Below, in pieces: positions 1-64,000 of a DNA stretch of 64,000 nucleotides (its first letter is position 1; each line of letters opens with the position of its first letter). The stretch lies in the NCBI GenBank assembly GCA_965116875.1, contig OZ220733.1, positions 1,472,001-1,536,000 on the forward strand, written 5' to 3'. The DNA is from Candidatus Latescibacterota bacterium. Lineage in GTDB: Bacteria; Latescibacterota; UBA2968; GCA-2709665. The position numbers and the translations under genes were made by a program. The notes under the pieces were generated by a model. It did no database searches, was not told where the DNA came from, and saw nothing but the letters and a program-made list of their open reading frames with translations.

Positions 1-884
1 GGGAACGGAAGCGCACCCCCATCCCGGACCCATGTCAGGAACGTGCGGTCCTGCTGATAGAATCCCGGCTTGTAGCGGCGATCGATGTCATCCCCTTCCA
101 CGTTCTCCGGCTCTCCGCCCCTGCGTCTCCATGTTGCGGCCCGCCCAAGATCTGACGTGAAGGTAACCCCACTGCCGCGCACTTCCACGCGGTGCCCTCC
201 CGGAGCGAACCAGTCCATAGACGCACGCCCGACCGCCCCGCCTGCGAAGGTCAACAGCGCCGAACAGCAGTCCGGCATGGGGCCCTCCACGGTACGGTGC
301 ATCGTCCGGACACTCGCCACGTCACCCCCGAAGAATCGCAGCAGGTCCAGCGCGTGGATGCCGTTTGCCGCGCTCCAGCGTTTCATGACCTCTTCCGGAA
401 ATTTCGGGTTTTTCCGGACCCGCCGGATATCCTCGTGGGCGTCCACTGTGACGCTTTGTACCGGACCGGATTCGAGCAGCAGCTCCCTGCCCTTGAGAAG
501 CGTGGAATAGAACCGCCGATTGACGCCCACCATCGCCGGCGTACCCACCGCTCGCGCCAGATCGGCCAGCGCACGGGTCTGGGACGTATAGAGACCGGGA
601 GGCTTTTCCAGAAAGGTCGGGATACCGGACCGAATGAAGTCTGCGGCGACCGGGGCGACCTGGAGGACACTCACGAGAACGAAAACCGCGTCCGGCCGGT
701 CCCCTTCCAGCAGGTCCTCGTGCGAACTCAGGCGTTTCGACACGCCGAACCGCGCACCGGTCTCTTCCAATACGCGGGGGTTGTTGTCCACAAGCGTCGT
801 CACACGCCCTTCGCGCAGGTCGGTGAGTACTTTCAGGTGTCGCTGTGCGATATTTCCGGCTCCCACGACCGCGATGTTCAGCAT
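1..884 (-). CDS. Gfo/Idh/MocA family oxidoreductase (3' end runs off the window)
   Basis: Not in the ORF track; translated by hand from ATG at 884 (AGGA RBS): MLNIAVVGAGNIAQRHL (Rossmann GxGxxA), FLEKPPG, VGVNRRF, GIHALD. The frame is open to the window edge. Confidence 0.9.
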   Translation of the reverse strand, partial: MLNIAVVGAGNIAQRHLKVLTDLREGRVTTLVDNNPRVLEETGARFGVSKRLSSHEDLLEGDRPDAVFVLVSVLQVAPVAADFIRSGIPTFLEKPPGLYTSQTRALADLARAVGTPAMVGVNRRFYSTLLKGRELLLESGPVQSVTVDAHEDIRRVRKNPKFPEEVMKRWSAANGIHALDLLRFFGGDVASVRTMHRTVEGPMPDCCSALLTFAGGAVGRASMDWFAPGGHRVEVRGSGVTFTSDLGRAATWRRRGGEPENVEGDDIDRRYKPGFYQQDRTFLTWVRDGGALPF

Positions 885-950
885 TTCGTCCTGTTCCGTG
901 TAAGCGTTGCACACCCTGAAGAATTATCCAAGCGACCGCCGGTCGCTTAA

Positions 951-1085
951 AGGCGGTGAGACGGGAGAGGGGAGAGGGGAGAAGAAACCCTTGCCCGATA
1001 TTCTATTCCTTCTTGCCTCCGGCACGAGAAGAAACCTCGCAAGGCAGGTAATCTCTACCGTCTCCCGTCTACCCTCTACCCGCTC
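951..1085. repeat. Intergenic cassette with inverted heptamer arms (family B, copy 1)
   Basis: Purine heptamer arm (GGNAGAN) and complementary pyrimidine arm (NTCTNCC) around a core AAGAAACCCTTGCCCGATATTCTATTCCTTCTTGC...; homologous to 32156-32290 and 45770-45900. Confidence 0.75.
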
Positions 1086-1244
1086 TTATTCCTTTCCATC
1101 TTCCATCCGATGCTGGCGATCGATGGATTCGAACAGGGACCTGACGTTGAAAAAACCTCCGATGCCCACGACAACGGTGACCACGGCGAAGATGAGCAGT
1201 CCGAGAAGGAGTACGCCGCCCCAGAAAGGAACCCAGAATGCCAT
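1086..1244 (-). CDS. Small single-pass membrane protein (52 aa), putative partner of the SSS transporter
   Basis: MAFWVPFWGGVLLLGLLIFAVVTVVVGIGGFFNVRSLFESIDRQHRMEDGKE*. AGGAGG RBS overlaps the symporter 3' end; ATG lies 3 nt after its stop. Below the ORF-track length cutoff. Confidence 0.75.
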   Translation of the reverse strand: MAFWVPFWGGVLLLGLLIFAVVTVVVGIGGFFNVRSLFESIDRQHRMEDGKE

Positions 1245-1247
1245 GAA

Positions 1248-2795
1248 TCACGCCTCCTTTTCACCCGTCGAACGGTCGGGAAACAGTAGAGAGCCGAGAA
1301 CCATCAGGGCAAGCGCCAGGACGGTCACCCCAAGGCCGATGTGCGCGCCGGTGAGGACGTCCAGGCCCAGGGCCCGTTTTACAGGCGTCAGTCCGGCGAC
1401 GGCAGCGGCGCCGGCCACAAGGGCGAGGTACGCCCCAACCGTGCTGGCGCGCTTCCAGTAAAGGCCGGTGAGGAGCAGGGCGAACGCGCCCGTGAAGTAG
1501 ATGGCGCCGCTCACGAGCATGTAGTCCCAGAGGTCCTGGCCAAGCTCGTACCAGAGCCCCCACACGAGCAGAAAGGCGCCGATGACGAATATGAAGATCC
1601 GGGAGAGGGTCAGGCGCGCGCGGGTGGAAAGGGTATTGCCGGTGGCGGGGGCGACCACGTCATGCGTGAGCACCGAAGACCAGCAGAGCAGGTAGCTGTC
1701 GTGGGTGGACATGAACGCGGCAAGCAGTCCCGCACCTATCAGGCCAATGAGACCCGCGGGAAGGATCTGGCTGAGGAAGACGGGCATGGCCAGAAGGGTC
1801 AGGTCCGCGTTCCCCGTGGGGACCCCTGCGGCGGAAAAAAAGACCGAACGGGTCGCGTCGTTCTGGTAGAGATAGACGAAAGCGCAGATGCCCAGGAACT
1901 GGGGCACCATGAAGCGGACGAGGAAACCGATCGCCGACCAGGCGTAGAGTTTCTTCACCACCGCCGTACTCTCCGCGGCGCAGGCCCGCATCACCGCGGT
2001 CTGCCATACTGCGCAGGAAACGATCCCGGCGGTGAAGATCATCCAGACGACGTACGACGGGCCGAAACCGCCCCCCTCGTGAAGCGGATTGAACCCGGGC
2101 TCGCCGTGAATCGCCGCAACCGTTTCGACGATCGACGACCATCCCAGCCTGTCCACGGCGATGCCGCAGGTTACGAGAACGCCCAAGGAAAGCACGATGA
2201 ACTGGATGTAGTCGGTGAGCACAACCGAAACCATGCCCCCGAGAATGGTATAACACAGAACCAGCAGGAGCATCACGGTCATGATCAGACCGACCGACGT
2301 TGGATTCGTGACTCCCGTCAGCCCGGCGACAAAGATCGCGCCCGCCTTGAGGAACAGACCCATATTGAGGATGCCGGAAAGGGCGAGAAGCAGGCCGCCG
2401 AAGATGCGGACGCCCCGGCTGAACCGTTTTTCGTAGAATTCCGGAATCGTCATCACGCCCAGTTCGCGGAGCGGAACCACGATGAATCCGGTCAGGCCGA
2501 TGATCAGGGTCACGATGCCTGCGATGAGGCCGATGTGAAAGGCGGCAATCCCGCCGGTGAATCCCTTCTGGGCGGAATACATGACCGTCACGAGCCCGAG
2601 TTCGCTGCCGATCATCGTGGCCACGGCGAGATAGGGTTTCAGCGAACGGCCGGCGACGATATAGTCGCTCATGTTGCGGATGTAGCGGTTTGCGTACAGG
2701 CCGATCGCGACGGTGGCGAGCATATACAGGCCGACAATCGCCCAATCGACTGTGCCGAAGTTGGAACCGATGCTGTTCAGGAGATCGGAGGACAT
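1248..2795 (-). CDS. Sodium:solute symporter (SSS) family transporter
   Basis: About 13 hydrophobic segments; YIVAGRSL, TIPEFYEKRF, YTILGGM and LAAFMSTHDS motifs. Confidence 0.92.
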   Translation of the reverse strand: MSSDLLNSIGSNFGTVDWAIVGLYMLATVAIGLYANRYIRNMSDYIVAGRSLKPYLAVATMIGSELGLVTVMYSAQKGFTGGIAAFHIGLIAGIVTLIIGLTGFIVVPLRELGVMTIPEFYEKRFSRGVRIFGGLLLALSGILNMGLFLKAGAIFVAGLTGVTNPTSVGLIMTVMLLLVLCYTILGGMVSVVLTDYIQFIVLSLGVLVTCGIAVDRLGWSSIVETVAAIHGEPGFNPLHEGGGFGPSYVVWMIFTAGIVSCAVWQTAVMRACAAESTAVVKKLYAWSAIGFLVRFMVPQFLGICAFVYLYQNDATRSVFFSAAGVPTGNADLTLLAMPVFLSQILPAGLIGLIGAGLLAAFMSTHDSYLLCWSSVLTHDVVAPATGNTLSTRARLTLSRIFIFVIGAFLLVWGLWYELGQDLWDYMLVSGAIYFTGAFALLLTGLYWKRASTVGAYLALVAGAAAVAGLTPVKRALGLDVLTGAHIGLGVTVLALALMVLGSLLFPDRSTGEKEA

Positions 2796-2855
2796 AGGCG
2801 ATACCGAAGAAACCGCGGATCGTTCAAAGCCCCGATGGGGTTTCTTTTAACCTCT

Positions 2856-3185
2856 TAACAGTCCGTTGATAAAGTCGCTCTGCAGGCGAGGCTTGGTGTT
2901 CCGTCCCGGAAATATGTCACCATTCATCCGCCGATTCATCCCGTCTGGCGGCGTTGCCTTCGTTCGGTGACCGTAAGCAGGTCGCCTTGCTCAGGCGCCT
3001 TGCCAGCCGGGCGACTCGGCGGCCGAATTTCGGCAATCTATTTCCGGGGCGGAACACTTGCCATTGTGGCCGAAGACAAGGCGCGCGACCGAGTCCCATC
3101 CTGAGATTCGGCGAGGGAGCGCAACGCAGGTTTTCGACCGCAAGGGCCGGCCGTAGCCCGGATGGGCTTTTTCAACGGGCTGTTA
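2856..3185. mobile_element. MITE family A, copy 1 (330 bp, contains a nested element)
   Basis: Terminal inverted repeats TAACAGTCCGTTGA / TCAACGGGCTGTTA; internal sequence shared with 31867-32032 and 29216-29305. Confidence 0.8.
2896..3057. mobile_element. Second MITE nested inside MITE-A copy 1
   Basis: 19-bp TIR GTGTTCCGTCCCGGAAATA / TATTTCCGGGGCGGAACAC (1 mismatch), flanked by TTG on both sides; absent from MITE-A copy 3. Confidence 0.72.
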
Positions 3186-3800
3186 AGGCCAGGTGGGGCG
3201 TTCCATCGAGAAAGATTCGTTGACGCAGACGTAGTCCAGGTACCCGAGACGCCCCACCGGTCTCAGGGCCACGGTGTCGACGTGCCCGTCCGTTATGGCC
3301 CAATCGGCAATGTGGATACCGACCACCTGACCGAAGACAACCGTGTTGGGATCGTCCGGATCGTCCGTGGGCAGGTCGACGGTCCGGGTATGGATACACT
3401 CAAGATGGACCGGGCTTTCCGCGACGCGGGGCGGCTTTACAAGTATCGACGGCGCCTGGGTGACGCCAGCGTATTCGAATTCGTTGACGTGTCCCGGGGC
3501 GGGCACGGCAGTGGCGTTCATGTGCGTTCGAAGTTCCCACGTGGCGAGGTTGACCACGAATTCTCCGGTTTCCTGCACGTTCCTTATCGAATCCTTCAGA
3601 CCGCCATGGCTGTGTGTAGTTGTCGCCGCGAATATGACCTGCGGCGGAACGTAGGCCACCGCGTTGAAGAACGAGTACGGCGCCAGGTTGATCGTACCCT
3701 CTGCGTCCATCGATGATATCCATCCTATCGGTCGGGGCACGACAATCGCGTTGAAGGGATCCCGGCGCAGCCCGTGATCTTCCGACGTCCTGTAAAACAT
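3183..3800 (-). CDS. Flavin reductase family protein (DIM6/NTAB-like)
   Basis: PRPIGWISS, NLAPYSFFN, KDSIRNVQETGEFVVN, VGRLGY. Confidence 0.92.
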   Translation of the reverse strand: MFYRTSEDHGLRRDPFNAIVVPRPIGWISSMDAEGTINLAPYSFFNAVAYVPPQVIFAATTTHSHGGLKDSIRNVQETGEFVVNLATWELRTHMNATAVPAPGHVNEFEYAGVTQAPSILVKPPRVAESPVHLECIHTRTVDLPTDDPDDPNTVVFGQVVGIHIADWAITDGHVDTVALRPVGRLGYLDYVCVNESFSMERPTWP

Positions 3801-3850
3801 GCTCGCGGCCTCTCATTCCCGAGGTCAGTTTGTTTTTCATGTCGCAGGGA

Positions 3851-4852
3851 CTACTTCCACTTGAACACAACGCCCAGCGCGGCTGCCGGATCATCGGCCA
3901 GCATCGTGTAGATTTCCTGGCACTGTTCCGGGGCGGCGACGTGGGTGATGAGGTCTTCGACGGGCAATCTGCCCTCCCCCATCAGACGCATCACCAGTCT
4001 GCGGTCCCGGTCCTTCGCCCATCGGTAGTAGATGTGATCGGCTTCCGGCGTCTTGGGCTGGTGGGCGCCCAGGATGCTGACTTCCCGCAGATGCACGTCG
4101 GCAAGGAAATCCATGTCGACGGTGCCGCGCGGCGAACCCAGCGCGACCACGCGGCCCGCGGTGCAGGCAAGCCGGACGGCGGTGGGATATACCGCGGGTT
4201 TCCCGGTCGCTTCGATTACGACGTTGGCGCCGTCTTCGACGCAGTATTGCCCCACCGCGTCCCGGACGTCGTCCACCTCTCCGGGATTGATGCAGATATC
4301 CGTACCGCGGCTGCGGGCCATATCCAGGCGAAAGCCGTCCAGGTCGATGGTGATCACCGGGAGGGCGCCGGAGAGCCGGGCCAGGGTCGCCGCCAACTGG
4401 CCGACAATCCCCAGGCCGATGACGACGACAACCTCTCCCAATTCGATACGCGCCACGCGAATTCCGTGGATGGCGATCGCCCCCATGACCATAAAGGCGG
4501 CGGCCCTGGGCGACACGGAGTCCGGAACCTTCACATAGAACGCCCTTCCGCCGTAGAGAATGCTGTGGCTGGCATGGTTTCCCTGGCCGGCGACGCGATC
4601 TCCCGGCCGGATGCCTTCAACGTCTTTGCCGACTTCCAGCACCGTGCCCACGTTGCAATAGCCGGTGGCGCGGGGAAACCGAACCGGGTTTCCGGGTTCT
4701 CCGCCGTGGATCCATCCGTGGATCTCGGTGCCCACGCTGACGGCTGTGTACTCGTTTTCCAGAAGGATCCCGTCATCTGGTACCGTACCCGTTTCGAAGG
4801 ACGCGACTTCCATCCGGCGAATACCGGGGATCTGGAGACGTCTGGCTTTCAT
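3851..4852 (-). CDS. MDR-family (zinc-binding ADH-like) dehydrogenase
   Basis: GroES-like N-terminus (VSVGTE, GYCNVG, GDRV), Rossmann GLGIVG, VIEATG. Confidence 0.85.
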   Translation of the reverse strand: MKARRLQIPGIRRMEVASFETGTVPDDGILLENEYTAVSVGTEIHGWIHGGEPGNPVRFPRATGYCNVGTVLEVGKDVEGIRPGDRVAGQGNHASHSILYGGRAFYVKVPDSVSPRAAAFMVMGAIAIHGIRVARIELGEVVVVIGLGIVGQLAATLARLSGALPVITIDLDGFRLDMARSRGTDICINPGEVDDVRDAVGQYCVEDGANVVIEATGKPAVYPTAVRLACTAGRVVALGSPRGTVDMDFLADVHLREVSILGAHQPKTPEADHIYYRWAKDRDRRLVMRLMGEGRLPVEDLITHVAAPEQCQEIYTMLADDPAAALGVVFKWK

Positions 4853-4915
4853 CTGCGAGTCCTTTCGAATTGCCCGCCGACGGATCCGCGCGAGGCAGTG
4901 AGACGGGGGCGTTGT

Positions 4916-5953
4916 TTACGCCTGCCCGCGATCCAGGGTATTGCGGAAGAGTCGAAGGAAGTTCCCTCCCCAGACTTTCCGGATTTCGTCTTCCGAGAGG
5001 CCGCGAGCGAGCATCGCGCGGGTGAGGCGCACAAGGTTCGAGACGTCTCCGAAGACAGGCGTCTTCGAACCCATACCGTCGTAATCGGAGCCGACGCCGA
5101 CGTGGTCGATGCCGACCAGGTCCGCCACGTGACAGATATGGTCGACCATCCGGTCCACGGAAGGATTTTCCGGATCGATAAAGCCCGGGAGAAACGCAAT
5201 ACCCATCACCCCGCCGACCCCGGCCAGCGCCCTGAGCTGATCGTCGGTCAGGCAGCGCCAGTGGTTGCAGACGGAAAAGGCCGCGGTGTGGGTCATCGTT
5301 ACCGGAAGCGATGACTGTTCCAGTACCTGGTAGAAAGCCCTGTCGTTGATATGGGCGAGGTCCGTGACGACGCCCAGCCGGTTGCTTTCCTTCAGCACAG
5401 CTTTGCCGAAGTCCGTCAGCCCGCTGGCGCTCCTGCGTTCCCGTTCACGGTCTTCAGGCGTACACGGCCCGAAAGGACTCCTGCTTCCCTGCAGCAGAAA
5501 GGGGTCGTCCCCGCCTTCGCCGTGGGTGATGCCGATGCAGCGAATGCCCAGGCGGTAGTAAAGACGCAATGTATCCATTTCGCCTTCCAGCCAGCGTCCC
5601 GCGCCTTCGATTGTGAGCAGGATGCCGATCTTGCCGGATTCCTTCGCCCGTTCAACGTCCCGGGACGAGAACACCAACATCAGATCGTCCGGATAAAGCT
5701 CCACAGACGCCAGGGTCTGTTCGAGGGTGACCCTGACGTTGGCGGTGGGACCGTTGCCGACGACGAAAAAGCCGGCGTCGAACCCGCCTTCCCGCATCCG
5801 CGGAATGTCCATGTGATACGCGAGGTCCCGTTTCTTCAGGTCCATCGGGCGATCGCCACGGTGTACATGCTCCACCGGCGTGTCGTTGTGGCCGTCGACG
5901 ATCAGGCAGCGATCGTGGACCGCCTGCGCTTCTTCAAGGGTGATTTCCGGCAT
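4916..5953 (-). CDS. Membrane/renal dipeptidase family (peptidase M19)
   Basis: DGHNDT, IEG, DLAHI, TH, GIDHVGVGSDYDG, GGNFLR. Start placed at MPEITL. Confidence 0.9.
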   Translation of the reverse strand: MPEITLEEAQAVHDRCLIVDGHNDTPVEHVHRGDRPMDLKKRDLAYHMDIPRMREGGFDAGFFVVGNGPTANVRVTLEQTLASVELYPDDLMLVFSSRDVERAKESGKIGILLTIEGAGRWLEGEMDTLRLYYRLGIRCIGITHGEGGDDPFLLQGSRSPFGPCTPEDRERERRSASGLTDFGKAVLKESNRLGVVTDLAHINDRAFYQVLEQSSLPVTMTHTAAFSVCNHWRCLTDDQLRALAGVGGVMGIAFLPGFIDPENPSVDRMVDHICHVADLVGIDHVGVGSDYDGMGSKTPVFGDVSNLVRLTRAMLARGLSEDEIRKVWGGNFLRLFRNTLDRGQA

Positions 5954-6011
5954 GTGGATTGTCCCTGGCTGAGTGGATTTGCGTGATGGATCGGTGCGCT
6001 TTGAGTGCACA

Positions 6012-7334
6012 CTACGGCGGATCGACGGGTACTTTCTGTCTCTTGCTGACCAGCGGGTCGTACGTGAACCCTTCGGAGCGTCTTTCGAACTCCGCGCGCG
6101 CCTTTTTCAATTTCTCCGGGTCCCTGCACAGGTCGACCGCACTACCGGCGAAGACTTTCGCCGTCTGCCGGACCGCGCGATCGGCGAAAGGCAGGGCAGC
6201 CTGCGCGGCCATGTCCCGGTGGTGGCCGGGCGTTCCCTTCGCGTAACAGACCATCTCGAAGCGTCCCAGAGGGGCCAGCCAGGAGACATTGTCCTCGTCC
6301 GTGGATCCCCGTCCCTGCGAGCCGCTGCCTTTGGCGATCTTCGTGTTGAACCCTTTCTTGTAGCCAAGGCCTTCGGCGTGCTTCACGTCGGCTTCCGTCG
6401 GTTTGGGAGGCCCGAAGAGCTTGAGATTCTTTCGGACGATCTCACACATCGCCTTGTTGGGCAGACGCGGGTACACGGCGGTGATTCGCGACCATTTCAT
6501 CTTCGTATCGGTAGCCCTGGCGGCGCCCCGGGCGCAGGCGGTGAGGCGTTCACGCACGTCGTCGACCTGCGCGCGGTCCTTGCCTCGAACGAAGTACCAG
6601 ATCTTGGCATAGGCCGGTACCACGTTGGGTGCGTCCCCTCCATCGCGGATCACGGAATGGATCCTGACGTTCTCGGGGACATGCTCGCGGAGATAGTTGG
6701 CGGCGACGTCCGTAAGCATCACCCCGTCCAGCGCGCTGCGGCCCCGGTGGGCCGACGCGCCGTGGGCGGTGCGGCCGAAGAACTCATAAACGAGGGAGTC
6801 CAACGACGACCCGCCGAAATTGTTGACGCCCGAAGCATCCCCCGGATGCCACGCAAGGCAGACGGCCAGGTCCCGGAAGGCGCCGTCGCGGGCCATGTAG
6901 ACTTTGCCACCCAGGGTTTCCTCCGCCGGACAGCCGTAGTAGACGATTTTGCCCGATACTCCGGTTGATTCAAGGATCTTCGCAGCGGCGACCGCACCCA
7001 CGGCCGGGGCAACGCCCAGGAGGTTATGGCCTCAGCCGTGACCCCATTGACCTTCTTCGGGGCCGCAGTTGGGCAGCGCGTCGTACTCCCCCAGCAGTCC
7101 GACCGCAGGTTCTCCTGCGCCCCGGGTCGCGCGAAACGCCGTGGGAATCTTCTTGAACGGAAATTCAACCTCGAAGCCACGAGAGTCCAGATAGTCCGCG
7201 ATCGCCCGGGAGGACTTGACTTCCCGGAAGGGCCGTTCCGCCCAGGCGTGCACCTTACCCGAAAGTACCCTTGCCCGTTTCGATTCCGCGGCGACGGCGC
7301 GGTTGACGAGACTCTTTTTTTCTTTTTTGGTCAT
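6012..7334 (-). CDS. M20 amidohydrolase (AbgB/HACGH type) with an in-frame UGA at the metal-ligand Cys; candidate selenoprotein (440 aa)
   Basis: Track ORFs 7032..7508 and 6012..7001 are the same frame, joined by TGA at 7034-7032: EYDALPNCGPEEGQWGHG-TGA-GHNLLG. Downstream PAEE, WHP, GRSALD, PNVVP and GSTD motifs are intact. GGGAGG RBS before ATG at 7334. Confidence 0.85.
7002..7031 (-). promoter_or_regulatory. Putative bacterial SECIS hairpin immediately after the in-frame UGA
   Basis: UGA-GGCC AUAACCU CC U GGGC GUU GCCC C GG CC. The apical loop starts with G, 18 nt after the UGA. Confidence 0.55.
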
Positions 7335-7347
7335 GGCACCCTCCCAT

Positions 7348-8442
7348 TCAGGTATCCGGGTTCGCGACGGCATCCGCCACCGCATCGCCCACTTCGTGCG
7401 TCCCGGCGGCGCCTCCGAGATCGGCCGGGTGGTTCTTCGGATCGTCCAGCGCCCGGTCGACGGCGCGGTCGATCGTCTCCGAGGCGGCGATGGCTTCGGT
7501 ATCGTCATGACGTGCGCCCAGCCAGGAAAGCATCATCCCGGCGGAGAGAATCTGCGCCATGGGATTGGCGATACCGCTCCCGGCGATATCCGGTGCGGTT
7601 CCGTGGGACGGCTGGAAGACGCCGTAACGGTCGCCCACGTCGGCCGAGGGCGCCATCCCCATTCCGCCGATGGTTGCGGCGGCCAGGTCCGAGATGATGT
7701 CCCCGAACATATTCTCCGCGACGACAACGTCGTACCAGGCGGGGTTGCGCAACTGGTACACGGTGAATGCGTCCACGTAGGCATAGTCCCGTTCGATGCC
7801 CGGATAGGACTCAGCGACCTCGTCGTAGATCTGCCTGAAAAAGGCCATGCTCTTCAGGATGTTGGCCTTGTCCACTGACGTCACGCGGCGCCTGCCGTCG
7901 GCCGGCGCACCCTTCCGTTGCTTCGCGATTTCAAAGGCATACTTGACGATCCGCTCGGTACCGGCGCGGGTGATCACCATATTGTCCACGGCGAGGCTGT
8001 CTCCCAGCCGGACCCCGGCGCCTCGGGAGGCGTAGAGGCCCTCGGTATTCTCGCGCATGATGACGTAGTCGAGCGGCGGGTTTCCATCCAGAAGCGGAGG
8101 CACGCCCCGGTATTTCTTGATGGGCCGTATGCCGGCGTACAGGTCCAGCTCGAAGCGCAGCGTGAGTTGCGGCGCGATTTCCGTGCCGTCGGGAAAACGA
8201 ACGTCCGGATCGCCGGCGGAGCCGAAGAGTACCGCGTCGGCCTTCCTGCAGGCTTCGAGCGTGGATTCCGGAAGGTCAACCCCGGTCTCGGCGTAGCACG
8301 CGGCGCCAACCCGGTGTTCGGAAAAGGTGAAGCGGAGATCGGGATGCGGTTCCTCGAGCGCCAGTAGCACCTTGAGCGCTTCCGCGACCACTTCCGGCCC
8401 AACGCCGTCTCCGGGGAGTACCGCGATGTTGTACGTTGGCAT
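7348..8442 (-). CDS. Isocitrate/isopropylmalate/tartrate dehydrogenase family protein
   Basis: LPGDGVGPEV, RENTEGLY, VDKANIL, NMFGDIISD, HGTAPDIAG. Confidence 0.93.
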   Translation of the reverse strand: MPTYNIAVLPGDGVGPEVVAEALKVLLALEEPHPDLRFTFSEHRVGAACYAETGVDLPESTLEACRKADAVLFGSAGDPDVRFPDGTEIAPQLTLRFELDLYAGIRPIKKYRGVPPLLDGNPPLDYVIMRENTEGLYASRGAGVRLGDSLAVDNMVITRAGTERIVKYAFEIAKQRKGAPADGRRRVTSVDKANILKSMAFFRQIYDEVAESYPGIERDYAYVDAFTVYQLRNPAWYDVVVAENMFGDIISDLAAATIGGMGMAPSADVGDRYGVFQPSHGTAPDIAGSGIANPMAQILSAGMMLSWLGARHDDTEAIAASETIDRAVDRALDDPKNHPADLGGAAGTHEVGDAVADAVANPDT

Positions 8443-8452
8443 GTACGTCCTT

Positions 8453-9631
8453 TCAGGAACTGCCTGTCGTCGAAGGGCGGCGGGGACGCTGGCGATCGTG
8501 CATGCCGATCCGAAATCCGCCCTCTGCGGCCACGCCCCGTTCCAGCGCGTCCGGTTCGATATCGAATCCCGCGCCTGGCGTATCGGGCACGGTCAGCCTG
8601 CCGTTTTCCATCCGCCATCCGTCCAGCGCGATGCCGGGCATATCCGCGGGGGCGGCTTCCAGGAGGCTGTAGTTGGGAATGGAAGCGGCGAAGTGGGCGT
8701 GGGCGTACCGTTCGACGACACTCCCCCAGCAGTGAGGGGCGCACTTCGCACCCCAGGGTTCAATGCGGTCCGCTGTGGCTTTCCACCATGTGAGCCCCTT
8801 GTAACGGAAGTCGTGCTGGACGATATCGATCCATCCATTCTCGACCATGCCAAAGAAGTCCGGCGGAGGCGGCCCGGACTCGCCGTCCGCCACGAGCGTA
8901 TTGTAGCCTCTCCGGTCGATGGCTACCTTAAAGGCCTCGTTGAACGCCCGGTCTTCGGGAAACGGCTCTTCGAACCAATAGATCCCGGCGTCCCTGCAGC
9001 GTTCGAGGACGTCCAGTGCGATATTGAGCGTGGTCCCGTTGTTGGCGTCAATGAGAACCTTCGCATCCGGTCCCGCGGCCTGCCGGACGGCATGGATCAC
9101 AAGCACGTCCCGGTCCGTTCCTTCCCGGACCGGCATCCAGCGCGCGCCCCGCCCGATCTTGATTTTGAAATTGCGGTAGCCGTAATCGTGCCCGGTTCGC
9201 ACTTCCTCTTGGAAGATCCTCCCCGCTTCGTTGTCGGAAACCCCCAGGTCGTCGATATAGATGGAGCCGTCGTAGAGTTCGACGTCCCGCGAACCACGGG
9301 CGCCAAGGAGCCGGTAAAGGGGCGCGCCTTCACATCTGGCGGCCAGATCCCACAGGGGCAGATCGATGGCCGCGCCATCACCGGTTGACCCGCCGGGAAG
9401 CTCAAAAAGATCCGAAGGGCGCACACCGAGCAACGCTTCGGCGCGCTCCCTGTCCAGGGCAGACCAGCCGATGCCCACGGCGCCGCCCGCGGTGGAGATG
9501 CGTATGACCGGGTCGGTAACGGACGGACCGTGTACGCCGATACGTGCGTTCGATCCGATGGTACGCGGTCGCCTGCCGTGCAGGACGACCTTTTCGATTT
9601 GGGCGATTGGGTCGGAAAAAGCGCTACGCAT
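8453..9631 (-). CDS. Mandelate racemase/muconate lactonizing enzyme (enolase superfamily)
   Basis: DLPLWDL...PLYRLLG, KIKIG, metal ligands in DANN, WFEEP and ADGE, and PH motif. Confidence 0.88.
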   Translation of the reverse strand: MRSAFSDPIAQIEKVVLHGRRPRTIGSNARIGVHGPSVTDPVIRISTAGGAVGIGWSALDRERAEALLGVRPSDLFELPGGSTGDGAAIDLPLWDLAARCEGAPLYRLLGARGSRDVELYDGSIYIDDLGVSDNEAGRIFQEEVRTGHDYGYRNFKIKIGRGARWMPVREGTDRDVLVIHAVRQAAGPDAKVLIDANNGTTLNIALDVLERCRDAGIYWFEEPFPEDRAFNEAFKVAIDRRGYNTLVADGESGPPPPDFFGMVENGWIDIVQHDFRYKGLTWWKATADRIEPWGAKCAPHCWGSVVERYAHAHFAASIPNYSLLEAAPADMPGIALDGWRMENGRLTVPDTPGAGFDIEPDALERGVAAEGGFRIGMHDRQRPRRPSTTGSS

Positions 9632-9750
9632 AAAGGATTTCCAGGATCAGATGTGAACGTACGATCCGATAAAGTAAGCCAAAAACAGTCGGTTGGAAAT
9701 CAAAAAAGGCGGCGTCGAAGGGCCCCTGAATCGCATACGGGAATTAGGTC

Positions 9751-9779
9751 TTGACGGCCGCTACAAGATGTAGTACTTT
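9751..9779 (+). promoter_or_regulatory. Putative sigma70 promoter upstream of smc
   Basis: TTGACG-N17-TACTTT. Confidence 0.45.
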
Positions 9780-10017
9780 TCTGACACCGCAATGGATTAT
9801 TCCCCAATCTGTTGCGTATTCCTCACCTCCCCTTCTTTCCCCCTTTCGTCGCTATACTCGTTGTTCCAGACCCATAGCGAGCGTCCGGCGCAGTCCGGGT
9901 CATGATACGATGGATCGGCGCGGCTTGCGTTACCTCCCTGCCATTGCGCCAATTCTGACTCGTCCAGCGCATCCATTCTGAAAGTGCGGATGTCTGTGTC
10001 CTTCAGGAGGCGAAACA

Positions 10018-13000
10018 TTGTACCTTTCCAGACTGACGGCATTGGGCTTCAAATCCTTCGTACAACAATTGGATCTCTCGCTGCAGAAAGGCATTACGTG
10101 CGTTGTTGGCCCCAACGGCTGCGGCAAATCCAACGTGGTGGACGCCCTGCGCTGGGCGCTGGGCGAGCAGCGGGTCCGGTCGCTGCGCAGCAACAATATG
10201 GAGGATGTGATTTTTTCCGGAACGCGGAACCGGAAACCGCTGGGCATGGCCGAGGTATCGATCACCATCGACAACGCGGAACGGATTCTGCCGGTCGACT
10301 ATACCGAAGTGACCGTGACCCGCCGGCTGTTCCGGTCCGGGGACAGCGACTATCTGCTCAACAAGGTCCCCTGCAGGCTGAAGGATATTCAGAATCTTCT
10401 GATGGATACCGGGCTGGGCGCCCATGCGTATTCCGTCATCGAGCAGGGGATGATGGATGAAATCATTAGCGACAAACCGGAAGAAAGGCGGCGGCTGTTC
10501 GAGGAGGCGGCGGGCGTAACGCGGTATAAGTTGCAGCGGCGGGCGGCGTGGAACCGACTGGAGTCCGTCCGGCAGGATCTGCAGACTGTGGATGCTGTCA
10601 TGGCGGAGGTCGAGCGCCAGGTGAAATCGCTCGCCAGGCAGGAGAGGAAAGCCCGGCTTTACATTCAGCTCTCGGACCAGATGAAAGACCTCGAAGTCCG
10701 GCTGGGACGACACCTGTTTTTTCAGATGTCCGAAAGGTCCCGTCCGGTCGCGGATGAGACGGCGCTCCTGAAAGAGGACGTCGAGGTGGCCGCCGGAGAC
10801 ATCGCGCGCCTGGAGGCGCGCCTTGAAGACGTCCGTACCGAACTGTCCGAGCGCGATCGGGCGCTCAGAGAGGCGAACGCGGAAGTGAGCCGGCAGAGTC
10901 AACTCGTACACAGGAAAGACACCCATATCCAGGTGGCGCAGGAGAGAATCCGTTCAATTGACGCTTTTCTGGAGCAGGCGGACCGGCAACAGGAAGACAT
11001 GGCGCACCGGCGGGATGCGGCACGGAAGGAAGCGGCTGGCGCGCGGCGGCTGGAAGCGGAGGCGCGCGGGGCATTGCAACACGCGAAAAGCGCATTGGAG
11101 GCCGAGCGCCGAGAACTGGAAGCAACGAACCTGGCGCTTGACGCGCGGAGAACCCGTGCGGACGAACAGAAGTCCCACCTGATACGCGCCCTGGGTGAAC
11201 TCAGTGAAGGAAGCAGCCGGCTGGAACGCGGACGGGCGAGACTGGAGGGAATCAACCAACGCCAGTCCCGACTCGAAGCCGACGCAAAGCAGTCGGCGCT
11301 CCGCAAGGAGGAAGCGGACGCCAAAGGACGCGAAGCGAAACGGGAGATCGATCGCCTGGAACGCGACGTGGCCGACAGGATCCGGCTGAGGGAGATGGAC
11401 GCCGAAAAGTACGGGCGCCTGCTTGAACAGCAGGAGAAAATGACGGAAGAGCGCAGCCGGTTGCGGGCCGGAAGGGAGGCCGACGATGCGAGGATCGGAC
11501 TGCTGAAGAAACTTCGTGAGGGATTCGAGGGGTATTCGAGCGGCGTCCGCGCGCTGGCGGTGGAATCTCCATTTGCCGATCGCGTGCGCGGCGTGGTTGC
11601 AGACCGGATTGACGTGGACGGGCGTTACGCGACAGCCATTGAAGCTGCACTGGGACGTGCGTTGGAATGTCTTCTCGTGGACGAACCGGCAGATGCATTG
11701 AACGCCATCGACTACCTGCAGTCGGGCGACCTCGGATCGGCGGCGTTTCTGCCGATGGACTCCCTTTCGAACGGTAACGGCGCGCCGTGGACGACGCCGG
11801 ATGCGGAAGGCGTGGTGGGAAGGGCGTCGGATCTCCTGCACGGCGAGGAATCTCCGGTACACGCGCTGCTCCACCGGACGCTGGTCGTGAAAACAGCAGA
11901 GAACGCGCTTGCGCTGTTGGAAGAAATGAGGACTCTCGGCGTGGACCTGGTGACCGAGAGCGGCGAGTTGTTCTCGGCTGACGGTACCATATACGGGGGT
12001 AAGACCACCGAGGATGGAACGGGCCTGATCGGGCGCAGGCAGGAGATTGAAACGCTTGAAGCAAGCCTGAGCGCCGCAGGCGAGGCGCTGCAGTCGCTGG
12101 ATACGAGACTCGAAGAGACCTCCGCATCGCTGGTCGAAATGCAAGCCCGTATCAACGAAACCGACGGGATTCTGGCGGACCTGAACAACCGTCTGGCCGC
12201 AAGCCGCAGGGACCTGCAGATTGCCCGGGAGGAAGAGCAGCGACAGTTGCGTGTGGAGGTGGAATTGCGGGATGAAATCGCCGCGGTGACGTCCGACGAA
12301 ACCGGGCTGAGAGAAGCCATCGCTTCCGAGGCGGCGGAATTGAACGTGCTGGAGAAACGACGGGAGCAGCTGGAAGCAGCAACGGGTGAGGCGGACGCGG
12401 CGTTGCGGGAGCAGGAACAGCAGCAGAGGGCCGAACAGGACGCGTTTTCAAGCCGGCAGGTGGAGATCGCATCGCTGACAGCCGGCGTGGACCGCCACGA
12501 ACATGAAGGGCAGAGGTGGACGCAGGACCTGACCGAAACCGACAGAGAGATGAAACGACTGGCCGCCGACTGCGAGGAACGGCGAAAGGAAAGACTCGGC
12601 CTGGAAAAGGCGGCCCGGGATTCCGGGAAGGAACTGGAGACCCTTCATCGCAGGCAGGACGAACTGGAATCGAAGCGGGACACGCAGGCGGAGCGTCAGC
12701 AGGCATTGTTGACGGATACCCGGCAGCTCGAAGAGGAAGTGCGGGACAAGAACCGTCGCGCGAATCAGAACAGGGACCGTCTGGTTCAGCTTCAGGCGGA
12801 GATGGCGGAACTCAGAACCGGCGCCGAGGCTCTGCGGGCGCGAATTCTGGATGAGTACGAGGTGGACGTCAGAGAAGCGGGCGCACTGGACGATCCGGAG
12901 TTCAACGCTGACGTAACGGAGAGGCAAAGAGACGAGCTACGCGAACGAATCCGTCGGATGGGTCCGGTCAATCCGGGCGCCGTGGAAGAGTACGAAGAAC

Positions 13001-13614
13001 AGAAAAATCACTACGAGTTCATGTCGAAACACCGGAGCGACCTGCTCGAGGCGGCCGAAACCCTTCAGCGGACCATTTCCCGGATCGACAGGACGGCCCG
13101 CGGCAGGTTCATGGTTACGTTCGATCAGATCAAGGAGAACTTCCGGAAGACTTTCGAGGCGTTCTTCGATGGAGGCCAGGCGGACCTCCTGATGCCCCCT
13201 GACGAAGACCCTCTGGAAGCCCCGCTGGAGATCATCGCCCGGCCGAGAGGCAAACGGCTCCAGCACATCAACCTGCTGTCGGGCGGAGAGCGGGCGCTCA
13301 CCGCGATCGCGCTCCTGTTCGCGATCTACCTGGTCAAGCCCAGTCCGTTCTGCATCCTGGACGAGGTCGACGCTCCTCTGGACGACGCCAACGTCACGCG
13401 TTTCGTGCGGGTCCTCAAGCGGTTCGCGGCCGACACCCAGTTCATTGTGGTAACCCACAACAAGGTGACGATGGACGCGGCGGACTGCCTGCACGGGATT
13501 ACGATGGAAGAACCGGGGGTATCCAGGCTGGTATCGGTAAGACTGGACCACGAAACCCACGGTGGCAACGGGCAGGCGGAAGCCGTGGCCGCAACCACGG
13601 CCGCCGACGACTGA
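10018..13614 (+). CDS. smc: Chromosome segregation protein SMC
   Basis: Walker A GPNGCGKSN, long coiled coils, central hinge, LSGGE signature, Walker B ILDEVDAPLD; AGGAGG RBS, TTG start. Confidence 0.97.
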   Translation: MYLSRLTALGFKSFVQQLDLSLQKGITCVVGPNGCGKSNVVDALRWALGEQRVRSLRSNNMEDVIFSGTRNRKPLGMAEVSITIDNAERILPVDYTEVTVTRRLFRSGDSDYLLNKVPCRLKDIQNLLMDTGLGAHAYSVIEQGMMDEIISDKPEERRRLFEEAAGVTRYKLQRRAAWNRLESVRQDLQTVDAVMAEVERQVKSLARQERKARLYIQLSDQMKDLEVRLGRHLFFQMSERSRPVADETALLKEDVEVAAGDIARLEARLEDVRTELSERDRALREANAEVSRQSQLVHRKDTHIQVAQERIRSIDAFLEQADRQQEDMAHRRDAARKEAAGARRLEAEARGALQHAKSALEAERRELEATNLALDARRTRADEQKSHLIRALGELSEGSSRLERGRARLEGINQRQSRLEADAKQSALRKEEADAKGREAKREIDRLERDVADRIRLREMDAEKYGRLLEQQEKMTEERSRLRAGREADDARIGLLKKLREGFEGYSSGVRALAVESPFADRVRGVVADRIDVDGRYATAIEAALGRALECLLVDEPADALNAIDYLQSGDLGSAAFLPMDSLSNGNGAPWTTPDAEGVVGRASDLLHGEESPVHALLHRTLVVKTAENALALLEEMRTLGVDLVTESGELFSADGTIYGGKTTEDGTGLIGRRQEIETLEASLSAAGEALQSLDTRLEETSASLVEMQARINETDGILADLNNRLAASRRDLQIAREEEQRQLRVEVELRDEIAAVTSDETGLREAIASEAAELNVLEKRREQLEAATGEADAALREQEQQQRAEQDAFSSRQVEIASLTAGVDRHEHEGQRWTQDLTETDREMKRLAADCEERRKERLGLEKAARDSGKELETLHRRQDELESKRDTQAERQQALLTDTRQLEEEVRDKNRRANQNRDRLVQLQAEMAELRTGAEALRARILDEYEVDVREAGALDDPEFNADVTERQRDELRERIRRMGPVNPGAVEEYEEQKNHYEFMSKHRSDLLEAAETLQRTISRIDRTARGRFMVTFDQIKENFRKTFEAFFDGGQADLLMPPDEDPLEAPLEIIARPRGKRLQHINLLSGGERALTAIALLFAIYLVKPSPFCILDEVDAPLDDANVTRFVRVLKRFAADTQFIVVTHNKVTMDAADCLHGITMEEPGVSRLVSVRLDHETHGGNGQAEAVAATTAADD

Positions 13615-13657
13615 ACGCATCGAGCCTGACATCAGGGTTGACGTATATTGGATCTGT

Positions 13658-15733
13658 TCAAACCGAACCCAGGCTCTTCAGGATCTTCGCGACCACGCCA
13701 TCCGTATCGCGTATTCCCAATCCGCCCAGGCGCTCCAGGACCATCCCCTGCGGATCGACCAGGAAATAGGCCGGTATCCCGCGAACATTGTAGTCGACGG
13801 CGGGTCCGGAACCGGAGACCCCGGAGCGCACGTGCACCCCTTCGATCCCGTGTTTTTCGATGGCCTTGCGCCATGCCGCGTCGCTGGAGTCCAGCGAAAG
13901 GTTGACGAAAACCACCGGCTGTCCGGCGGTTTCTTTTTTAATTTTTCGCAGAAAGGGCAAATCGACGATGCACGGCCCGCACCAACTCGCCCAGAAATCC
14001 AGCAGGACCACCTTGCCCCTGAACTGGCTCAGCGATACGGATTGGCCGTCGAGGTCCGTCAACGTAAAATCCGGCGCCGGACGCCCCGGTCGCAACGCCA
14101 TCGCCTTGTCCAGGGCCTCCAGAACCGCCGCGTTGTATTCCGGATAGGGGTTGGTCGCCCGAAAATCCTGCCACTTGCGATTGGCCCACGCAAAACTGTC
14201 GCCACCGCGCTGAAACCCACGAATCAATTCCCCGGCAAGGAACCAATAAAGCACTTTCCCCTTCAATTTCTTCTCGGCCAGTTCGATCCTTTGTGGCAGC
14301 GCCGGTATCGACCGTCTCTTGATCGCATAGATCGAATCGAGCTTTGCCTGCGCCGCCAGCGTCAGTCCCAGCCCGGCGAGATCCAGTTTGTCGGACAGTC
14401 TGAGCGGTCGGCGGTTATCGTAGAGCGAGTCGAGGTGTGCGCCGATCCCGGGCGATCGTTCCAGTGCCGATAGATCCACCATTTCCGATAATTTCAATGT
14501 CTTCCGGTACGACTTCAATCCATCCGGGGACGCTGCGCCGTCCTCATCGGGCAGCCGGAAGACCAGCGCGCCGCCCGTGGTATCAATCTTCGGCTCTTTC
14601 AGGTCCTTTGAGGTGGCAATCCTGTACGATCCATCACTCTTCGCGTAGAAGGAGTCGATCTCTGCCCGGGCCGCTTCCGACAAGCCCATCTTCTCCAGAT
14701 CCAGCATGTCGGATAGCCTGGATTTTCTCCTGTTGTCGTACAGGGAATCCAACCTGGCCCCGGCAGATTGCTGCAGGCCGATCCCTGAAAGATCGATCAT
14801 GTCCGACAGCCTCCGACGCCTGGTGCGGTTTTCGTACAGCGAGTCGAGCCGGGCGACGGTCGATTCCGGCAGATCAAGAGCAGCAAGGTCGTACAATCCC
14901 GATAATCTTGTCGGCCCGGGCCTCTTCATCATTTCCAGATCCATTGTCCGTACAAGGTAGGTTGGATACGTGTCCACACCGATCGCCTTCTCGTCGACAA
15001 GCGGGATCCTTTTGAGGAAGTCATAGAATCCGGGCGGGATATTCTCGTTCTCCCGGCCCGTGGCGCGCCGGTAATTGGTCGGGTATGAAATCTTCAGAAA
15101 TGCATACATGTAGTTGAAAAAACGTTCCGCATGCTCGATGAATCCGGGCGACAACGCGTATCTCGTGCGTCGCCGGTTCAGGAATTCAATCTGGTCCGCG
15201 CGCCATCCGTCCACGAGGCGGGAAAAGTCTCCCGCGTCCGCATCCCTGGCATCCCCGATCTTCCGCTGGAAGTCCCGGAACCGGGGGTACCATTCGGCAA
15301 TGAAGCGGTTGTTGTCCGCGTTCCGGCCGCTGTACCCGTAAGAGGTGTAGAGACGTCCAGGATGGATCCGGATGTGCAGGCTGTCCCCCGGTTCGACAAA
15401 CATCACCAGCGGACCGGGATTGAAAACGTACGACGCGGCCTGCCGGGCCCATTTCCATGGGATGCTTCTGCCCTTGTAGCTTCCGATTACAAGGGTCCCG
15501 CGGACGACGGGAATCTCCAGACTAAATCGGTTCCGGCTGTCCAGGGTCGCTTTTTGCTCCACCTTCCTGCCCAACGCCGTCGGCGTGTCGTACCTGAACG
15601 TGATTTCCCTGGACGTCGGGTCCCGGACTTCACCGGTGACAATCGCGACCGATGGCTCACTGCTTTCTGCGCCCGGACAGGCAGTTGATATCGCGAGAAT
15701 GGAGAGCAGAATGAGACGACATGTGTTCTTCAT
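13658..15733 (-). CDS. Exported TlpA/ResA-like thiol-disulfide oxidoreductase with an internal 31-aa repeat domain
   Basis: Signal or lipoprotein-like N-terminus (LILLSILAISTAC); C-terminal APDFTL...GKVVLLDFWASWCGPC...GIPAYFLVD; five RLSDxxDL...LDSLY repeats. Confidence 0.88.
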   Translation of the reverse strand: MKNTCRLILLSILAISTACPGAESSEPSVAIVTGEVRDPTSREITFRYDTPTALGRKVEQKATLDSRNRFSLEIPVVRGTLVIGSYKGRSIPWKWARQAASYVFNPGPLVMFVEPGDSLHIRIHPGRLYTSYGYSGRNADNNRFIAEWYPRFRDFQRKIGDARDADAGDFSRLVDGWRADQIEFLNRRRTRYALSPGFIEHAERFFNYMYAFLKISYPTNYRRATGRENENIPPGFYDFLKRIPLVDEKAIGVDTYPTYLVRTMDLEMMKRPGPTRLSGLYDLAALDLPESTVARLDSLYENRTRRRRLSDMIDLSGIGLQQSAGARLDSLYDNRRKSRLSDMLDLEKMGLSEAARAEIDSFYAKSDGSYRIATSKDLKEPKIDTTGGALVFRLPDEDGAASPDGLKSYRKTLKLSEMVDLSALERSPGIGAHLDSLYDNRRPLRLSDKLDLAGLGLTLAAQAKLDSIYAIKRRSIPALPQRIELAEKKLKGKVLYWFLAGELIRGFQRGGDSFAWANRKWQDFRATNPYPEYNAAVLEALDKAMALRPGRPAPDFTLTDLDGQSVSLSQFRGKVVLLDFWASWCGPCIVDLPFLRKIKKETAGQPVVFVNLSLDSSDAAWRKAIEKHGIEGVHVRSGVSGSGPAVDYNVRGIPAYFLVDPQGMVLERLGGLGIRDTDGVVAKILKSLGSV

Positions 15734-15788
15734 GAATCGATCCCTCTGAGCGGGTTTCGGGTTATTGCACCCCAAAGTACGAGATTAA

Positions 15789-17636
15789 TCAAACTAAATG
15801 GTCAAGTGTATATTGGAGCAATGGATCTGCTGTTTCCTCGTACTCGGATAGTTCCTCCGCCTTTGGTGAGATATCAGGCAGTGTGCCACGAGTTTCATCG
15901 CCCGCTTCAGGCGTAGCGGCATAATACAACATTGCTGAAACGCGAAACCTGATACCACTCAACGGGAGTAAACCGGTCAAAGCATCGCCAGTGCTTTGCC
16001 TTCTCCCGCCAGTCTCTTCACCTACAAGCTGGCCCAGTCCGTGATCCTTCACGACAGCGGCAAACTCGGCTGCCGCCGAAAAGGTACAAGGACCAATCAG
16101 CACGTAGAGATCGCCCTTAAACAGGTCCTCTCGCCGCTGAGGTTTTACCGGGTCGTCCGACTCCGAAAGAATCAACCCGGCCAGGTCGCCATAACGGGAG
16201 TAATCCGAATGCTGCTCGATCAGCAGGTCCGAAATTTTAATATCGACGCGAGACCACAACTTGAACGGCTTCTCTGTAAGAAACTCAAGCAGAAAAACGA
16301 CAAGATCCGGATTTCCACCACCGTTTTGGCGTATGTCTATGATAAGGCGCTGAGATTTCTTCGCCCTCAATTCACTGAATAGCTCAGCCATATACGTCCT
16401 TCTAACGTCTGTATCAACGAAACTTTCACAATTGAAATAGCACGTATTGTCGTCACGATAGAAGTGATGGAATCCTTCCGACTCCTCTCCTTCAGGTAAG
16501 AGTTCGTCGTATTCGCGCAATGAGGTTAAGTCAATTCGGCGTGTTGAGGTCTCATGTTTTTCCAAAAATCGCATCGTTACGTGACTTTCTGCAAACAACG
16601 CGCACCACGCTCCGTAGAGTCGCTGGTTATCTAAGAATTGCACGAAACGGTGAGTATCAGATTCCCCGGAAATCCTGCACAAGGCTGGCTGCAGAAACTC
16701 CTTAATCGGTCTATCGTCTACGGATACAAGTGATTTCCCTGTCAAATCCTCCAAACCAGGTATGGTATCCTTTACTGCCAAATCATCGAAGCGACGTTTC
16801 AACCGAAATGGAAACATAAGCACATCGGGATTGGCTGCTTCAATGATAGGTACAACAGGCATGATCTCAGTATGCCCATCCTTTAAACAGGCGGCAGCCT
16901 CAGCAAGTATACCTGAGAGATCGGGGTGCGAAATATGGCCGCTCGATGCTTCCAGCCGCTGCAGTCGACAGCGAATGGATTTCTTCAGATCCAGATAGTC
17001 CTGTCCCGCAATATGACGCAAGGGAAAGGGATGTACCCTCTCAAGTGTTGCAAAAAAGAAGTCTGCGTCGACCTGGGCATCAGCAGCAGAGAATACCAGA
17101 GGAGCGAAATTATCGTCCAGATTTCCGCCATTGATGACTTGATCTTCTAATGTGACAATAAACGTATGGTTCAACTTCAGACATCTTTTCATGTCCGCCA
17201 GGACAGTAGGGCTAGGTGCACAAAAGGCCACAATATGACCGTCTCCCAGGGGATTGTGGCCGACGCCAGAGAATCCAATGTCGCCCATCTCGCCTTCGAC
17301 AAGACACTTCTGTTCTTCTTCTGATAGAGCGAATGGCGTTTCATTAAGCGCTGAAAAGACAAGATGGTTGGGTTTCGGATCGAATAAGCCGTAAACCACA
17401 TAATTTCCGTTCTTAAGACTGAGGCGTGGGAGACCTCCGACGTCGTCCGGGGCCAAAAAGCATACGCGCTGTATGGAGTGACGCTCCGACCATGCCCACC
17501 AGTATTCCTTTAAAGCCTGGATCTGTTTCTCCCATCCGGCGCGGTTGAAATCAAACATGACCAAAAGCGTATCGCCTGCTGCTTCCAATACGCGTTCAAT
17601 TGTCAACGCGGACTGCGATACCGATGAAGCATTCAT
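15789..17636 (-). CDS. Peptidase S41 family protein with an N-terminal extension
   Basis: LKDGHT, LIIDIRQNGGG, TFSAA (catalytic Ser), LVGEETGG, GTLPDI; AGGAGA RBS. Confidence 0.85.
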   Translation of the reverse strand: MNASSVSQSALTIERVLEAAGDTLLVMFDFNRAGWEKQIQALKEYWWAWSERHSIQRVCFLAPDDVGGLPRLSLKNGNYVVYGLFDPKPNHLVFSALNETPFALSEEEQKCLVEGEMGDIGFSGVGHNPLGDGHIVAFCAPSPTVLADMKRCLKLNHTFIVTLEDQVINGGNLDDNFAPLVFSAADAQVDADFFFATLERVHPFPLRHIAGQDYLDLKKSIRCRLQRLEASSGHISHPDLSGILAEAAACLKDGHTEIMPVVPIIEAANPDVLMFPFRLKRRFDDLAVKDTIPGLEDLTGKSLVSVDDRPIKEFLQPALCRISGESDTHRFVQFLDNQRLYGAWCALFAESHVTMRFLEKHETSTRRIDLTSLREYDELLPEGEESEGFHHFYRDDNTCYFNCESFVDTDVRRTYMAELFSELRAKKSQRLIIDIRQNGGGNPDLVVFLLEFLTEKPFKLWSRVDIKISDLLIEQHSDYSRYGDLAGLILSESDDPVKPQRREDLFKGDLYVLIGPCTFSAAAEFAAVVKDHGLGQLVGEETGGRRQSTGDALTGLLPLSGIRFRVSAMLYYAATPEAGDETRGTLPDISPKAEELSEYEETADPLLQYTLDHLV

Positions 17637-17799
17637 TGTACTCGTCTCCTGTAAAGTCTATCAACACAGGCGGGTATTTCGCAGCAATTGGTTGCAGCGT
17701 TGCCGCTGACAGTTGAACCGGATTCAACGGAGACATTTCTGTCCGCGTCGGCACCGAAAAGATAGCCAATTTGCTGTTCGGAGGCGAATGGAAACGTCC

Positions 17800-17920
17800 G
17801 TGAGATGGCATATGCGTATCGGACACCGGGTCGCCTAAAAATTCAGCAGTACCACCTTGCCCCTGAACTGGCTAAGCAATACCGGCTTTCCGACCAGATC
17901 CCTCAGCGCGAAAGCTGATT
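17800..17920 (-). pseudogene. Decayed TlpA thioredoxin-domain fragment
   Basis: Reads AFALRDLVGKPVLLSQFRGKVVLLNF*ATRCPIR versus intact DFTLTDLDGQSVSLSQFRGKVVLLDFWASWCGPC; DNA is similar to 14001-14040. Confidence 0.75.
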
Positions 17921-17975
17921 TTGTGAGACGCAGTAATGCGAAAGCCACGACCAGACTTCACATCGAAAGAGTCGA

Positions 17976-18227
17976 TCATAGCTTGGCAATCTCTGACAGA
18001 CCCAACTCCGACCACTTTTCGGGGATCGGTAAGGGTGAATGTCCCTTGAAGAGCGGCAGAAATGCCTGTTCAACGGCAAGCTGCATATTCGAAGGATCCC
18101 GCACGAAACGAAATATCCACTTCCCGTTTACCTCCAGTACGAGATGCGTCCGGCCCTTATCCACCTGAACGATAGATTCGATTGGATCCTCAAAAACGTC
18201 CCGGACTGTCGAATCACAAGTGTCCAT
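17976..18227 (-). pseudogene. N-terminal fragment of an aminoglycoside phosphotransferase (APH/choline kinase)-like protein
   Basis: GRTHLVLEVNGKWIFRF...LAVEQAFLPLF...PLPIPE resembles the APH N-lobe; truncated with no HGD catalytic motif. Confidence 0.6.
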
Positions 18228-18332
18228 GGGAATTGGTCTTCCCGCCTATCGCGGCGGAAAAGGACTGTTGCTCAAGCTTTTGTGGTCGATCGAATTGTCA
18301 GACCCGGAAATTCGAAAGTCGTGAGGCAGATG

Positions 18333-20453
18333 CTATTGCTCCTCATTGAGGTATAGATTGAACCAGTTGAGTACGCTCTCGTAATAGTCCCTTGTATTCT
18401 TTGCCGACCAGTCGGTGACAAGATGGCTCTCACGCCTATATTCTCGCATTTCCACCCGTTTGCCGAGTTGCCTGAGACCGAGAAACGTCTCCCTTGCACT
18501 CGCCGATGTTAGCACATCCTGGGTCCCCCATATAACCAACGCCGGCGCTTCGACCTGTTCGAAAGCGAAAAGCGGTGAGTTTTCGATATAGGCGTCTCGT
18601 TTCTCCCAGAGACTTCCACCATTTCGAGCCTGCCGGCCCTCGCACCACGCCATTCCATTTACATCTACAAGATAGGTGCTGGCCATGTTGATTCCGGCCG
18701 GCGCATTGGCAACCGCGGCGCGAAAGGCCTGTGTCTGCGTTACCAATGCCATGACACCATAACCACCATAGCTGTGTCCCCAGACACCGATTCGATTCTT
18801 GTCGGCGAAACCCATATCTATGGCGCGATTAACAGCCGGTAGTGTTACACCTACGATCTGATCAATCGGGTTGTCGTCCTCCATGATCGAGTCCGGATAT
18901 AGCGCAGCATAGCCGGCACTGGTGAGTAACTGCGCTTCCGAGTAATACCTGTCGCTCTTTGAAAATTGACCCCCCGGATAGATGGTAACAACCATAGGTA
19001 GTCGATGGCCCACCAGATGGTCTTCGGGCAGAAAAAGGGCTGCCTCCTGTACACGACCGTTCGCGTCCTTGAATTCGATGGCCTTGCGCACCGGTTTTGC
19101 CACACCACGTCGCCAGGGATTGGTATTAAATAACGTCTTTGCCTCTCCACTTTCGAGACTGTACGCATGTACCATCTCGTCAAATTCGACTTTTCCACGC
19201 GCGAAAACGAAACGTCCGGATGCGACCAGTGTGAATTCATCAGGGCTCGAAAGCTGCGCGGGACAAACCCTGCTCGTCTCGCCGGAAACAGAGTGGATGC
19301 GGACGATATAGTCCAGGCTATCGCGTGTGTCAGTCGAATGGGCAAGAATGTCGCCCCGATCATCCGTATGAAGGACTGATTCTCCGTACCGTTGTGCAAT
19401 CGCATTTATTCTTAGGTGATTGCCAGCCAAATCTTGGGAGAGTTGGCCGCTGCTACCGTCCTCGATGGACAGGTGATACAAACTTCCTTTTTGGAGCCAT
19501 ATAACACGTCTGCTATCAGCAGTCCACCACGGTATTTGACGGTTACCCAGGTACGAAGTGAACTTTGTAACCAATGCAGGCTCAGTCGATCCGTCCGCAG
19601 GTGCTAAGTGGAGGCATAGAGGTTCTCCATAGTCTCCACCGGTGACATAGGAAATCGTCTTGCAATCGGGCGACCACGAGAAACGACAAGCATACGTGTT
19701 GACCGGTACGTTCCTGGCGACCGTATAAGGATCGAGACCATCAAACGGGACGACATTCACGTCGGCAATGACATGGGGACGACCCACGGGATTTGAAATG
19801 TTACTGAGAAACGCGACGGCTCGCCCATCAGGAGCCGCGCGCAGGGGCCGAGGCTTGAGTCCCGGTGCAAACTCCGTAACAACACCTGATTCTACGTCTA
19901 AAACGCCGACGCATTTTTCAACTATGTGCTGCTCATAGAATGGCCTATTCTGATCTGAGGCTGACCGTCCCGGAACGTAAGATCTCACAATGATGTCAGT
20001 AGATACAGTAGTGTCACGGGAATTCGGGATCAGCGGAACCACGATGCGGCGACAGTCAGGAGTCCATTGGGGAACTTCAAAATTGGAAATCCACGGGATC
20101 CTGGCGTTTGATACAATAGTCACTTCGTGTGTGTGTTTGTTCCACAATCCTATACAGGCATGAGCATCTTCTGCAACCACGTATGCGGCAAGCGTCTGTC
20201 CATCTGGAGACCATCGCCCTGACCAACTCATTTGCAGATCGGAAAACGGCTCCATGGGCTCGCCTGATTCAACGTCGATCAGGACAATGTGTGCGCCGTT
20301 TTCCTGACCCTTACTGGGATCGCGTGGGACGCGACGCTTCCCCTGACTGAGCGTTACCGCAAGCAATCCGCCGTCAGGCGAGATATCCCAGGGGCAACGG
20401 TTGGTAAACCGGGTGACGTTCAACAAGTCATCGATTGTGAATGGTCGCGACAT
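18333..20453 (-). CDS. S9 family peptidase (prolyl oligopeptidase/acylaminoacyl peptidase) with a TolB-like beta-propeller
   Basis: SPDG/WSPD propeller repeats; GVWGHSYGG nucleophile elbow, GTQD (Asp), ESH (His). Confidence 0.9.
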   Translation of the reverse strand: MSRPFTIDDLLNVTRFTNRCPWDISPDGGLLAVTLSQGKRRVPRDPSKGQENGAHIVLIDVESGEPMEPFSDLQMSWSGRWSPDGQTLAAYVVAEDAHACIGLWNKHTHEVTIVSNARIPWISNFEVPQWTPDCRRIVVPLIPNSRDTTVSTDIIVRSYVPGRSASDQNRPFYEQHIVEKCVGVLDVESGVVTEFAPGLKPRPLRAAPDGRAVAFLSNISNPVGRPHVIADVNVVPFDGLDPYTVARNVPVNTYACRFSWSPDCKTISYVTGGDYGEPLCLHLAPADGSTEPALVTKFTSYLGNRQIPWWTADSRRVIWLQKGSLYHLSIEDGSSGQLSQDLAGNHLRINAIAQRYGESVLHTDDRGDILAHSTDTRDSLDYIVRIHSVSGETSRVCPAQLSSPDEFTLVASGRFVFARGKVEFDEMVHAYSLESGEAKTLFNTNPWRRGVAKPVRKAIEFKDANGRVQEAALFLPEDHLVGHRLPMVVTIYPGGQFSKSDRYYSEAQLLTSAGYAALYPDSIMEDDNPIDQIVGVTLPAVNRAIDMGFADKNRIGVWGHSYGGYGVMALVTQTQAFRAAVANAPAGINMASTYLVDVNGMAWCEGRQARNGGSLWEKRDAYIENSPLFAFEQVEAPALVIWGTQDVLTSASARETFLGLRQLGKRVEMREYRRESHLVTDWSAKNTRDYYESVLNWFNLYLNEEQ

Positions 20454-20734
20454 ATCTGTCTCTCCTGGGGCTTACTGCTGTTGGTACCCGCTCTAGGCGA
20501 CTGAGCGTCTGGGTTCTGATTTGACCCCGTCTGCCACTAAGTTGGTATTCTTCTAAATATCTCCGCCGCGTTGGAGACGACCTCGTGCCACAGCCTGCGT
20601 CCCAATTCAGCATTCGCTTTTGACACATCGCCGATGACGCCATTATCCGAATATTTCGTGAAGCGGACGGACGGATACATTCGAGCCGGACCGTCGCCCT
20701 GCGTTTATACAGGGCGCTCGAGGTAGTGAAACTA

Positions 20735-21528
20735 TCGGCCTGTCCGCACCAGGAACGTGCGGCAGTTCCCTACGCCAGTGGCCTCTTCATTTACGAGAGG
20801 GATTTCCTTCAGAAAGTCATAGTACTCTGGAGGAATGCCTTGTTTTCGTATCCGTTAACACGTGAGAACTATGTCGTGTAGGAAATCACAAAACGTCCCC
20901 ACCCGTAGTTGAAGTAAATCGTCGCAAAGTCGATGAACGCAGGCGACAACGCGTATTTCTCGCGTGCTTCACCCAGAAGTTCAAATTGATCCTGCCGCCA
21001 CCCTGCTATTTTCCTGGAAAAGTCCTCCACCTTGAGATCCACGTAGTCCAGTTCCCGTTGGAAGCTGCGAAATCGTGGGATCTACTCGGAAATGAAGCGA
21101 CTGTTGTCAGCATTCTGGCCGCTGAACCAAAGGGAGGATGATAAAAAGCTTGGTTTGATGACAACGTGCAGGCTGTCTCCGGGTTCAACGAAAAAGGCTA
21201 TGGGACTCGGAGGTCCGAAGACGTAGGATACGATTCGTCCCATCCATCTCCACGTCGGTGTTCTGGTTGTATAACGGCAGACAACATAGTTCGCACGTGA
21301 AAGAGGTATGGTGATTGCAAAGCGATTGTGGCTATCGAGAACCACGCGCTGCTCGGAGTTTCTTGCCAGAGCGAGTGGAGACTGGAAGTTGAAAGTTATT
21401 TCCCGCGAGGTCGGATCTCGTACTTCCCCCGTAATGATCGCAATCGATGCCTCGCTGCTTTCCGCGGTCAAAGCGGCAACTGGCAAGACGAGTATGGCAA
21501 CGAGGACATTCGCACATATGTTCTTCAT
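20735..21528 (-). pseudogene. Pseudogene paralog of the N-terminal half of the 13658-15733 TlpA-like protein
   Basis: MKN...AESSE.SIAIITGEVRDPTSREITF...FVEPGDSLH. Similarity continues past a TAG at 21084-21082 (WRQDQFELL, YALSP, YDFLKEIPLVNE, FLVRT) through a second TAG and a frameshift. Confidence 0.85.
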
Positions 21529-21677
21529 GCCACGATCCCCATTGGTTCAGTTTTCGGTTCACGTGGAACTCAAAGACCAACATTACCCTGGAGCGAAGTC
21601 TGCAGCTGGCCGATGTGACGAATCTAACCCGATTGGCTGGTTAGTTCCGCAGCGGCGGTTAATGACACGACCGTGAA

Positions 21678-23708
21678 TTATTCCGCTTTCCTCGGATTTT
21701 CGAAGATGGCCAGGTGGTTGTTCAGAAGGGCGTAAATATGATCGTCGGCGACTATAAACATGTCACTCGCCAAGTGATTCATCAGAGTCTTTCGGTCAAA
21801 TCTATTGAGACCGCGCAAATACGCGCTGTAGACGCCAGTCCCCAGTTGTTGTCCTTCCCGCCTCGAAAAGGTGCCGAAGCGGGTCTTAACGTAGGTCTGG
21901 ATGTCTCCCCCAAGCAGTGCGTATGCGGATTCTCCCGCAATGGTCATTCCTCGAGGAAGATGTGTCCAGGGTATGTAATCGACCTCGACCGGTTTCCGAG
22001 GGTCGCTAATGTCCACGACCGCGATTTCCCGTGGCAAGTGCCTCTCTATATATGCTCTGTTGTGCCCAACGGAAAGGGGTCCCAATCCAGGCGGCGCAGG
22101 AACCACGTATTCCTGTAACTCGTCGGGTTCCAAATGCGTTATATGCTCTCCTGGACCTCCTGGTGACATCTTTCTGCGAAATTCTTCGACCATTTTCTCA
22201 TAATGAACGGCACGTCCAAACCGACGAAGTGAGATTCGACTCAATTCTCTGGATGCTCCAGGATCGGACAGATCAAGGACCACAAAATCGTGTCCGAGCG
22301 TAAGAAACGCATGCGGCCCGACGATCCGCATTTTCCACCCGTTGTTCCATGCATGTTTTGTTACCTCTTCAATAGGCAAGGCTTGAATTCGTTGTGGCGG
22401 ACCGCCTTTTCGAACGTCGAAACAGTGCAACTCCAGAAACTCATTGTGTAGCAAACCGACGTACAGGTAGCCATCCCATACCCCCCACCCCACAAGCCGG
22501 GGAATGCGCCGCAGCCAGGGTGTCGGGCCTTTGGCTATTGGATGAAACAGGCTCGGTGCCTGTAGAAGGGGGCGATCGGGCTGGCTGAGATCAAACACCG
22601 CAACGCCTGCACTGTCCCGGACCTCGCCCCATACATAGGCACGCGGTCCGTACAAGGCCAGGCGCTCGAACCGCCAGTCATTCCTTTCGATCCGGCCTAC
22701 CTCCGAGGGGCCCAGCGGGTCCGTCACATCCACCACGCTCAGGCCACGCTTCAGCAACACAACCGCCAGCCCATCGTCTAACGCCATATCCGCAGTGTTT
22801 GACTTGTATTGCAAGTTACCCACAGGCTTTGTTATTCCACGGGGGGATGTGGCGTCGTCCAGCCCTATGACGGCAATTGCACCAACTATCGCGAGCGCTC
22901 CGACAACCCATTGAAAGCGCCCACTCGCCTGCACTCTGAACACCCTGCAGGCACAGAGTAAAGACCCGCAAGCCAGCAGGATGGTTACTCCGGAACTGGC
23001 AAACAGGAGGGATGTATCTAACGCCAGTCGGACAATTTCCTCGTCTGCCACTATGTCGGGAACGGACAACAGCCTGAAATAGAACACGGCGATATCAGGA
23101 GCCCAAATCCTCCCGACCAGGATTAATACGAATGCAATCCAGACGGACATCAGGCTGGTCAAGGCCGTCTTGAGCGGATGGTCGGTTAGTGTCGAGGCAA
23201 TTGCGGCCCAGCTGTAGGGAACCAGATAGAATGAAAACCACAACAACCACACCCTGATAAAACCAACGTCGGCCAGAATCTCTTGCCATGGGAAATACGT
23301 GCGTGCGCTCAAGTCTATATCCTGAAAATAACCGGTACGCAAAAGGAAGATTCCAGTTTCGGGCATTCCCAGGAATACGCTAAACCAGAACGCTGCGACG
23401 ACTACCGCCAGCCCCGCGGCTCCAACTGTGAATTGCACCACCAGAATCTTCCAAGTATCCAGCGGCCGGCATAGCAGGAAAGGCAGCGTCATCCGGCTCC
23501 GCTCCCGCGAAATGAAGTCCATTCCCATCAGCACAGCGCCGAAAAGTCCTACCAGATGGCTCATAATCTGGACTTCAGTTCCCCCGGAAAGCGTCCCTTC
23601 TGCGCGTGCACACACGAGCCCGACGACAAACGCCAGACCGGCGCCCGCAGCGACTTTGTAGGCGGCCTCGCGTCCTTCTTTCCAGAATAAAGCCAGAGTC
23701 GGGTTCAT
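21678..23708 (-). CDS. ABC-2 type permease fused to a C-terminal LVIVD-repeat (beta-propeller) domain
   Basis: ALFWKE start, multiple TM helices, ER..TL.FLL.RP permease motif; repeats VVDVTDP, VFDLSQP, VLDLSDP, VVDISDP. Confidence 0.8.
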   Translation of the reverse strand: MNPTLALFWKEGREAAYKVAAGAGLAFVVGLVCARAEGTLSGGTEVQIMSHLVGLFGAVLMGMDFISRERSRMTLPFLLCRPLDTWKILVVQFTVGAAGLAVVVAAFWFSVFLGMPETGIFLLRTGYFQDIDLSARTYFPWQEILADVGFIRVWLLWFSFYLVPYSWAAIASTLTDHPLKTALTSLMSVWIAFVLILVGRIWAPDIAVFYFRLLSVPDIVADEEIVRLALDTSLLFASSGVTILLACGSLLCACRVFRVQASGRFQWVVGALAIVGAIAVIGLDDATSPRGITKPVGNLQYKSNTADMALDDGLAVVLLKRGLSVVDVTDPLGPSEVGRIERNDWRFERLALYGPRAYVWGEVRDSAGVAVFDLSQPDRPLLQAPSLFHPIAKGPTPWLRRIPRLVGWGVWDGYLYVGLLHNEFLELHCFDVRKGGPPQRIQALPIEEVTKHAWNNGWKMRIVGPHAFLTLGHDFVVLDLSDPGASRELSRISLRRFGRAVHYEKMVEEFRRKMSPGGPGEHITHLEPDELQEYVVPAPPGLGPLSVGHNRAYIERHLPREIAVVDISDPRKPVEVDYIPWTHLPRGMTIAGESAYALLGGDIQTYVKTRFGTFSRREGQQLGTGVYSAYLRGLNRFDRKTLMNHLASDMFIVADDHIYALLNNHLAIFENPRKAE

Positions 23709-24604
23709 GGCTGTCCTCCCGTTTCAGGCCGGACGTGGGCGACGAACGCCTCCTCCAGACCCACGTCCATGACGTCCTCGATATGCCCGCCCTGCGCCCG
23801 AATGCGCGCGGCCTGTGCCTCGCCGTACCCCACCACCGTCAACATCCGCCGCGGCCCCTCTCCCTGCACCTGTCGCAGACCCTCGATATCGGACAGTTCA
23901 TCCGCCCCATCCGGCATGCGCGCGACCACCCGCTTGACCGACCCTTTCACCTCGTCCACGGTCCCGTCGGCCACCAGACGGCCATTGTCGATAATGGCCA
24001 CGCGGTCGGCCACGCGCTCCACCTCGTGCACGAGATGCGAGGACAGGAAGACGGTGCGCCCTTCCTCCTGGATGAGACCGATAATGCTCTCCAGGAAATC
24101 GCGCCGCACCACCACGTCCAGCCCGGAGGCCGGCTCGTCCAGGATCAGCAGCCGGGGCTCGTGCCCCAGGGCCAGAGCGAGGGCCAATTGAGCGTTCATC
24201 CCCCGGGACAGATGCTTGACCCTCCGCTCCGGATCCAGATCGAACCGGCTGATAAGGCCGTCCACCCGGGCCTGATTCCAGGTCTCGTAGAACTGCCCGG
24301 TGAACCACACGATTTCACGCACCTTCATCCAGCCGTACATCACACGATTTTCCGCCACGTACCCCACCTGCCGCCTGATGGCCAGGGAGTCCGCGGCCGG
24401 GTTCAGCCCCAGGACCTCGACCGACCCGGCCGTTGGCTGCAGCAGGTTCATGAGAATCTGGATCGTTGTGGTCTTGCCTGCGCCGTTTCGGCCGAGGAAG
24501 CCGCACACGGTACCCGCGGGCACCTCCAGATGCAGGTCGTCCACGGCCGTGAGCTTGCCGAATCGATGGGTAAGACCTTCGGTGGCGATCGCTGTACCGT
24601 TCAT
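23705..24604 (-). CDS. ABC transporter ATP-binding protein (YtrB-like)
   Basis: GRNGAGKTT, LSRGM, LILDEP, SSH. Confidence 0.95.
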   Translation of the reverse strand: MNGTAIATEGLTHRFGKLTAVDDLHLEVPAGTVCGFLGRNGAGKTTTIQILMNLLQPTAGSVEVLGLNPAADSLAIRRQVGYVAENRVMYGWMKVREIVWFTGQFYETWNQARVDGLISRFDLDPERRVKHLSRGMNAQLALALALGHEPRLLILDEPASGLDVVVRRDFLESIIGLIQEEGRTVFLSSHLVHEVERVADRVAIIDNGRLVADGTVDEVKGSVKRVVARMPDGADELSDIEGLRQVQGEGPRRMLTVVGYGEAQAARIRAQGGHIEDVMDVGLEEAFVAHVRPETGGQP

Positions 24605-24623
24605 GACGACTCCTTCCTCCCGG

Positions 24624-25013
24624 TCAATCTTCTTTCCGAAACCGGTCGAGGCGTTCCCGGACCACCTGCTCCATCTCTTCCGGGCTCAGTTCCAGTTCCA
24701 CACCCTGAACGAGCGCCCTGTCGAGCAATTCCCTCACGATCTCCAACTTTTCTTCGCGGGATATGGTGACGTCCCGCTCGGAGACGTACGTGCCCAATCC
24801 CCGTTTCTTGTAGATCAGGCCGTCACGCTCCAGCTCCCGATAGGCGCGCGCCACCGTATTCGGGTTGATCAGGTACTGGCCGGCGAGTTCCCGAACCGAG
24901 GGTAACTCTTCATTCGGCTTCAGCACCCCCCGTGCCATCTGGTACCGGATCTGTTCGATCATCTGCAGGTAGATGGGCACCCCATTGGCTGAATCGATGC
25001 GCAAGGGCAGCAT
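24624..25013 (-). CDS. GntR family transcriptional regulator, YtrA subfamily
   Basis: PIYLQM, LPSVRELA, INPNTVARAYRELE, RGLGTYV; short C-terminus; sits upstream of ABC genes. Confidence 0.93.
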   Translation of the reverse strand: MLPLRIDSANGVPIYLQMIEQIRYQMARGVLKPNEELPSVRELAGQYLINPNTVARAYRELERDGLIYKKRGLGTYVSERDVTISREEKLEIVRELLDRALVQGVELELSPEEMEQVVRERLDRFRKED

Positions 25014-25137
25014 GAAGACGCTCCTGATCCTTTCTCAGGCTGTGCAAACGCAATCAGACGCACGCGAGCGGCCGAGTGCACAAAAAAACCGTGAGTTTTC
25101 AGGTCTCGCGCCGCATTGCAAGATGATGCGCCTACAG

Positions 25138-25197
25138 TATTACTGTATCAGTGAACCGATACAGTAATATACTAACCAATCGGGTCCCGAAATGCAA
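25138..25197 (-). promoter_or_regulatory. Promoter and palindromic operator for the YtrA-ABC operon
   Basis: Minus-strand TTGCAT-N17-TAGTAT (25197-25169); perfect 12-bp inverted repeat TATTACTGTATC-N8-GATACAGTAATA (25138-25169) covering the expected start site. Confidence 0.7.
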
Positions 25198-25251
25198 GTT
25201 TATTTTAGTCAACCGGTGAAAATGGAGCACATCGACCGTCGCAGGAGGCGT

Positions 25252-25459
25252 GGCGCCCACAAGGGACGCCCCTACAAAGGATGAAGATGCAATCAGTAAA
25301 GTGAATTCGCACAGTATTGTAGCGGGAAATGTCAATTCGCGACACGACGGACGGAGATGTAGCGCGAATTGCCGATTTCCGGCACGGCATTCGCATATGA
25401 TCATTCAGCGGAGACAGGCAATTTCAGCACGACGGGCGCCCACAAGGGACGCCCCTACA
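25252..25459 (-). repeat. Two GTAG-type REP sequences in direct orientation
   Basis: GGCGCCCACAAGGGACGCCCCTACA at 25252-25276 and 25435-25459; same unit at 36761 and 36840. Confidence 0.8.
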
Positions 25460-25620
25460 CGGCGAGGGGGAACGTGAAGGAAAGGTGGAGGCGTCGAGGA
25501 AGTGCCTTTGAAGGAGGGGCGGACAATCGTGTGTGCCCTTTACATTAAAGCGCTTCCCATTGACAACCCGCGGCTTTGTTCGTTATTTTGTTCTATTGGC
25601 GCGATAGGGGAGAAACCGGA

Positions 25621-26016
25621 ATGAAGTGGGTGTCCATCTGGAGCGTCAAACAAACTGACAGGATCTTGTTTGGGGTTGTTTCGGTTCTGTTGTTCTTGTA
25701 TGGGGTGCGGGATCTCGTTTCCAGAAAGAATTGGTCCAGCCTTTATTTCTCCGAAGACATTGTCATTTTGGGCGCCTGGTCGGTTACTGTCGCCTACTTC
25801 ACTATAGGGGCAATTGACATCATGGTTATGATTGTTGGGACGATGACAGAATATGTGGCCGAATGGTATAAAAACAGAGTCCTCGAAAATGCGCGGGTAG
25901 AGATCCGGGAACAGGTTCGGGAAGAGATCCGGGAAGAGATCCGGGAACAGGTTCGAAAGGAAGTCCTACAGGAACTACGTGAGGGCGGGCAGGACAATAC
26001 AGATGGGATCAAGTAA
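25621..26016 (+). CDS. Hypothetical membrane protein with a C-terminal tandem 4-aa charged repeat
   Basis: GGGGAG RBS; two hydrophobic segments; IREQVREEIREEIREQVRKEV encoded by 12-bp tandem repeats; TTGACA-N18-TATTTT upstream. Confidence 0.6.
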   Translation: MKWVSIWSVKQTDRILFGVVSVLLFLYGVRDLVSRKNWSSLYFSEDIVILGAWSVTVAYFTIGAIDIMVMIVGTMTEYVAEWYKNRVLENARVEIREQVREEIREEIREQVRKEVLQELREGGQDNTDGIK

Positions 26017-26383
26017 GCTGAAGATCTCGCGTCGTCGGCTGTCTTCAGACCGATCACAGAAAGAGTCGCTCAATATATGGGCAATGCAATCGGAGTCGTT
26101 CAAGTAAGCAAATAGCTACCAAGAGTCCCATTGTGCCTGGAATTTTGCCCCCCGGAGGATCGTATTCTCCGGCCGACGCTCCTGTCCGCGGCAGGGGCGT
26201 TTCTATATGTACCCAACATGAGGGAGTTCGCGGTTTGAGAGGAGCCAGTTCGAACAGATGCGGCTTGATCGGCGTCGCGATCCGTGTTATATAAACAGGT
26301 CTGCACGCCGTGACGTAGCGAAAGTTGGCGACTCAGTTAACCGATTCTCCCTGCGGAATCGGTTCGAACGGGAGCGGGATGTC

Positions 26384-27061
26384 TTGTTGACCTCTGAAGA
26401 GTGGGCGGTTCTGGCGCTGTCGCTTCGCGTGGGTCTGGTTTGCGTCGTATTGAGCCTGCCGGCGGCGGTGGTTCTGGGATGGGTGCTCGCCCGGCGCGAA
26501 TTCCGGGGCAAGGTGCTGCTGGACGGGCTGTGCCACCTGCCCCTGGTGCTGCCGCCCGTTGTAACCGGCTACGTTCTGCTGTTGCTGTTCAGCCGTCGCG
26601 GCGTCCTGGGTGGATTCTTCGAGGAGGCCCTGGGCATCCAGGTGGCCTTTTCGTGGAAGGGGGCCGCGCTGGCGTCGGCCGTTGTGGGGTTCCCGCTGGC
26701 CTTGCGCGCCGTCCGTCTGGCCATCGAGCACGTGGACCCCCGGCTGGAGCAGGCCGCCCGCACATTGGGCGCGAGCCCCTTCCGGGTCTTTATGACGGTA
26801 ACGATGCGGCTGGCCGCGCCCGGGCTGCTGGTCGGCGCGCTGCTGGCGTTCGCAAGAAGCCTGGGGGAGTTCGGCGCGACGATTACCTTTGCGTCGAATA
26901 TCGCCGGGGAGACACGGACCCTTCCACTCGCCATTTACACGTTCATCAACCGGCCGGGCGGGGACGCCGCGGTGGCGCGCCTGGCGATTCTCTCCGTGAT
27001 CGTGTCATTCGCGGCGCTGGTGGCCAGCGAGGCGGTGGCCCGGAGAATGAGGAGAAACTGA
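26384..27061 (+). CDS. modB: Molybdate ABC transporter permease
   Basis: LPLVLPPVVTGY, LEQAARTLGA, FARSLGEFGAT, TRTLPLAIY. Confidence 0.93.
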   Translation: MLTSEEWAVLALSLRVGLVCVVLSLPAAVVLGWVLARREFRGKVLLDGLCHLPLVLPPVVTGYVLLLLFSRRGVLGGFFEEALGIQVAFSWKGAALASAVVGFPLALRAVRLAIEHVDPRLEQAARTLGASPFRVFMTVTMRLAAPGLLVGALLAFARSLGEFGATITFASNIAGETRTLPLAIYTFINRPGGDAAVARLAILSVIVSFAALVASEAVARRMRRN

Positions 27062-27062
27062 C

Positions 27063-28142
27063 GTGCTCTCCATCCGCGTGAAGCGGGCGCTTGCGGATTT
27101 CACCCTGGACGTGGCGGTGGATTGTTCCTACCCCGTAACGGCGGTTTTCGGTCCTTCCGGAGCCGGGAAAACCACGCTGCTGAACCTTGTCGCGGGGCTG
27201 CTGCGGCCGGACGCCGGCGAGATCCGCCTGGGCAGCCGCGTGCTTTTTTCGTCCGAATCGGGTATCGATCTGCCGCCCGAACGCCGCCGCGTGGGGTACG
27301 TATTTCAGGAGGACCTGTTGTTTCCCCATCTGTCCGTATTGGAAAACCTGCGGTACGGATACGATCTGCTGTCTCCGGAATCCCGCCGGTTCGAGGTGGA
27401 GCCGATTGGGGACCTGATGGGCTTGACGGGGTTCCTGGACAGGCGTCCCTCGCGTCTTTCCGGCGGCGAGCGGCAGCGGGTGGCCCTTGCGCGGGCGATT
27501 CTGACGTCGCCGGACCTGCTCCTGATGGACGAGCCCCTGGCATCGCTGGATCAGGAGTTGAAAGATCGCATCATCCCGTACCTGCGGCACATCAGGACGG
27601 ACCTGGGCATTCCGATCCTCTACGTGAGCCATTCGGTCGCAGAGATCCTGGAGTTGACGGGTCAGGTGATCGTACTGAAGGCCGGGCGCGTGCTTGCGCA
27701 CGGCGACTTCTTTCACGTCGCCCATCTCCCCGAGGTGCTGCCGCTGGCAGAGGCGCACGGGTTCGAAAACGTCCTGCCGGTTGAAGTGGTGGGGCAGGAC
27801 GGGATCCGAAAGGGCTGCCGCGTGCGTTTTGGAAACCAGCACCTTCGTGTGCCCCCCTGCGACAGGCCGGTGGGAAGCCGGATTTTCATCGGCATCCGCG
27901 CAAACGACATTATCCTGTGCAGAAAACGGCCCGAGGGTCTGAGCATCCGCAATGCGATGCGGGGCCGGATCCTCGACATGCAGGACGTGGACGGAAAGCA
28001 ACTGGTCTACGTGGACGTGGGAAAACGGCTGGCCGTGGAGGTGACGCTGGAGGCGCTGGAAGAGTTGGGCCTCGAGGCGGGAGACGCCGTGATGTGTCTG
28101 GTGAAGGCCCACTCGATCCGGATCGGACCGGACATGGATTGA
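27063..28142 (+). CDS. modC: Molybdate ABC transporter ATP-binding protein
   Basis: GPSGAGKT, LPPERRRVGYVFQ, LSGGERQR, C-terminal TOBE/Mop domain (SIRN...EELGL...VKA). Confidence 0.93.
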   Translation: MLSIRVKRALADFTLDVAVDCSYPVTAVFGPSGAGKTTLLNLVAGLLRPDAGEIRLGSRVLFSSESGIDLPPERRRVGYVFQEDLLFPHLSVLENLRYGYDLLSPESRRFEVEPIGDLMGLTGFLDRRPSRLSGGERQRVALARAILTSPDLLLMDEPLASLDQELKDRIIPYLRHIRTDLGIPILYVSHSVAEILELTGQVIVLKAGRVLAHGDFFHVAHLPEVLPLAEAHGFENVLPVEVVGQDGIRKGCRVRFGNQHLRVPPCDRPVGSRIFIGIRANDIILCRKRPEGLSIRNAMRGRILDMQDVDGKQLVYVDVGKRLAVEVTLEALEELGLEAGDAVMCLVKAHSIRIGPDMD

Positions 28143-28176
28143 CGGTGGGCGGGCGACCACGCGCGGGCGGCGAACT

Positions 28177-29130
28177 TCATGCTCCCGTTTCCTCATCTTC
28201 ATAGAGCAGTTTGAGGAGCGCAAGGAAGAGCCGGTCCCGCCGGTTTCGAACCTGATCGATGGATTCGGGCGTGTACTGGTGGAAACCGCGTCCGGTTTTT
28301 ACTCCGTAGTGGCCATCCTCAACCAGCTTCCGGATGCTGCCCGGGAGTTCGGTGTCCGACCGGATTTCAGGAACCAGAATCCCGTAGACCAGCGCAGAGA
28401 CGTCGAGACCCCCGAAGTCCCGAACCGAAAGAGGCCCCGTGGCTGCCAGCCGGAATCCGACGCTGGCCCGGACCGCACGGTCGATGTCCTCCGGCTCGGC
28501 CACGCCCCGGTCAAGCAGGTCCCAGACCTCGCGCTGCATGGCGACCTGGATCCGGTTGACCAGAAAGCCCGGGAGTTCCTTCTTGAGGCGGACCGGTACC
28601 TTGCCGATTTTCTTCAGTACGTCTGCCGCGGTCTGTGCGGTACGCTCGGTCGTGCGTTCGCCGGGCACGACTTCCACGAGCGGTACGATGTGAGGGGGAT
28701 TGAACCAGTGGGTCACGACCGCTCGTCCGGGATGCACGAGGTCCCGGGCGATTTCCGTCATGGGAAAAGAGGACGTATTGCTGGCCAGAATCGTCTCCCG
28801 CGAGACAGACGTTTCCACTCTGGCGAAGAGCTCCCGCTTGACGTCCAGGTCCTCTCGAACGGCCTCCGTCACCAGCCCCGCGGGTTCCACGGCTTCACGT
28901 TCGCTGCTGATAACCGCGATGCGACCCAGCGTTTCCCGGGCGGAGTCCGTCGTATCCATTCCGGCCTGAATGCGTTGCCGCAGATTCGACTCGATACGGC
29001 CGGAAAGAGATTCGCGGGCCGCGGAAGATTCGTCATAGCAGCGGACAATATGGCCCGCCGCGGCGAATGCCTGCGCGATGCCATGGCCCATCGTGCCCAG
29101 GCCGATCACGGCAATTGTCTGGAGCGCCAT
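28177..29130 (-). CDS. 3-hydroxyacyl-CoA dehydrogenase family protein
   Basis: GLGTMGHG, EAVRE, ASNTSS, HWFNPP, GFLVNR. Confidence 0.92.
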   Translation of the reverse strand: MALQTIAVIGLGTMGHGIAQAFAAAGHIVRCYDESSAARESLSGRIESNLRQRIQAGMDTTDSARETLGRIAVISSEREAVEPAGLVTEAVREDLDVKRELFARVETSVSRETILASNTSSFPMTEIARDLVHPGRAVVTHWFNPPHIVPLVEVVPGERTTERTAQTAADVLKKIGKVPVRLKKELPGFLVNRIQVAMQREVWDLLDRGVAEPEDIDRAVRASVGFRLAATGPLSVRDFGGLDVSALVYGILVPEIRSDTELPGSIRKLVEDGHYGVKTGRGFHQYTPESIDQVRNRRDRLFLALLKLLYEDEETGA

Positions 29131-29215
29131 TTCAGTAGTCCCCGGGGGATGAACAGCGTCCGGCGTTTTCGGGGTATCCCCTGTTCCACTGTCCGAACCT
29201 GCTTGTGGTATGGGC

Positions 29216-29305
29216 TAACAGCCCGTTGAAAAAGCCCATCCGGGCTACCTGACTGCCAAGACTTCACTGGCAGGCCTGCAGAGCGACTATATCAACGGAC
29301 TGTTA
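29216..29305. mobile_element. MITE family A, copy 2 (90 bp, short internal form, opposite orientation)
   Basis: TAACAGCCCGTTGAAAAAGCCCATCCGGGCTAC...GCCTGCAGAGCGACTATATCAACGGACTGTTA; both ends match copy 1 in reverse complement. Confidence 0.8.
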
Positions 29306-30043
29306 AATCGTCTTGCCGCCGTCCACAACCAGGACCTGTCCGGTGACCAGTTCGTTCACAATCAGGCCCAGAATCCCGTTGGCGATATCTTCAGGTTCCG
29401 CGACGCGCTGAAGGGGCGTGGCCTCGCGATTCGCACGGATGAATTCGTCCCAGCCTTTTACCCAGCGCGTGTTGACGATACCGGGGGCCACGGCATTCAC
29501 CCGAATACGCGGCGCCTGGCTGATGGCCAGGGATTTGGTGAGGGATATCAGCGCCGCTTTGGAGGCGCAATACGCAATGGAACTTCCCTGCCCGCACGTG
29601 CCTGCGATCGATGCAACGTTGACGATCTGCCCACCGGCTTCGGGCATCCTGGGTATGGCTGCCCGGGCGCAGTAGAAGGCGCCCTTGACGTTGACGTCGA
29701 AGACCGGGTCCCAGGCCTCTTCGGTCAGCGCCTCCAGGTCGGCAAGCGGCACGAAGACGGTGGTACCCGCATTGTTGACCAGGACATCCAGTCGACCCAG
29801 TTCCTCAGCCACGCGGTCCACCATTTCGCGGACGGCGTTTTCGACCGACACGTCCGCGCGGATCGCGAGCGAGCTTCGGCCAAGCGCGCGGATTTCCGCG
29901 GCCGTGGCTTCGGCCTCGGTCATGGATCTCGAATAGTTGACGGCCACGTCGGCCCCTTCCGAGGCGAGGAGCAGGGAGGTCGCCCTGCCGATTCCCGTGC
30001 CGCCGCCGGTCACGAGCGCGACCTTTCCGTCCATACGGCCCAT
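29303..30043 (-). CDS. SDR family oxidoreductase
   Basis: TGGGTGIG, NNAG, YCASK, VAPG. Confidence 0.93.
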   Translation of the reverse strand: MGRMDGKVALVTGGGTGIGRATSLLLASEGADVAVNYSRSMTEAEATAAEIRALGRSSLAIRADVSVENAVREMVDRVAEELGRLDVLVNNAGTTVFVPLADLEALTEEAWDPVFDVNVKGAFYCARAAIPRMPEAGGQIVNVASIAGTCGQGSSIAYCASKAALISLTKSLAISQAPRIRVNAVAPGIVNTRWVKGWDEFIRANREATPLQRVAEPEDIANGILGLIVNELVTGQVLVVDGGKTI

Positions 30044-30260
30044 ATTGAGTCCTTTCTAACCTTGATTCGTACGTTTTCGTGGACGTTCATTCGTACTATG
30101 TCCAACTTGACAAAGGCGATTTAACTGCGGATTACCAGGATATACCAGTTCGCTTGACGTGAACGCAAACTTCCCCCGCATTCAGGCTCTTTGTGGCCAA
30201 TTTGACTGTTGTCTCTTTTCGAATTGAGGATGATTGGATGATAGGGGTTGTTCCCAGGCG

Positions 30261-31541
30261 TTACGAATCGCAAAACGGGATGGCCACGACGTCGCGGATG
30301 TGCCTGGCACCGGTAAGCACCATCAGAAGGCGATCGATGCCCAGTGCGATGCCTCCGGCCGGCGGCATACCGGCCTCGAGAGCCCCCAGAAATCGTTCGT
30401 CTATCGGGTACACCGGGCGGCCGCCGTGTTGTCGCTGCGCGGCTTCGTCTTCCAGGCGGGCTCTCTGTTCGGCGGGATCGTTCAGTTCCGTAAAGGCGTT
30501 GGCAAGTTCCACGCCGGACACATAGAGCTCGAACCGTTCCGCGATGCCGGGCGCGTTCTGTTTCAACCTGGCCAGCGCGGCCATTTCCGCGGGATAGTCC
30601 ACGAGAAACGTGGGACGCACCGCACCGAGGTGTTTTTCCACGGCGTCCAGAAACACCTTGAAGAAAGCGACCTCGAAAGGATCGCCCGAGGAGACCGAAC
30701 CGTGGCCCTGTTTCCGGGCTTCGTGAATAAACCCGTCCGGATCCCCGGCGGGATCGGCGCGCACGCCCGCGTACCTGGCAAATGCTTCCCGCACGCTCAG
30801 CCGTTGCCACGGCGGGGTAAAATCGACGGCTCGACCCCTGTACATGACCGACGAACTCCCGGTAATTTCACGCACCAGGCCATGAATCAGATTCTCGGTA
30901 TCTCCCATGATTGTGGTATAATCGGCGTACGCCCGGTACCATTCGAGGAGGGTGAATTCAGGACTGTGCATTGGACCGGGCGCGTCCTGGCGGAAGGACT
31001 TGCAGATCTGGAAGATGCGTTCGTACCCGGACGACAGGAGACGCTTCATCGCATATTCGGGTGAGGTGGGCAGGAAATAGCGCCGGGCGTGTCCGTTTTC
31101 GCTGTAGAGGGTTTCGAACGCGTCCAGATGGGGTTCCATGCCCGGGCTGGGGACGAGCAACGGGGTTTCGACCTCAAGGAATCCGGCGTTCTCGAAAAAG
31201 CGCCTGATAAACGACAGAACCCGGGCTCGCGTACGCAGAATCCGGGGGGCGGGCCCGGCTTCGGGAACGCGCAGCGCCGGCGCCAGCACACGGTGGTGCT
31301 GCACCTGAAATACAGGGGGCCGCCAGATACCCCGCAACTCGACAACGTCTGCAATGTGCAGATCTACCGTGGTCCGGCCGCACGCCAGGCCGACTTCGCC
31401 TGATTCATCAACCAGTCGCGGACCGTCCTCACCCCCGCCGGCGACGATCCGACCGGCCAATACTGCATCGTCGCCGGGCGCAAGTTCGGCGATGCGGTGG
31501 GTTCGTGCGCACCCGGCGGGATATTCTGCGGATTCGGGCAT
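30261..31541 (-). CDS. epmA: EF-P lysine aminoacylase EpmA/GenX with an N-terminal OB-fold-like extension
   Basis: EVETP...EPHLDAF, TSPEYAMKRLL, HSPEFTLLEWYR, ERFELY, ELANAFTEL, GIALGIDRL. Start uncertain (MPESAEYP chosen). Confidence 0.85.
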   Translation of the reverse strand: MPESAEYPAGCARTHRIAELAPGDDAVLAGRIVAGGGEDGPRLVDESGEVGLACGRTTVDLHIADVVELRGIWRPPVFQVQHHRVLAPALRVPEAGPAPRILRTRARVLSFIRRFFENAGFLEVETPLLVPSPGMEPHLDAFETLYSENGHARRYFLPTSPEYAMKRLLSSGYERIFQICKSFRQDAPGPMHSPEFTLLEWYRAYADYTTIMGDTENLIHGLVREITGSSSVMYRGRAVDFTPPWQRLSVREAFARYAGVRADPAGDPDGFIHEARKQGHGSVSSGDPFEVAFFKVFLDAVEKHLGAVRPTFLVDYPAEMAALARLKQNAPGIAERFELYVSGVELANAFTELNDPAEQRARLEDEAAQRQHGGRPVYPIDERFLGALEAGMPPAGGIALGIDRLLMVLTGARHIRDVVAIPFCDS

Positions 31542-31747
31542 AGACGTGGCCAAATGGTACGGGGATTTCCGGAAACAGGTCCAGGTAGCTGATTGATGAT
31601 TCTCAACTCCCCGGAAAGGCGACGTGGAATATAGGATAACCGGTGTCGAGGAGCAACAGGCATCCGTGCGGGACGGGATCTCCGACGGAAAAAAATCTCT
31701 TGCCGCCATTACATTTCTCGCGATATATTTCGTGGAGTGCGAGACCG

Positions 31748-32149
31748 GACCTACCCCCCATCCTGAAGGAAGAAGGAAGAAGGAAGAAGGAAAAAGTAGC
31801 GGTAACTTTGACGTCTGTCACTTCTGCAATCGGACTCTCGCAAGAATCGATTGGAAGCGGATTGCTTAGCAGTCCGTTGAGAAAGTCGCTCTGCAGGCGA
31901 GGCCGAGCCATTGTGGTCGAAGACAAGGCGCGCGACCGAGTCCCATCTTTCGATTCGGCGAGGGAGCGCAACGCAGTATTTCGACCGCAAGGGCCGGCCG
32001 TAGCCCGGATGGACTTTTTCAACGGGCTGTCAGGAGAGCGGAAAACCGGCGGCGTTTCCTTGTAAATCGGAGAGTCTATCAATGACCGGCACGCGAAACC
32101 TGGCCTTTCCCCCTCTTTCCTTTAGGAGAGAGGGTCGGGGAGAGAGGTC
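31748..32149. repeat. GACCT...AGGTC-bounded palindromic mosaic element (family C, copy 1; interrupted by MITE-A)
   Basis: Near-identical to 53352-53593 apart from the MITE insert; ends in a CCCTCTTTCC..GGAGAGAGGG palindrome. Confidence 0.75.
31867..32032. mobile_element. MITE family A, copy 3 (166 bp)
   Basis: TAGCAGTCCGTTGA / TCAACGGGCTGTCA ends; the empty site is visible at about 53468-53480. Confidence 0.85.
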
Positions 32150-32155
32150 GATAAA

Positions 32156-32353
32156 AGGCGGTGAGAGGGTAGAGGTGAGACGGGAGAAGAAGCCCTTGCC
32201 CGGTATGTTATTCCTTCTTGCTTCGGGCACGAAGAAAATCCTAACAAGGCAGGAAATCTCTACCGTCTACCGGCTTGCGTCTACCCGCTTTTACCTGACG
32301 GCTGATAGCTGATGACTGACAACTTGTTTCCTGACGGCTGATTGCTGATGGCT
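32156..32353. repeat. Family B cassette copy 2 followed by (GCTGANR)n heptamers
   Basis: Homologous to 951-1085; then CTGACGG CTGATAG CTGATGA CTGACAA...CTGACGG CTGATTG CTGATGG. Confidence 0.7.
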
Positions 32354-32394
32354 TCTCGTAAACCGCGGCACTCGTCACGGAGGATCTGCCTGAA

Positions 32395-32976
32395 ATGAAC
32401 CTTCGAATCACCCCGTATTCCATTTCACTGCCTTTCGCGCCTGTTGCCGCGATGGTGATACTCCTGGCTTCCGTTCCGGCGTCTGCCGGTACTTTCAAGG
32501 TCGGCGGCGGGATGTTCTTAAACAAGAATGAACCGGGCGGCGGCGTTTCCGTTGACCTTGGCGATAACGGAATGACGCTTTCGCCGTTTGTAGACTATTT
32601 CGGCAAGTCCGGCTCCCGCTTTTTCGGTGGCGGGCTCAATCTCGTATTCAAACGCACAGGAGGCGAAGAGTCGCAACTCTATATGGGCCTGGGAGGGGGG
32701 ATCGCCTCCGTTAACGTTGAAGAAAGTTCGGCGGGCATCACCGGTTCGGCGTCAAAGACGCAGGCGATGGCGGACCTCGTGCTGGGCGTGGAATTCGACC
32801 TGCACGAAAAAATCGGCGGGTTCATCCAGGTAAAATGGCTGGGGACCTTCGGCGGCGGCCGTGTGGACATCACGGGTTCAGTTGAAGGAAGGACGGTAAC
32901 GATTCCGAATGCGATCAACCTGGAATTCAGAAACTTCGCGGTCCAGACCGGAGTCACGGTGGGTTTCTGGCGCTGA
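32395..32976 (+). CDS. Outer-membrane beta-barrel protein (small 8-stranded type), paralog 1
   Basis: Signal peptide ending ASA; amphipathic Gly/aromatic strands; YMGLGGG; terminal strand GVTVGF. Confidence 0.75.
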   Translation: MNLRITPYSISLPFAPVAAMVILLASVPASAGTFKVGGGMFLNKNEPGGGVSVDLGDNGMTLSPFVDYFGKSGSRFFGGGLNLVFKRTGGEESQLYMGLGGGIASVNVEESSAGITGSASKTQAMADLVLGVEFDLHEKIGGFIQVKWLGTFGGGRVDITGSVEGRTVTIPNAINLEFRNFAVQTGVTVGFWR

Positions 32977-33161
32977 TCGTGCCTCCGGCGGCCAGAGAAT
33001 ACAAATGGATGTCTGGATCGCATCGGTTGACCTGTACCGGCGCGTCCGGCGGTTTTTGGGTTGATTTTCAGCGGCATTTTGGCGATTATTGTTGGGATTG
33101 AACACTTCTTGTATCCTGGAGAGTCACCCATCCAGGCCGGACCGGTACAGGGGAGGAATGA

Positions 33162-33764
33162 ATGCAGGCGCTTATCCGCGTTCTCATTGCTGTTTGTTTC
33201 GCTGTAATGTTCACCGCTTCTGACGCGTGGGCGCAGCACGCGCTAAAGTTGGGCGCGGGCATACACTTCGATGAACAGACGCCAGGCATCGGACTCGCGT
33301 ATGACATCAGCGCCTCGGAGGGACTGGTGGCATTTTCGCCATTTATCGATTTCTTTTCGAAATCCGAAAGCACCGTCTTCGGCGGCGGCCTGAATCTTAT
33401 CGTGAAACGTCCCGCGGGCGAAAATGGAATCATCTACTTCGGAGGCGGGGGTGGAATCGGCAGCGTGACATCCAAGAGGGAATTTGACGTTGACATCGGT
33501 GATACCACCGATCAGTCGCTTGAAACGGTCGAAGCTTCAAGAACCCAGGCCATGGTCACTGTGCTGGCCGGCCTGGAGTTCGCCACAACCGAAAGGGCGT
33601 CTGTCTTCCTGCAGGGGAAGTGGATTGGCATGTACAGCGGAGACCCGGAAGTCATCCGTCTCTCCAGCGGCCAGGACGTGGCGCCCGAACTGGACATTAA
33701 GAGTTTTGCATTTCAGATTGGCCTCTCTCTCAATATCGGCCAATCGGAATATGAAGATTATTAG
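33162..33764 (+). CDS. Outer-membrane beta-barrel protein, paralog 2
   Basis: GGAGG RBS; signal peptide ending AWA; SPFIDFFSKS..FGGGLNL shared with paralog 1. Confidence 0.78.
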   Translation: MQALIRVLIAVCFAVMFTASDAWAQHALKLGAGIHFDEQTPGIGLAYDISASEGLVAFSPFIDFFSKSESTVFGGGLNLIVKRPAGENGIIYFGGGGGIGSVTSKREFDVDIGDTTDQSLETVEASRTQAMVTVLAGLEFATTERASVFLQGKWIGMYSGDPEVIRLSSGQDVAPELDIKSFAFQIGLSLNIGQSEYEDY

Positions 33765-33815
33765 CAACGCATGTCACGCATGAAACAGGACTCGACCGCG
33801 CGTATTGGAGGCATA

Positions 33816-34319
33816 ATGAGAATTCGTATTATGGTTTTGCTGTCCGGCCTTGCGTTACTGGCGGCCACACCTGCCTACGCAAGAGATTTCGGGATGAATC
33901 TGGGAGGCGGTACTCTCTTCGACCCCACCAGGCCGGGCGGTCACTTTTCGTTCGAGATGTCGCTTAGCGACGAGTATCCCACTCACCTGGCGCCTTTTTT
34001 TGAATTCTACAGCAAGTCGGGGACAAAGATCATACCGATCGGTATCTCACTGCTGTACAAACCGCCGCTTTCCGAATACGGAGGCACGATCTATTTCGGC
34101 GCAGGCGGAGGCGCGTTGCTGATCCGGGGGCAACCCACGGCGGGCCTGACAACCGGCACCGACGGGATGATCACCGTGGCGGGCGGGTTGTCGTTTGGCG
34201 TGGGGCCCAGTGCCGGAGTGTTCGTTCAGGTACGCTGGTTCAGGTCTTTTGAAGACCAGACGGCAGAAAACGAAATCGGTGTTCAGGCCGGGATACGATT
34301 CTTCCTCCCGGGAGATTGA
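33816..34319 (+). CDS. Outer-membrane beta-barrel protein, paralog 3
   Basis: GGAGG RBS; signal peptide ending AYA; APFFEFYSKSG, IYFGAGGG, VFVQVRW, GIRF. Confidence 0.78.
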   Translation: MRIRIMVLLSGLALLAATPAYARDFGMNLGGGTLFDPTRPGGHFSFEMSLSDEYPTHLAPFFEFYSKSGTKIIPIGISLLYKPPLSEYGGTIYFGAGGGALLIRGQPTAGLTTGTDGMITVAGGLSFGVGPSAGVFVQVRWFRSFEDQTAENEIGVQAGIRFFLPGD

Positions 34320-34355
34320 TTGACGTACAACTGACGGGTTGAATGCTGAAATCCC

Positions 34356-34394
34356 AAAGCGCCGGCGCCCCTCTTCGGGGCCCCGGCGCTTTTC
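34356..34394. terminator. Intrinsic terminator (probably bidirectional) between convergent genes
   Basis: AAAGCGCCGGCGCCCC-TCTTC-GGGGCCCCGGCGCTTTT. Confidence 0.7.
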
Positions 34395-34468
34395 CTCTGG
34401 TTCCTGGAAACCGTTTTTAAAACTCCCAGCGGTCTTCGAGCGGCTGCCGGGAATCCGCCCCGGCCCTG

Positions 34469-35968
34469 TCAACTCCTGTTTCGCAGCAGGTCAACCAGAA
34501 GGCGCACACCCACGCCCGTGCCGCCCCTGGGAACGTACGGCAGGTCCTTGTTCGCCCAGGCCGTGCCGGCAATGTCCAGGTGAGCCCAGGGAAAGTCCTG
34601 CACGAAGGCTTCGATGAACGCCGCGCCCGTGATGGCGCCACCCGCGCGGCCGCCGGTGTTCTTCAGATCGGCAACGTCGCTCTTCATCTCCTCCCGATGG
34701 CCGTCCAGAACGGGAAGGCGCCACGCGATTTCATCCGTCCTTTCTCCTGCAGCCGCAATTTCAGCCGCCAGTGCGTCGTCGTTTGAGAAGAGCCCGCTGG
34801 CCTCGTGTCCCAGGGCGATGACGCATGCGCCGGTGAGGGTGGCAAGATCGATCGCCGCGGAGGGTTTGTAGCGGGCGGCATAGGCCACGGCGTCGGCCAG
34901 GACCAGGCGGCCTTCGGCGTCCGTAGACCGGATTTCGATGGTTTTTCCCAGCATGGAGCGGACAATGTCGCCCGGCTTGAGCGCGCGACTGCCGGGCATG
35001 TTTTCCGAGGCGGCCACAAGGCCGATCGTGCGTACCGGCAAATCCAGCCGCGCCACAGCCTGCATCGCGCCGATGACGGCGGCGGCGCCTCCCATGTCGA
35101 ACTTCATATCCCACATGCCCTCGGAGCCCTTGATGGAAATGCCGCCGGAATCGAATGTAATCCCCTTTCCAATCAGCACCGCCGGCGCCGCTTCCGGATC
35201 ATCGCCCTCGTGTTCAAGAACAATGAACCTGGGGGGTTGCGCGCTGCCCTGCGCCACCGCCTGGATGGTGCGCATGCCTTCGCCTGCAATCCGCTCCTCG
35301 TCGAAGATCTCGCACCGCAGACCCGTTTCATGGGCCATGGTTTCGGCCCGTCCGGCGAGTATGGCGGGTGTCATTTCGTTTCCCGGATGGCTTCCCAGGT
35401 CCCGGGCCAGGCACGCGGCTTCGGCGATGATTCGCCCCGCATCCGAACCGTTTTCAACATCGGTCTTTTTGCCCGCATCGAATTCGACCAGTGTAAGTCC
35501 TTCCAATTCGTTATTGTCGTCGTCGTCCGCGGTCTTGTACGGCGTAAAGCGGTACGTCCCGAGAACGGCGCCCTCGACAACGGCCTGGGCCGCGGCTGAG
35601 ACGTCCAGACCACCCACCCCGCCGCCGTGAACCAACGTGGCCAGCTGTTCCGCGCCCAGGCCGCGGGCGTGACGCGCCGCGGCGGCGGAGACCTGCCGTA
35701 CCCGGTCGAGGGTGAATTCCTCGCGTTTGCCAAGACCAACAAGAAGGAGACGCTTCGCGGAAATGCCATCCCGCGGATAGAGTACGGCAATCTGTTTGAA
35801 CTTTCCCGTGAAATCGCCGGTTTCAATCAGCTCCCGGACCTGGCCGTTCAGTGCGGCGTCCACCGCGCCGGTGGCGCCGCCGGGTACCGTGACGCCCTCG
35901 AACAGATTCAGCACAATCGCGTCCGTTTCCCACTCTACGATGTTTTCAATCGCTACGGATATGTCCAC
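34469..35968 (-). CDS. pepA: Leucyl aminopeptidase (M17)
   Basis: GKGITFDSGG, MKFDMGG, STDAEGRL, DLATLTG, WAHLDIAG; AGGAGG RBS and GTG start. Confidence 0.95.
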   Translation of the reverse strand: MDISVAIENIVEWETDAIVLNLFEGVTVPGGATGAVDAALNGQVRELIETGDFTGKFKQIAVLYPRDGISAKRLLLVGLGKREEFTLDRVRQVSAAAARHARGLGAEQLATLVHGGGVGGLDVSAAAQAVVEGAVLGTYRFTPYKTADDDDNNELEGLTLVEFDAGKKTDVENGSDAGRIIAEAACLARDLGSHPGNEMTPAILAGRAETMAHETGLRCEIFDEERIAGEGMRTIQAVAQGSAQPPRFIVLEHEGDDPEAAPAVLIGKGITFDSGGISIKGSEGMWDMKFDMGGAAAVIGAMQAVARLDLPVRTIGLVAASENMPGSRALKPGDIVRSMLGKTIEIRSTDAEGRLVLADAVAYAARYKPSAAIDLATLTGACVIALGHEASGLFSNDDALAAEIAAAGERTDEIAWRLPVLDGHREEMKSDVADLKNTGGRAGGAITGAAFIEAFVQDFPWAHLDIAGTAWANKDLPYVPRGGTGVGVRLLVDLLRNRS

Positions 35969-36109
35969 AAAACCTCCTGTTGGTGACGGTTGGCGCTGTC
36001 CCGGTTTCCGCATTTCCCCCCGCGTAACCGCCTGTTCGAATTGCTCTCATCGCATTGCGCAAGAATCGCCGGCACATGGGGGGCCGGCAAATGCGCTGTG
36101 TATCCGGCG

Positions 36110-36748
36110 CTACCACGGGTCAGAACGCCCCGAAAAAAAGGGATTGCTCGATTTCTCAAGGCCCACGGTGGTGAAGGGTCCATGACCGGGATAGATTTTC
36201 GTTTCGTCGTCCAGAGTCAGAATCTTCTCCCGTATAGACCTGAGCAATAGGTCCGCATCGCCGCCCGGCAGGTCGGTGCGGCCGATGGAGCCGGCAAAGA
36301 GACTGTCCCCGACGATCGCGTGCCCCGGCCACTTGAGGGTGATATTGCCCCGTGCGTGGCCCGGCGTGTGGACAATCTCAAGGGTTTCCTCACCCATGCT
36401 GACGACGTCGCCCTCGCGAAGGAAACGATCGATGCGCGGCGGCGGCTCCGCGTCCATACCGACGGATCCGGCGATTTCGACGAGGTTTTCCACCTGGTAG
36501 CGGTCGGCGGGATGTATTGCAAACGGGGCGCCGGTTTCGCGGACCGCCGAGGCCGCGTGCGCGATGTGGTCGTAATGTCCGTGGGTGGCTATGACTTCCA
36601 CGACGCGGATGTCGTCTTCCAGGACGAGTTCCATGACCTCCGGGACGTTGTCGCCAGGATCGACGATAATGCCCTCGAGGGTTTTTTCGCAGGCCAGGAC
36701 GAAGCAGTTCACCTGCAACGGACCGACTATGATTGATTTGAAGATCAA
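36110..36748 (-). CDS. MBL-fold metallo-hydrolase (glyoxalase II/YcbL-like)
   Basis: THGHYDH, HTPGH, GDSLF..SIGRTDLPGG, PGHG; GAGGTG RBS and TTG start. Confidence 0.92.
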   Translation of the reverse strand: MIFKSIIVGPLQVNCFVLACEKTLEGIIVDPGDNVPEVMELVLEDDIRVVEVIATHGHYDHIAHAASAVRETGAPFAIHPADRYQVENLVEIAGSVGMDAEPPPRIDRFLREGDVVSMGEETLEIVHTPGHARGNITLKWPGHAIVGDSLFAGSIGRTDLPGGDADLLLRSIREKILTLDDETKIYPGHGPFTTVGLEKSSNPFFSGRSDPW

Positions 36749-36759
36749 GAAACACCTCG

Positions 36760-36865
36760 CGGGCGCCCACAAGGGACGCCCCTACCAATGCAACGTCGGC
36801 GCCGAACCCGGAGCGTTAAATTCGTGGATGTCTGGTATTGTAGGGGCGTCCCTTGTGGGCGCCCG
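36760..36865. repeat. REPIN-like inverted pair of GTAG-type REPs
   Basis: CGGGCGCCCACAAGGGACGCCCCTAC ... GTAGGGGCGTCCCTTGTGGGCGCCCG. Confidence 0.82.
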
Positions 36866-36916
36866 GAAAATAGCACCGGCGACGCATGATCATGTACCGC
36901 AAATTGCCAATTTGAA

Positions 36917-38245
36917 CTACGATTCCAGGCCTTCCTCACCGGCGTGGATGGACGCGAGGACCCAGGGATCGCGGGTTTCCACGCGGAACGCCCTGACCTT
37001 CCGCCGCATCGTCTCCGCGACCTCGGCAACCTCCGGATCGTCGATCAGATTGGTGGACTCCTGCGGATCGGCTTCAATGTCGAACAGCGCTTCTCCATCC
37101 TGATGCAGAAACCGTTCCGTGGGCCGCCTCCCCATCATCCCGATCCCCTCATCCAGGACCGTCTGCCAGGTGGGAGACGCCCACAGATCTCCCGGAATCG
37201 GCGTTGTCAGCTCAGGATAGAGATTGCGGACGTATTTATACTTTCTTCCCCTCAACACACGGTACGGATAGTAGTTCGTCACCTCGTGGAACGAGTGTGA
37301 AAAGAACGTCTCTTCCCATCCCTCCGGTTGGGCTTCGTCCAGAATCGGGACCAGGGAACGCTCCGGAAGCCCGTCCGGTGGTTCCACTCCGCACCAATCC
37401 AGGACCGTCGGCGCAATATTGCACCAGTTCACAAGCGCGTCGGACCTGACTGACGGCGCATCGGGCCGTACCAGAATCAGCGGACAGCGATGCCCGGAGT
37501 CGAACGAGGACCCCTTTGCGCCGGGAAACGGCATCCCATGGTCGCTCATCACAACGATCAGCGTGTCGTCCGCCCTCCCGGCGGCTTCCAGCGTATCCAC
37601 CGCCATCCCGATCCCCTGATCCAGCCTGGATATCGACTGGTAATATTCCGCCAGTTCTCTCCGCACGGCGGGACGGTCGGGCAGGAAATCGGGCACAACC
37701 ACCTCGTCGGGCGAATAACGCACCTCTTCCACGTCAGGATAGGTCTCCCGATTTCCGAAATTTCGATGCGGATCTCCGAAACCCATGTGCAGATAAAAGG
37801 GCCGGTCACCCGTCTGAGAAAGGAACTCACCGGCCTGCCGGGCCATCTCGGCCACGTTGCGGGTCCCGCCGCGCACCTGCTGCCCGTCGCACGTCCATGG
37901 ATATACCTCTTCCGGCTGTACGTGCAGCTTGCCCACAATCCCGGTGGAAAAACCCGCCGGGCCCAGTGTCCTGGGGATGGAGGGCATAGACAGTTGCGTG
38001 TGAAAATTGTGGATCCCGTGCGTGTGCCCGTACTGCCCGTGGGTGTGGCTGTAGTGCCCCGTCAACACGCACGCCCGGCTGGCCGCGCAGGAAGGCGTTG
38101 TACAGAAGGCCTGGGTAAACACCGTTCCACGCGACGCCAGTGCGTCCACATGAGGCGTCCGGATCGCCGGATTTCCGTAGCATCCGGCAATCGGGCTCCA
38201 GTCGTCGGCAATCAGCAGGAGTACGCTGCGATGATCTGTTGCCAT
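36917..38245 (-). CDS. Sulfatase (N-sulfoglucosamine sulfohydrolase-like)
   Basis: IADD, formylglycine motif CAASR..LTG, GKLHV, DPHR, SDHG, AK. Confidence 0.92.
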   Translation of the reverse strand: MATDHRSVLLLIADDWSPIAGCYGNPAIRTPHVDALASRGTVFTQAFCTTPSCAASRACVLTGHYSHTHGQYGHTHGIHNFHTQLSMPSIPRTLGPAGFSTGIVGKLHVQPEEVYPWTCDGQQVRGGTRNVAEMARQAGEFLSQTGDRPFYLHMGFGDPHRNFGNRETYPDVEEVRYSPDEVVVPDFLPDRPAVRRELAEYYQSISRLDQGIGMAVDTLEAAGRADDTLIVVMSDHGMPFPGAKGSSFDSGHRCPLILVRPDAPSVRSDALVNWCNIAPTVLDWCGVEPPDGLPERSLVPILDEAQPEGWEETFFSHSFHEVTNYYPYRVLRGRKYKYVRNLYPELTTPIPGDLWASPTWQTVLDEGIGMMGRRPTERFLHQDGEALFDIEADPQESTNLIDDPEVAEVAETMRRKVRAFRVETRDPWVLASIHAGEEGLES

Positions 38246-38309
38246 AGCATTCCTTTATCGAGGGTCACAGGGGTGAATCGGCTTGTCAGGCCGGGCGGGA
38301 TCATTTATT

Positions 38310-38753
38310 TTATGCGCGGTCCGCCGCACGATCGGATAACCCGAGCATCCGGCGTTTCAATGCCGCGTTTTCCCCGTTCCTGATCTTCCATAACAGAAAA
38401 ACCATCAGCAGGGCGCCGGCGGCGTCGTACAAGACGTCTGTCCAGGTTCCCAGTCGCCCCGGAACGGAAGCCTGATGGAACTCGTCGGTCGCGGCGAAAC
38501 ATACGGACAGAACCGCGCTCCATGCCAGACATGGTCCAAAACGGCGGGTCTCAATCCGGATTGACCGCAGCCAGAGATACGTGAGGACCGCATATTCAGT
38601 CAAATGGGCAAGCTTGCGAACCGCGTAATTCAAAATGCCGAACCAGGCCTCCGTCGCATCCGCGGACATGCCGAAAGCGAACCATCTGCTCGATAACAGA
38701 AAAATCAGTCCCATCCACCCCGCCAGCGCGATACGCCATTTTCTGACCGTCAA
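38310..38753 (-). CDS. VanZ family membrane protein
   Basis: VRKLAHLTEY, ATDEFHQASVPGR, DVLYD. Confidence 0.88.
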   Translation of the reverse strand: MTVRKWRIALAGWMGLIFLLSSRWFAFGMSADATEAWFGILNYAVRKLAHLTEYAVLTYLWLRSIRIETRRFGPCLAWSAVLSVCFAATDEFHQASVPGRLGTWTDVLYDAAGALLMVFLLWKIRNGENAALKRRMLGLSDRAADRA

Positions 38754-38889
38754 TCCAACCTCGATTCGCCGTATAACCGTTTCGTCTCCAGAGTCCTTTA
38801 AGATCGTCTCTCGACGAATTCGCGTCAAGCACAAACCCGGCTGTACACCGTTTTTGCGGTCCGGGCACCATTCATCAGGAGTATCCGCG

Positions 38890-39564
38890 ATGCAAGGCTA
38901 TCAGCAGGAATTCATCGACTTTCTGATTGAGACCGGCGCCCTCCGTTTCGGCGAATTCACGCTCAAGAGCGGCAGAAGGTCCCCGTATTTCTTCAACGCC
39001 GGACAATTCAACACCGGCGCGGAAATCGAGCGTCTCGGCTATTTCTACGCCTGCGCCATCCGGGAGTTTGACGTTGAACCGACGCTGGTTTTCGGTCCGG
39101 CATATAAGGGTATCCCGCTCTGCATCGCCGCAGCCATCGCACTGCGCCAGCGCTTCGACGTGGACACCTGCTATGGCTTTGACCGGAAAGAGATCAAGGA
39201 ACACGGCGAGGGAGGCTGGCTCGTTGGCAAGGCGCCCGACCCGCAGGACCGCGTGGTGCTGGTAGACGACGTGGTCACCGACGGCGCCACCAAGATTCAG
39301 ATGATCCGCAGACTGAAAGCGGCGTGCAGCGCGCGGATATCGGGTCTGGTCATCGCTCTGGACCGCAAGGAGAAGAACGCCGATGGAGAAGACGCTGTGG
39401 CGGCTCTTCAGACCGCCGCCGGCGTACCCGTACGTTCCATAATCACCATCCATGACATTCTTGAATACCTGCCCGGCCGCAGCATCAACGGACGGATTGC
39501 CCTTACCTCCGACGTCAGAGGGCGAATCGAATGTTACCTGGACGAACACGGAATTACCGGGTGA
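38890..39564 (+). CDS. pyrE: Orotate phosphoribosyltransferase
   Basis: FGEFTLKSGRRSPYFFN, FGPAYKGIP, DRKE.KEHGEGG, VDDVVTDG. Confidence 0.96.
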   Translation: MQGYQQEFIDFLIETGALRFGEFTLKSGRRSPYFFNAGQFNTGAEIERLGYFYACAIREFDVEPTLVFGPAYKGIPLCIAAAIALRQRFDVDTCYGFDRKEIKEHGEGGWLVGKAPDPQDRVVLVDDVVTDGATKIQMIRRLKAACSARISGLVIALDRKEKNADGEDAVAALQTAAGVPVRSIITIHDILEYLPGRSINGRIALTSDVRGRIECYLDEHGITG

Positions 39565-39661
39565 CCGGTTCCAGCGTCGGTTGAAGAGAACGACGAAACT
39601 ACCCCACAACACCGGACGCACGCTTCCCGTCCCCATCCCTGAGAAGAACCGGCGGGATCGC

Positions 39662-40864
39662 TTATTCAGGTGCGTGCGCCACCCCTCCACAGTATGCCGC
39701 GGCCGTCATCGCATATACCCGGGCAACCCGAACCAGTTCGTCCACGGCGACGGCCTCGGACAGCGTATGCGCTCCTTTCGCATCCGGCCCATGCGTCAGC
39801 GCCGGAATACCGGCAAGCGCCGCGTAGGTATTGCCGTCGTCCACGAACGGCTTGCCGCCGGGGGGCAGTTCTCTGCCCGAAACCGCCGCGTACGCCGTCT
39901 GAAACGCGCTGACAATCGCGTCTTCGCGCGAGACCCGGAACGCGTCTCCCTGAACCTGGAAGTCGACCGTCGCCGAGGTTCCCGATTCCGCTGCGAGTTC
40001 CTCGACCAGCGCACGAAACCCGGCTTCGACAGCTTCGGCACGGCCGGGGGTGACCCATCGTCTCGTACCCCTGACCCCGCACCCTACCGGCGCCTGATTG
40101 TAGATCTCGCCCGACTCGATGAGCCCCACGAATACCGAATCACAACCCGACCAGGGGTCCGTAATCCTCGCCAGCGACTTATCCAGGTTCCGGAGACGGC
40201 AGACAAGCTCGGCGCCGGCTCCAGGAACGTCGGGCGTCTCCGGTGGCCGCAGGACCTCGTGAACCGGATCCCCCTCTCTGCTGAGCGAAACCTCGAAGAT
40301 TGCCATTCCCCGTCCGGCCAGAGGCAGACGGTCCGCCAGGTACTCCGGAAGCATCACGGCGTCGCCCACAAAACCCTCCGCAACCAGCGCTCTCACCTGG
40401 CGCCGGTCTCCCCATGGACCTTCGTGATGGTCGTGCGCCGTAAGCAGCACGCTCCCACCAGAAAGCGCTTCGGTTTCGCGCAGCGCCCGGAGCGCCTCGA
40501 CGGCCGCGGCGATTCCACCCTTCATGTCCGAGGCGCCGGAACCGTACAGGATGCCTTCTTCCATCCTCGGCGGAACAAACGGCAGGTGAACCGTATCCAG
40601 GTGCCCGTCGAACTGCAGCGTTCGTCCCCGCCGCCCCGTATCCAGCCGGACGACAACGGCGGGCGCTTCGGGCCAGTCTGCTTCCGGCCGTTTCACCTCG
40701 AATCCGTCGTCGGCCAGTATCTCCGCGAGACGGTCCGCCACGGCGCCGGCGCTCCGCGTGGGGCTGGGCACCGAAATCAGCGCCATCGCGGTTTCAACAA
40801 GCCGTTCCCGATTCACCGCGGACCGGATTTTTTCCAATTGTTCCCCATCTGAAGCGCTGGCCAC
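39662..40864 (-). CDS. M20/M25/M40 family metallo-hydrolase (ArgE/DapE-like)
   Basis: GHLDTV, YGSGASDMKGG, PE, AH..E; the usual DEE motif reads DHHE. Confidence 0.85.
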   Translation of the reverse strand: MASASDGEQLEKIRSAVNRERLVETAMALISVPSPTRSAGAVADRLAEILADDGFEVKRPEADWPEAPAVVVRLDTGRRGRTLQFDGHLDTVHLPFVPPRMEEGILYGSGASDMKGGIAAAVEALRALRETEALSGGSVLLTAHDHHEGPWGDRRQVRALVAEGFVGDAVMLPEYLADRLPLAGRGMAIFEVSLSREGDPVHEVLRPPETPDVPGAGAELVCRLRNLDKSLARITDPWSGCDSVFVGLIESGEIYNQAPVGCGVRGTRRWVTPGRAEAVEAGFRALVEELAAESGTSATVDFQVQGDAFRVSREDAIVSAFQTAYAAVSGRELPPGGKPFVDDGNTYAALAGIPALTHGPDAKGAHTLSEAVAVDELVRVARVYAMTAAAYCGGVAHAPE

Positions 40865-41059
40865 AATGCCCTCCCGGGAGCGATGTCCCTGAAACCGGTT
40901 CCGTGCGAAAAAATCAGACGTTCAGTGATGGTGATCATTCACTGCTTTCAAGGACAGTCTGAAAGGACGATCTTGGATGCGTGAGTACCTGGTTTTCCTG
41001 ATAGTCGTTTCGTAGTGCCAATGCAGGTCACCTTCTCCTTGCCACGGATGTCGATAACA

Positions 41060-41160
41060 GGAACCGTTTTGGGACCGGTGCGGTTGGCGTTTCCGGGAGC
41101 GAGGGCATCCTGCCCTCGACGTCGGATAGCTGTTGGAAAAAGACGACTCTGGACGGCAGC
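41060..41160. repeat. Family D element (GGAGCGAGGGCATCCTGCCCTCG palindrome), short form
   Basis: About 70 bp nearly identical to 61850-61918; tail resembles 62058-62090. Confidence 0.7.
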
Positions 41161-41347
41161 GGAAAAAATGAAAAACAGTTGCGTTGCAAGAGGCAAATGT
41201 GGTATAAATATACCGGGTCGGCAGTGAGAAATATAGAGCGGCTCCGGTACACTTCAAGTACACAAACGAGTGCCGCCGTAACGATCGCGGGGCCGGCGCC
41301 GGAATTTATATGCTGTTCTGAAATCCCCAGCGGTTCGAGGAGGCAAA

Positions 41348-42514
41348 GTGGCGCAGGGCAAAAACGATGACCCCCTTGCAATGACACTCGGGGTCGAAGA
41401 AGAATTCTTCCTTGTCGATCCGGGTACCCGCGATCTGCTGCCCGATCCGGACCCTCGAATTTTCGAGGATTGCGAGAACAACCGCGGACCCCACAAGATT
41501 GTAGCGGAATTCCTCCGATCCCAGATCGAAGCCACCACCCGAGTCTGCCATTCCGTGGGGGAGGTCCGCGAGGCCCTGGTGGAGACTCGACGTCTGGTTA
41601 TCGATGCGGCGGCAAATCACGGAGCCGCGGTCATGGCCGCCTCCACGCATCCCTTTGCGGCCTGGCGCAACCAGGTCGTGACCGCCGGACGGCGGTACGA
41701 ACAATTCGCCACGACCTATCAGCAGGCGGTCCGGGAATTGCTTGTCGGCGGAATGCACATTCACGCCGGATTCGGAGACTCGGACAACCGGGTGAGGGTG
41801 ATGACGGCACTGCGGCAGCACCTTCCTCTGCTCCACGCGCTTTCGGCCTCATCTCCGTTCAGCAGCGGCGGGGAAACGGGTTTCAAGTCCTACCGGATCA
41901 CGCTCTTCAGCAGTCTGCCGCGCACGGGCCTCCCCGCGCCTCTCGGGACGTGGGACGAATTCGACCGTCTCGTAACCAATTACCAGCGCATGGATTTCAT
42001 CCAGGACAGCACCGAACTGTGGTGGCACATCCGACCCTCGCGCGCCTTTCCAACGGTGGAGCTGCGCATCTGCGACGTGTGCCACACCATTGAAGAAGCG
42101 GTCTGCGTGGTTGCGTTATATGCTTCTCTTGTGCGTTACCTGCTCCGGCTGGATATGGAGGGCAGGCTTCCCGCCGAGCCGCCCACCGAGTTGATCGCCG
42201 AAAACTGCTGGCTCGCACAGCGCTACGGCGTGCTTGCCTTCCTGGGCGATACCGGTGGAAAGGGACGCATGGACATTGACGAACTCGCGCACTCACTCGT
42301 AGACGATCTTGCCGAAGACGCGCGGGCGCTGAATTGCGAGCCTGAATTGCGCTTTGCGCTGAACGTCATACGAAACGGTACCGGCGCGGACCGGCAGATC
42401 GACCATTTCCGCCTGCGGCGCCTGGAAGGCGATTCGGAACCGGAAGCGCTGCGGGAAGTGGTCGACCTCGTGGTGGAGGACACCGGGCGCGGAATTTCAG
42501 GCCTGGCGAAGTGA
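41348..42514 (+). CDS. Carboxylate-amine ligase (YbdK/glutamate-cysteine ligase GCS2 family)
   Basis: TLGVEEEFFLVD, QIE, STHPF, GMHIHAG, ALSASSPF, WWHIRP..FPTVELRICD. Confidence 0.92.
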   Translation: MAQGKNDDPLAMTLGVEEEFFLVDPGTRDLLPDPDPRIFEDCENNRGPHKIVAEFLRSQIEATTRVCHSVGEVREALVETRRLVIDAAANHGAAVMAASTHPFAAWRNQVVTAGRRYEQFATTYQQAVRELLVGGMHIHAGFGDSDNRVRVMTALRQHLPLLHALSASSPFSSGGETGFKSYRITLFSSLPRTGLPAPLGTWDEFDRLVTNYQRMDFIQDSTELWWHIRPSRAFPTVELRICDVCHTIEEAVCVVALYASLVRYLLRLDMEGRLPAEPPTELIAENCWLAQRYGVLAFLGDTGGKGRMDIDELAHSLVDDLAEDARALNCEPELRFALNVIRNGTGADRQIDHFRLRRLEGDSEPEALREVVDLVVEDTGRGISGLAK

Positions 42515-42579
42515 GCGGCGGAGAAAACAGCTTCTAAAACTGCTTCATCAGAATTCCCAGATAAGAAAGGTCCAGCGAA

Positions 42580-43392
42580 TTGTCTTACCAGGAAGTGATC
42601 GCTCAACTCAAGGCGCAGGTCCAGCAGATCGCCCACCAGGTGATCGATGCCGCGCCCCGGATTGCGGGGGCCCTCGCCCTGGCGTTACTTGGTCTGGCGC
42701 TGGCGTATCTGGTCCGCGCCCTGAGCCGCAGGTTGATCGCCGGTCTTGATCGGCTGGTTCCGCGCCTCAGGCTTCAGCAGGGGCGGGGAGCGGAATTCCG
42801 GACCGCCGCCGGATGGGCGGTCGGTCGTGTGCTCTTCTGGCTGGTTCTACTCTTCTTTGTCACCCTGGCTACCGAAATATTGGGGCTGCCGGTGGTGTCC
42901 GTCTGGCTCAACGGCATTGTCGTCTATCTGCCGCGGTTCCTCGCGGCCGTCCTGATCCTGTTCGCCGGACTGATCGGCGGTCAGTTTCTCCGCGACGTTA
43001 TCCTGTCCACGGGAATTGCCTACGCGCCTGCTCTGGCGCGCCTGGGCCAGATGGCTGTCGTGGTCGCGAGTGCCCTGATCGCCGTGAACCAGGCGGGGCT
43101 GAACGTCGACCTTCTGACCAGCGGACTTCTACTCGTCCTGGGTATCGCCCTGCTGGGCAGCGTACTGACCTTCGCTCTCGGCGCCCGTACGACCGTGGCA
43201 AATATACTGGCCTCGTACTATCTGCAGAAGATCTACAGGGTCGGCCATCGGGTCAGCGTTGGGGACCACCAGGGAGAGATCGTCCAGATCACCGCCACCG
43301 CGGTGGTACTGGATGCCGAGGAGGGGCGAGTCTCGGTGCCCGCGTCGGTTTTTGCAGAGCAGGCGTCGATTCTGCTCGTAGAAAGGAATTGA
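42580..43392 (+). CDS. CmpX/MscS-like mechanosensitive channel membrane protein
   Basis: TM-helix repeats (PRIAGAL, YLPRFLAA); C-terminal MscS beta domain (YRVGHRV...GEIVQI...VSVP). Confidence 0.8.
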   Translation: MSYQEVIAQLKAQVQQIAHQVIDAAPRIAGALALALLGLALAYLVRALSRRLIAGLDRLVPRLRLQQGRGAEFRTAAGWAVGRVLFWLVLLFFVTLATEILGLPVVSVWLNGIVVYLPRFLAAVLILFAGLIGGQFLRDVILSTGIAYAPALARLGQMAVVVASALIAVNQAGLNVDLLTSGLLLVLGIALLGSVLTFALGARTTVANILASYYLQKIYRVGHRVSVGDHQGEIVQITATAVVLDAEEGRVSVPASVFAEQASILLVERN

Positions 43393-43396
43393 AACG

Positions 43397-44245
43397 ATGC
43401 ACGGGGCATCAACTATGATCCATCACTTTATTCGCGCCCACGCCGCGGAAGCCGCGCGCGAACTGGAAAACTGTTCGCTGGACGACCTGGCGCCCTTCTT
43501 CTCCCAGGTCCCGACCGAACTGGCCACCCCCCTTCTCAACACGATGGAATCGAGTACGGCCGTGGCCTGCCTTGATCACATGCCGGCCGAGGTTGCGGCG
43601 GGCGCCCTGGAAGGGCTGGCGGCGGATCGGGCGGCGCACCTCGTTCGAGGAATGGCGCAGGAGTCAAGAGAGGAGATCCTTGAAGCGTTGCCCGACGAAT
43701 TCGCCAGGCAACTGAAACGCCTGCTGCGTTACAGGGAGGATACGGCGGGCGGCTTGATGGATTCTCTGGTATTCACCGTCCCGCCCGAAATCTCCTCCGG
43801 CGAGGCGTTATCCAGATTGCAGGCCAGCAGGGCCCGTGTGCTGGGTTACGTTTACGTTGTGGATCGCGACCAGACACTGGCGGGCGTACTGAGTCTCGGC
43901 GGGCTTGTGGTTGCCGGCGACGGGATATCCGTTGCCTCGCTGATGCGCCGGGAGGTGATGTTCCTGCGAACGGACGATTCCGTGGCTTCAGTGCTCGTCC
44001 ATCCCTCCTGGACGGATTTTCACACCCTTCCCGTTCTCGACGAACAGAGCCTGTTCGCAGGGGCGTTACGCCACAAGAACCTCTGTCATATGGCCGGGCA
44101 GACGGAGCGACTCCTGCACGCCGGCCAGGCGGGGACGGCGCTGGGGGAATTGTATCGCATCGGTCTGTCGGCCCTGGCCAGCAGCGCCCTCGGGGTTGAA
44201 AACCAGCAGCCGCCCACGCACGATCGCTCCCTACGCCGGCCGTGA
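43397..44245 (+). CDS. Soluble MgtE N-domain plus CBS-pair protein (no TM domain)
   Basis: Helical MgtE_N-like repeats, LLRYREDTAGGLM, YVYVVD..LAGVLS CBS pair. Confidence 0.82.
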   Translation: MHGASTMIHHFIRAHAAEAARELENCSLDDLAPFFSQVPTELATPLLNTMESSTAVACLDHMPAEVAAGALEGLAADRAAHLVRGMAQESREEILEALPDEFARQLKRLLRYREDTAGGLMDSLVFTVPPEISSGEALSRLQASRARVLGYVYVVDRDQTLAGVLSLGGLVVAGDGISVASLMRREVMFLRTDDSVASVLVHPSWTDFHTLPVLDEQSLFAGALRHKNLCHMAGQTERLLHAGQAGTALGELYRIGLSALASSALGVENQQPPTHDRSLRRP

Positions 44246-44356
44246 TCATTTACGGTAAGGACCGTTTCGTCATTCAAAGGCGTCAAATCACCGGCACCGG
44301 TTCGCAAGTCATTCCGGAAGAATGCGAAGCAGTTGATCGAAGGCAAGGAGTCAGGT

Positions 44357-45676
44357 ATGACAGAAAACACGAAAGCCTCTCAGGCCCTGATCCGGGCCTT
44401 TTTTCGTCTCCATCCGGGTGAGGCCGCGCGCGCGCTGGCCTCCACGCCCGTACCCGAGGCACTCGAACTGCTCGAGACGCAGGCCGGCGACCGGGCAGCG
44501 CAGGTCCTGGAGCGCATCGATCCGGACCGGGCCGTCGTACTCGTGGAGAACATGGAGGAGGCACTGTTCCGGCGTCTGTGGACGGCGATGGACGAGGGGG
44601 TCGCCGCCTCACTCCTGGCCCGTCTGTCGCCGGAGAGCCGTACCGAGCGGCTCGCCGCCCTGCCAGTCAGACTGGCTGCCGAAATGGAGGAACTGATGCG
44701 CTATCCGGCCGGATCGGCCGGTCAGATCATGGATAGCTCGGTGACCGTATTCAGCGTCGAGGAGACGGCTGAGGATGCGCTCAGCCGGATCCGTTCATTA
44801 CCGGAGAGGCGCATTTTCGATCTGTGCGTGGTGGACGATGACGGGGCGCTGACCGCGGTGCTTACGCTTCAGGAGGTGGCGGTAGCCCAGCCTGGCGACC
44901 GGCTCGGTCAACTGGCGCAGGGTCCGCCCGTTTGCGTGCAGGCCATGTCGTCCAGAGAGGAAGTGGTAGAACTGCTCGAGGCTCACAAACTGGCGTCTCT
45001 GCCCGTTGTCGGCGGGGTTGACGGCCGGCTCTGCGGAATCATCCGCCACGATGCGCTCGTGGAGGCCGCCAGGCACGAGGCCAGCGGGAACGTACAGGCC
45101 ATGTTCGGCGCGGGAAGGGAAGAACGGGCCCTCTCAGGTCCAATGCTGGCGGTGCGCAAGCGGCTGCCCTGGCTGCAGGTCAATCTGGGCACGGCCTTTC
45201 TGGCCGCTGCTGCCGTCGCCCTGTTCGAGGATACCATCGCCAGGTTTACCGCCCTGGCGATCTTTCTGCCCGTGGTCGCCGGACAGGCGGGCAATACCGG
45301 CGCACAGGCGCTGGCGGTCGCCTCTCGAGGCCTGGCGCTGCGAGAGTTCAGGCCTCGCCGCTGGTTTCGCGTTGCCCGCAAGGAACTGTTGGCCGGGTTT
45401 GTCAACGGGGTGGCCATAGCGCTTGTCGCGGCTCTCGCGGCTTATTTGTGGTCCGGCACGACCGGCCTTCCATTGGTGCTGGGCGTGTCCATGGTGTTTT
45501 CCATGTCCATGGCCAGTCTCACGGGAGCGCTCATCCCGATTGTTCTTACTGCCCTGGGAAAGGACCCGGCGCAGTCGGCGTCAATTTTCCTGACAACCGT
45601 AACCGACGTCATCGGGTTCGTGAGCTTTCTGGGCCTGGCCACTCTGATGGCCCAATCTTTGGGTATGGCACTTTAG
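44357..45676 (+). CDS. mgtE: MgtE family magnesium transporter
   Basis: MgtE_N, YPAGSAGQIM plus CBS pair, KRLPWL, GNTGAQ, DPA..S..LTTVTD. Confidence 0.9.
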   Translation: MTENTKASQALIRAFFRLHPGEAARALASTPVPEALELLETQAGDRAAQVLERIDPDRAVVLVENMEEALFRRLWTAMDEGVAASLLARLSPESRTERLAALPVRLAAEMEELMRYPAGSAGQIMDSSVTVFSVEETAEDALSRIRSLPERRIFDLCVVDDDGALTAVLTLQEVAVAQPGDRLGQLAQGPPVCVQAMSSREEVVELLEAHKLASLPVVGGVDGRLCGIIRHDALVEAARHEASGNVQAMFGAGREERALSGPMLAVRKRLPWLQVNLGTAFLAAAAVALFEDTIARFTALAIFLPVVAGQAGNTGAQALAVASRGLALREFRPRRWFRVARKELLAGFVNGVAIALVAALAAYLWSGTTGLPLVLGVSMVFSMSMASLTGALIPIVLTALGKDPAQSASIFLTTVTDVIGFVSFLGLATLMAQSLGMAL

Positions 45677-45713
45677 AAACGTATTGCGGGACTGGGTTCT
45701 CGGCGGTGGGCCT

Positions 45714-46019
45714 GACCTACCCCCTGACCCCCTTCCTGAAGGAAGGGGGAACGGTGACGGGTCGCCAAAAGGCGGTTAGACGGGAGACGGAAGACGGTAG
45801 AAGAAATCCTCGCCGATCTCTTGTTCCTCATTGCCTTCGGCATAAGAAGAAACCTTACACGGCATGCGATTTCTTCCCTCTTGCGTCTCCCCTCTACCCT
45901 GATGTTTCTTGAGTCTTCGGGCCTCCGTGTGAGGCCGGTCTTCCGGGTCTTGCTCCCTCTCTCCCGGTGGGAGAGAGGGCCGGGGAGAGAGGTCGCTGAC
46001 GGCTGATCGCTGAGAGCTA
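45714..46019. repeat. Family C mosaic element copy 2 (contains family B copy 3) plus GCTGA heptamers
   Basis: GACCTACCCCCTGACCCCCTTCCTGAAGGAAGGGGG ... CCCTCTCTCCCGGTGGGAGAGAGGGCCGGGGAGAGAGGTC, then GCTGACG GCTGATC GCTGAGA. Confidence 0.72.
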
Positions 46020-46790
46020 TTCTTTCGGCTGCCCCGATTCCGTCGTCCTGATCAGGTCGATCATATCGTCCGTCACGTCCATCACGTGAACCCCCGCCGG
46101 CACGACGAAATCGAACCGTTCTTCGTCCACCTTCACGTTCGTTTTGAAAGTTTCAAACTGCCGTGACAGCAACTCCCCGCCCCCGGCGTTGAAGTACCGC
46201 ATCTCCCTCACCAGTCCATCCTCAGGGTGAACCGTGAAACGGACCCTGGCAGGCGGATCCGGGAGTTCGGCATTCAACAGCGTAACCTCCGGTGCGGCCT
46301 CGAACACCCGAACGATCTCACCCTTCAGCGTGTCCGTCCCGGTATACCGGATCGACTTCCACTCAAGGGCGCGGAATGGACGCATGGGATTCGGCTGGTC
46401 GGCATCCGCTTCCACCTGCGTCGCCCGGTAGACCCTTGCCATGTTGATCCGGTAGACGATCTTCTCCTCGGGGTCGTAACGCCACATCAGGCTGCCGTCA
46501 GACACAATCGTCTGACGGATCCGGCCGGCAAGCACACGGGCCACGTGCATCCTTGCCGGAGTTTGAGCGGTGACGTCATCCAGGATTTCATATTGCTCGC
46601 CTTCTACCGTCAACAGGGTCCTGACGCGGAATTCACACGTTTTGATTGACTTCAGCTTTTCCTGAATTGCGACCATCAGACCATCGGTCTTCACATCCCC
46701 GGTTGACATCTTGTCCGCGCCTGCCCGCCCCCCATCTGCCAACGTACACAGCCAGAGGCAGAACGCCAACGTCGTCCGAACACGAAACAT
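46017..46790 (-). CDS. LolA-like outer-membrane lipoprotein carrier fold protein
   Basis: Signal peptide; IVSDGSLMWRYDP; C-terminal N..VDEERFDFVVPAGVHV typical of LolA-like proteins. Confidence 0.75.
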   Translation of the reverse strand: MFRVRTTLAFCLWLCTLADGGRAGADKMSTGDVKTDGLMVAIQEKLKSIKTCEFRVRTLLTVEGEQYEILDDVTAQTPARMHVARVLAGRIRQTIVSDGSLMWRYDPEEKIVYRINMARVYRATQVEADADQPNPMRPFRALEWKSIRYTGTDTLKGEIVRVFEAAPEVTLLNAELPDPPARVRFTVHPEDGLVREMRYFNAGGGELLSRQFETFKTNVKVDEERFDFVVPAGVHVMDVTDDMIDLIRTTESGQPKE

Positions 46791-46939
46791 GCCGCAACTC
46801 CTTTCGCGGGCGGCGGGCCCAGGACTCCACACGCAGACGGACAGGAGCCGTTTTCGCGCCGGACGGCCCCGCCGCGCCGTTGATCCGGTCTGAATGCACC
46901 GCGTTTGTCCCCGCCCGGATATCCATCGCGATGCACCCA

Positions 46940-47680
46940 TTACAATTTACGGAATATCATCCCAACAACCAACCCGGCGGCCAGCGCCACGAGTACCGAG
47001 ACGACGCCGTAAAGCCCCCCATGTTGGAAGGCGACGTTGGAAAGCATCCGTACAAACCCGGTTTTTTCGACAGAAATCGACTGTACGGTTTCCGAAACCA
47101 GCGTGAGTTCGTTGAAACAATACAGCGTTGCGCGATAGGTTCCGGGCCGAACAGCGGGCGGCACCCGGAATTCCGCACGGAAACCGGCGAATGCGCCGTC
47201 GCGGTCGGACAATGCCACCGAACCCGGCCGGACCGCGTAGAATCCCCGCTGAATTTTCAGGCGCAGAAATTCGTCGAACACGAACCCGTCATCGCCCGGA
47301 GGCGACTGCTCGATGGCAGCGCTTCGTCGGAGCGCGTCGAACCCCTCCCCGGCGGCTTCCAGCTGCCGAACGAGGTCCGCGGAATCGCTTGAAGCGGCGA
47401 CCATATAGAGCCCCGGCAGCGCGTTGAACACGACGCTGCCCGTACTCACCCACAGGGGGCCGCGCTTGTCCTTTCTGCGATACGCGGAGGCACGCCGTTC
47501 CCCTTCCAGCTTCAGGACGATCCGGCAGTCCCTCTGAACCGTCCCGGTCGCAACCAGTCCCGCGCCCCTGAAAAAGAGGTCGACCTCAACGCGCGAGGGA
47601 GACAGCTGGAGCGTCGGCTCCGCCGCGCAGGGCACGGCAAAAAGCATTGTCAACACACCGGCGCAGGCCCGGAAGATCAT
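46940..47680 (-). CDS. TIGR02186 family protein (usual TauE neighbour)
   Basis: Signal peptide; F.GA, RRKDK.GPLWV, PGLYMVAAS; C-terminal TM (LYGVVSVLVALAAG); overlaps the TauE stop. Confidence 0.8.
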   Translation of the reverse strand: MIFRACAGVLTMLFAVPCAAEPTLQLSPSRVEVDLFFRGAGLVATGTVQRDCRIVLKLEGERRASAYRRKDKRGPLWVSTGSVVFNALPGLYMVAASSDSADLVRQLEAAGEGFDALRRSAAIEQSPPGDDGFVFDEFLRLKIQRGFYAVRPGSVALSDRDGAFAGFRAEFRVPPAVRPGTYRATLYCFNELTLVSETVQSISVEKTGFVRMLSNVAFQHGGLYGVVSVLVALAAGLVVGMIFRKL

Positions 47681-48669
47681 CCGTGCGCTCCCCAGTCTGC
47701 GAGCAGTATCGCCGGCGCCGACAAGAGATCCGACAGCATCTTTCCCATCACCAGGAGTACAATCGCAGCGAGAAGTATCTTGAACTGCTCCGCCCCCAGG
47801 CGCCTGCCGATCCGGACGCCCGCCTGGGTGCCCAGCGTGGACCCTGCAAGCAGCGTCAATGCCAGCACGAAATCCACCGTATGATTGGTATAGGCGTGCA
47901 TCAGGGTGACGTTGATACACGTAAACATCACCTGCAACAGGCTGGTTCCTACCACCACGGCCATGGGCATCTTCAGCAGGTACAACATGGTCGGCACCAT
48001 GATGAAGCCGCCGCCCACGCCCATAATCGCGGCGAGCATGCCCACCAGGATTCCCAGCCCCAACGGAACCAGCAGGGACATCGTGGTTCCGGCCGTCTCG
48101 AACCGGATTTTCCACGGCAGCGCACGGTTGAGCCGGACGAACCAGGACACCACACCGCCAATTTTGTTCACCCAGGCCAGCGGGCGCTCCGCCCAGGTGA
48201 TCCGCAATTCCCGCCTCGCCCGGTCCCCCGCCTTGACGACTGTTTCCGCGCGCAGCCCCAGGAGCCCGTCCACGAACATGATGCCGCCCACGGTCGCCAG
48301 CATGAAGACGTAGCAGATATGTATGGCGAGGTCCGCATTGCCGAGCGCGCGCAACACCTTGATGAGCTGCACGCCGGCAGTGCCGCCAGCAAACCCCCCG
48401 ACGATCAACAAAGAGGCCATCCGAAGATCGACGTTTTTCAACCTCCAGTGGGCATAGACCCCGGATGCCGAAGCCGCCACGATCTGATTGGCATCGGATG
48501 CCGCTGCAATCGTGGGAGGTATCCCGATCATGATCAACAGAGGCGTCAGCAGAAACCCGCCGCCCACGCCGAACAGACCCGAAAGCAGCCCGACGCCGGC
48601 GCCCAGCGTGAGCAGCAACCACAGGTTGACGCTCGTGCCCGCTATGGGCAGATACAGAGAAAAATCCAA
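47677..48669 (-). CDS. Sulfite exporter TauE/SafE (TSUP) family protein
   Basis: LYLPIA, twin GVGGGF motifs, VVGTSL; AGGAGG RBS and TTG start. Confidence 0.92.
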   Translation of the reverse strand: MDFSLYLPIAGTSVNLWLLLTLGAGVGLLSGLFGVGGGFLLTPLLIMIGIPPTIAAASDANQIVAASASGVYAHWRLKNVDLRMASLLIVGGFAGGTAGVQLIKVLRALGNADLAIHICYVFMLATVGGIMFVDGLLGLRAETVVKAGDRARRELRITWAERPLAWVNKIGGVVSWFVRLNRALPWKIRFETAGTTMSLLVPLGLGILVGMLAAIMGVGGGFIMVPTMLYLLKMPMAVVVGTSLLQVMFTCINVTLMHAYTNHTVDFVLALTLLAGSTLGTQAGVRIGRRLGAEQFKILLAAIVLLVMGKMLSDLLSAPAILLADWGAHG

Positions 48670-48985
48670 ACCGGCCTCCTGTAAGTTGCACCGCACACAC
48701 CAGCCCTCATAATCTCCCTCACACGGTGAAAAGTCAAGCGGAAACGCCCGCTTCAGCGCCCGGTCAAGAGGCGGGAAACCCGGGGGAACGGGAAAAAGCC
48801 GGCGCAGGGGAGAAGCAATCGCCCGACCCAATGTGCCCTGCCCGTGCCGTTTTCACTTTCAAATTCAATCGGTACGGTTTAGATTTCCACTCGGGAACCC
48901 ATCGGCTGGCTCGGGGAGCGGCTCACGGATGACGAGCCGGGTCCCGAACCTGTCGAAGCACGTTTACCAGCAGAGGAGAGTATAT

Positions 48986-50662
48986 ATGCCCCGCCTGACC
49001 GGCGGCCGGTTCATCGCCGAGACGGTCCACGGATACGGGATCACCCACGTGTTTTTCATGCCCGTGATCGCGCCCCGTGCCCTGATGGAAATGGAACGGC
49101 TGGGAATCCGGCGCATCATGACCCATGGCGAGAAGAGCGCGGCCTATATGGCCGATGCCTATGCGCGGGTCCGCCGGAGCGCCGGCATCTGCATGGCGCA
49201 ATCCGTGGGGGCCGCAAACCTCGCCGCCGGGCTTCAGGACGCGTATCTCGCGTGTTCCCCCGTGATTGCCATCACCGGCCGGCAAACCCAGATCAACCGT
49301 CACCGCCACGCCTATCAGGAAGTGGACCACGTGGCGCCGTTCGACGCGGTTACCAAGTACAACGTTCTGGTGGACCGGCCCGAGCAACTCCCCTACTTCC
49401 TGAGGCAGGCCTTCCGTGAAGCCACCACGGCAACGCCCGGGCCCGTTCATCTCGACGTGGCGGGATTCATTGGAGACGTGGTGGCGAACGCCGAAGCCGA
49501 TCTGGACGTGGTGACCGAAGAACCCTTCGCCCAACTGCCTCCCTTCCGGCCCGAGCCCGACCCGGAGGCCGTCCGCAGGGCGATCGATCTGCTGACCGCC
49601 GCGGAACGCCCGATTGTCGTCGCCGGCGGTGGGATCGTCTCTTCCGGCGCCGGCGCAGCGCTACGGGTATTCGCGGAAAAGCTCTCCATTCCAGTGGCCA
49701 CGTCGCTGAACGCCAAGGAGGCCTTCCCTTACGACCATCCCCTCGCCGTGGGTGTCTGCGGATTGTATTCCCGCGAATGCGCAAACCGCGCCGTCTGCGA
49801 GGCGGATCTGGTCTTCTTTGTCGGAAGCCATACCGGCGGTCAGGTCACGAACGACTGGACCGTTCCTCCGGCCGGCACCCATGTCATTCAACTCGACATC
49901 AACCCGTCCGAGATCGGACGCTCCTATCCGATCCGGCTCGGTATTCAGGCCGACGCGAATGCCGGACTTTCCAGGCTGATCGATGCCGCGCCGGCTTCCG
50001 TCACGCGCGACGCCTGGACGTCGCGCGTCCGGAAACTCGCCTCCCGGTGGCGCGAGAGCGTGGCCCCGTTCGTCAATTCGGACGAGGTCCCCATTCGACC
50101 CGAGCGCCTGTGCAGGGAACTGACCCGGCATCTGCCCTCCGACGCCATCCTCGTTTCCGATACCGGCCACTCCGGAATCTGGACCGGAACCCTGATCGAT
50201 CTCATCCATCCGGGTCAGTCCTATATCAGATGTTCCGGATCCCTCGGCTGGGGCATTCCCGCGGCCGTCGGCGCACGGTGCGCCGCTCCGGACCGGCCGG
50301 TCGTGTGCTTCACCGGCGACGGCGGCATCTGGTATCACGTCACGGAACTGGACACCGCCGTTCGAAACGACATACCCGTTGTCGTGGTGGTCAACAACAA
50401 CCACTCCCTCAACCAGGAGAAGGAACTCAACGAAGATATCTACGGAGGCCCGGAACCGGGGTCCGACGAACTCTGGCACATGACGGACGGCGATTTTGCG
50501 AAAATGGCGGAATCGATGGACTGCATGGGCATCACGGTACGAAGGGCGGAGGCGTTTGGAAGCGCCCTCGACGAGGCGATCACATCCGGGAAACCGGCTG
50601 TGATCGACGTCAAGACCCACATCGACGGGATCGCGCCGCCGGCGTGGTCTCCGCCGGTATGA
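48986..50662 (+). CDS. Thiamine pyrophosphate-dependent enzyme (acetolactate synthase large-subunit-like)
   Basis: GEKSAAYMADAYAR, PGPVHL, GSLGWGIP, GDGG-x-NNN ThDP motif. Confidence 0.92.
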   Translation: MPRLTGGRFIAETVHGYGITHVFFMPVIAPRALMEMERLGIRRIMTHGEKSAAYMADAYARVRRSAGICMAQSVGAANLAAGLQDAYLACSPVIAITGRQTQINRHRHAYQEVDHVAPFDAVTKYNVLVDRPEQLPYFLRQAFREATTATPGPVHLDVAGFIGDVVANAEADLDVVTEEPFAQLPPFRPEPDPEAVRRAIDLLTAAERPIVVAGGGIVSSGAGAALRVFAEKLSIPVATSLNAKEAFPYDHPLAVGVCGLYSRECANRAVCEADLVFFVGSHTGGQVTNDWTVPPAGTHVIQLDINPSEIGRSYPIRLGIQADANAGLSRLIDAAPASVTRDAWTSRVRKLASRWRESVAPFVNSDEVPIRPERLCRELTRHLPSDAILVSDTGHSGIWTGTLIDLIHPGQSYIRCSGSLGWGIPAAVGARCAAPDRPVVCFTGDGGIWYHVTELDTAVRNDIPVVVVVNNNHSLNQEKELNEDIYGGPEPGSDELWHMTDGDFAKMAESMDCMGITVRRAEAFGSALDEAITSGKPAVIDVKTHIDGIAPPAWSPPV

Positions 50663-51576
50663 ATCCGGAAGGGAACAAACCCATCATGCTGCCTCCTGGA
50701 GATGAGAACCTCAAGATCCTCGTCGTGGTGGCCCATCCGCACGATGTGTGCCACATGGGGGGCACGTGCGCCCACCACGTCGATCGTGGCGACAGCGTCT
50801 CCGTGGTGGCCATAACCGGAGGACAGCGTACCCATAACGAAGAACTGGCGGACGAACTCCGCAAGCCGTCCGAACGGCAGGACATGGACGTCATTCACGG
50901 TTCGCAGGAAGACTACGCGAAACGCAAAACGGAGGAATTCGCGAGAGCGTGCGCAGTATTCGGCATCACCGACGTAACCGTGCTGCCGTTCTCCGATCAT
51001 CCCCTCGAAGTCACTGAAGACGTGGTGTCGGCGCTGGCCGATATTCTGTACGTCGTCCGCCCTCAAATGATCCTGACCCATGCGCCGTACACCCTTCCCG
51101 ACCGCCGCTTTCACTACGCGTGGGTGAACGACCATACCGCAGCCGGCATCGCGGTTCAAAAGGCGCTCAACCACGTTTCCATCCCGGACACGAAACTGGG
51201 CCGCGCGCCTCACAGAGCGGCCGCCATTTATTATACGGGCATTGATTACGGGTTCCACGAGGTCGACGTCTGTATCGATATCTCCGATCAGGTTGAGAAC
51301 CGGATCAGGGCAGAGGAATTATTCGAATCCCAGGGGCACACGTCCGAGTTCGCAATAAAGCGGATCGAGTCCAGCGCGGGATTTCAGGGGTGGAAGGCCG
51401 GCACCGGTTACGCCGAGACCTTCATCCGCGGGTACCGGGAGATCTCGCGGTGTCTGTCCGTCACGAAGGAAAATCTCCTGCTTGCCGGGAGTTCGCATGA
51501 GGATCGGCTGCGCTGGATCACCGGCGAGAGCCCGCACGGCGGCGAGCAGGACGTGCGTCAACGGCGGCGCGAATAA
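50659..51576 (+). CDS. PIG-L/LmbE family deacetylase
   Basis: VVVAHPHD...GGT, RK.EF..AC..FG, P..ILTH, DH, SQ, YAETF; ATGA overlap with the upstream gene. Confidence 0.85.
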   Translation: MNPEGNKPIMLPPGDENLKILVVVAHPHDVCHMGGTCAHHVDRGDSVSVVAITGGQRTHNEELADELRKPSERQDMDVIHGSQEDYAKRKTEEFARACAVFGITDVTVLPFSDHPLEVTEDVVSALADILYVVRPQMILTHAPYTLPDRRFHYAWVNDHTAAGIAVQKALNHVSIPDTKLGRAPHRAAAIYYTGIDYGFHEVDVCIDISDQVENRIRAEELFESQGHTSEFAIKRIESSAGFQGWKAGTGYAETFIRGYREISRCLSVTKENLLLAGSSHEDRLRWITGESPHGGEQDVRQRRRE

Positions 51577-51724
51577 GCCGAACGGCCTGAAGAGCGCGTA
51601 TCGTTCGAACGGTCCGGGCGCACGGGATTGCTGTTGCCTGTACTCACGGGATTCCGCATATTCACGCACGTAATCTGCGTTCGTGACCGGCGCATCCCAC
51701 AACCCGATGGCAAGGAAGGTCTCT

Positions 51725-53289
51725 ATGCATAGAGTCAATCGTCGCTCCGTTGTATCTTTCGGTTCAATCCTGCTCCTGGCGCTCGTCTTTCCCGTCATGG
51801 CCTGCGCAGGGGAAACCGCCACCGGTGATTCGGCAAACAGCTGGATACAGAGCAACCTTGCCGACCTGGACCGGCTCTTCGGAAACACGGTCGAACTTCT
51901 GGCGACGGTCCTCTTCGCATCGTTCGGCACCGGGATTCCGCTCATCGTCCTTGTGCTTCTGCTGGGCGGCATCTATTATTCGTTCTTCTTCGGATGGATT
52001 TCCCTGAAGGGGCTCCGCCATTCCATCGACGTCATCCGCGGCCGCTACGACAATCCGGACGATCCCGGAGAAATCTCGCACTTCCAGGCCCTCACCAGCG
52101 CGCTCTCGGCCACGGTCGGGCTCGGAAACATCGCCGGAGTCGCCATCGCCGTAAGTCTCGGCGGACCGGGCGCGATTTTCTGGATGCTCGTCACCGCGGT
52201 CTTCGGCATGTCATCCAAGCTCGCCTCCTGCACCCTGGCAGTCATGTACAGGAAGATACACCCCGACGGCCGCGTGTCGGGCGGGCCCATGTATTACCTT
52301 GAAAACGGCCTCAAATTGAAAGGCATGGGGGAGTTCGGACGCACACTGGCGGTCATGTTCGCCTTTCTGACCGTGGGGGGAAGCCTGGGCGGCGGCAATA
52401 TGTTCCAGGCCAATCAGACGCTGGAAATACTGGGCACCGTTTCGCCGGTCTTCAAGGACTACAACTGGCTGGTCGGCATCGTGCTGGCGGCCATGGTCGC
52501 CGTCGTGATTATCGGCGGAATCAGGCGGATCGGGCGCGTTCCTCCCGCGTGGTGCCCACCATGTGCCTGTTGTACGTCGCCACCTGCCTTCTGATCATCC
52601 TTGCCAACTTTACCCGAATTCCTGAAATGTTGGCTACCATCTTCAGCCAGGCCTTTTCGCCCCAGGCGCTCTACGGCGGCTTCATCGGCGTGCTGGTAAC
52701 CGGCATCCGGCGCGCCGCCTTCTCCAACGAAGCCGGCCTTGGATCCGCGGCGTTCGCGCACGCTGCGGCCAAAACCGACGAACCCGCCCGGGAGGGCATG
52801 GTCGCGATGATCGGGCCATTCATCGACACGATCATCATCTGTCTGATGACGGGGCTCGTCTGCCTGATCACGGGCGTCTACGCGGACCCGCAGTTCCTGG
52901 GCCAGGCCCAGCAGGGACAGCCGGTCGGCGCCGCGATGACGGCCGCTGCATTCGAAACCTTCATCCCGGGCGCCCGGCACGTGCTCGCCATCGCCGTCGT
53001 CCTTTTCGCCTATTCCACCATGATCTCCTGGTCCTACTACGGTGAGCGGGCATGGGAGTATCTCTTCGGTACGGGCACCATCCTCGTGTACCGCGTCATC
53101 TTCGTCGTGTTCGTCTTCCTCGGCGCCGTCACCGCACTCACGAACGTACTCAACTTCACCGACATGATGATCCTCGGAATGGCCTTCCCCAACATCATCG
53201 GCGGCGTGATCCTCAGCCCGCACATCAAGGCCACCCTCAATGAGTACTGGGGCCGGCTGAAATCCGGGCAGATGAAAGTGTATAAATAG
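51725..53289 (+). pseudogene. Alanine/glycine:cation symporter (AGCS/AlsT) with a 1-nt frameshift near 52540
   Basis: ATVGLGNIAGVA, GGPGAIFWM and GGPMYY in ORF1; FSNEAGLGS and FIDT in ORF2. Adding one base after GTT (52538-52540) restores GGIRRIGRV-x-SRVVPTM. Confidence 0.8.
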
Positions 53290-53303
53290 GAATGTCAGAC
53301 GTA

Positions 53304-53343
53304 TAAAAGAGGGGCGCTGCAAAACCGCAGCGCCCCTCTTTTA
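53304..53343. terminator. Bidirectional intrinsic terminator
   Basis: TAAAAGAGGGGCGCTGC-AAAACC-GCAGCGCCCCTCTTTTA. Confidence 0.85.
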
Positions 53344-53351
53344 TTGTTCGT

Positions 53352-53593
53352 GACCTACCTACCCCCTTCCTGAAGGAAGAAGGAAAAAGGAAGAAGGAAA
53401 AAGTAGCGGTAACTTTGACGTCTGTCACTTCTGCAATCGGACTCTCGCAAGAATCGAATGGAAGCGGATTGCTGAGGAGAGCGGAAAACCGGCGGCGCTT
53501 CCTTGTATATCAGAATGTCTATCAATGACCGGCACGCGACGTGTGCCTTTCCTCCCTCTCTCCCGGTGGGAGAGAGGGCCGGGGAGAGAGGTC
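53352..53593. repeat. Family C mosaic element copy 3 (MITE-free allele)
   Basis: Collinear with 31748-32149 without the 31867-32032 insert. Confidence 0.78.
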
Positions 53594-53604
53594 GCTGACA
53601 GCTC

Positions 53605-54579
53605 TTACACGTCGTCAATCGATACGGGTTCGCCGGTTTCGAGCGACCGGTTTACCGCCACCACAACCTCCTGGGTCTTCACGGCGTCGGAGTACGGGCA
53701 TCGGAGCTTCGATCCGTCGCCGGTGCGGACCGCCTCGATGAAGGCATTGTCCATTTCCTGCCAGAACGGGTTGCCGACCTCGAAATGCTCGGACCGGTCC
53801 CCCTGCACAACCGTAATGGATTTTCTCTCTTTGTATTCGATGACCATATCTTTCGTGAAGATGTCCAACCCGCCGCGATGGCCGCACGACATGAAACAGG
53901 CCGAAAAAAGCGTCGCCAGCGTTCCGTTCTCGAAGATCAACGTCGCCGCGCTCGCGTCCTCGATATCGTAGTCTTCCACGTCCGTCATCAACCCCGTACG
54001 GCCCCCCGCGAACACGGTTTTCACGTCACCGAATAGATAGCGCGCCATGTCCGTGACGTGAACCGTCTGCTCCACGGCCTGCCCGCCGGACAAATGCTTC
54101 CGGCGCCACCAGTAGGCGCCCGGCAGCCCCCCCATCCAGTACCCGATCGCCAGTCCGACCTGCCGGTCCGCAAGCAGGTCCCGCGTTCTGTCGATAATGT
54201 CCAGGTAGCGACCCTGAAAGCCCACGCAGGAGATCACCCCGTTCTCACGGATGGCCGCGTCCGCCTCCCGCGCCGTATCCATGCCCAGGCCGATCGGTTT
54301 CTCCACAAAAAGCGCGATCCCCTTCTCCGCGGCCAGGATTTCCTGCGTCTCGTGCGCAAACGGTGGGACGCAGACGTAGACCGCATCCAGCTCCACCTCG
54401 TTCAGCATGGACCTGTAGTCCGTGAACACGCCGGCGTTCCATTCCGCCGCGGCCTCGACGGCCTTCACCCGGTCCACGTCGCATACGGCCACGACCCTGA
54501 CGCCGTCAATTTGCTTCAAGTGCCGGCGATGCGCGCGTGAGATGTTCCCGGCGCCGATAAAGCCAACCTTCACCGTCAT
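53605..54579 (-). CDS. Gfo/Idh/MocA family oxidoreductase
   Basis: GFIGAGNI, FVEKP, EQTVHVTD. Confidence 0.92.
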   Translation of the reverse strand: MTVKVGFIGAGNISRAHRRHLKQIDGVRVVAVCDVDRVKAVEAAAEWNAGVFTDYRSMLNEVELDAVYVCVPPFAHETQEILAAEKGIALFVEKPIGLGMDTAREADAAIRENGVISCVGFQGRYLDIIDRTRDLLADRQVGLAIGYWMGGLPGAYWWRRKHLSGGQAVEQTVHVTDMARYLFGDVKTVFAGGRTGLMTDVEDYDIEDASAATLIFENGTLATLFSACFMSCGHRGGLDIFTKDMVIEYKERKSITVVQGDRSEHFEVGNPFWQEMDNAFIEAVRTGDGSKLRCPYSDAVKTQEVVVAVNRSLETGEPVSIDDV

Positions 54580-54617
54580 CGCAGATCCTTTACAGAATTG
54601 AAAGCGTCATCGGGTTG

Positions 54618-57392
54618 CTATTTCAACTCTTCCTTCAGCGCCCGGATCGTCTCCTCCAGCGCCTTCATCTCCCTGCCCGCCTGTTCCCAGTCCCACTGCT
54701 GCATCGCCGATCGCACGCGTGAGTAGTGCGCGTCCGCCTTTGCAGCCAGTTCGGCCGCGGAACGCCCTGTCCCCACTGCAACTTGCGTCGCCTGCCTCTC
54801 CTCTTCACTTTCCGCCAGGGTGGCGCCGACACCTTCTCCGAACAGGACCGTCAGCGCCTCCTCGAACGTTTTTCGCATCACCACCTGCCCGCCGAAGGCC
54901 ACGATCACCTGCTTCAGCTCAGGAATGGCCGTACTGCGTTCCTGCTGCCGCCTCTGCGGAGGCTGCCCCCCGGGTATCCCCTCCTCCTGCCCGTACGCCG
55001 GCTGGTCGGGCTCCTGCCTGGCCTGCAGATAGATGGGTTCGACGTAGATAAATGAGCTCTCCACCGGAATCGCCAGCAGGTTCCCGCGGATCACCTCCGA
55101 TCCGCGCTGCCCCCACAGTGTCAACTGGCTGGAGATGTCCGGCTGCTGGTCCACCCTCGCTTCGATCTGCATCGGACCGTAGATGAGCTTGTCCTTGGGA
55201 AGCTTGTACACCAGCAGGTGTCCGTAGTTATCACCGTCGGACCGCGCCGCGAGCCAGGCGATCATATTGTCTCTCTTTGCGGGCGTGAACGGCACCATCA
55301 GCAGGAATTCCTCCTGGCTCTCGCCCGGCAGCTTGACGATGATATAGTAAGGCAGCATCGGCTGCGGCTGGTCGCTGTAAATCTCGTTCGGGATCTCCCA
55401 GAGATCTTCCTGGTTGAAGAAGACGTTGACGTCTTCCATGTGATAATTCCGGTACATGGAGGCCTGCGCGTAAAACAGGTCGATTGGATACCTCACGTGC
55501 GCTCTCAATTTTTCCGGCATGGCGGACATCGGCTGGAACACGCCCGGGAACATCTCGCCATAGGATCGAATCAGCGGGTCTTCCCCATCCACCTGATAGA
55601 ACGTCACCGTGCCGTTGTAGGCATCGACCACCACTTTAACGGAGTTTCTGATATAGTTGATCCTCATGCGCCCCGATCGGGTGGAGTACGGATACATATC
55701 GGAAATCGTGTACGCATCCTGTATCCAGTAGAGCCGCCCTTCGGACGCCACGATATAGGGATCGGTGTCGTACATGAGAAAGGGAACCAGCGTCTGCACC
55801 CGTTCCCGGATCTGCCTGCGGAACATGATGCGGCTTTCGGGCAACATGTAACCGCTCAGCAGGAGGCTTACGTCCCAGAATCGAATGGCGAACGCCAGCC
55901 GATTGATGAAGCCGCCCGTGGGCACGCCCCCTGACCCCTCATAGGTGGAGTACTGGTTCTCATCGCCCTTCGGGTAGTCGAACTCCTGGATCCCGGTCTT
56001 CACCGCCACGTACGCGTAGGTTCTTTCGCCGTAATAGATCTCGGGTCGTTCCACCTCCAGCCCCGGATCCGAAATCGGCGGAATATCCTTGACCATGAAC
56101 GCCGGCAGGCCCTCCGGAGTGACGTGGTTGACCGGGCTGATGGTCACCCCGTATCCGTGGGTGTACTGCAGACGCTCGTTGACCCAGTTCCTCGCCTGGG
56201 ACGGCAGGCGGTTGGTATCCAGTTCCCTGGCGGACAGCATCACCTGACGGTATACGCCATCCACTGTATACCGGTCCACGTCCACGTTCGGGAATACGTA
56301 ATAGGGACGGATTTCCTGCACCTGCTGGTAGGTCTGCTTCAGGGGGCGTTCGTCCCAGATCCGGATATTTCGCATTGTCAGCGGGTTTGCCTGAATATCC
56401 GCCAGCGTCAGGTCCTCCGAGGCCTCGAACGGCTGCTCGACGATCCGGTCCAGCCCGTATGCCCGGTTGGTCGCTTCGATGTTGTACTTGATATAGGGTC
56501 CTTCACGGCGGAGTTCGCTCGGCTCCACCACAAGCTTCTGCACGACCGTGGCGGGCACGGCCCCCACGACGATCGTGCCGATGACCAGCACGCCGACACC
56601 CCTGAGCGGCAACCGGGAATTGGGCGATCTGACGTTCAGAAACAGGAAGACCGCCGCAGCCAGGAAGACGATCACCATCACCCAGAATGCCCAGATCTGA
56701 ACGTTGACGTCCACGTAACCGGCCCCGAAAAAACGCCCCTGCGAATACAGAAGGCCGTAGATCTTCAACCGGTACTTCCAGGCCAGCGCCAGGAGGAATA
56801 CCCCGCCCAATCCCGACAGGTGGGCCATGGGCCGTTCCTCCACCTCAAGCCCCTCCCGGATCCCGATGCCGCCCGCAGTTACATACATCACCACGACCAC
56901 GAGCGCCGACAACACCAGCGCCGCAATCAGATACCCGGACAGAAAGTCGTAAAACGGAAGCAGGAACACATAGAATCCCACCTCCTTATTGAAAATCGGA
57001 TCGACGGCGCCGAACGGCTGTTCATAGAGGTACCGCAGAAGAACCGGCCATTGGCTGGCGCCGATGTTGCCCAGGACGAACACCAGCACGACGCCGATGA
57101 GAATCCGGGCCTTTCCGGACTGCAGAACGCCTCCGGTTTCGCCCTCCACGCGCACCGCCCGCTGCGTTATCCTTCCGGCAATCCACAGGTTCACCCCCAC
57201 CACGACGGCCGCAATCGCGCCGAATAACATGCCCGATCCGAAGCGGGCGCGAATGATACGCCAGAAAACCGAATCGAATTCCAGGCTCCTGAACCAGAGC
57301 CAGTCCGTATAGTATGACACCAGAAAACTGATACCGAAGAACCCGCCAACCAGCACGCCAAGAACGATCCATCCCCTCGGACGACGATCCAT
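54618..57392 (-). CDS. UPF0182 family membrane protein
   Basis: YTDWLWF, DPIF..VGFYVF.LP, NIR.WD, DVDRY, YTHGYG, NYIRNSVK, YGP.Q. Confidence 0.95.
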   Translation of the reverse strand: MDRRPRGWIVLGVLVGGFFGISFLVSYYTDWLWFRSLEFDSVFWRIIRARFGSGMLFGAIAAVVVGVNLWIAGRITQRAVRVEGETGGVLQSGKARILIGVVLVFVLGNIGASQWPVLLRYLYEQPFGAVDPIFNKEVGFYVFLLPFYDFLSGYLIAALVLSALVVVVMYVTAGGIGIREGLEVEERPMAHLSGLGGVFLLALAWKYRLKIYGLLYSQGRFFGAGYVDVNVQIWAFWVMVIVFLAAAVFLFLNVRSPNSRLPLRGVGVLVIGTIVVGAVPATVVQKLVVEPSELRREGPYIKYNIEATNRAYGLDRIVEQPFEASEDLTLADIQANPLTMRNIRIWDERPLKQTYQQVQEIRPYYVFPNVDVDRYTVDGVYRQVMLSARELDTNRLPSQARNWVNERLQYTHGYGVTISPVNHVTPEGLPAFMVKDIPPISDPGLEVERPEIYYGERTYAYVAVKTGIQEFDYPKGDENQYSTYEGSGGVPTGGFINRLAFAIRFWDVSLLLSGYMLPESRIMFRRQIRERVQTLVPFLMYDTDPYIVASEGRLYWIQDAYTISDMYPYSTRSGRMRINYIRNSVKVVVDAYNGTVTFYQVDGEDPLIRSYGEMFPGVFQPMSAMPEKLRAHVRYPIDLFYAQASMYRNYHMEDVNVFFNQEDLWEIPNEIYSDQPQPMLPYYIIVKLPGESQEEFLLMVPFTPAKRDNMIAWLAARSDGDNYGHLLVYKLPKDKLIYGPMQIEARVDQQPDISSQLTLWGQRGSEVIRGNLLAIPVESSFIYVEPIYLQARQEPDQPAYGQEEGIPGGQPPQRRQQERSTAIPELKQVIVAFGGQVVMRKTFEEALTVLFGEGVGATLAESEEERQATQVAVGTGRSAAELAAKADAHYSRVRSAMQQWDWEQAGREMKALEETIRALKEELK

Positions 57393-57650
57393 ACTTGCTC
57401 CTTTTCCAATAACATGACGAAGTGATGATTTCCATCACAAGTAAACAAAAAAACCGCTTTCTGTCAGTAAAAACATTTTACGGCGGTGAGACGTAATCGG
57501 AAATAAGGAAAAAGGAAGAAGGGAGAAGGTAGAAAAGCGGGGAGAGGTCCGCGAGACGGAAACCTATTAATTGACATCCGGCGCCGGCTTTATCTTATTG
57601 TCCGTGTCGTTCATCTGCTTCAGCGGCCTGAGCTATACCAGGAGTGCGCC

Positions 57651-58439
57651 ATGTCTGAATTTCAGGAGAAAGTGGTTATCGTCACCGGCGGCGCCAAGGG
57701 CATCGGCAGCGGGATCTGCCTGGCATTCGCCCGCGAAGGCGCCCGCGTACTCTGCGCCGACGTGGACGTGGAGGCCGGGGAACGCCTGGCCGTCGAGAGC
57801 GGTTCTCTCCCCGGGCCTATCCGGTTTCAGGCGGCCGACGTGGCGCGGGACGACGCCTGCCGGGCGCTGGCGCGGACCGCTGTTTCCGAATGGGGCGGCG
57901 TGGACGTCCTCTGCAACAACGTTGGCGTCCAGCCCGTCAGCAGCTACCTGCCCGCCCATGAACTGCCGGAAGAGACGTGGGACCACATCCTCAATGTCAA
58001 CCTGAAGAGCGCTTTCCTGATGACCCGGCACTGCGTACCCGAAATGATCAAACGCGGAGGGGGCGTGATCATCAACACCGCCAGCGTCCAGGGGCTGCAA
58101 TCCACCAAAGGCGTCTGCGCCTACGCCGCCAGCAAAGGCGGCATCCTCTCCCTGACGCGGCAACTCGCCCTGGAATACGCGGAACACAACGTGCGCGTGC
58201 TGGCCGTCAACCCCGGCACCATCGACACACCGCTGGTGGATGAAGCCCTTCAGGCCATGGGCGGCGACGAAACGGAACATCGGGAACGCATGGGCCGGTC
58301 CCATCCCGTCGGCCGGATCGGCACGCCCGACGACGTCGCGAATGCCGTCCTGTTCCTGGCCAGCGAAAAAGCGTCCTTCATGACCGGCGAAAACGTCTGC
58401 GTAGACGGCGGGATGATGGCCAAAGGCGCATGGAGCTGA
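57651..58439 (+). CDS. SDR family oxidoreductase
   Basis: TGGAKGIG, NNVG, YAASKG, PGTIDT. Confidence 0.93.
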   Translation: MSEFQEKVVIVTGGAKGIGSGICLAFAREGARVLCADVDVEAGERLAVESGSLPGPIRFQAADVARDDACRALARTAVSEWGGVDVLCNNVGVQPVSSYLPAHELPEETWDHILNVNLKSAFLMTRHCVPEMIKRGGGVIINTASVQGLQSTKGVCAYAASKGGILSLTRQLALEYAEHNVRVLAVNPGTIDTPLVDEALQAMGGDETEHRERMGRSHPVGRIGTPDDVANAVLFLASEKASFMTGENVCVDGGMMAKGAWS

Positions 58440-58469
58440 TCGCCCGGGTCCCGGTTCACAACCCCATCT

Positions 58470-58979
58470 ATGGATTTCCATCCGTTTATCGTCCACTTCC
58501 CCGTCGCGCTGCTCACCGTGGGCTTCTTCTGCGACGCCGCCGGCGTTCTGTTTCGCAGGGACCAGCTTCTCCGCACCGGATACTTCCTCCTGGTCCTGGG
58601 CGCCGTTTCGGCGATTGCCGCGTCGCTGACCGGAAACGCGGCTGAAGACGCGGCCGCGGAGATCCCCGGCATCGCCTCCGCGCTCGAACAACACGAATCC
58701 ATTTCCACCGCCGCCACGTGGCTCGCCATCGTGCTGGCCCTCCTCCGCACCCACCTCATCCTCAAGCGAAAGTTCGCGGGAACCGTTCGTTTCGTGTATC
58801 TCGCGGGGGCGGCGTCAACGGCTGTCCTCGTGGCCCTGAGCGGATATACGGGTGGCCGGATGACGTACGAATACGGTCCTGGCATCCGGCCCGTGATGGA
58901 ATCGCTCACGCGACCTAAAGACGAAGAAAAGGTAGAAGGAAAAAGGAAGAAGGAAAAAGGAAAATTCGAGAAGCGTTGA
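58470..58979 (+). CDS. DUF2231 domain membrane protein
   Basis: HPFIVHFPVAL, four TM helices, G..GG.MTY.YG; the tail runs into a purine heptamer repeat. Confidence 0.82.
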   Translation: MDFHPFIVHFPVALLTVGFFCDAAGVLFRRDQLLRTGYFLLVLGAVSAIAASLTGNAAEDAAAEIPGIASALEQHESISTAATWLAIVLALLRTHLILKRKFAGTVRFVYLAGAASTAVLVALSGYTGGRMTYEYGPGIRPVMESLTRPKDEEKVEGKRKKEKGKFEKR

Positions 58980-59019
58980 AAACTTTGAACGATGACACTC
59001 CCGCGCCGTCACTGAGACT

Positions 59020-59375
59020 GTAGGGGCGACCGGCCGGTCGCCCGCCCGCCTTGTCATTTTTTCTGGTTTTCCCTTTGTGTACCTTGGCGTCTTCGTGTTT
59101 CTGTATGAGGCCGGTTTCTTGCCTTTCCTCCCTCTTTCCTTTAGGAGAGAGGGCCGGGGAGAGAGGTCTGCGGGGCTGGGTAAGGCTTTTGATCTTGCCT
59201 TTCGTTTTTGATCCTGGCTTTGGTTTTCGCTCCTTGCCTTTAGCTGATGGCTGACGGCTGATAGCTGATCGCTGCTTCTGATGTACAGGATCATGCGTTT
59301 CGTTCTTGATCGGGCAACGGTTGTACCCTACCTTTCGGGACAGGCCTGCAGAGCGACTTTCTCAACGGACTGTGA
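59020..59375. repeat. Mosaic of a GTAG-type REP, a CCCTCT palindrome, GCTGA heptamers and one MITE-A end
   Basis: GTAGGGGCGACCGGCCGGTCGCCC (59020-43); CCCTCTTTCCTTTAGGAGAGAGGG..AGGTC (59130-68); heptamers 59243-74; GCCTGCAGAGCGACTTTCTCAACGGACTGT (about 59344-73). Confidence 0.7.
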
Positions 59376-59399
59376 ACCCTCCCGGAAAGGTGAGCCCGA

Positions 59400-61754
59400 A
59401 TGCGCCACGCCGCACATCCCCCGTTCCGTACCGCCGTCGTTCTGGGCGCGGGCGTCATGGGATCGCAGATTGCCGCTCACCTGGCGAACGCCGGCCTGTC
59501 CGTCCATCTGATGGACCTTCCCGGCGAAGGGACGAACCGAAACGGGATTGCAGAAGGCGCGCTGAAGGGCCTCGAGCGCGTCAGCCCGGCCCCCCTCTTT
59601 ACGGAGGATACCGTCCGGCGCATTCGCCCCGGCAACATCGAAGACGACTTCAGCCGCGTGTCCGATGCGGACTGGATCATCGAGGCCGTCGTTGAGAAAC
59701 CCGACGTCAAACAACAGATGATGGCGCGCGTGGAAGCCGCCGCGAACAGCCGTGCCGTTATCTCCACCAACACCAGCGGCATTCCGATCCACCTGATCGC
59801 TCAGGGCCGGTCTCCGGAATTCAGGAGCCGGTTCCTGGGAACCCACTTCTTCAACCCTCCGCGCTACCTCAAGCTCCTCGAACTCATTCCCCTTCCTGAA
59901 ACCGATCCGGCCGCTGTGGAACGCGTCTCCCTGTTCGGCCGCGTACGGCTTGGCAAGGGTATCGTGGTCGCAAACGACACGCCCGGCTTCATTGGCAACC
60001 GCATCGGCGTGTACGCCATGATGCAGTGTATCCGGGCCTTTACGGAGGGCGGATACACGATCGAGGAGATAGACGCCCTCACGGGCCCCCTCCTGGGGCG
60101 CCCCAGGTCGGCCACGTTCAGAACCGCCGACGTTGTCGGGCTGGACACCCTCGTACACGTCGCCGAATACCTGTACAATGCCCTGCCGGAGGACGAAAGC
60201 CGCGACCGGTTCCAGATTCCCGGAGCGGTAACGCATCTTGTCGAAGACGGCGCCACCGGGGCCAAGGCGGGCAGGGGCTTCTACAGGAAAGAAGGCCGGG
60301 ACATCCTCTCGTTCAATCCCGTTACCCGCGCCTGGGAACCTCCCACGGAACAGAAACTGGGCGATCTCGAACCCATACGCAGCCAGCGGGAACTCTCCCC
60401 GCGCCTGCGCGACCTCTACGCGCACGAAGGGCGGGCGGGCGATTTCTTCCGGGGACATCTCCTGGAAACGCTGGGTTACGCCGCACGCCGCATCCCCGAA
60501 ATCACCGCGAATCCGGCAGACATTGACCGGGCCCTTCGCTGGGGATTCGGCTGGGAGGCCGGACCCTTTGAAACGTGGGATATCATCGGTTACGATACCG
60601 TCCTCGAAGATATGGCGGCCGAGAACATCCCCCTGCCCGCCTGGGTCGAGACCATGTCCGCGGCGGGGGCAAAGGGATTCCGCGACCGCTCACGGATCTA
60701 TCTGCCCGACCGCGGATACGCGCCGGATCCCGGAACGACGGATGACTTCGCTACGCCGGCGGTCCGCCCGGAGAAACAGCACGTCCGCTGGCAGAACGAG
60801 GAAGCCGCCCTGCTGGACCTGGGTGAGGATATCGCCCTCTTCGAATACCGCTCGAAGGCGAATTCCATGGGGGAATCGCTCGTACGCGGCCTTGTGGACG
60901 CGGTCGACATCGTCGAAGCGGGGAATTACCGGGGAATGGTCATCTGCAACAGGGGGAAAAACTTCTCCGTTGGCGCGAATCTGGGAGAAATGGTCGCGCA
61001 CGCGGAACAGAATCGCTTCGATCTGATGGACCGCCTCCTGGTCAACTTTCAAGGGATGATCCAGCGCGTCCACTACGCCGCCAAACCCGTCGTTGTCGCC
61101 ACCCACGGCCGCGTACTCGGCGGAGGTTGCGAACTCACGCTGGCCTGCGCCAGCCCGGTGGCCGCGGCGGAGTCCTACATCGGTCTTGTGGAACTCGCCG
61201 TGGGACTCATTCCCGGCGGCTGCGGCACCATGCGAATGGCGGCGATCTCGCACGAGTGCGCTCCGTCCGAACAGGACAGCCACATCCAGCCCTTTCTGAC
61301 GAGGGCCTTCGAAACGGTTGCGATGGCGAAGGTGTCCAACAGCGCCTGGCAGGCGCGGGAATACGGATTTCTGCCGCCCGGTTCGCCCATTGTCATGAAC
61401 CAGGACCACCGGCTCCAGGCCGCCCGCCAGGAGGTCCTGCGCCTTTCCGGCCAGGGGTACGCCCCGCCCCCGGTCCGCAACGCCATCCGGGTTCTCGGGC
61501 AACCGGCCCGGGCGCGGTTCGAGGTGACAACCTGGAATATGCTCCGGTCCGGATTCATCAGCGAATACGACCGATTTCTGGCCAACCGGTTCGCGTACGT
61601 GCTGACCGGCGGAGACCTTTCAGGCCCTGCCAACGTACACGAGGACTACCTTCTCGAACTGGAACGCGAAGTCTTCGTCGCCCTTACCGGCGAAGAGAAG
61701 ACGCGGGAACGGATCCACAGCATTCTGCGAACCAACAGACCCCTGCGAAATTGA
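59400..61754 (+). CDS. 3-hydroxyacyl-CoA dehydrogenase/enoyl-CoA hydratase (FadN-type)
   Basis: GAGVMG, TNTSG, HFFNPPRY, GFIGNRIG; C-terminal crotonase domain (FSVGANL, GGGCE, GLIPGG.G), PLRN end. Confidence 0.93.
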   Translation: MRHAAHPPFRTAVVLGAGVMGSQIAAHLANAGLSVHLMDLPGEGTNRNGIAEGALKGLERVSPAPLFTEDTVRRIRPGNIEDDFSRVSDADWIIEAVVEKPDVKQQMMARVEAAANSRAVISTNTSGIPIHLIAQGRSPEFRSRFLGTHFFNPPRYLKLLELIPLPETDPAAVERVSLFGRVRLGKGIVVANDTPGFIGNRIGVYAMMQCIRAFTEGGYTIEEIDALTGPLLGRPRSATFRTADVVGLDTLVHVAEYLYNALPEDESRDRFQIPGAVTHLVEDGATGAKAGRGFYRKEGRDILSFNPVTRAWEPPTEQKLGDLEPIRSQRELSPRLRDLYAHEGRAGDFFRGHLLETLGYAARRIPEITANPADIDRALRWGFGWEAGPFETWDIIGYDTVLEDMAAENIPLPAWVETMSAAGAKGFRDRSRIYLPDRGYAPDPGTTDDFATPAVRPEKQHVRWQNEEAALLDLGEDIALFEYRSKANSMGESLVRGLVDAVDIVEAGNYRGMVICNRGKNFSVGANLGEMVAHAEQNRFDLMDRLLVNFQGMIQRVHYAAKPVVVATHGRVLGGGCELTLACASPVAAAESYIGLVELAVGLIPGGCGTMRMAAISHECAPSEQDSHIQPFLTRAFETVAMAKVSNSAWQAREYGFLPPGSPIVMNQDHRLQAARQEVLRLSGQGYAPPPVRNAIRVLGQPARARFEVTTWNMLRSGFISEYDRFLANRFAYVLTGGDLSGPANVHEDYLLELEREVFVALTGEEKTRERIHSILRTNRPLRN

Positions 61755-61849
61755 CTGTGATTCGTCATTCTTCGGGGACGCAGAACCGATTATTCGCAAG
61801 TAGATTCAGGCGATTTGACTTCGGATTTCCAGCACTGCCGTCCAGGAAA

Positions 61850-62090
61850 GGAACCGATTCGGGACCAGTGTGACTGGCGTTCCCGGGAGCGAGGGCATCC
61901 TGCCCTCGACGTCGGATAACTCGTCGCTCACGGTGTTTTCCGCGAACCGGCATCGGGTATAATGGACGCGTCAGTCCCTCGACGCGAATCGAAGTAGGCG
62001 ACGCGAAGTTCGAGGGCAGGATGCCCTCGCTCCGGTTACAGGTGGATCGTGTCGTGCTAGCGGTTGGAAAGGACGATATTGGGAAGGTGT
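61850..62090. repeat. Family D element, long form with an inverted palindrome pair
   Basis: GGAGCGAGGGCATCCTGCCCTCG (61886-61908) and CGAGGGCAGGATGCCCTCGCTCC (62011-62033). Confidence 0.75.
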
Positions 62091-62139
62091 AGTTGACCAG
62101 GAACCTTCCGTTCACCGGACGTGAGAGGTGCAGCCCCCC

Positions 62140-63324
62140 ATGAACAACGAGACATACATCGTGAGCAGCGTTCGCACGGCCGTGGCCAAAGCCAAACGAG
62201 GGGTCCTGCGGAACGTGCGGCCCGAAACCATGGGCGCGGCCGCCGTCAACGGCGCGATCGACCGCGTGGAAGGCCTTCAGCCCGAACGTATCGGCGACGT
62301 GATCATGGGCTGCGCGTTTCCGGAAGCGCAGCAGGGCATGGTTCTCGGTCGCGTCGTCGCACAGAAGGCCGGCCTGCCCGATACGGTCCCCGGCGTAACC
62401 ATCAACCGCTTCTGCGCTTCGGGTCTTCAATCCATCGCGATGGCTCACCAGGCGGTCTCCGCGGGCCAGACCGACGTGATTGTGGCCGGCGGCGCCGAGT
62501 CCATGAGCCTTGTTCCCATGGGCGGCAACAACTTCATGCCCGACCCGGACATCACGCGGGAAGACCCGGACCTGTACATCGACATGGGAAACACCGCTGA
62601 AAACCTGGTGGAAAGCGAGAACATCTCCCGGGAGGAACAGGACAGCTTCGCCCTGCGTTCCCATCAACGCGCGCTCGCCGCCGACGCCGACGGCCGCTTC
62701 GATGACGAGATCGTGCCCCTCCACGTGGTGGAGACGGTGTACGATGGCGGCAGGACCGCGTCCACCGAGAAAACGTTCAGGACGGACGAGGGACCTCGCG
62801 CCGATACCAGTGCGGGCGCGCTTGCCCGGCTCAGGCCGGTCTTTCGCGCCGGCGGCACCGTCACCGCGGGGAATGCCTCGCAGGTCTCGGACGGCGCCGC
62901 CGCAACGGTGGTCATGAGCGGACGGGCGGTCAGGGAACTCCGGGTGAAACCCATGGCGCGGCTCGCGGGCTATGCCGTGGCCGGCGTCGCGCCGGAAATC
63001 ATGGGCATCGGCCCGGCCGAAGCCGTGCCGAAGGCGCTACGTCAGGCAGGTCTCTCCCTGGAAGATATCGGCCTGATCGAACTGAACGAGGCCTTCGCGG
63101 CACAGGCTCTCGCCGTAATCGGCAGGCTCGACATGGACCCGGAACTCGTCAACGTCAACGGCGGGGCCATCGCACTCGGCCATCCCCTGGGCTGCACCGG
63201 CGCCAAACTCACCGCCACCCTCCTGCACGAGATGGCGCGTCGCAACGTCCGCTACGGCATCTGCACCATGTGTATCGGCAGCGGTATGGGCGCGGCGGGG
63301 GTTTTCGAAAACCTCATGGCGTAA
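62140..63324 (+). CDS. fadA: Acetyl-CoA C-acyltransferase (thiolase)
   Basis: NRFCASG, NEAFA, GHPLG, CIGSGMG. Confidence 0.94.
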
Positions 63325-63329
63325 CGTGC

Positions 63330-64000
63330 ATGGACGTTCTGACTTCAACCTGCGGTGTCCTGTCCCTTACCCGCGTGGAAGCCCTCGGCATCGCGGTCCT
63401 CGTGTGCGTCCTGGGCTTCACCGGCGCGCCGCTGTGGCTCTGGACGGTTTTCTCGGCCGTGGGGCTTTGGACATTCGGCGCGCCCGTCGGCCTCTGGTGG
63501 GGGTTTGGCGCCCTCGCGCTGCTTCTTAACCTGCGGCCGCTGCGCCGCATCCTGGTTTCCTTCTGGATCCTCAAGATCCTCAGGGTTCTCAAACTCCTTC
63601 CCGCCATCTCTCCTACCGAACAGGCCGCCATCGAAGCCGGCAGCGTATGGATCGACGCCGACCTCTTCTCCGGCAAACCCGATTTCAGGCGGCTGAGCAG
63701 AGAACCCTACCCGGACCTGAATGAAAGGGAGCGCGCGTTCCTCAACGGCCCCGTGGAAGCCGCGTGCCGTCTGGCCGACGACTGGCAGATTCACCGGGCC
63801 CGGGACCTCCCGCGGGAACTCTGGAAGTACCTCAGGGAACAACGATTCTACGGGATCATCATCCCCGAGGAATTCGGCGGTCTTGGATTCTCGGCATCCG
63901 CGCACAGCGCCATTGTCGGCAAGCTGGCCTCCCGCTCCATGCCGCTTGCCGTGACGGTAATGGTGCCCAATTCCCTCGGGCCGGCGGAACTGCTGATCCA
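63330..64000 (+). CDS. Acyl-CoA dehydrogenase, FadE-like (partial; runs off the window)
   Basis: Translated by hand from ATG 63330: N-terminal TM helices, PAISPTEQAAIEAGSVWIDADLFSGKPD, IIPEEFGGLGFS, VTVMVPNSLGP. Confidence 0.9.
   Translation, partial: MDVLTSTCGVLSLTRVEALGIAVLVCVLGFTGAPLWLWTVFSAVGLWTFGAPVGLWWGFGALALLLNLRPLRRILVSFWILKILRVLKLLPAISPTEQAAIEAGSVWIDADLFSGKPDFRRLSREPYPDLNERERAFLNGPVEAACRLADDWQIHRARDLPRELWKYLREQRFYGIIIPEEFGGLGFSASAHSAIVGKLASRSMPLAVTVMVPNSLGPAELLI

What the first reader, a model, noticed from the sequence alone, without database searches (positions are those of the whole stretch)
6012..7334. Candidate selenocysteine M20 amidohydrolase: in-frame UGA at the metal-binding Cys (HG-U-GHN)
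Seen: the two track ORFs are one reading frame interrupted only by TGA at 7034-7032 (GGT CAC GGC TGA GGC CAT AAC = G-H-G-*-G-H-N). There is a good RBS, no frameshift, all other motifs (EYDAL, PAEE, WHP, GSTD) are intact, and the neighbours are tightly packed. Established: AbgB/HmrA/ILR1-type M20 amidohydrolases have H-[AG]-C-G-H-[ND], in which the Cys ligates the dimetal centre; UGA aligned to a conserved Cys is the hallmark of Sec. Inference: this is a hydrolase with Se as metal ligand, unlike the classic redox selenoprotein families, and may be undescribed (literature check needed). An extra Cys 11 residues upstream (PNCG) is also unusual.
Basis: partly seen in the sequence, partly recalled or inferred. 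Interest (0 to 1): 0.92.

Follow-up and report, generated by a model that had tools for sequence, protein, structure and literature searches.

The report
Selenocysteine in a metal-dependent amidohydrolase
A conserved in-frame UGA in a metal-dependent amide-bond hydrolase of uncultured marine Latescibacterota almost certainly encodes selenocysteine at the position that normally holds the metal-bridging cysteine, which would be a selenoprotein family absent from current lists and an unusual non-redox use of selenium.

Summary
Window 7334..6012 (- strand) is one 440-codon frame interrupted only by TGA at 7034-7032, in G-H-G-U-G-H-N. It is neither an error nor a pseudogene. In 168 genomes of the phylum, 57 hold an orthologue at E<=1e-100 and 55 of those carry one in-frame TGA. 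I checked 52 of the 55 at the column, and all read HG-U-GHN. One genome (G059) has TGC there, and selA was not found in it or in its genus-mate. dN/dS is 0.08-0.13 on both sides of the TGA. The five codons just after it vary synonymously, so translation continues in frame. The only dip in synonymous variation in the gene (0.04 against a mean of 0.47) covers codons +6 to +13. Two predicted hairpins there fit the published bacterial SECIS model. The genome has selA, selB, tRNA-Sec and a Sec-containing selD, plus Sec-containing FdhA and a ResA-like protein. The protein is an M20D/TIGR01891 amidohydrolase, closest to HmrA and PM20D2. The UGA column is the family's HxCGH cysteine, which a review reports as bridging the two zinc ions in a family member. 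A May 2026 table of 119 prokaryotic selenoprotein families lists no such family. Selenium insertion, metal ligation and substrate remain untested.

The parts
6012..7334 (-). Coding sequence of the M20D/TIGR01891 amidohydrolase: 440 codons with Sec at codon 101, then TAG
   Evidence: NCBIfam TIGR01891 scores 182.5 bits against a cut-off of 153.75. Pfam M20_dimer matches. AF2 model pLDDT is 93.7 and TM to HmrA 3RAM is 0.82.
7032..7034 (-). UGA read as selenocysteine (U101), at the Cys column of the HxCGH metal-binding motif
   Evidence: It is TGA in 55 of the 57 orthologue-bearing genomes of the phylum and TGC in G059.
6993..7016 (-). 24-nt block (codons +6 to +13, GGC GTT GCC CCG GCC GYN GGT GCG) with almost no synonymous change: the core of the putative SECIS
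   Evidence: Synonymous pair difference is 0.039 here against a gene mean of 0.47. The next lowest non-overlapping window is 0.33. The block is absent from the DNA of Cys forms.
7007..7017 (-). Predicted hairpin A: GGGC-GUU-GCCC, with the loop starting 18 nt after UGA
   Evidence: Its 4 pairs are invariant in 51 distinct sequences. The spacing matches the hairpins of selD, fdhA and the ResA-like gene of the same genome (17-18 nt).
6990..7005 (-). Predicted hairpin B: GGCCG(C/U)-NGGU-GCGGU(C/U), 6 bp, with the loop starting 33 nt after UGA
   Evidence: RNAalifold consensus. Energy is -8.3 to -9.4 kcal/mol. Pair 36:51 reads GC 42, GU 6, AU 2, other 1, and pair 41:46 reads CG 30, UG 21.
7065..7067 (-). 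Codon of Cys90, in a 7-residue insertion (NCGPEEGQW) that HmrA and PM20D2 lack
   Evidence: It is invariant in 57 of 57 aligned subfamily members and present in all 102 best hits that show the HxCGH motif.
7340..7345 (-). Shine-Dalgarno-like GGGAGG, 5 nt before the ATG
   Evidence: Read directly.
7348..8442 (-). Upstream gene of the same strand: isocitrate/isopropylmalate dehydrogenase family, stop TGA 13 nt before the ATG
   Evidence: Pfam Iso_dh 309 bits. It lies next to the M20D gene in 18 of the 23 related loci L074-L096.
4916..6010 (-). Downstream gene: M19 membrane-type dipeptidase
   Evidence: Pfam Peptidase_M19 270 bits. It is adjacent in 14 of the 23 loci L074-L096.
8453..9631 (-). 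Enolase-superfamily (MR/MLE) gene at the head of the cluster
   Evidence: Pfam MR_MLE_C 135.7 bits.
3851..4852 (-). Zinc-type alcohol dehydrogenase family gene at the end of the cluster
   Evidence: Pfam ADH_zinc_N 68 bits.

Best explanation
The gene encodes a full-length 440-residue M20D-type amidohydrolase or dipeptidase. UGA at codon 101 is decoded as selenocysteine by the organism's SelA/SelB/tRNA-Sec/SelD system. Decoding is directed by an RNA element in the 45 nt after the UGA, made of two adjacent hairpins. Sec takes the place of the cysteine of the HxCGH motif. In this enzyme subfamily that cysteine bridges the two catalytic metal ions. The other presumed ligands (His103, Glu139, His163, His371) and the general base Glu138 are kept, so the product is most likely a hydrolase with a selenolate in its dimetal centre. 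Shown here: one frame under purifying selection on both sides, the conserved UGA, Cys homologues at the column, the Sec machinery, the RNA-level constraint, the family and the fold. Inferred: that Sec is inserted, that it ligates the metals, and that the enzyme hydrolyses a dipeptide or an N-acyl amino acid. The Sec form is confined, as far as searched, to one class of marine, largely sponge- and reef-associated Latescibacterota. It has reverted to Cys several times.
For: (1) Conservation: 49 of 52 matching genomes among 61 relatives carry exactly one in-frame TGA, at 100 to 68% protein identity. Across the phylum it is 55 of 57 matches among 168 genomes, in families f1, f2 and f3. I read the column in 52 of the 55 and all show HG-U-GHN.
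(2) Translation through the UGA: dN/dS is 0.127 upstream and 0.085 downstream in genus g1 (105 pairs), and 0.099 and 0.081 in family f2. Codons +1 to +5 (G H N L L) keep the amino acid while synonymous pair differences are 0.50-0.68. The GTG that table 11 would use as a restart in the window is GCA in family f2.
(3) RNA element: synonymous difference is 0.039 over codons +6 to +13 against a mean of 0.47 (sd of windows 0.069), the only such dip in the gene. Both hairpins meet the published bSECIS constraints on loop, stem, loop G and 16-37 nt spacing. Hairpin B and the tandem also meet the energy limit. DNA of Cys forms lacks the block.
(4) Machinery: tRNA-Sec scores 73.4 bits with anticodon TCA, selA 549 bits, selB 373 bits, and selD 366 bits with its own UGA. 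FdhA and a ResA-like UxxC protein also carry UGA followed by a GGUC-loop hairpin. selA was found in 54 of the 55 TGA-form genomes. It was not found in the Cys-form genome G059 or its genus-mate G055.
(5) Sec/Cys pair: 102 of the 120 best database hits have HxCGH, and 18 are truncated at about 320-336 aa as expected for unrecognised UGA.
(6) Family: TIGR01891 above its cut-off. HmrA matches at E 4.5e-41 with GHACGHN aligned to GHG-U-GHN. TM is 0.82 to HmrA, 0.79 to PM20D2 and 0.68 to CsAga. A review reports a cysteine bridging the two zincs in CsAga.
(7) TGA is an ordinary stop here: the upstream gene ends with it.
Against: No experiment shows selenium in this protein. Covariation for the hairpins is close to nil. 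Eight of 10 pairs never vary, only one pair has a change on both sides (2 cells), and 24 of 500 shuffles reach the observed score. The structure therefore rests on thermodynamics, on fit to a permissive model and on sequence invariance. The three recognised SECIS hairpins of this genome have 5-7 bp stems with GGUC or GGUCU loops 17-18 nt after UGA. Here the hairpin at that spacing has only 4 bp and a GUU loop (-7.4 kcal/mol with flanks, just short of the model's -7.5), and the stronger GGU-loop hairpin sits 33 nt away. One orthologue (L044) has ACA in place of GUU in hairpin A. Rfam gave no match. Pfam's catalytic-domain model PF01546 did not report for this protein at E<=0.001; only the dimerisation domain did. 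The residue numbers of the metal ligands come from alignment plus my recollection of M20D structures. The HmrA paper was not held. The RNA-library contig that spans the UGA does not prove transcription.
Confidence: 0.84

Rival explanations
1. Sec is inserted, but its main role is redox rather than, or besides, metal ligation. With the invariant Cys90 in the nearby insertion it would form a reversible selenenylsulfide (C-x10-U) that switches the enzyme or gives it a thiol-dependent activity.
For: Cys90 is invariant in 57 of 57 subfamily members and lies in a 7-residue insertion that HmrA and PM20D2 lack. Most known selenoproteins are redox enzymes with Cys/Sec pairs (review text). Another M20 enzyme, Sapep, is inactivated by a disulfide near its active site (abstract and passages).
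Against: All presumed metal ligands and the Glu-Glu pair are invariant, as expected for an ordinary metallohydrolase. Cys90 is just as invariant in the many Cys forms, so it is not tied to Sec. The tools return no model coordinates, so I could not measure a Cys90 to residue 101 distance.
Confidence: 0.1
2. The UGA is read through by something other than Sec-tRNA (near-cognate Trp, Cys or Arg tRNA), or a mixture of termination and read-through gives a low-level full-length protein without selenium.
For: Leaky UGA read-through occurs in bacteria (general knowledge). The SECIS assignment is not proven by covariation.
Against: The UGA sits exactly on a conserved Cys column and switches only with TGC. 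A strongly constrained RNA block lies where a SECIS must lie. The TGA form goes with selA in 54 of 55 genomes, and the Cys form occurs where selA was not found. An essential metal ligand would not tolerate Trp or Arg.
Confidence: 0.03
3. Split gene: translation ends at the UGA and restarts downstream, giving a 100-residue and a roughly 330-residue polypeptide that assemble.
For: Gene callers predict 320-336-residue C-terminal proteins. NCBI names one of them 'peptidase dimerization domain-containing protein'.
Against: Codons +1 to +5 after the UGA are invariant in amino acid yet vary synonymously, so they are translated in this frame. The window's GTG restart codon is GCA in family f2. A split would remove the Cys/His ligand pair from both pieces.
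Confidence: 0.02
4. Recent nonsense mutation, pseudogene, or sequencing or assembly error.
For: None beyond the stop codon itself.
Against: TGA is present in 55 independent species-level assemblies, in 32 metagenome contigs and in contigs of four runs. dN/dS is about 0.1 on both sides.
Confidence: 0.01

Closest known systems
HmrA of Staphylococcus aureus (PDB 3RAM), an M20D zinc peptidase / Met-X carboxydipeptidase
   Same: It is the best solved relative: E 4.5e-41 by sequence and TM 0.82/0.92 at rmsd 2.1. It shares the two-domain M20D architecture and the GH-x-C-GHN, CPAEE and HPG motifs in register.
   Different: Identity is only 26-27%. It has Cys where this protein has UGA, and it lacks the 7-residue NCGPEEGQW insertion with Cys90. 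No shared gene context is known.
Human PM20D2, beta-alanyl-lysine / Xaa-Arg dipeptidase (PDB 7YH4, 8ZEI)
   Same: Same subfamily and motif (GHACGHN). E 2.7e-30 and TM 0.79.
   Different: 24-25% identity, Cys rather than Sec, no insertion, eukaryotic.
CsAga, N-alpha-acylglutamine aminoacylase of Corynebacterium (PDB 6SLF)
   Same: An M20D enzyme in which, according to the review PMC11511702 (passages read), a cysteine bridges the two co-catalytic zinc ions. TM is 0.68. This is the basis for reading residue 101 as the bridging ligand.
   Different: 18% identity and specific for acyl-glutamines. I inferred the equivalence of the Cys columns through the HmrA alignment and did not check it in the structure.
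Cys-containing orthologues of the same subfamily (Planctomycetota, Verrucomicrobiota, some Latescibacterota)
   Same: 56-76% identical and of the same length. They share the C-x10-C motif and all invariant residues. Sources name them amidohydrolase or 'aminobenzoyl-glutamate utilization protein B'.
   Different: They have TGC at the column and no conserved nucleotide block after it.
Selenoproteins in which Sec ligates a metal: formate dehydrogenase alpha (Mo/W-Se) and [NiFeSe] hydrogenase (Ni-Se)
   Same: Sec is a direct metal ligand (review text read). This genome's own FdhA is one of them.
   Different: Those are redox enzymes with redox-active metals. Here the centre would be the Lewis-acid dimetal site of a hydrolase.

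Membership tests
Bacterial selenoprotein gene (SelB/SECIS-dependent UGA recoding) | In-frame UGA inside one reading frame that is under purifying selection on both sides | tested here: met
   dN/dS is 0.10-0.13 upstream and 0.08 downstream. Codons +1 to +5 vary synonymously only.
Bacterial selenoprotein gene (SelB/SECIS-dependent UGA recoding) | The UGA aligns with Cys in homologues | tested here: met
   HGCGHN with TGC in G059. 102 of the 120 best hits have HxCGH. HmrA and PM20D2 have GHACGHN.
Bacterial selenoprotein gene (SelB/SECIS-dependent UGA recoding) | The UGA is conserved in orthologues of other species | tested here: met
   55 of 57 orthologue-bearing genomes among 168 in the phylum. 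52 of the 55 were checked at the column. 32 metagenome contigs also carry it.
Bacterial selenoprotein gene (SelB/SECIS-dependent UGA recoding) | The genome encodes selA, selB, tRNA-Sec and selD | tested here: met
   all above the curated cut-offs. selA is present in 54 of the 55 TGA-form genomes.
Bacterial selenoprotein gene (SelB/SECIS-dependent UGA recoding) | A stem-loop after the UGA that fits the bSECIS model (loop 3-9 nt, stem 4-16 bp, G in the first two loop positions, 16-37 nt spacing, MFE <= -7.5) | tested here: met
   The model is taken from the Fig. 2 legend of PMC13188914. Hairpin B has a 6-bp stem, an NGGU loop, 33-nt spacing and -8.3 to -9.4 kcal/mol. Hairpin A has a 4-bp stem, a GUU loop, 18-nt spacing and -7.4 with flanks, which is borderline.
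Bacterial selenoprotein gene (SelB/SECIS-dependent UGA recoding) | The RNA structure is supported by compensatory changes | tested here: inconclusive
   8 of 10 pairs never vary, and one pair has a change on both sides in 2 cells. 24 of 500 shuffles reach the observed score. The support comes from suppressed synonymous change instead.
Bacterial selenoprotein gene (SelB/SECIS-dependent UGA recoding) | Selenium is found in the protein | not testable with these tools
   This needs 75Se labelling or mass spectrometry.
Peptidase family M20, subfamily M20D / NCBIfam TIGR01891 amidohydrolases | Family HMM above its curated cut-off | tested here: met
   TIGR01891 scores 182.5 bits against a cut-off of 153.75, covering residues 27-373.
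Peptidase family M20, subfamily M20D / NCBIfam TIGR01891 amidohydrolases | Pfam catalytic-domain model PF01546 (Peptidase_M20) and dimerisation domain PF07687 | tested here: inconclusive
   Only PF07687 reports for this protein at E<=0.001. Many close homologues carry precomputed PF01546.
Peptidase family M20, subfamily M20D / NCBIfam TIGR01891 amidohydrolases | Two-domain M20 fold | tested here: met
   The AF2 model has pLDDT 93.7. Foldseek gives HmrA TM 0.82, PM20D2 0.79, CsAga 0.68, and also ILL2 and YxeP.
Peptidase family M20, subfamily M20D / NCBIfam TIGR01891 amidohydrolases | Metal-ligand set Cys/His (HxCGH), Glu-Glu, His (HP) and a C-terminal His all conserved | tested here: met
   C101 (U in the Sec forms), H103, E138, E139, H163 and H371 are invariant in 57 rows. 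Which residue does what is recalled from M20D structures and; I did not measure it.
Peptidase family M20, subfamily M20D / NCBIfam TIGR01891 amidohydrolases | Metal-dependent amide hydrolysis | not testable with these tools
   This needs an enzyme assay.
AbgB (p-aminobenzoyl-glutamate hydrolase subunit B) | Orthology to E. coli AbgB, with a partner AbgA | not tested
   The name comes only from automatic JGI labels on homologues. No NCBIfam equivalog hit appeared, and none of the four neighbour ORFs scanned is an M20 protein.
HmrA / PM20D2 orthologue | Close sequence identity and the same loop architecture around the metal site | tested here: not met
   Identity is 24-27%, and a 7-residue insertion with Cys90 is absent from both.

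The most novel reading that the evidence does not exclude
This is the first hydrolytic (non-redox) metalloenzyme family in which a genetically encoded selenolate bridges a dinuclear metal centre. The invariant Cys90 in the C-x10-U motif lets the selenolate cycle between a metal-bound, active state and a selenenylsulfide, metal-free state. Selenium would then give an oxidation-resistant, reversible switch, or an altered metal preference, to a peptide-scavenging enzyme of symbionts living in oxic, ROS-rich animal hosts.
Probability: 0.15. Interest if true: 0.85.

Novelty: new variant of a known kind. Interest (0 to 1): 0.72.

Why it matters
Nearly all known selenoproteins are oxidoreductases. 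Why cells pay the cost of Sec where Cys seems to work is an old open question. In this case Sec replaces a Cys whose family role is to hold two Lewis-acid metal ions in a hydrolase, and natural Cys forms at 70-76% identity, including reversions inside the Sec clade, are available for comparison. That allows a clean test of what selenium adds to a metal site outside redox catalysis: metal affinity and selectivity, resistance of the ligand to oxidation, and pKa. The practical point is annotation. Public gene calls truncate this gene to a 320-336-residue fragment, so annotation pipelines and selenoprotein databases would need a new model. The Sec form also marks a clade of marine, sponge- and reef-associated Latescibacterota.

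Tried and rejected
Rfam search of window 6700-7300 at E<=10: two weak matches only (proV RNA, Hammerhead_HH9), both on the opposite strand and not overlapping the UGA/SECIS region; nothing SECIS-like.

Single-sequence folding of the 91 nt from the UGA gave z = -0.27, which is not informative. The long hairpin it draws around the UGA depends on GUG at codon +11 and is not kept in family f2.

RNAalifold's long-range pairs enclosing the UGA (columns 5-44) rest on invariant W-G and A-P codons and break in L044. I did not adopt them.

My first ORF-picking script was misled by long spurious open frames. I replaced it with tblastn anchoring. The start codons chosen are unreliable and I did not use them.

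The genome-wide scan for UGA plus a GGU-loop hairpin gave 523 raw and 74 filtered candidates, mostly noise at 60% GC. Besides this gene, only fdhA and the ResA-like gene stood out among the 74. selD was among the 523 raw candidates but did not pass the 74-row filter. This scan is not a complete selenoproteome.

Search for Sec forms elsewhere: none of 19 matches in 15 of 200 scored genomes of the class of G168 (Clostridia sample) has an in-frame TGA, and none of 17 matches in 16 of 301 genomes of the phylum of G169 (Planctomycetota sample). These are samples, so the form is 'not found in those searched'.

Literature. Four full-text searches found no Sec-containing M20 enzyme, peptidase, amidohydrolase or aminoacylase: selenoprotein + M20 + selenocysteine + bacteria; selenoprotein families / amidohydrolase / SECIS / metagenomic; selenocysteine + Latescibacter; selenoprotein / SECIS / metallopeptidase / dipeptidase / aminoacylase / carboxypeptidase. 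The words peptidase, hydrolase and M20 occur 0 times in the main texts of PMC13188914, PMC12013277, PMC13326102, PMC2398784 and PMC9312934. The HmrA structure paper was not held. No paper on the PM20D2 structure turned up. PMC7804941 gave nothing on the Cys ligand.

Parts of the stretch without cover in runs X4 and X19 mean nothing either way.
Full report
OBSERVATION. On the minus strand, window 7334..6012 is a single frame of 440 codons ending in TAG. It is interrupted only by TGA at 7034-7032 in the context GGT CAC GGC TGA GGC CAT AAC, that is G-H-G-*-G-H-N. Under table 11 it falls into two ORFs. The ATG has GGGAGG 5 nt upstream. The upstream gene ends with TGA 13 nt before that ATG, so TGA is an ordinary stop in this genome.

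WHAT THE PROTEIN IS. NCBIfam places it in TIGR01891 'amidohydrolase' at 182.5 bits against a cut-off of 153.75. Pfam reports only the M20 dimerisation domain. The nearest solved proteins are S. aureus HmrA (E 4.5e-41) and human PM20D2 (E 2.7e-30). The UGA aligns with the Cys of their GHACGHN. An AlphaFold2 model built on 57 sequences has pLDDT 93.7. It superposes on HmrA (TM 0.82, rmsd 2.1), PM20D2 (0.79), CsAga (0.68), ILL2 and YxeP. A review of aminoacylases puts HmrA and CsAga in subfamily M20D and says that in CsAga a cysteine bridges the two co-catalytic zinc ions (passages read). In the alignment of 57 subfamily members C90, H99, C101, H103, E138, E139, H163, H191, H226 and H371 are invariant. 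That C101, H103, E139, H163 and H371 are the ligands and E138 the base is my reading, from that alignment and from recalled M20D structures. A 7-residue insertion (NCGPEEGQW) carrying Cys90 is absent from HmrA and PM20D2 but defines this subfamily.

THE ORGANISM USES SELENOCYSTEINE. The window lies in a single 5.45-Mb contig. That contig encodes tRNA-Sec (73.4 bits, anticodon TCA), with selB (373 bits) and selA (549 bits) next to it. Elsewhere it encodes a selD (366 bits) that itself has an in-frame UGA. A crude scan also recovered a formate dehydrogenase alpha subunit (TIGR01591, 728 bits) with SRA-U-HAP, and a ResA/TlpA-like protein with GHN-U-DLC. Record titles of close relatives call these organisms Candidatus Latescibacterota, and some Gemmatimonadota.

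THE UGA IS CONSERVED, AND IT ALTERNATES ONLY WITH CYS. Among 61 related genomes, 52 have a match at E<=1e-40 and 49 of these carry exactly one in-frame TGA, at protein identities from 100 down to 68%. Over the whole phylum sample of 168 genomes, 57 match at E<=1e-100 and 55 carry one TGA, in three families. The two without are G059 (68% identity) and a 45%-identical paralogue. I read the DNA of 52 of the 55, and all have HG-U-GHN at one alignment column. G059 has HGCGHN with TGC. G100, G116 and G130 I know only from the '1 TGA' flag. A degenerate pattern for W-G-H-G-TGA-G-H-N/D found 36 metagenome stretches. Of these, 32 are this gene with the same downstream block and 4 are chance matches in short unrelated frames. 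In the protein database, 102 of the 120 best hits have the HxCGH motif together with the upstream Cys, and 18 are 250-400-residue truncations. One of the truncations is named by NCBI only as 'peptidase dimerization domain-containing protein'. selA was found in 131 of 168 genomes of the phylum, including 54 of the 55 with the TGA form; the exception, G032, is 91% complete in 430 contigs. selA was not found in G059 (86% complete) or in its genus-mate G055 (90%). That is the pattern expected if loss of the Sec trait forces Sec to become Cys.

TRANSLATION RUNS THROUGH THE UGA. Nei-Gojobori dN/dS, keeping pairs with 0.05<dS<2, is as follows. In genus g1 it is 0.127 upstream and 0.085 downstream (all 105 pairs kept). 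In family f2 it is 0.099 and 0.081 (238 and 244 of 465 pairs kept). Codons +1 to +5 encode G-H-N-L-L in all 49 sequences, yet their synonymous pair differences are 0.50-0.68. The stretch between the UGA and any possible restart codon is therefore translated in this frame. The window's GTG at codon +11 is GCA in family f2.

AN RNA ELEMENT FOLLOWS THE UGA. Along the 433-column codon alignment of 49 Sec forms, the mean synonymous pair difference is 0.47, and 8-codon windows have an sd of 0.069. The window over codons +6 to +13 drops to 0.039, while the next lowest non-overlapping window is 0.33. The block GGC GTT GCC CCG GCC GYN GGT GCG is nearly invariant in 51 distinct sequences from genomes and metagenomes. 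DNA of Cys forms encodes similar residues there with freely varying codons. Two adjacent hairpins can form. Hairpin A (GGGC-GUU-GCCC) has its loop 18 nt after the UGA. Hairpin B (GGCCGY-NGGU-GCGGUY, the RNAalifold consensus) has its loop 33 nt after it. Both fit the published bacterial SECIS constraints on loop, stem, loop G and spacing (Fig. 2 legend of PMC13188914). Hairpin B gives -8.3 to -9.4 kcal/mol, A about -7.4 with flanks, and the tandem about -13.7. For comparison, selD, fdhA and the ResA-like gene of this genome have 5-7-bp stems with GGUC or GGUCU loops 17-18 nt after their UGA. So A has the local spacing and B the local loop motif, and I cannot say which one binds SelB. Covariation support is weak. 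Eight of 10 pairs never vary. One closing pair alternates C-G with U-G. One pair shows G-C 42, G-U 6, A-U 2 and one mismatch. 24 of 500 shuffles reach the observed score.

HISTORY. A FastTree of 153 proteins (52 Sec, 101 Cys, with the Sec/Cys residue masked as X in every row) needs 5 Sec/Cys changes. I left out the 18 truncated hits and 2 of the 102 motif-bearing hits that are shorter than 430 residues. An IQ-TREE (quick, LG+C20) of 49 representatives that I chose puts all 20 Sec forms in one clade (SH-aLRT 92). That clade also holds five Cys forms, two of them (P0006, P0007) nested inside a 99-supported group of family-f2 Sec forms. This tree needs 4 changes, at least 2 of them forced by starred branches. 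All Sec forms share one nucleotide block, so the simplest reading is one origin of Sec inside a Cys family, followed by several reversions to Cys. This is inference: the tree is not rooted by evidence, and I could not read the DNA of the nested Cys forms. No TGA form was seen in samples of 200 Clostridia-class and 301 Planctomycetota genomes.

READS. Logan contigs of runs X1 and X2 hold the whole stretch with no difference, and these may be the source samples. Sponge-metagenome run X4 covers 6012-6956 only. A sponge metatranscriptome library (X19) gives a 223-nt contig covering 6859-7081. That contig spans the UGA and the SECIS block with 7 differences, none at 7032-7034, and the one at 7020 is synonymous. 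DNA can be present in an RNA library, so this is at most a hint of expression.

CONTEXT AND FUNCTION. The gene sits in a tight same-strand cluster: enolase-superfamily MR/MLE (9631-8453), Iso_dh family (8442-7348), the M20D gene, M19 dipeptidase (6010-4916) and a zinc-type dehydrogenase (4852-3851). Among the 23 related loci L074-L096, the full five-gene order is kept in 13 (L086 with only a partial MR/MLE match); L085 keeps all but the M19 gene. Iso_dh lies next to the M20D gene in 18, a full-length dehydrogenase match in 17, and 4 show none of the neighbours. Two peptidase-type hydrolases beside an enolase-superfamily enzyme suggest dipeptide or N-acyl-amino-acid catabolism. No substrate can be named from these data.

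RIVALS. Error or pseudogene is excluded. A split gene is excluded by the translated codons after the UGA. Read-through by a standard tRNA does not explain the Cys-only alternation, the RNA block or the link with selA. A redox role for Sec together with Cys90 cannot be excluded and is the most interesting alternative.

NOVELTY. Table 1 of the May 2026 review PMC13188914 lists 119 prokaryotic selenoprotein families or subfamilies. I read all of it, and none is an M20 enzyme, peptidase or amidohydrolase. Four other surveys or databases do not use these words in their main texts, and four full-text searches found nothing. NCBIfam release 20 has no selenoprotein-specific model that hits this protein. 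Supplementary tables could not be opened.

Noticed in passing
L144 (G000:C1:4150996-4151985, - strand), outside the window: A ResA/TlpA-like thiol-disulfide oxidoreductase with in-frame UGA (GHN-U-DLC). It is fused to a choice-of-anchor D domain and has a weaker, below-cut-off match to a GC-type dockerin domain. The hairpin agacg-GGUC-cgucu lies 18 nt after the UGA. All NCBIfam oxidoreductase hits are below their cut-offs.
   Followed up: partly
L143 (G000:C1:4662142-4664929, + strand), outside the window: Formate dehydrogenase alpha subunit (TIGR01591, 728 bits) with Sec in SRA-U-HAP and a 7-bp hairpin with a GGUCU loop 18 nt after the UGA.
   Followed up: partly
L020 (G000:C1:1070744, + strand), outside the window: selD is itself a selenoprotein (TCG-U-AAK), with the hairpin UCAGUCC-GGUC-GGACUGA 17 nt after the UGA.
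   Followed up: partly
G169:C353:463-1812 (a Planctomycetota genome reached through L098): The selA match (569 bits) is flagged with one in-frame TGA. I did not look at where it lies.
   Followed up: no
L044 (G050:C598), codon +7 after the UGA: This is the only orthologue whose hairpin-A loop is ACA (Thr) instead of GUU or GUA (Val). It keeps TGA and hairpin B, which could help decide which hairpin matters.
   Followed up: no
Window 3851-9631, - strand: Tight cluster MR/MLE, Iso_dh, M20D(Sec), M19 dipeptidase, Zn-dehydrogenase. It is fully conserved in the genus and partly conserved in a sister family. The pathway is unknown.
   Followed up: partly
Record titles of L074-L096: Genomes 91-97% identical at this gene are labelled Candidatus Latescibacterota in some records and Gemmatimonadota in others. 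The public taxonomic labels of these MAGs are therefore inconsistent.
   Followed up: no
P0002, P0003, P0008 (Cys forms, 74-76% identical): These Cys forms keep the residues L-L-G-V/T-A-P-A that the SECIS block encodes in the Sec forms, whereas more distant Cys forms have G-V-G-A-A or similar. This may be a protein-level trace of a former SECIS. Their DNA could not be read.
   Followed up: no
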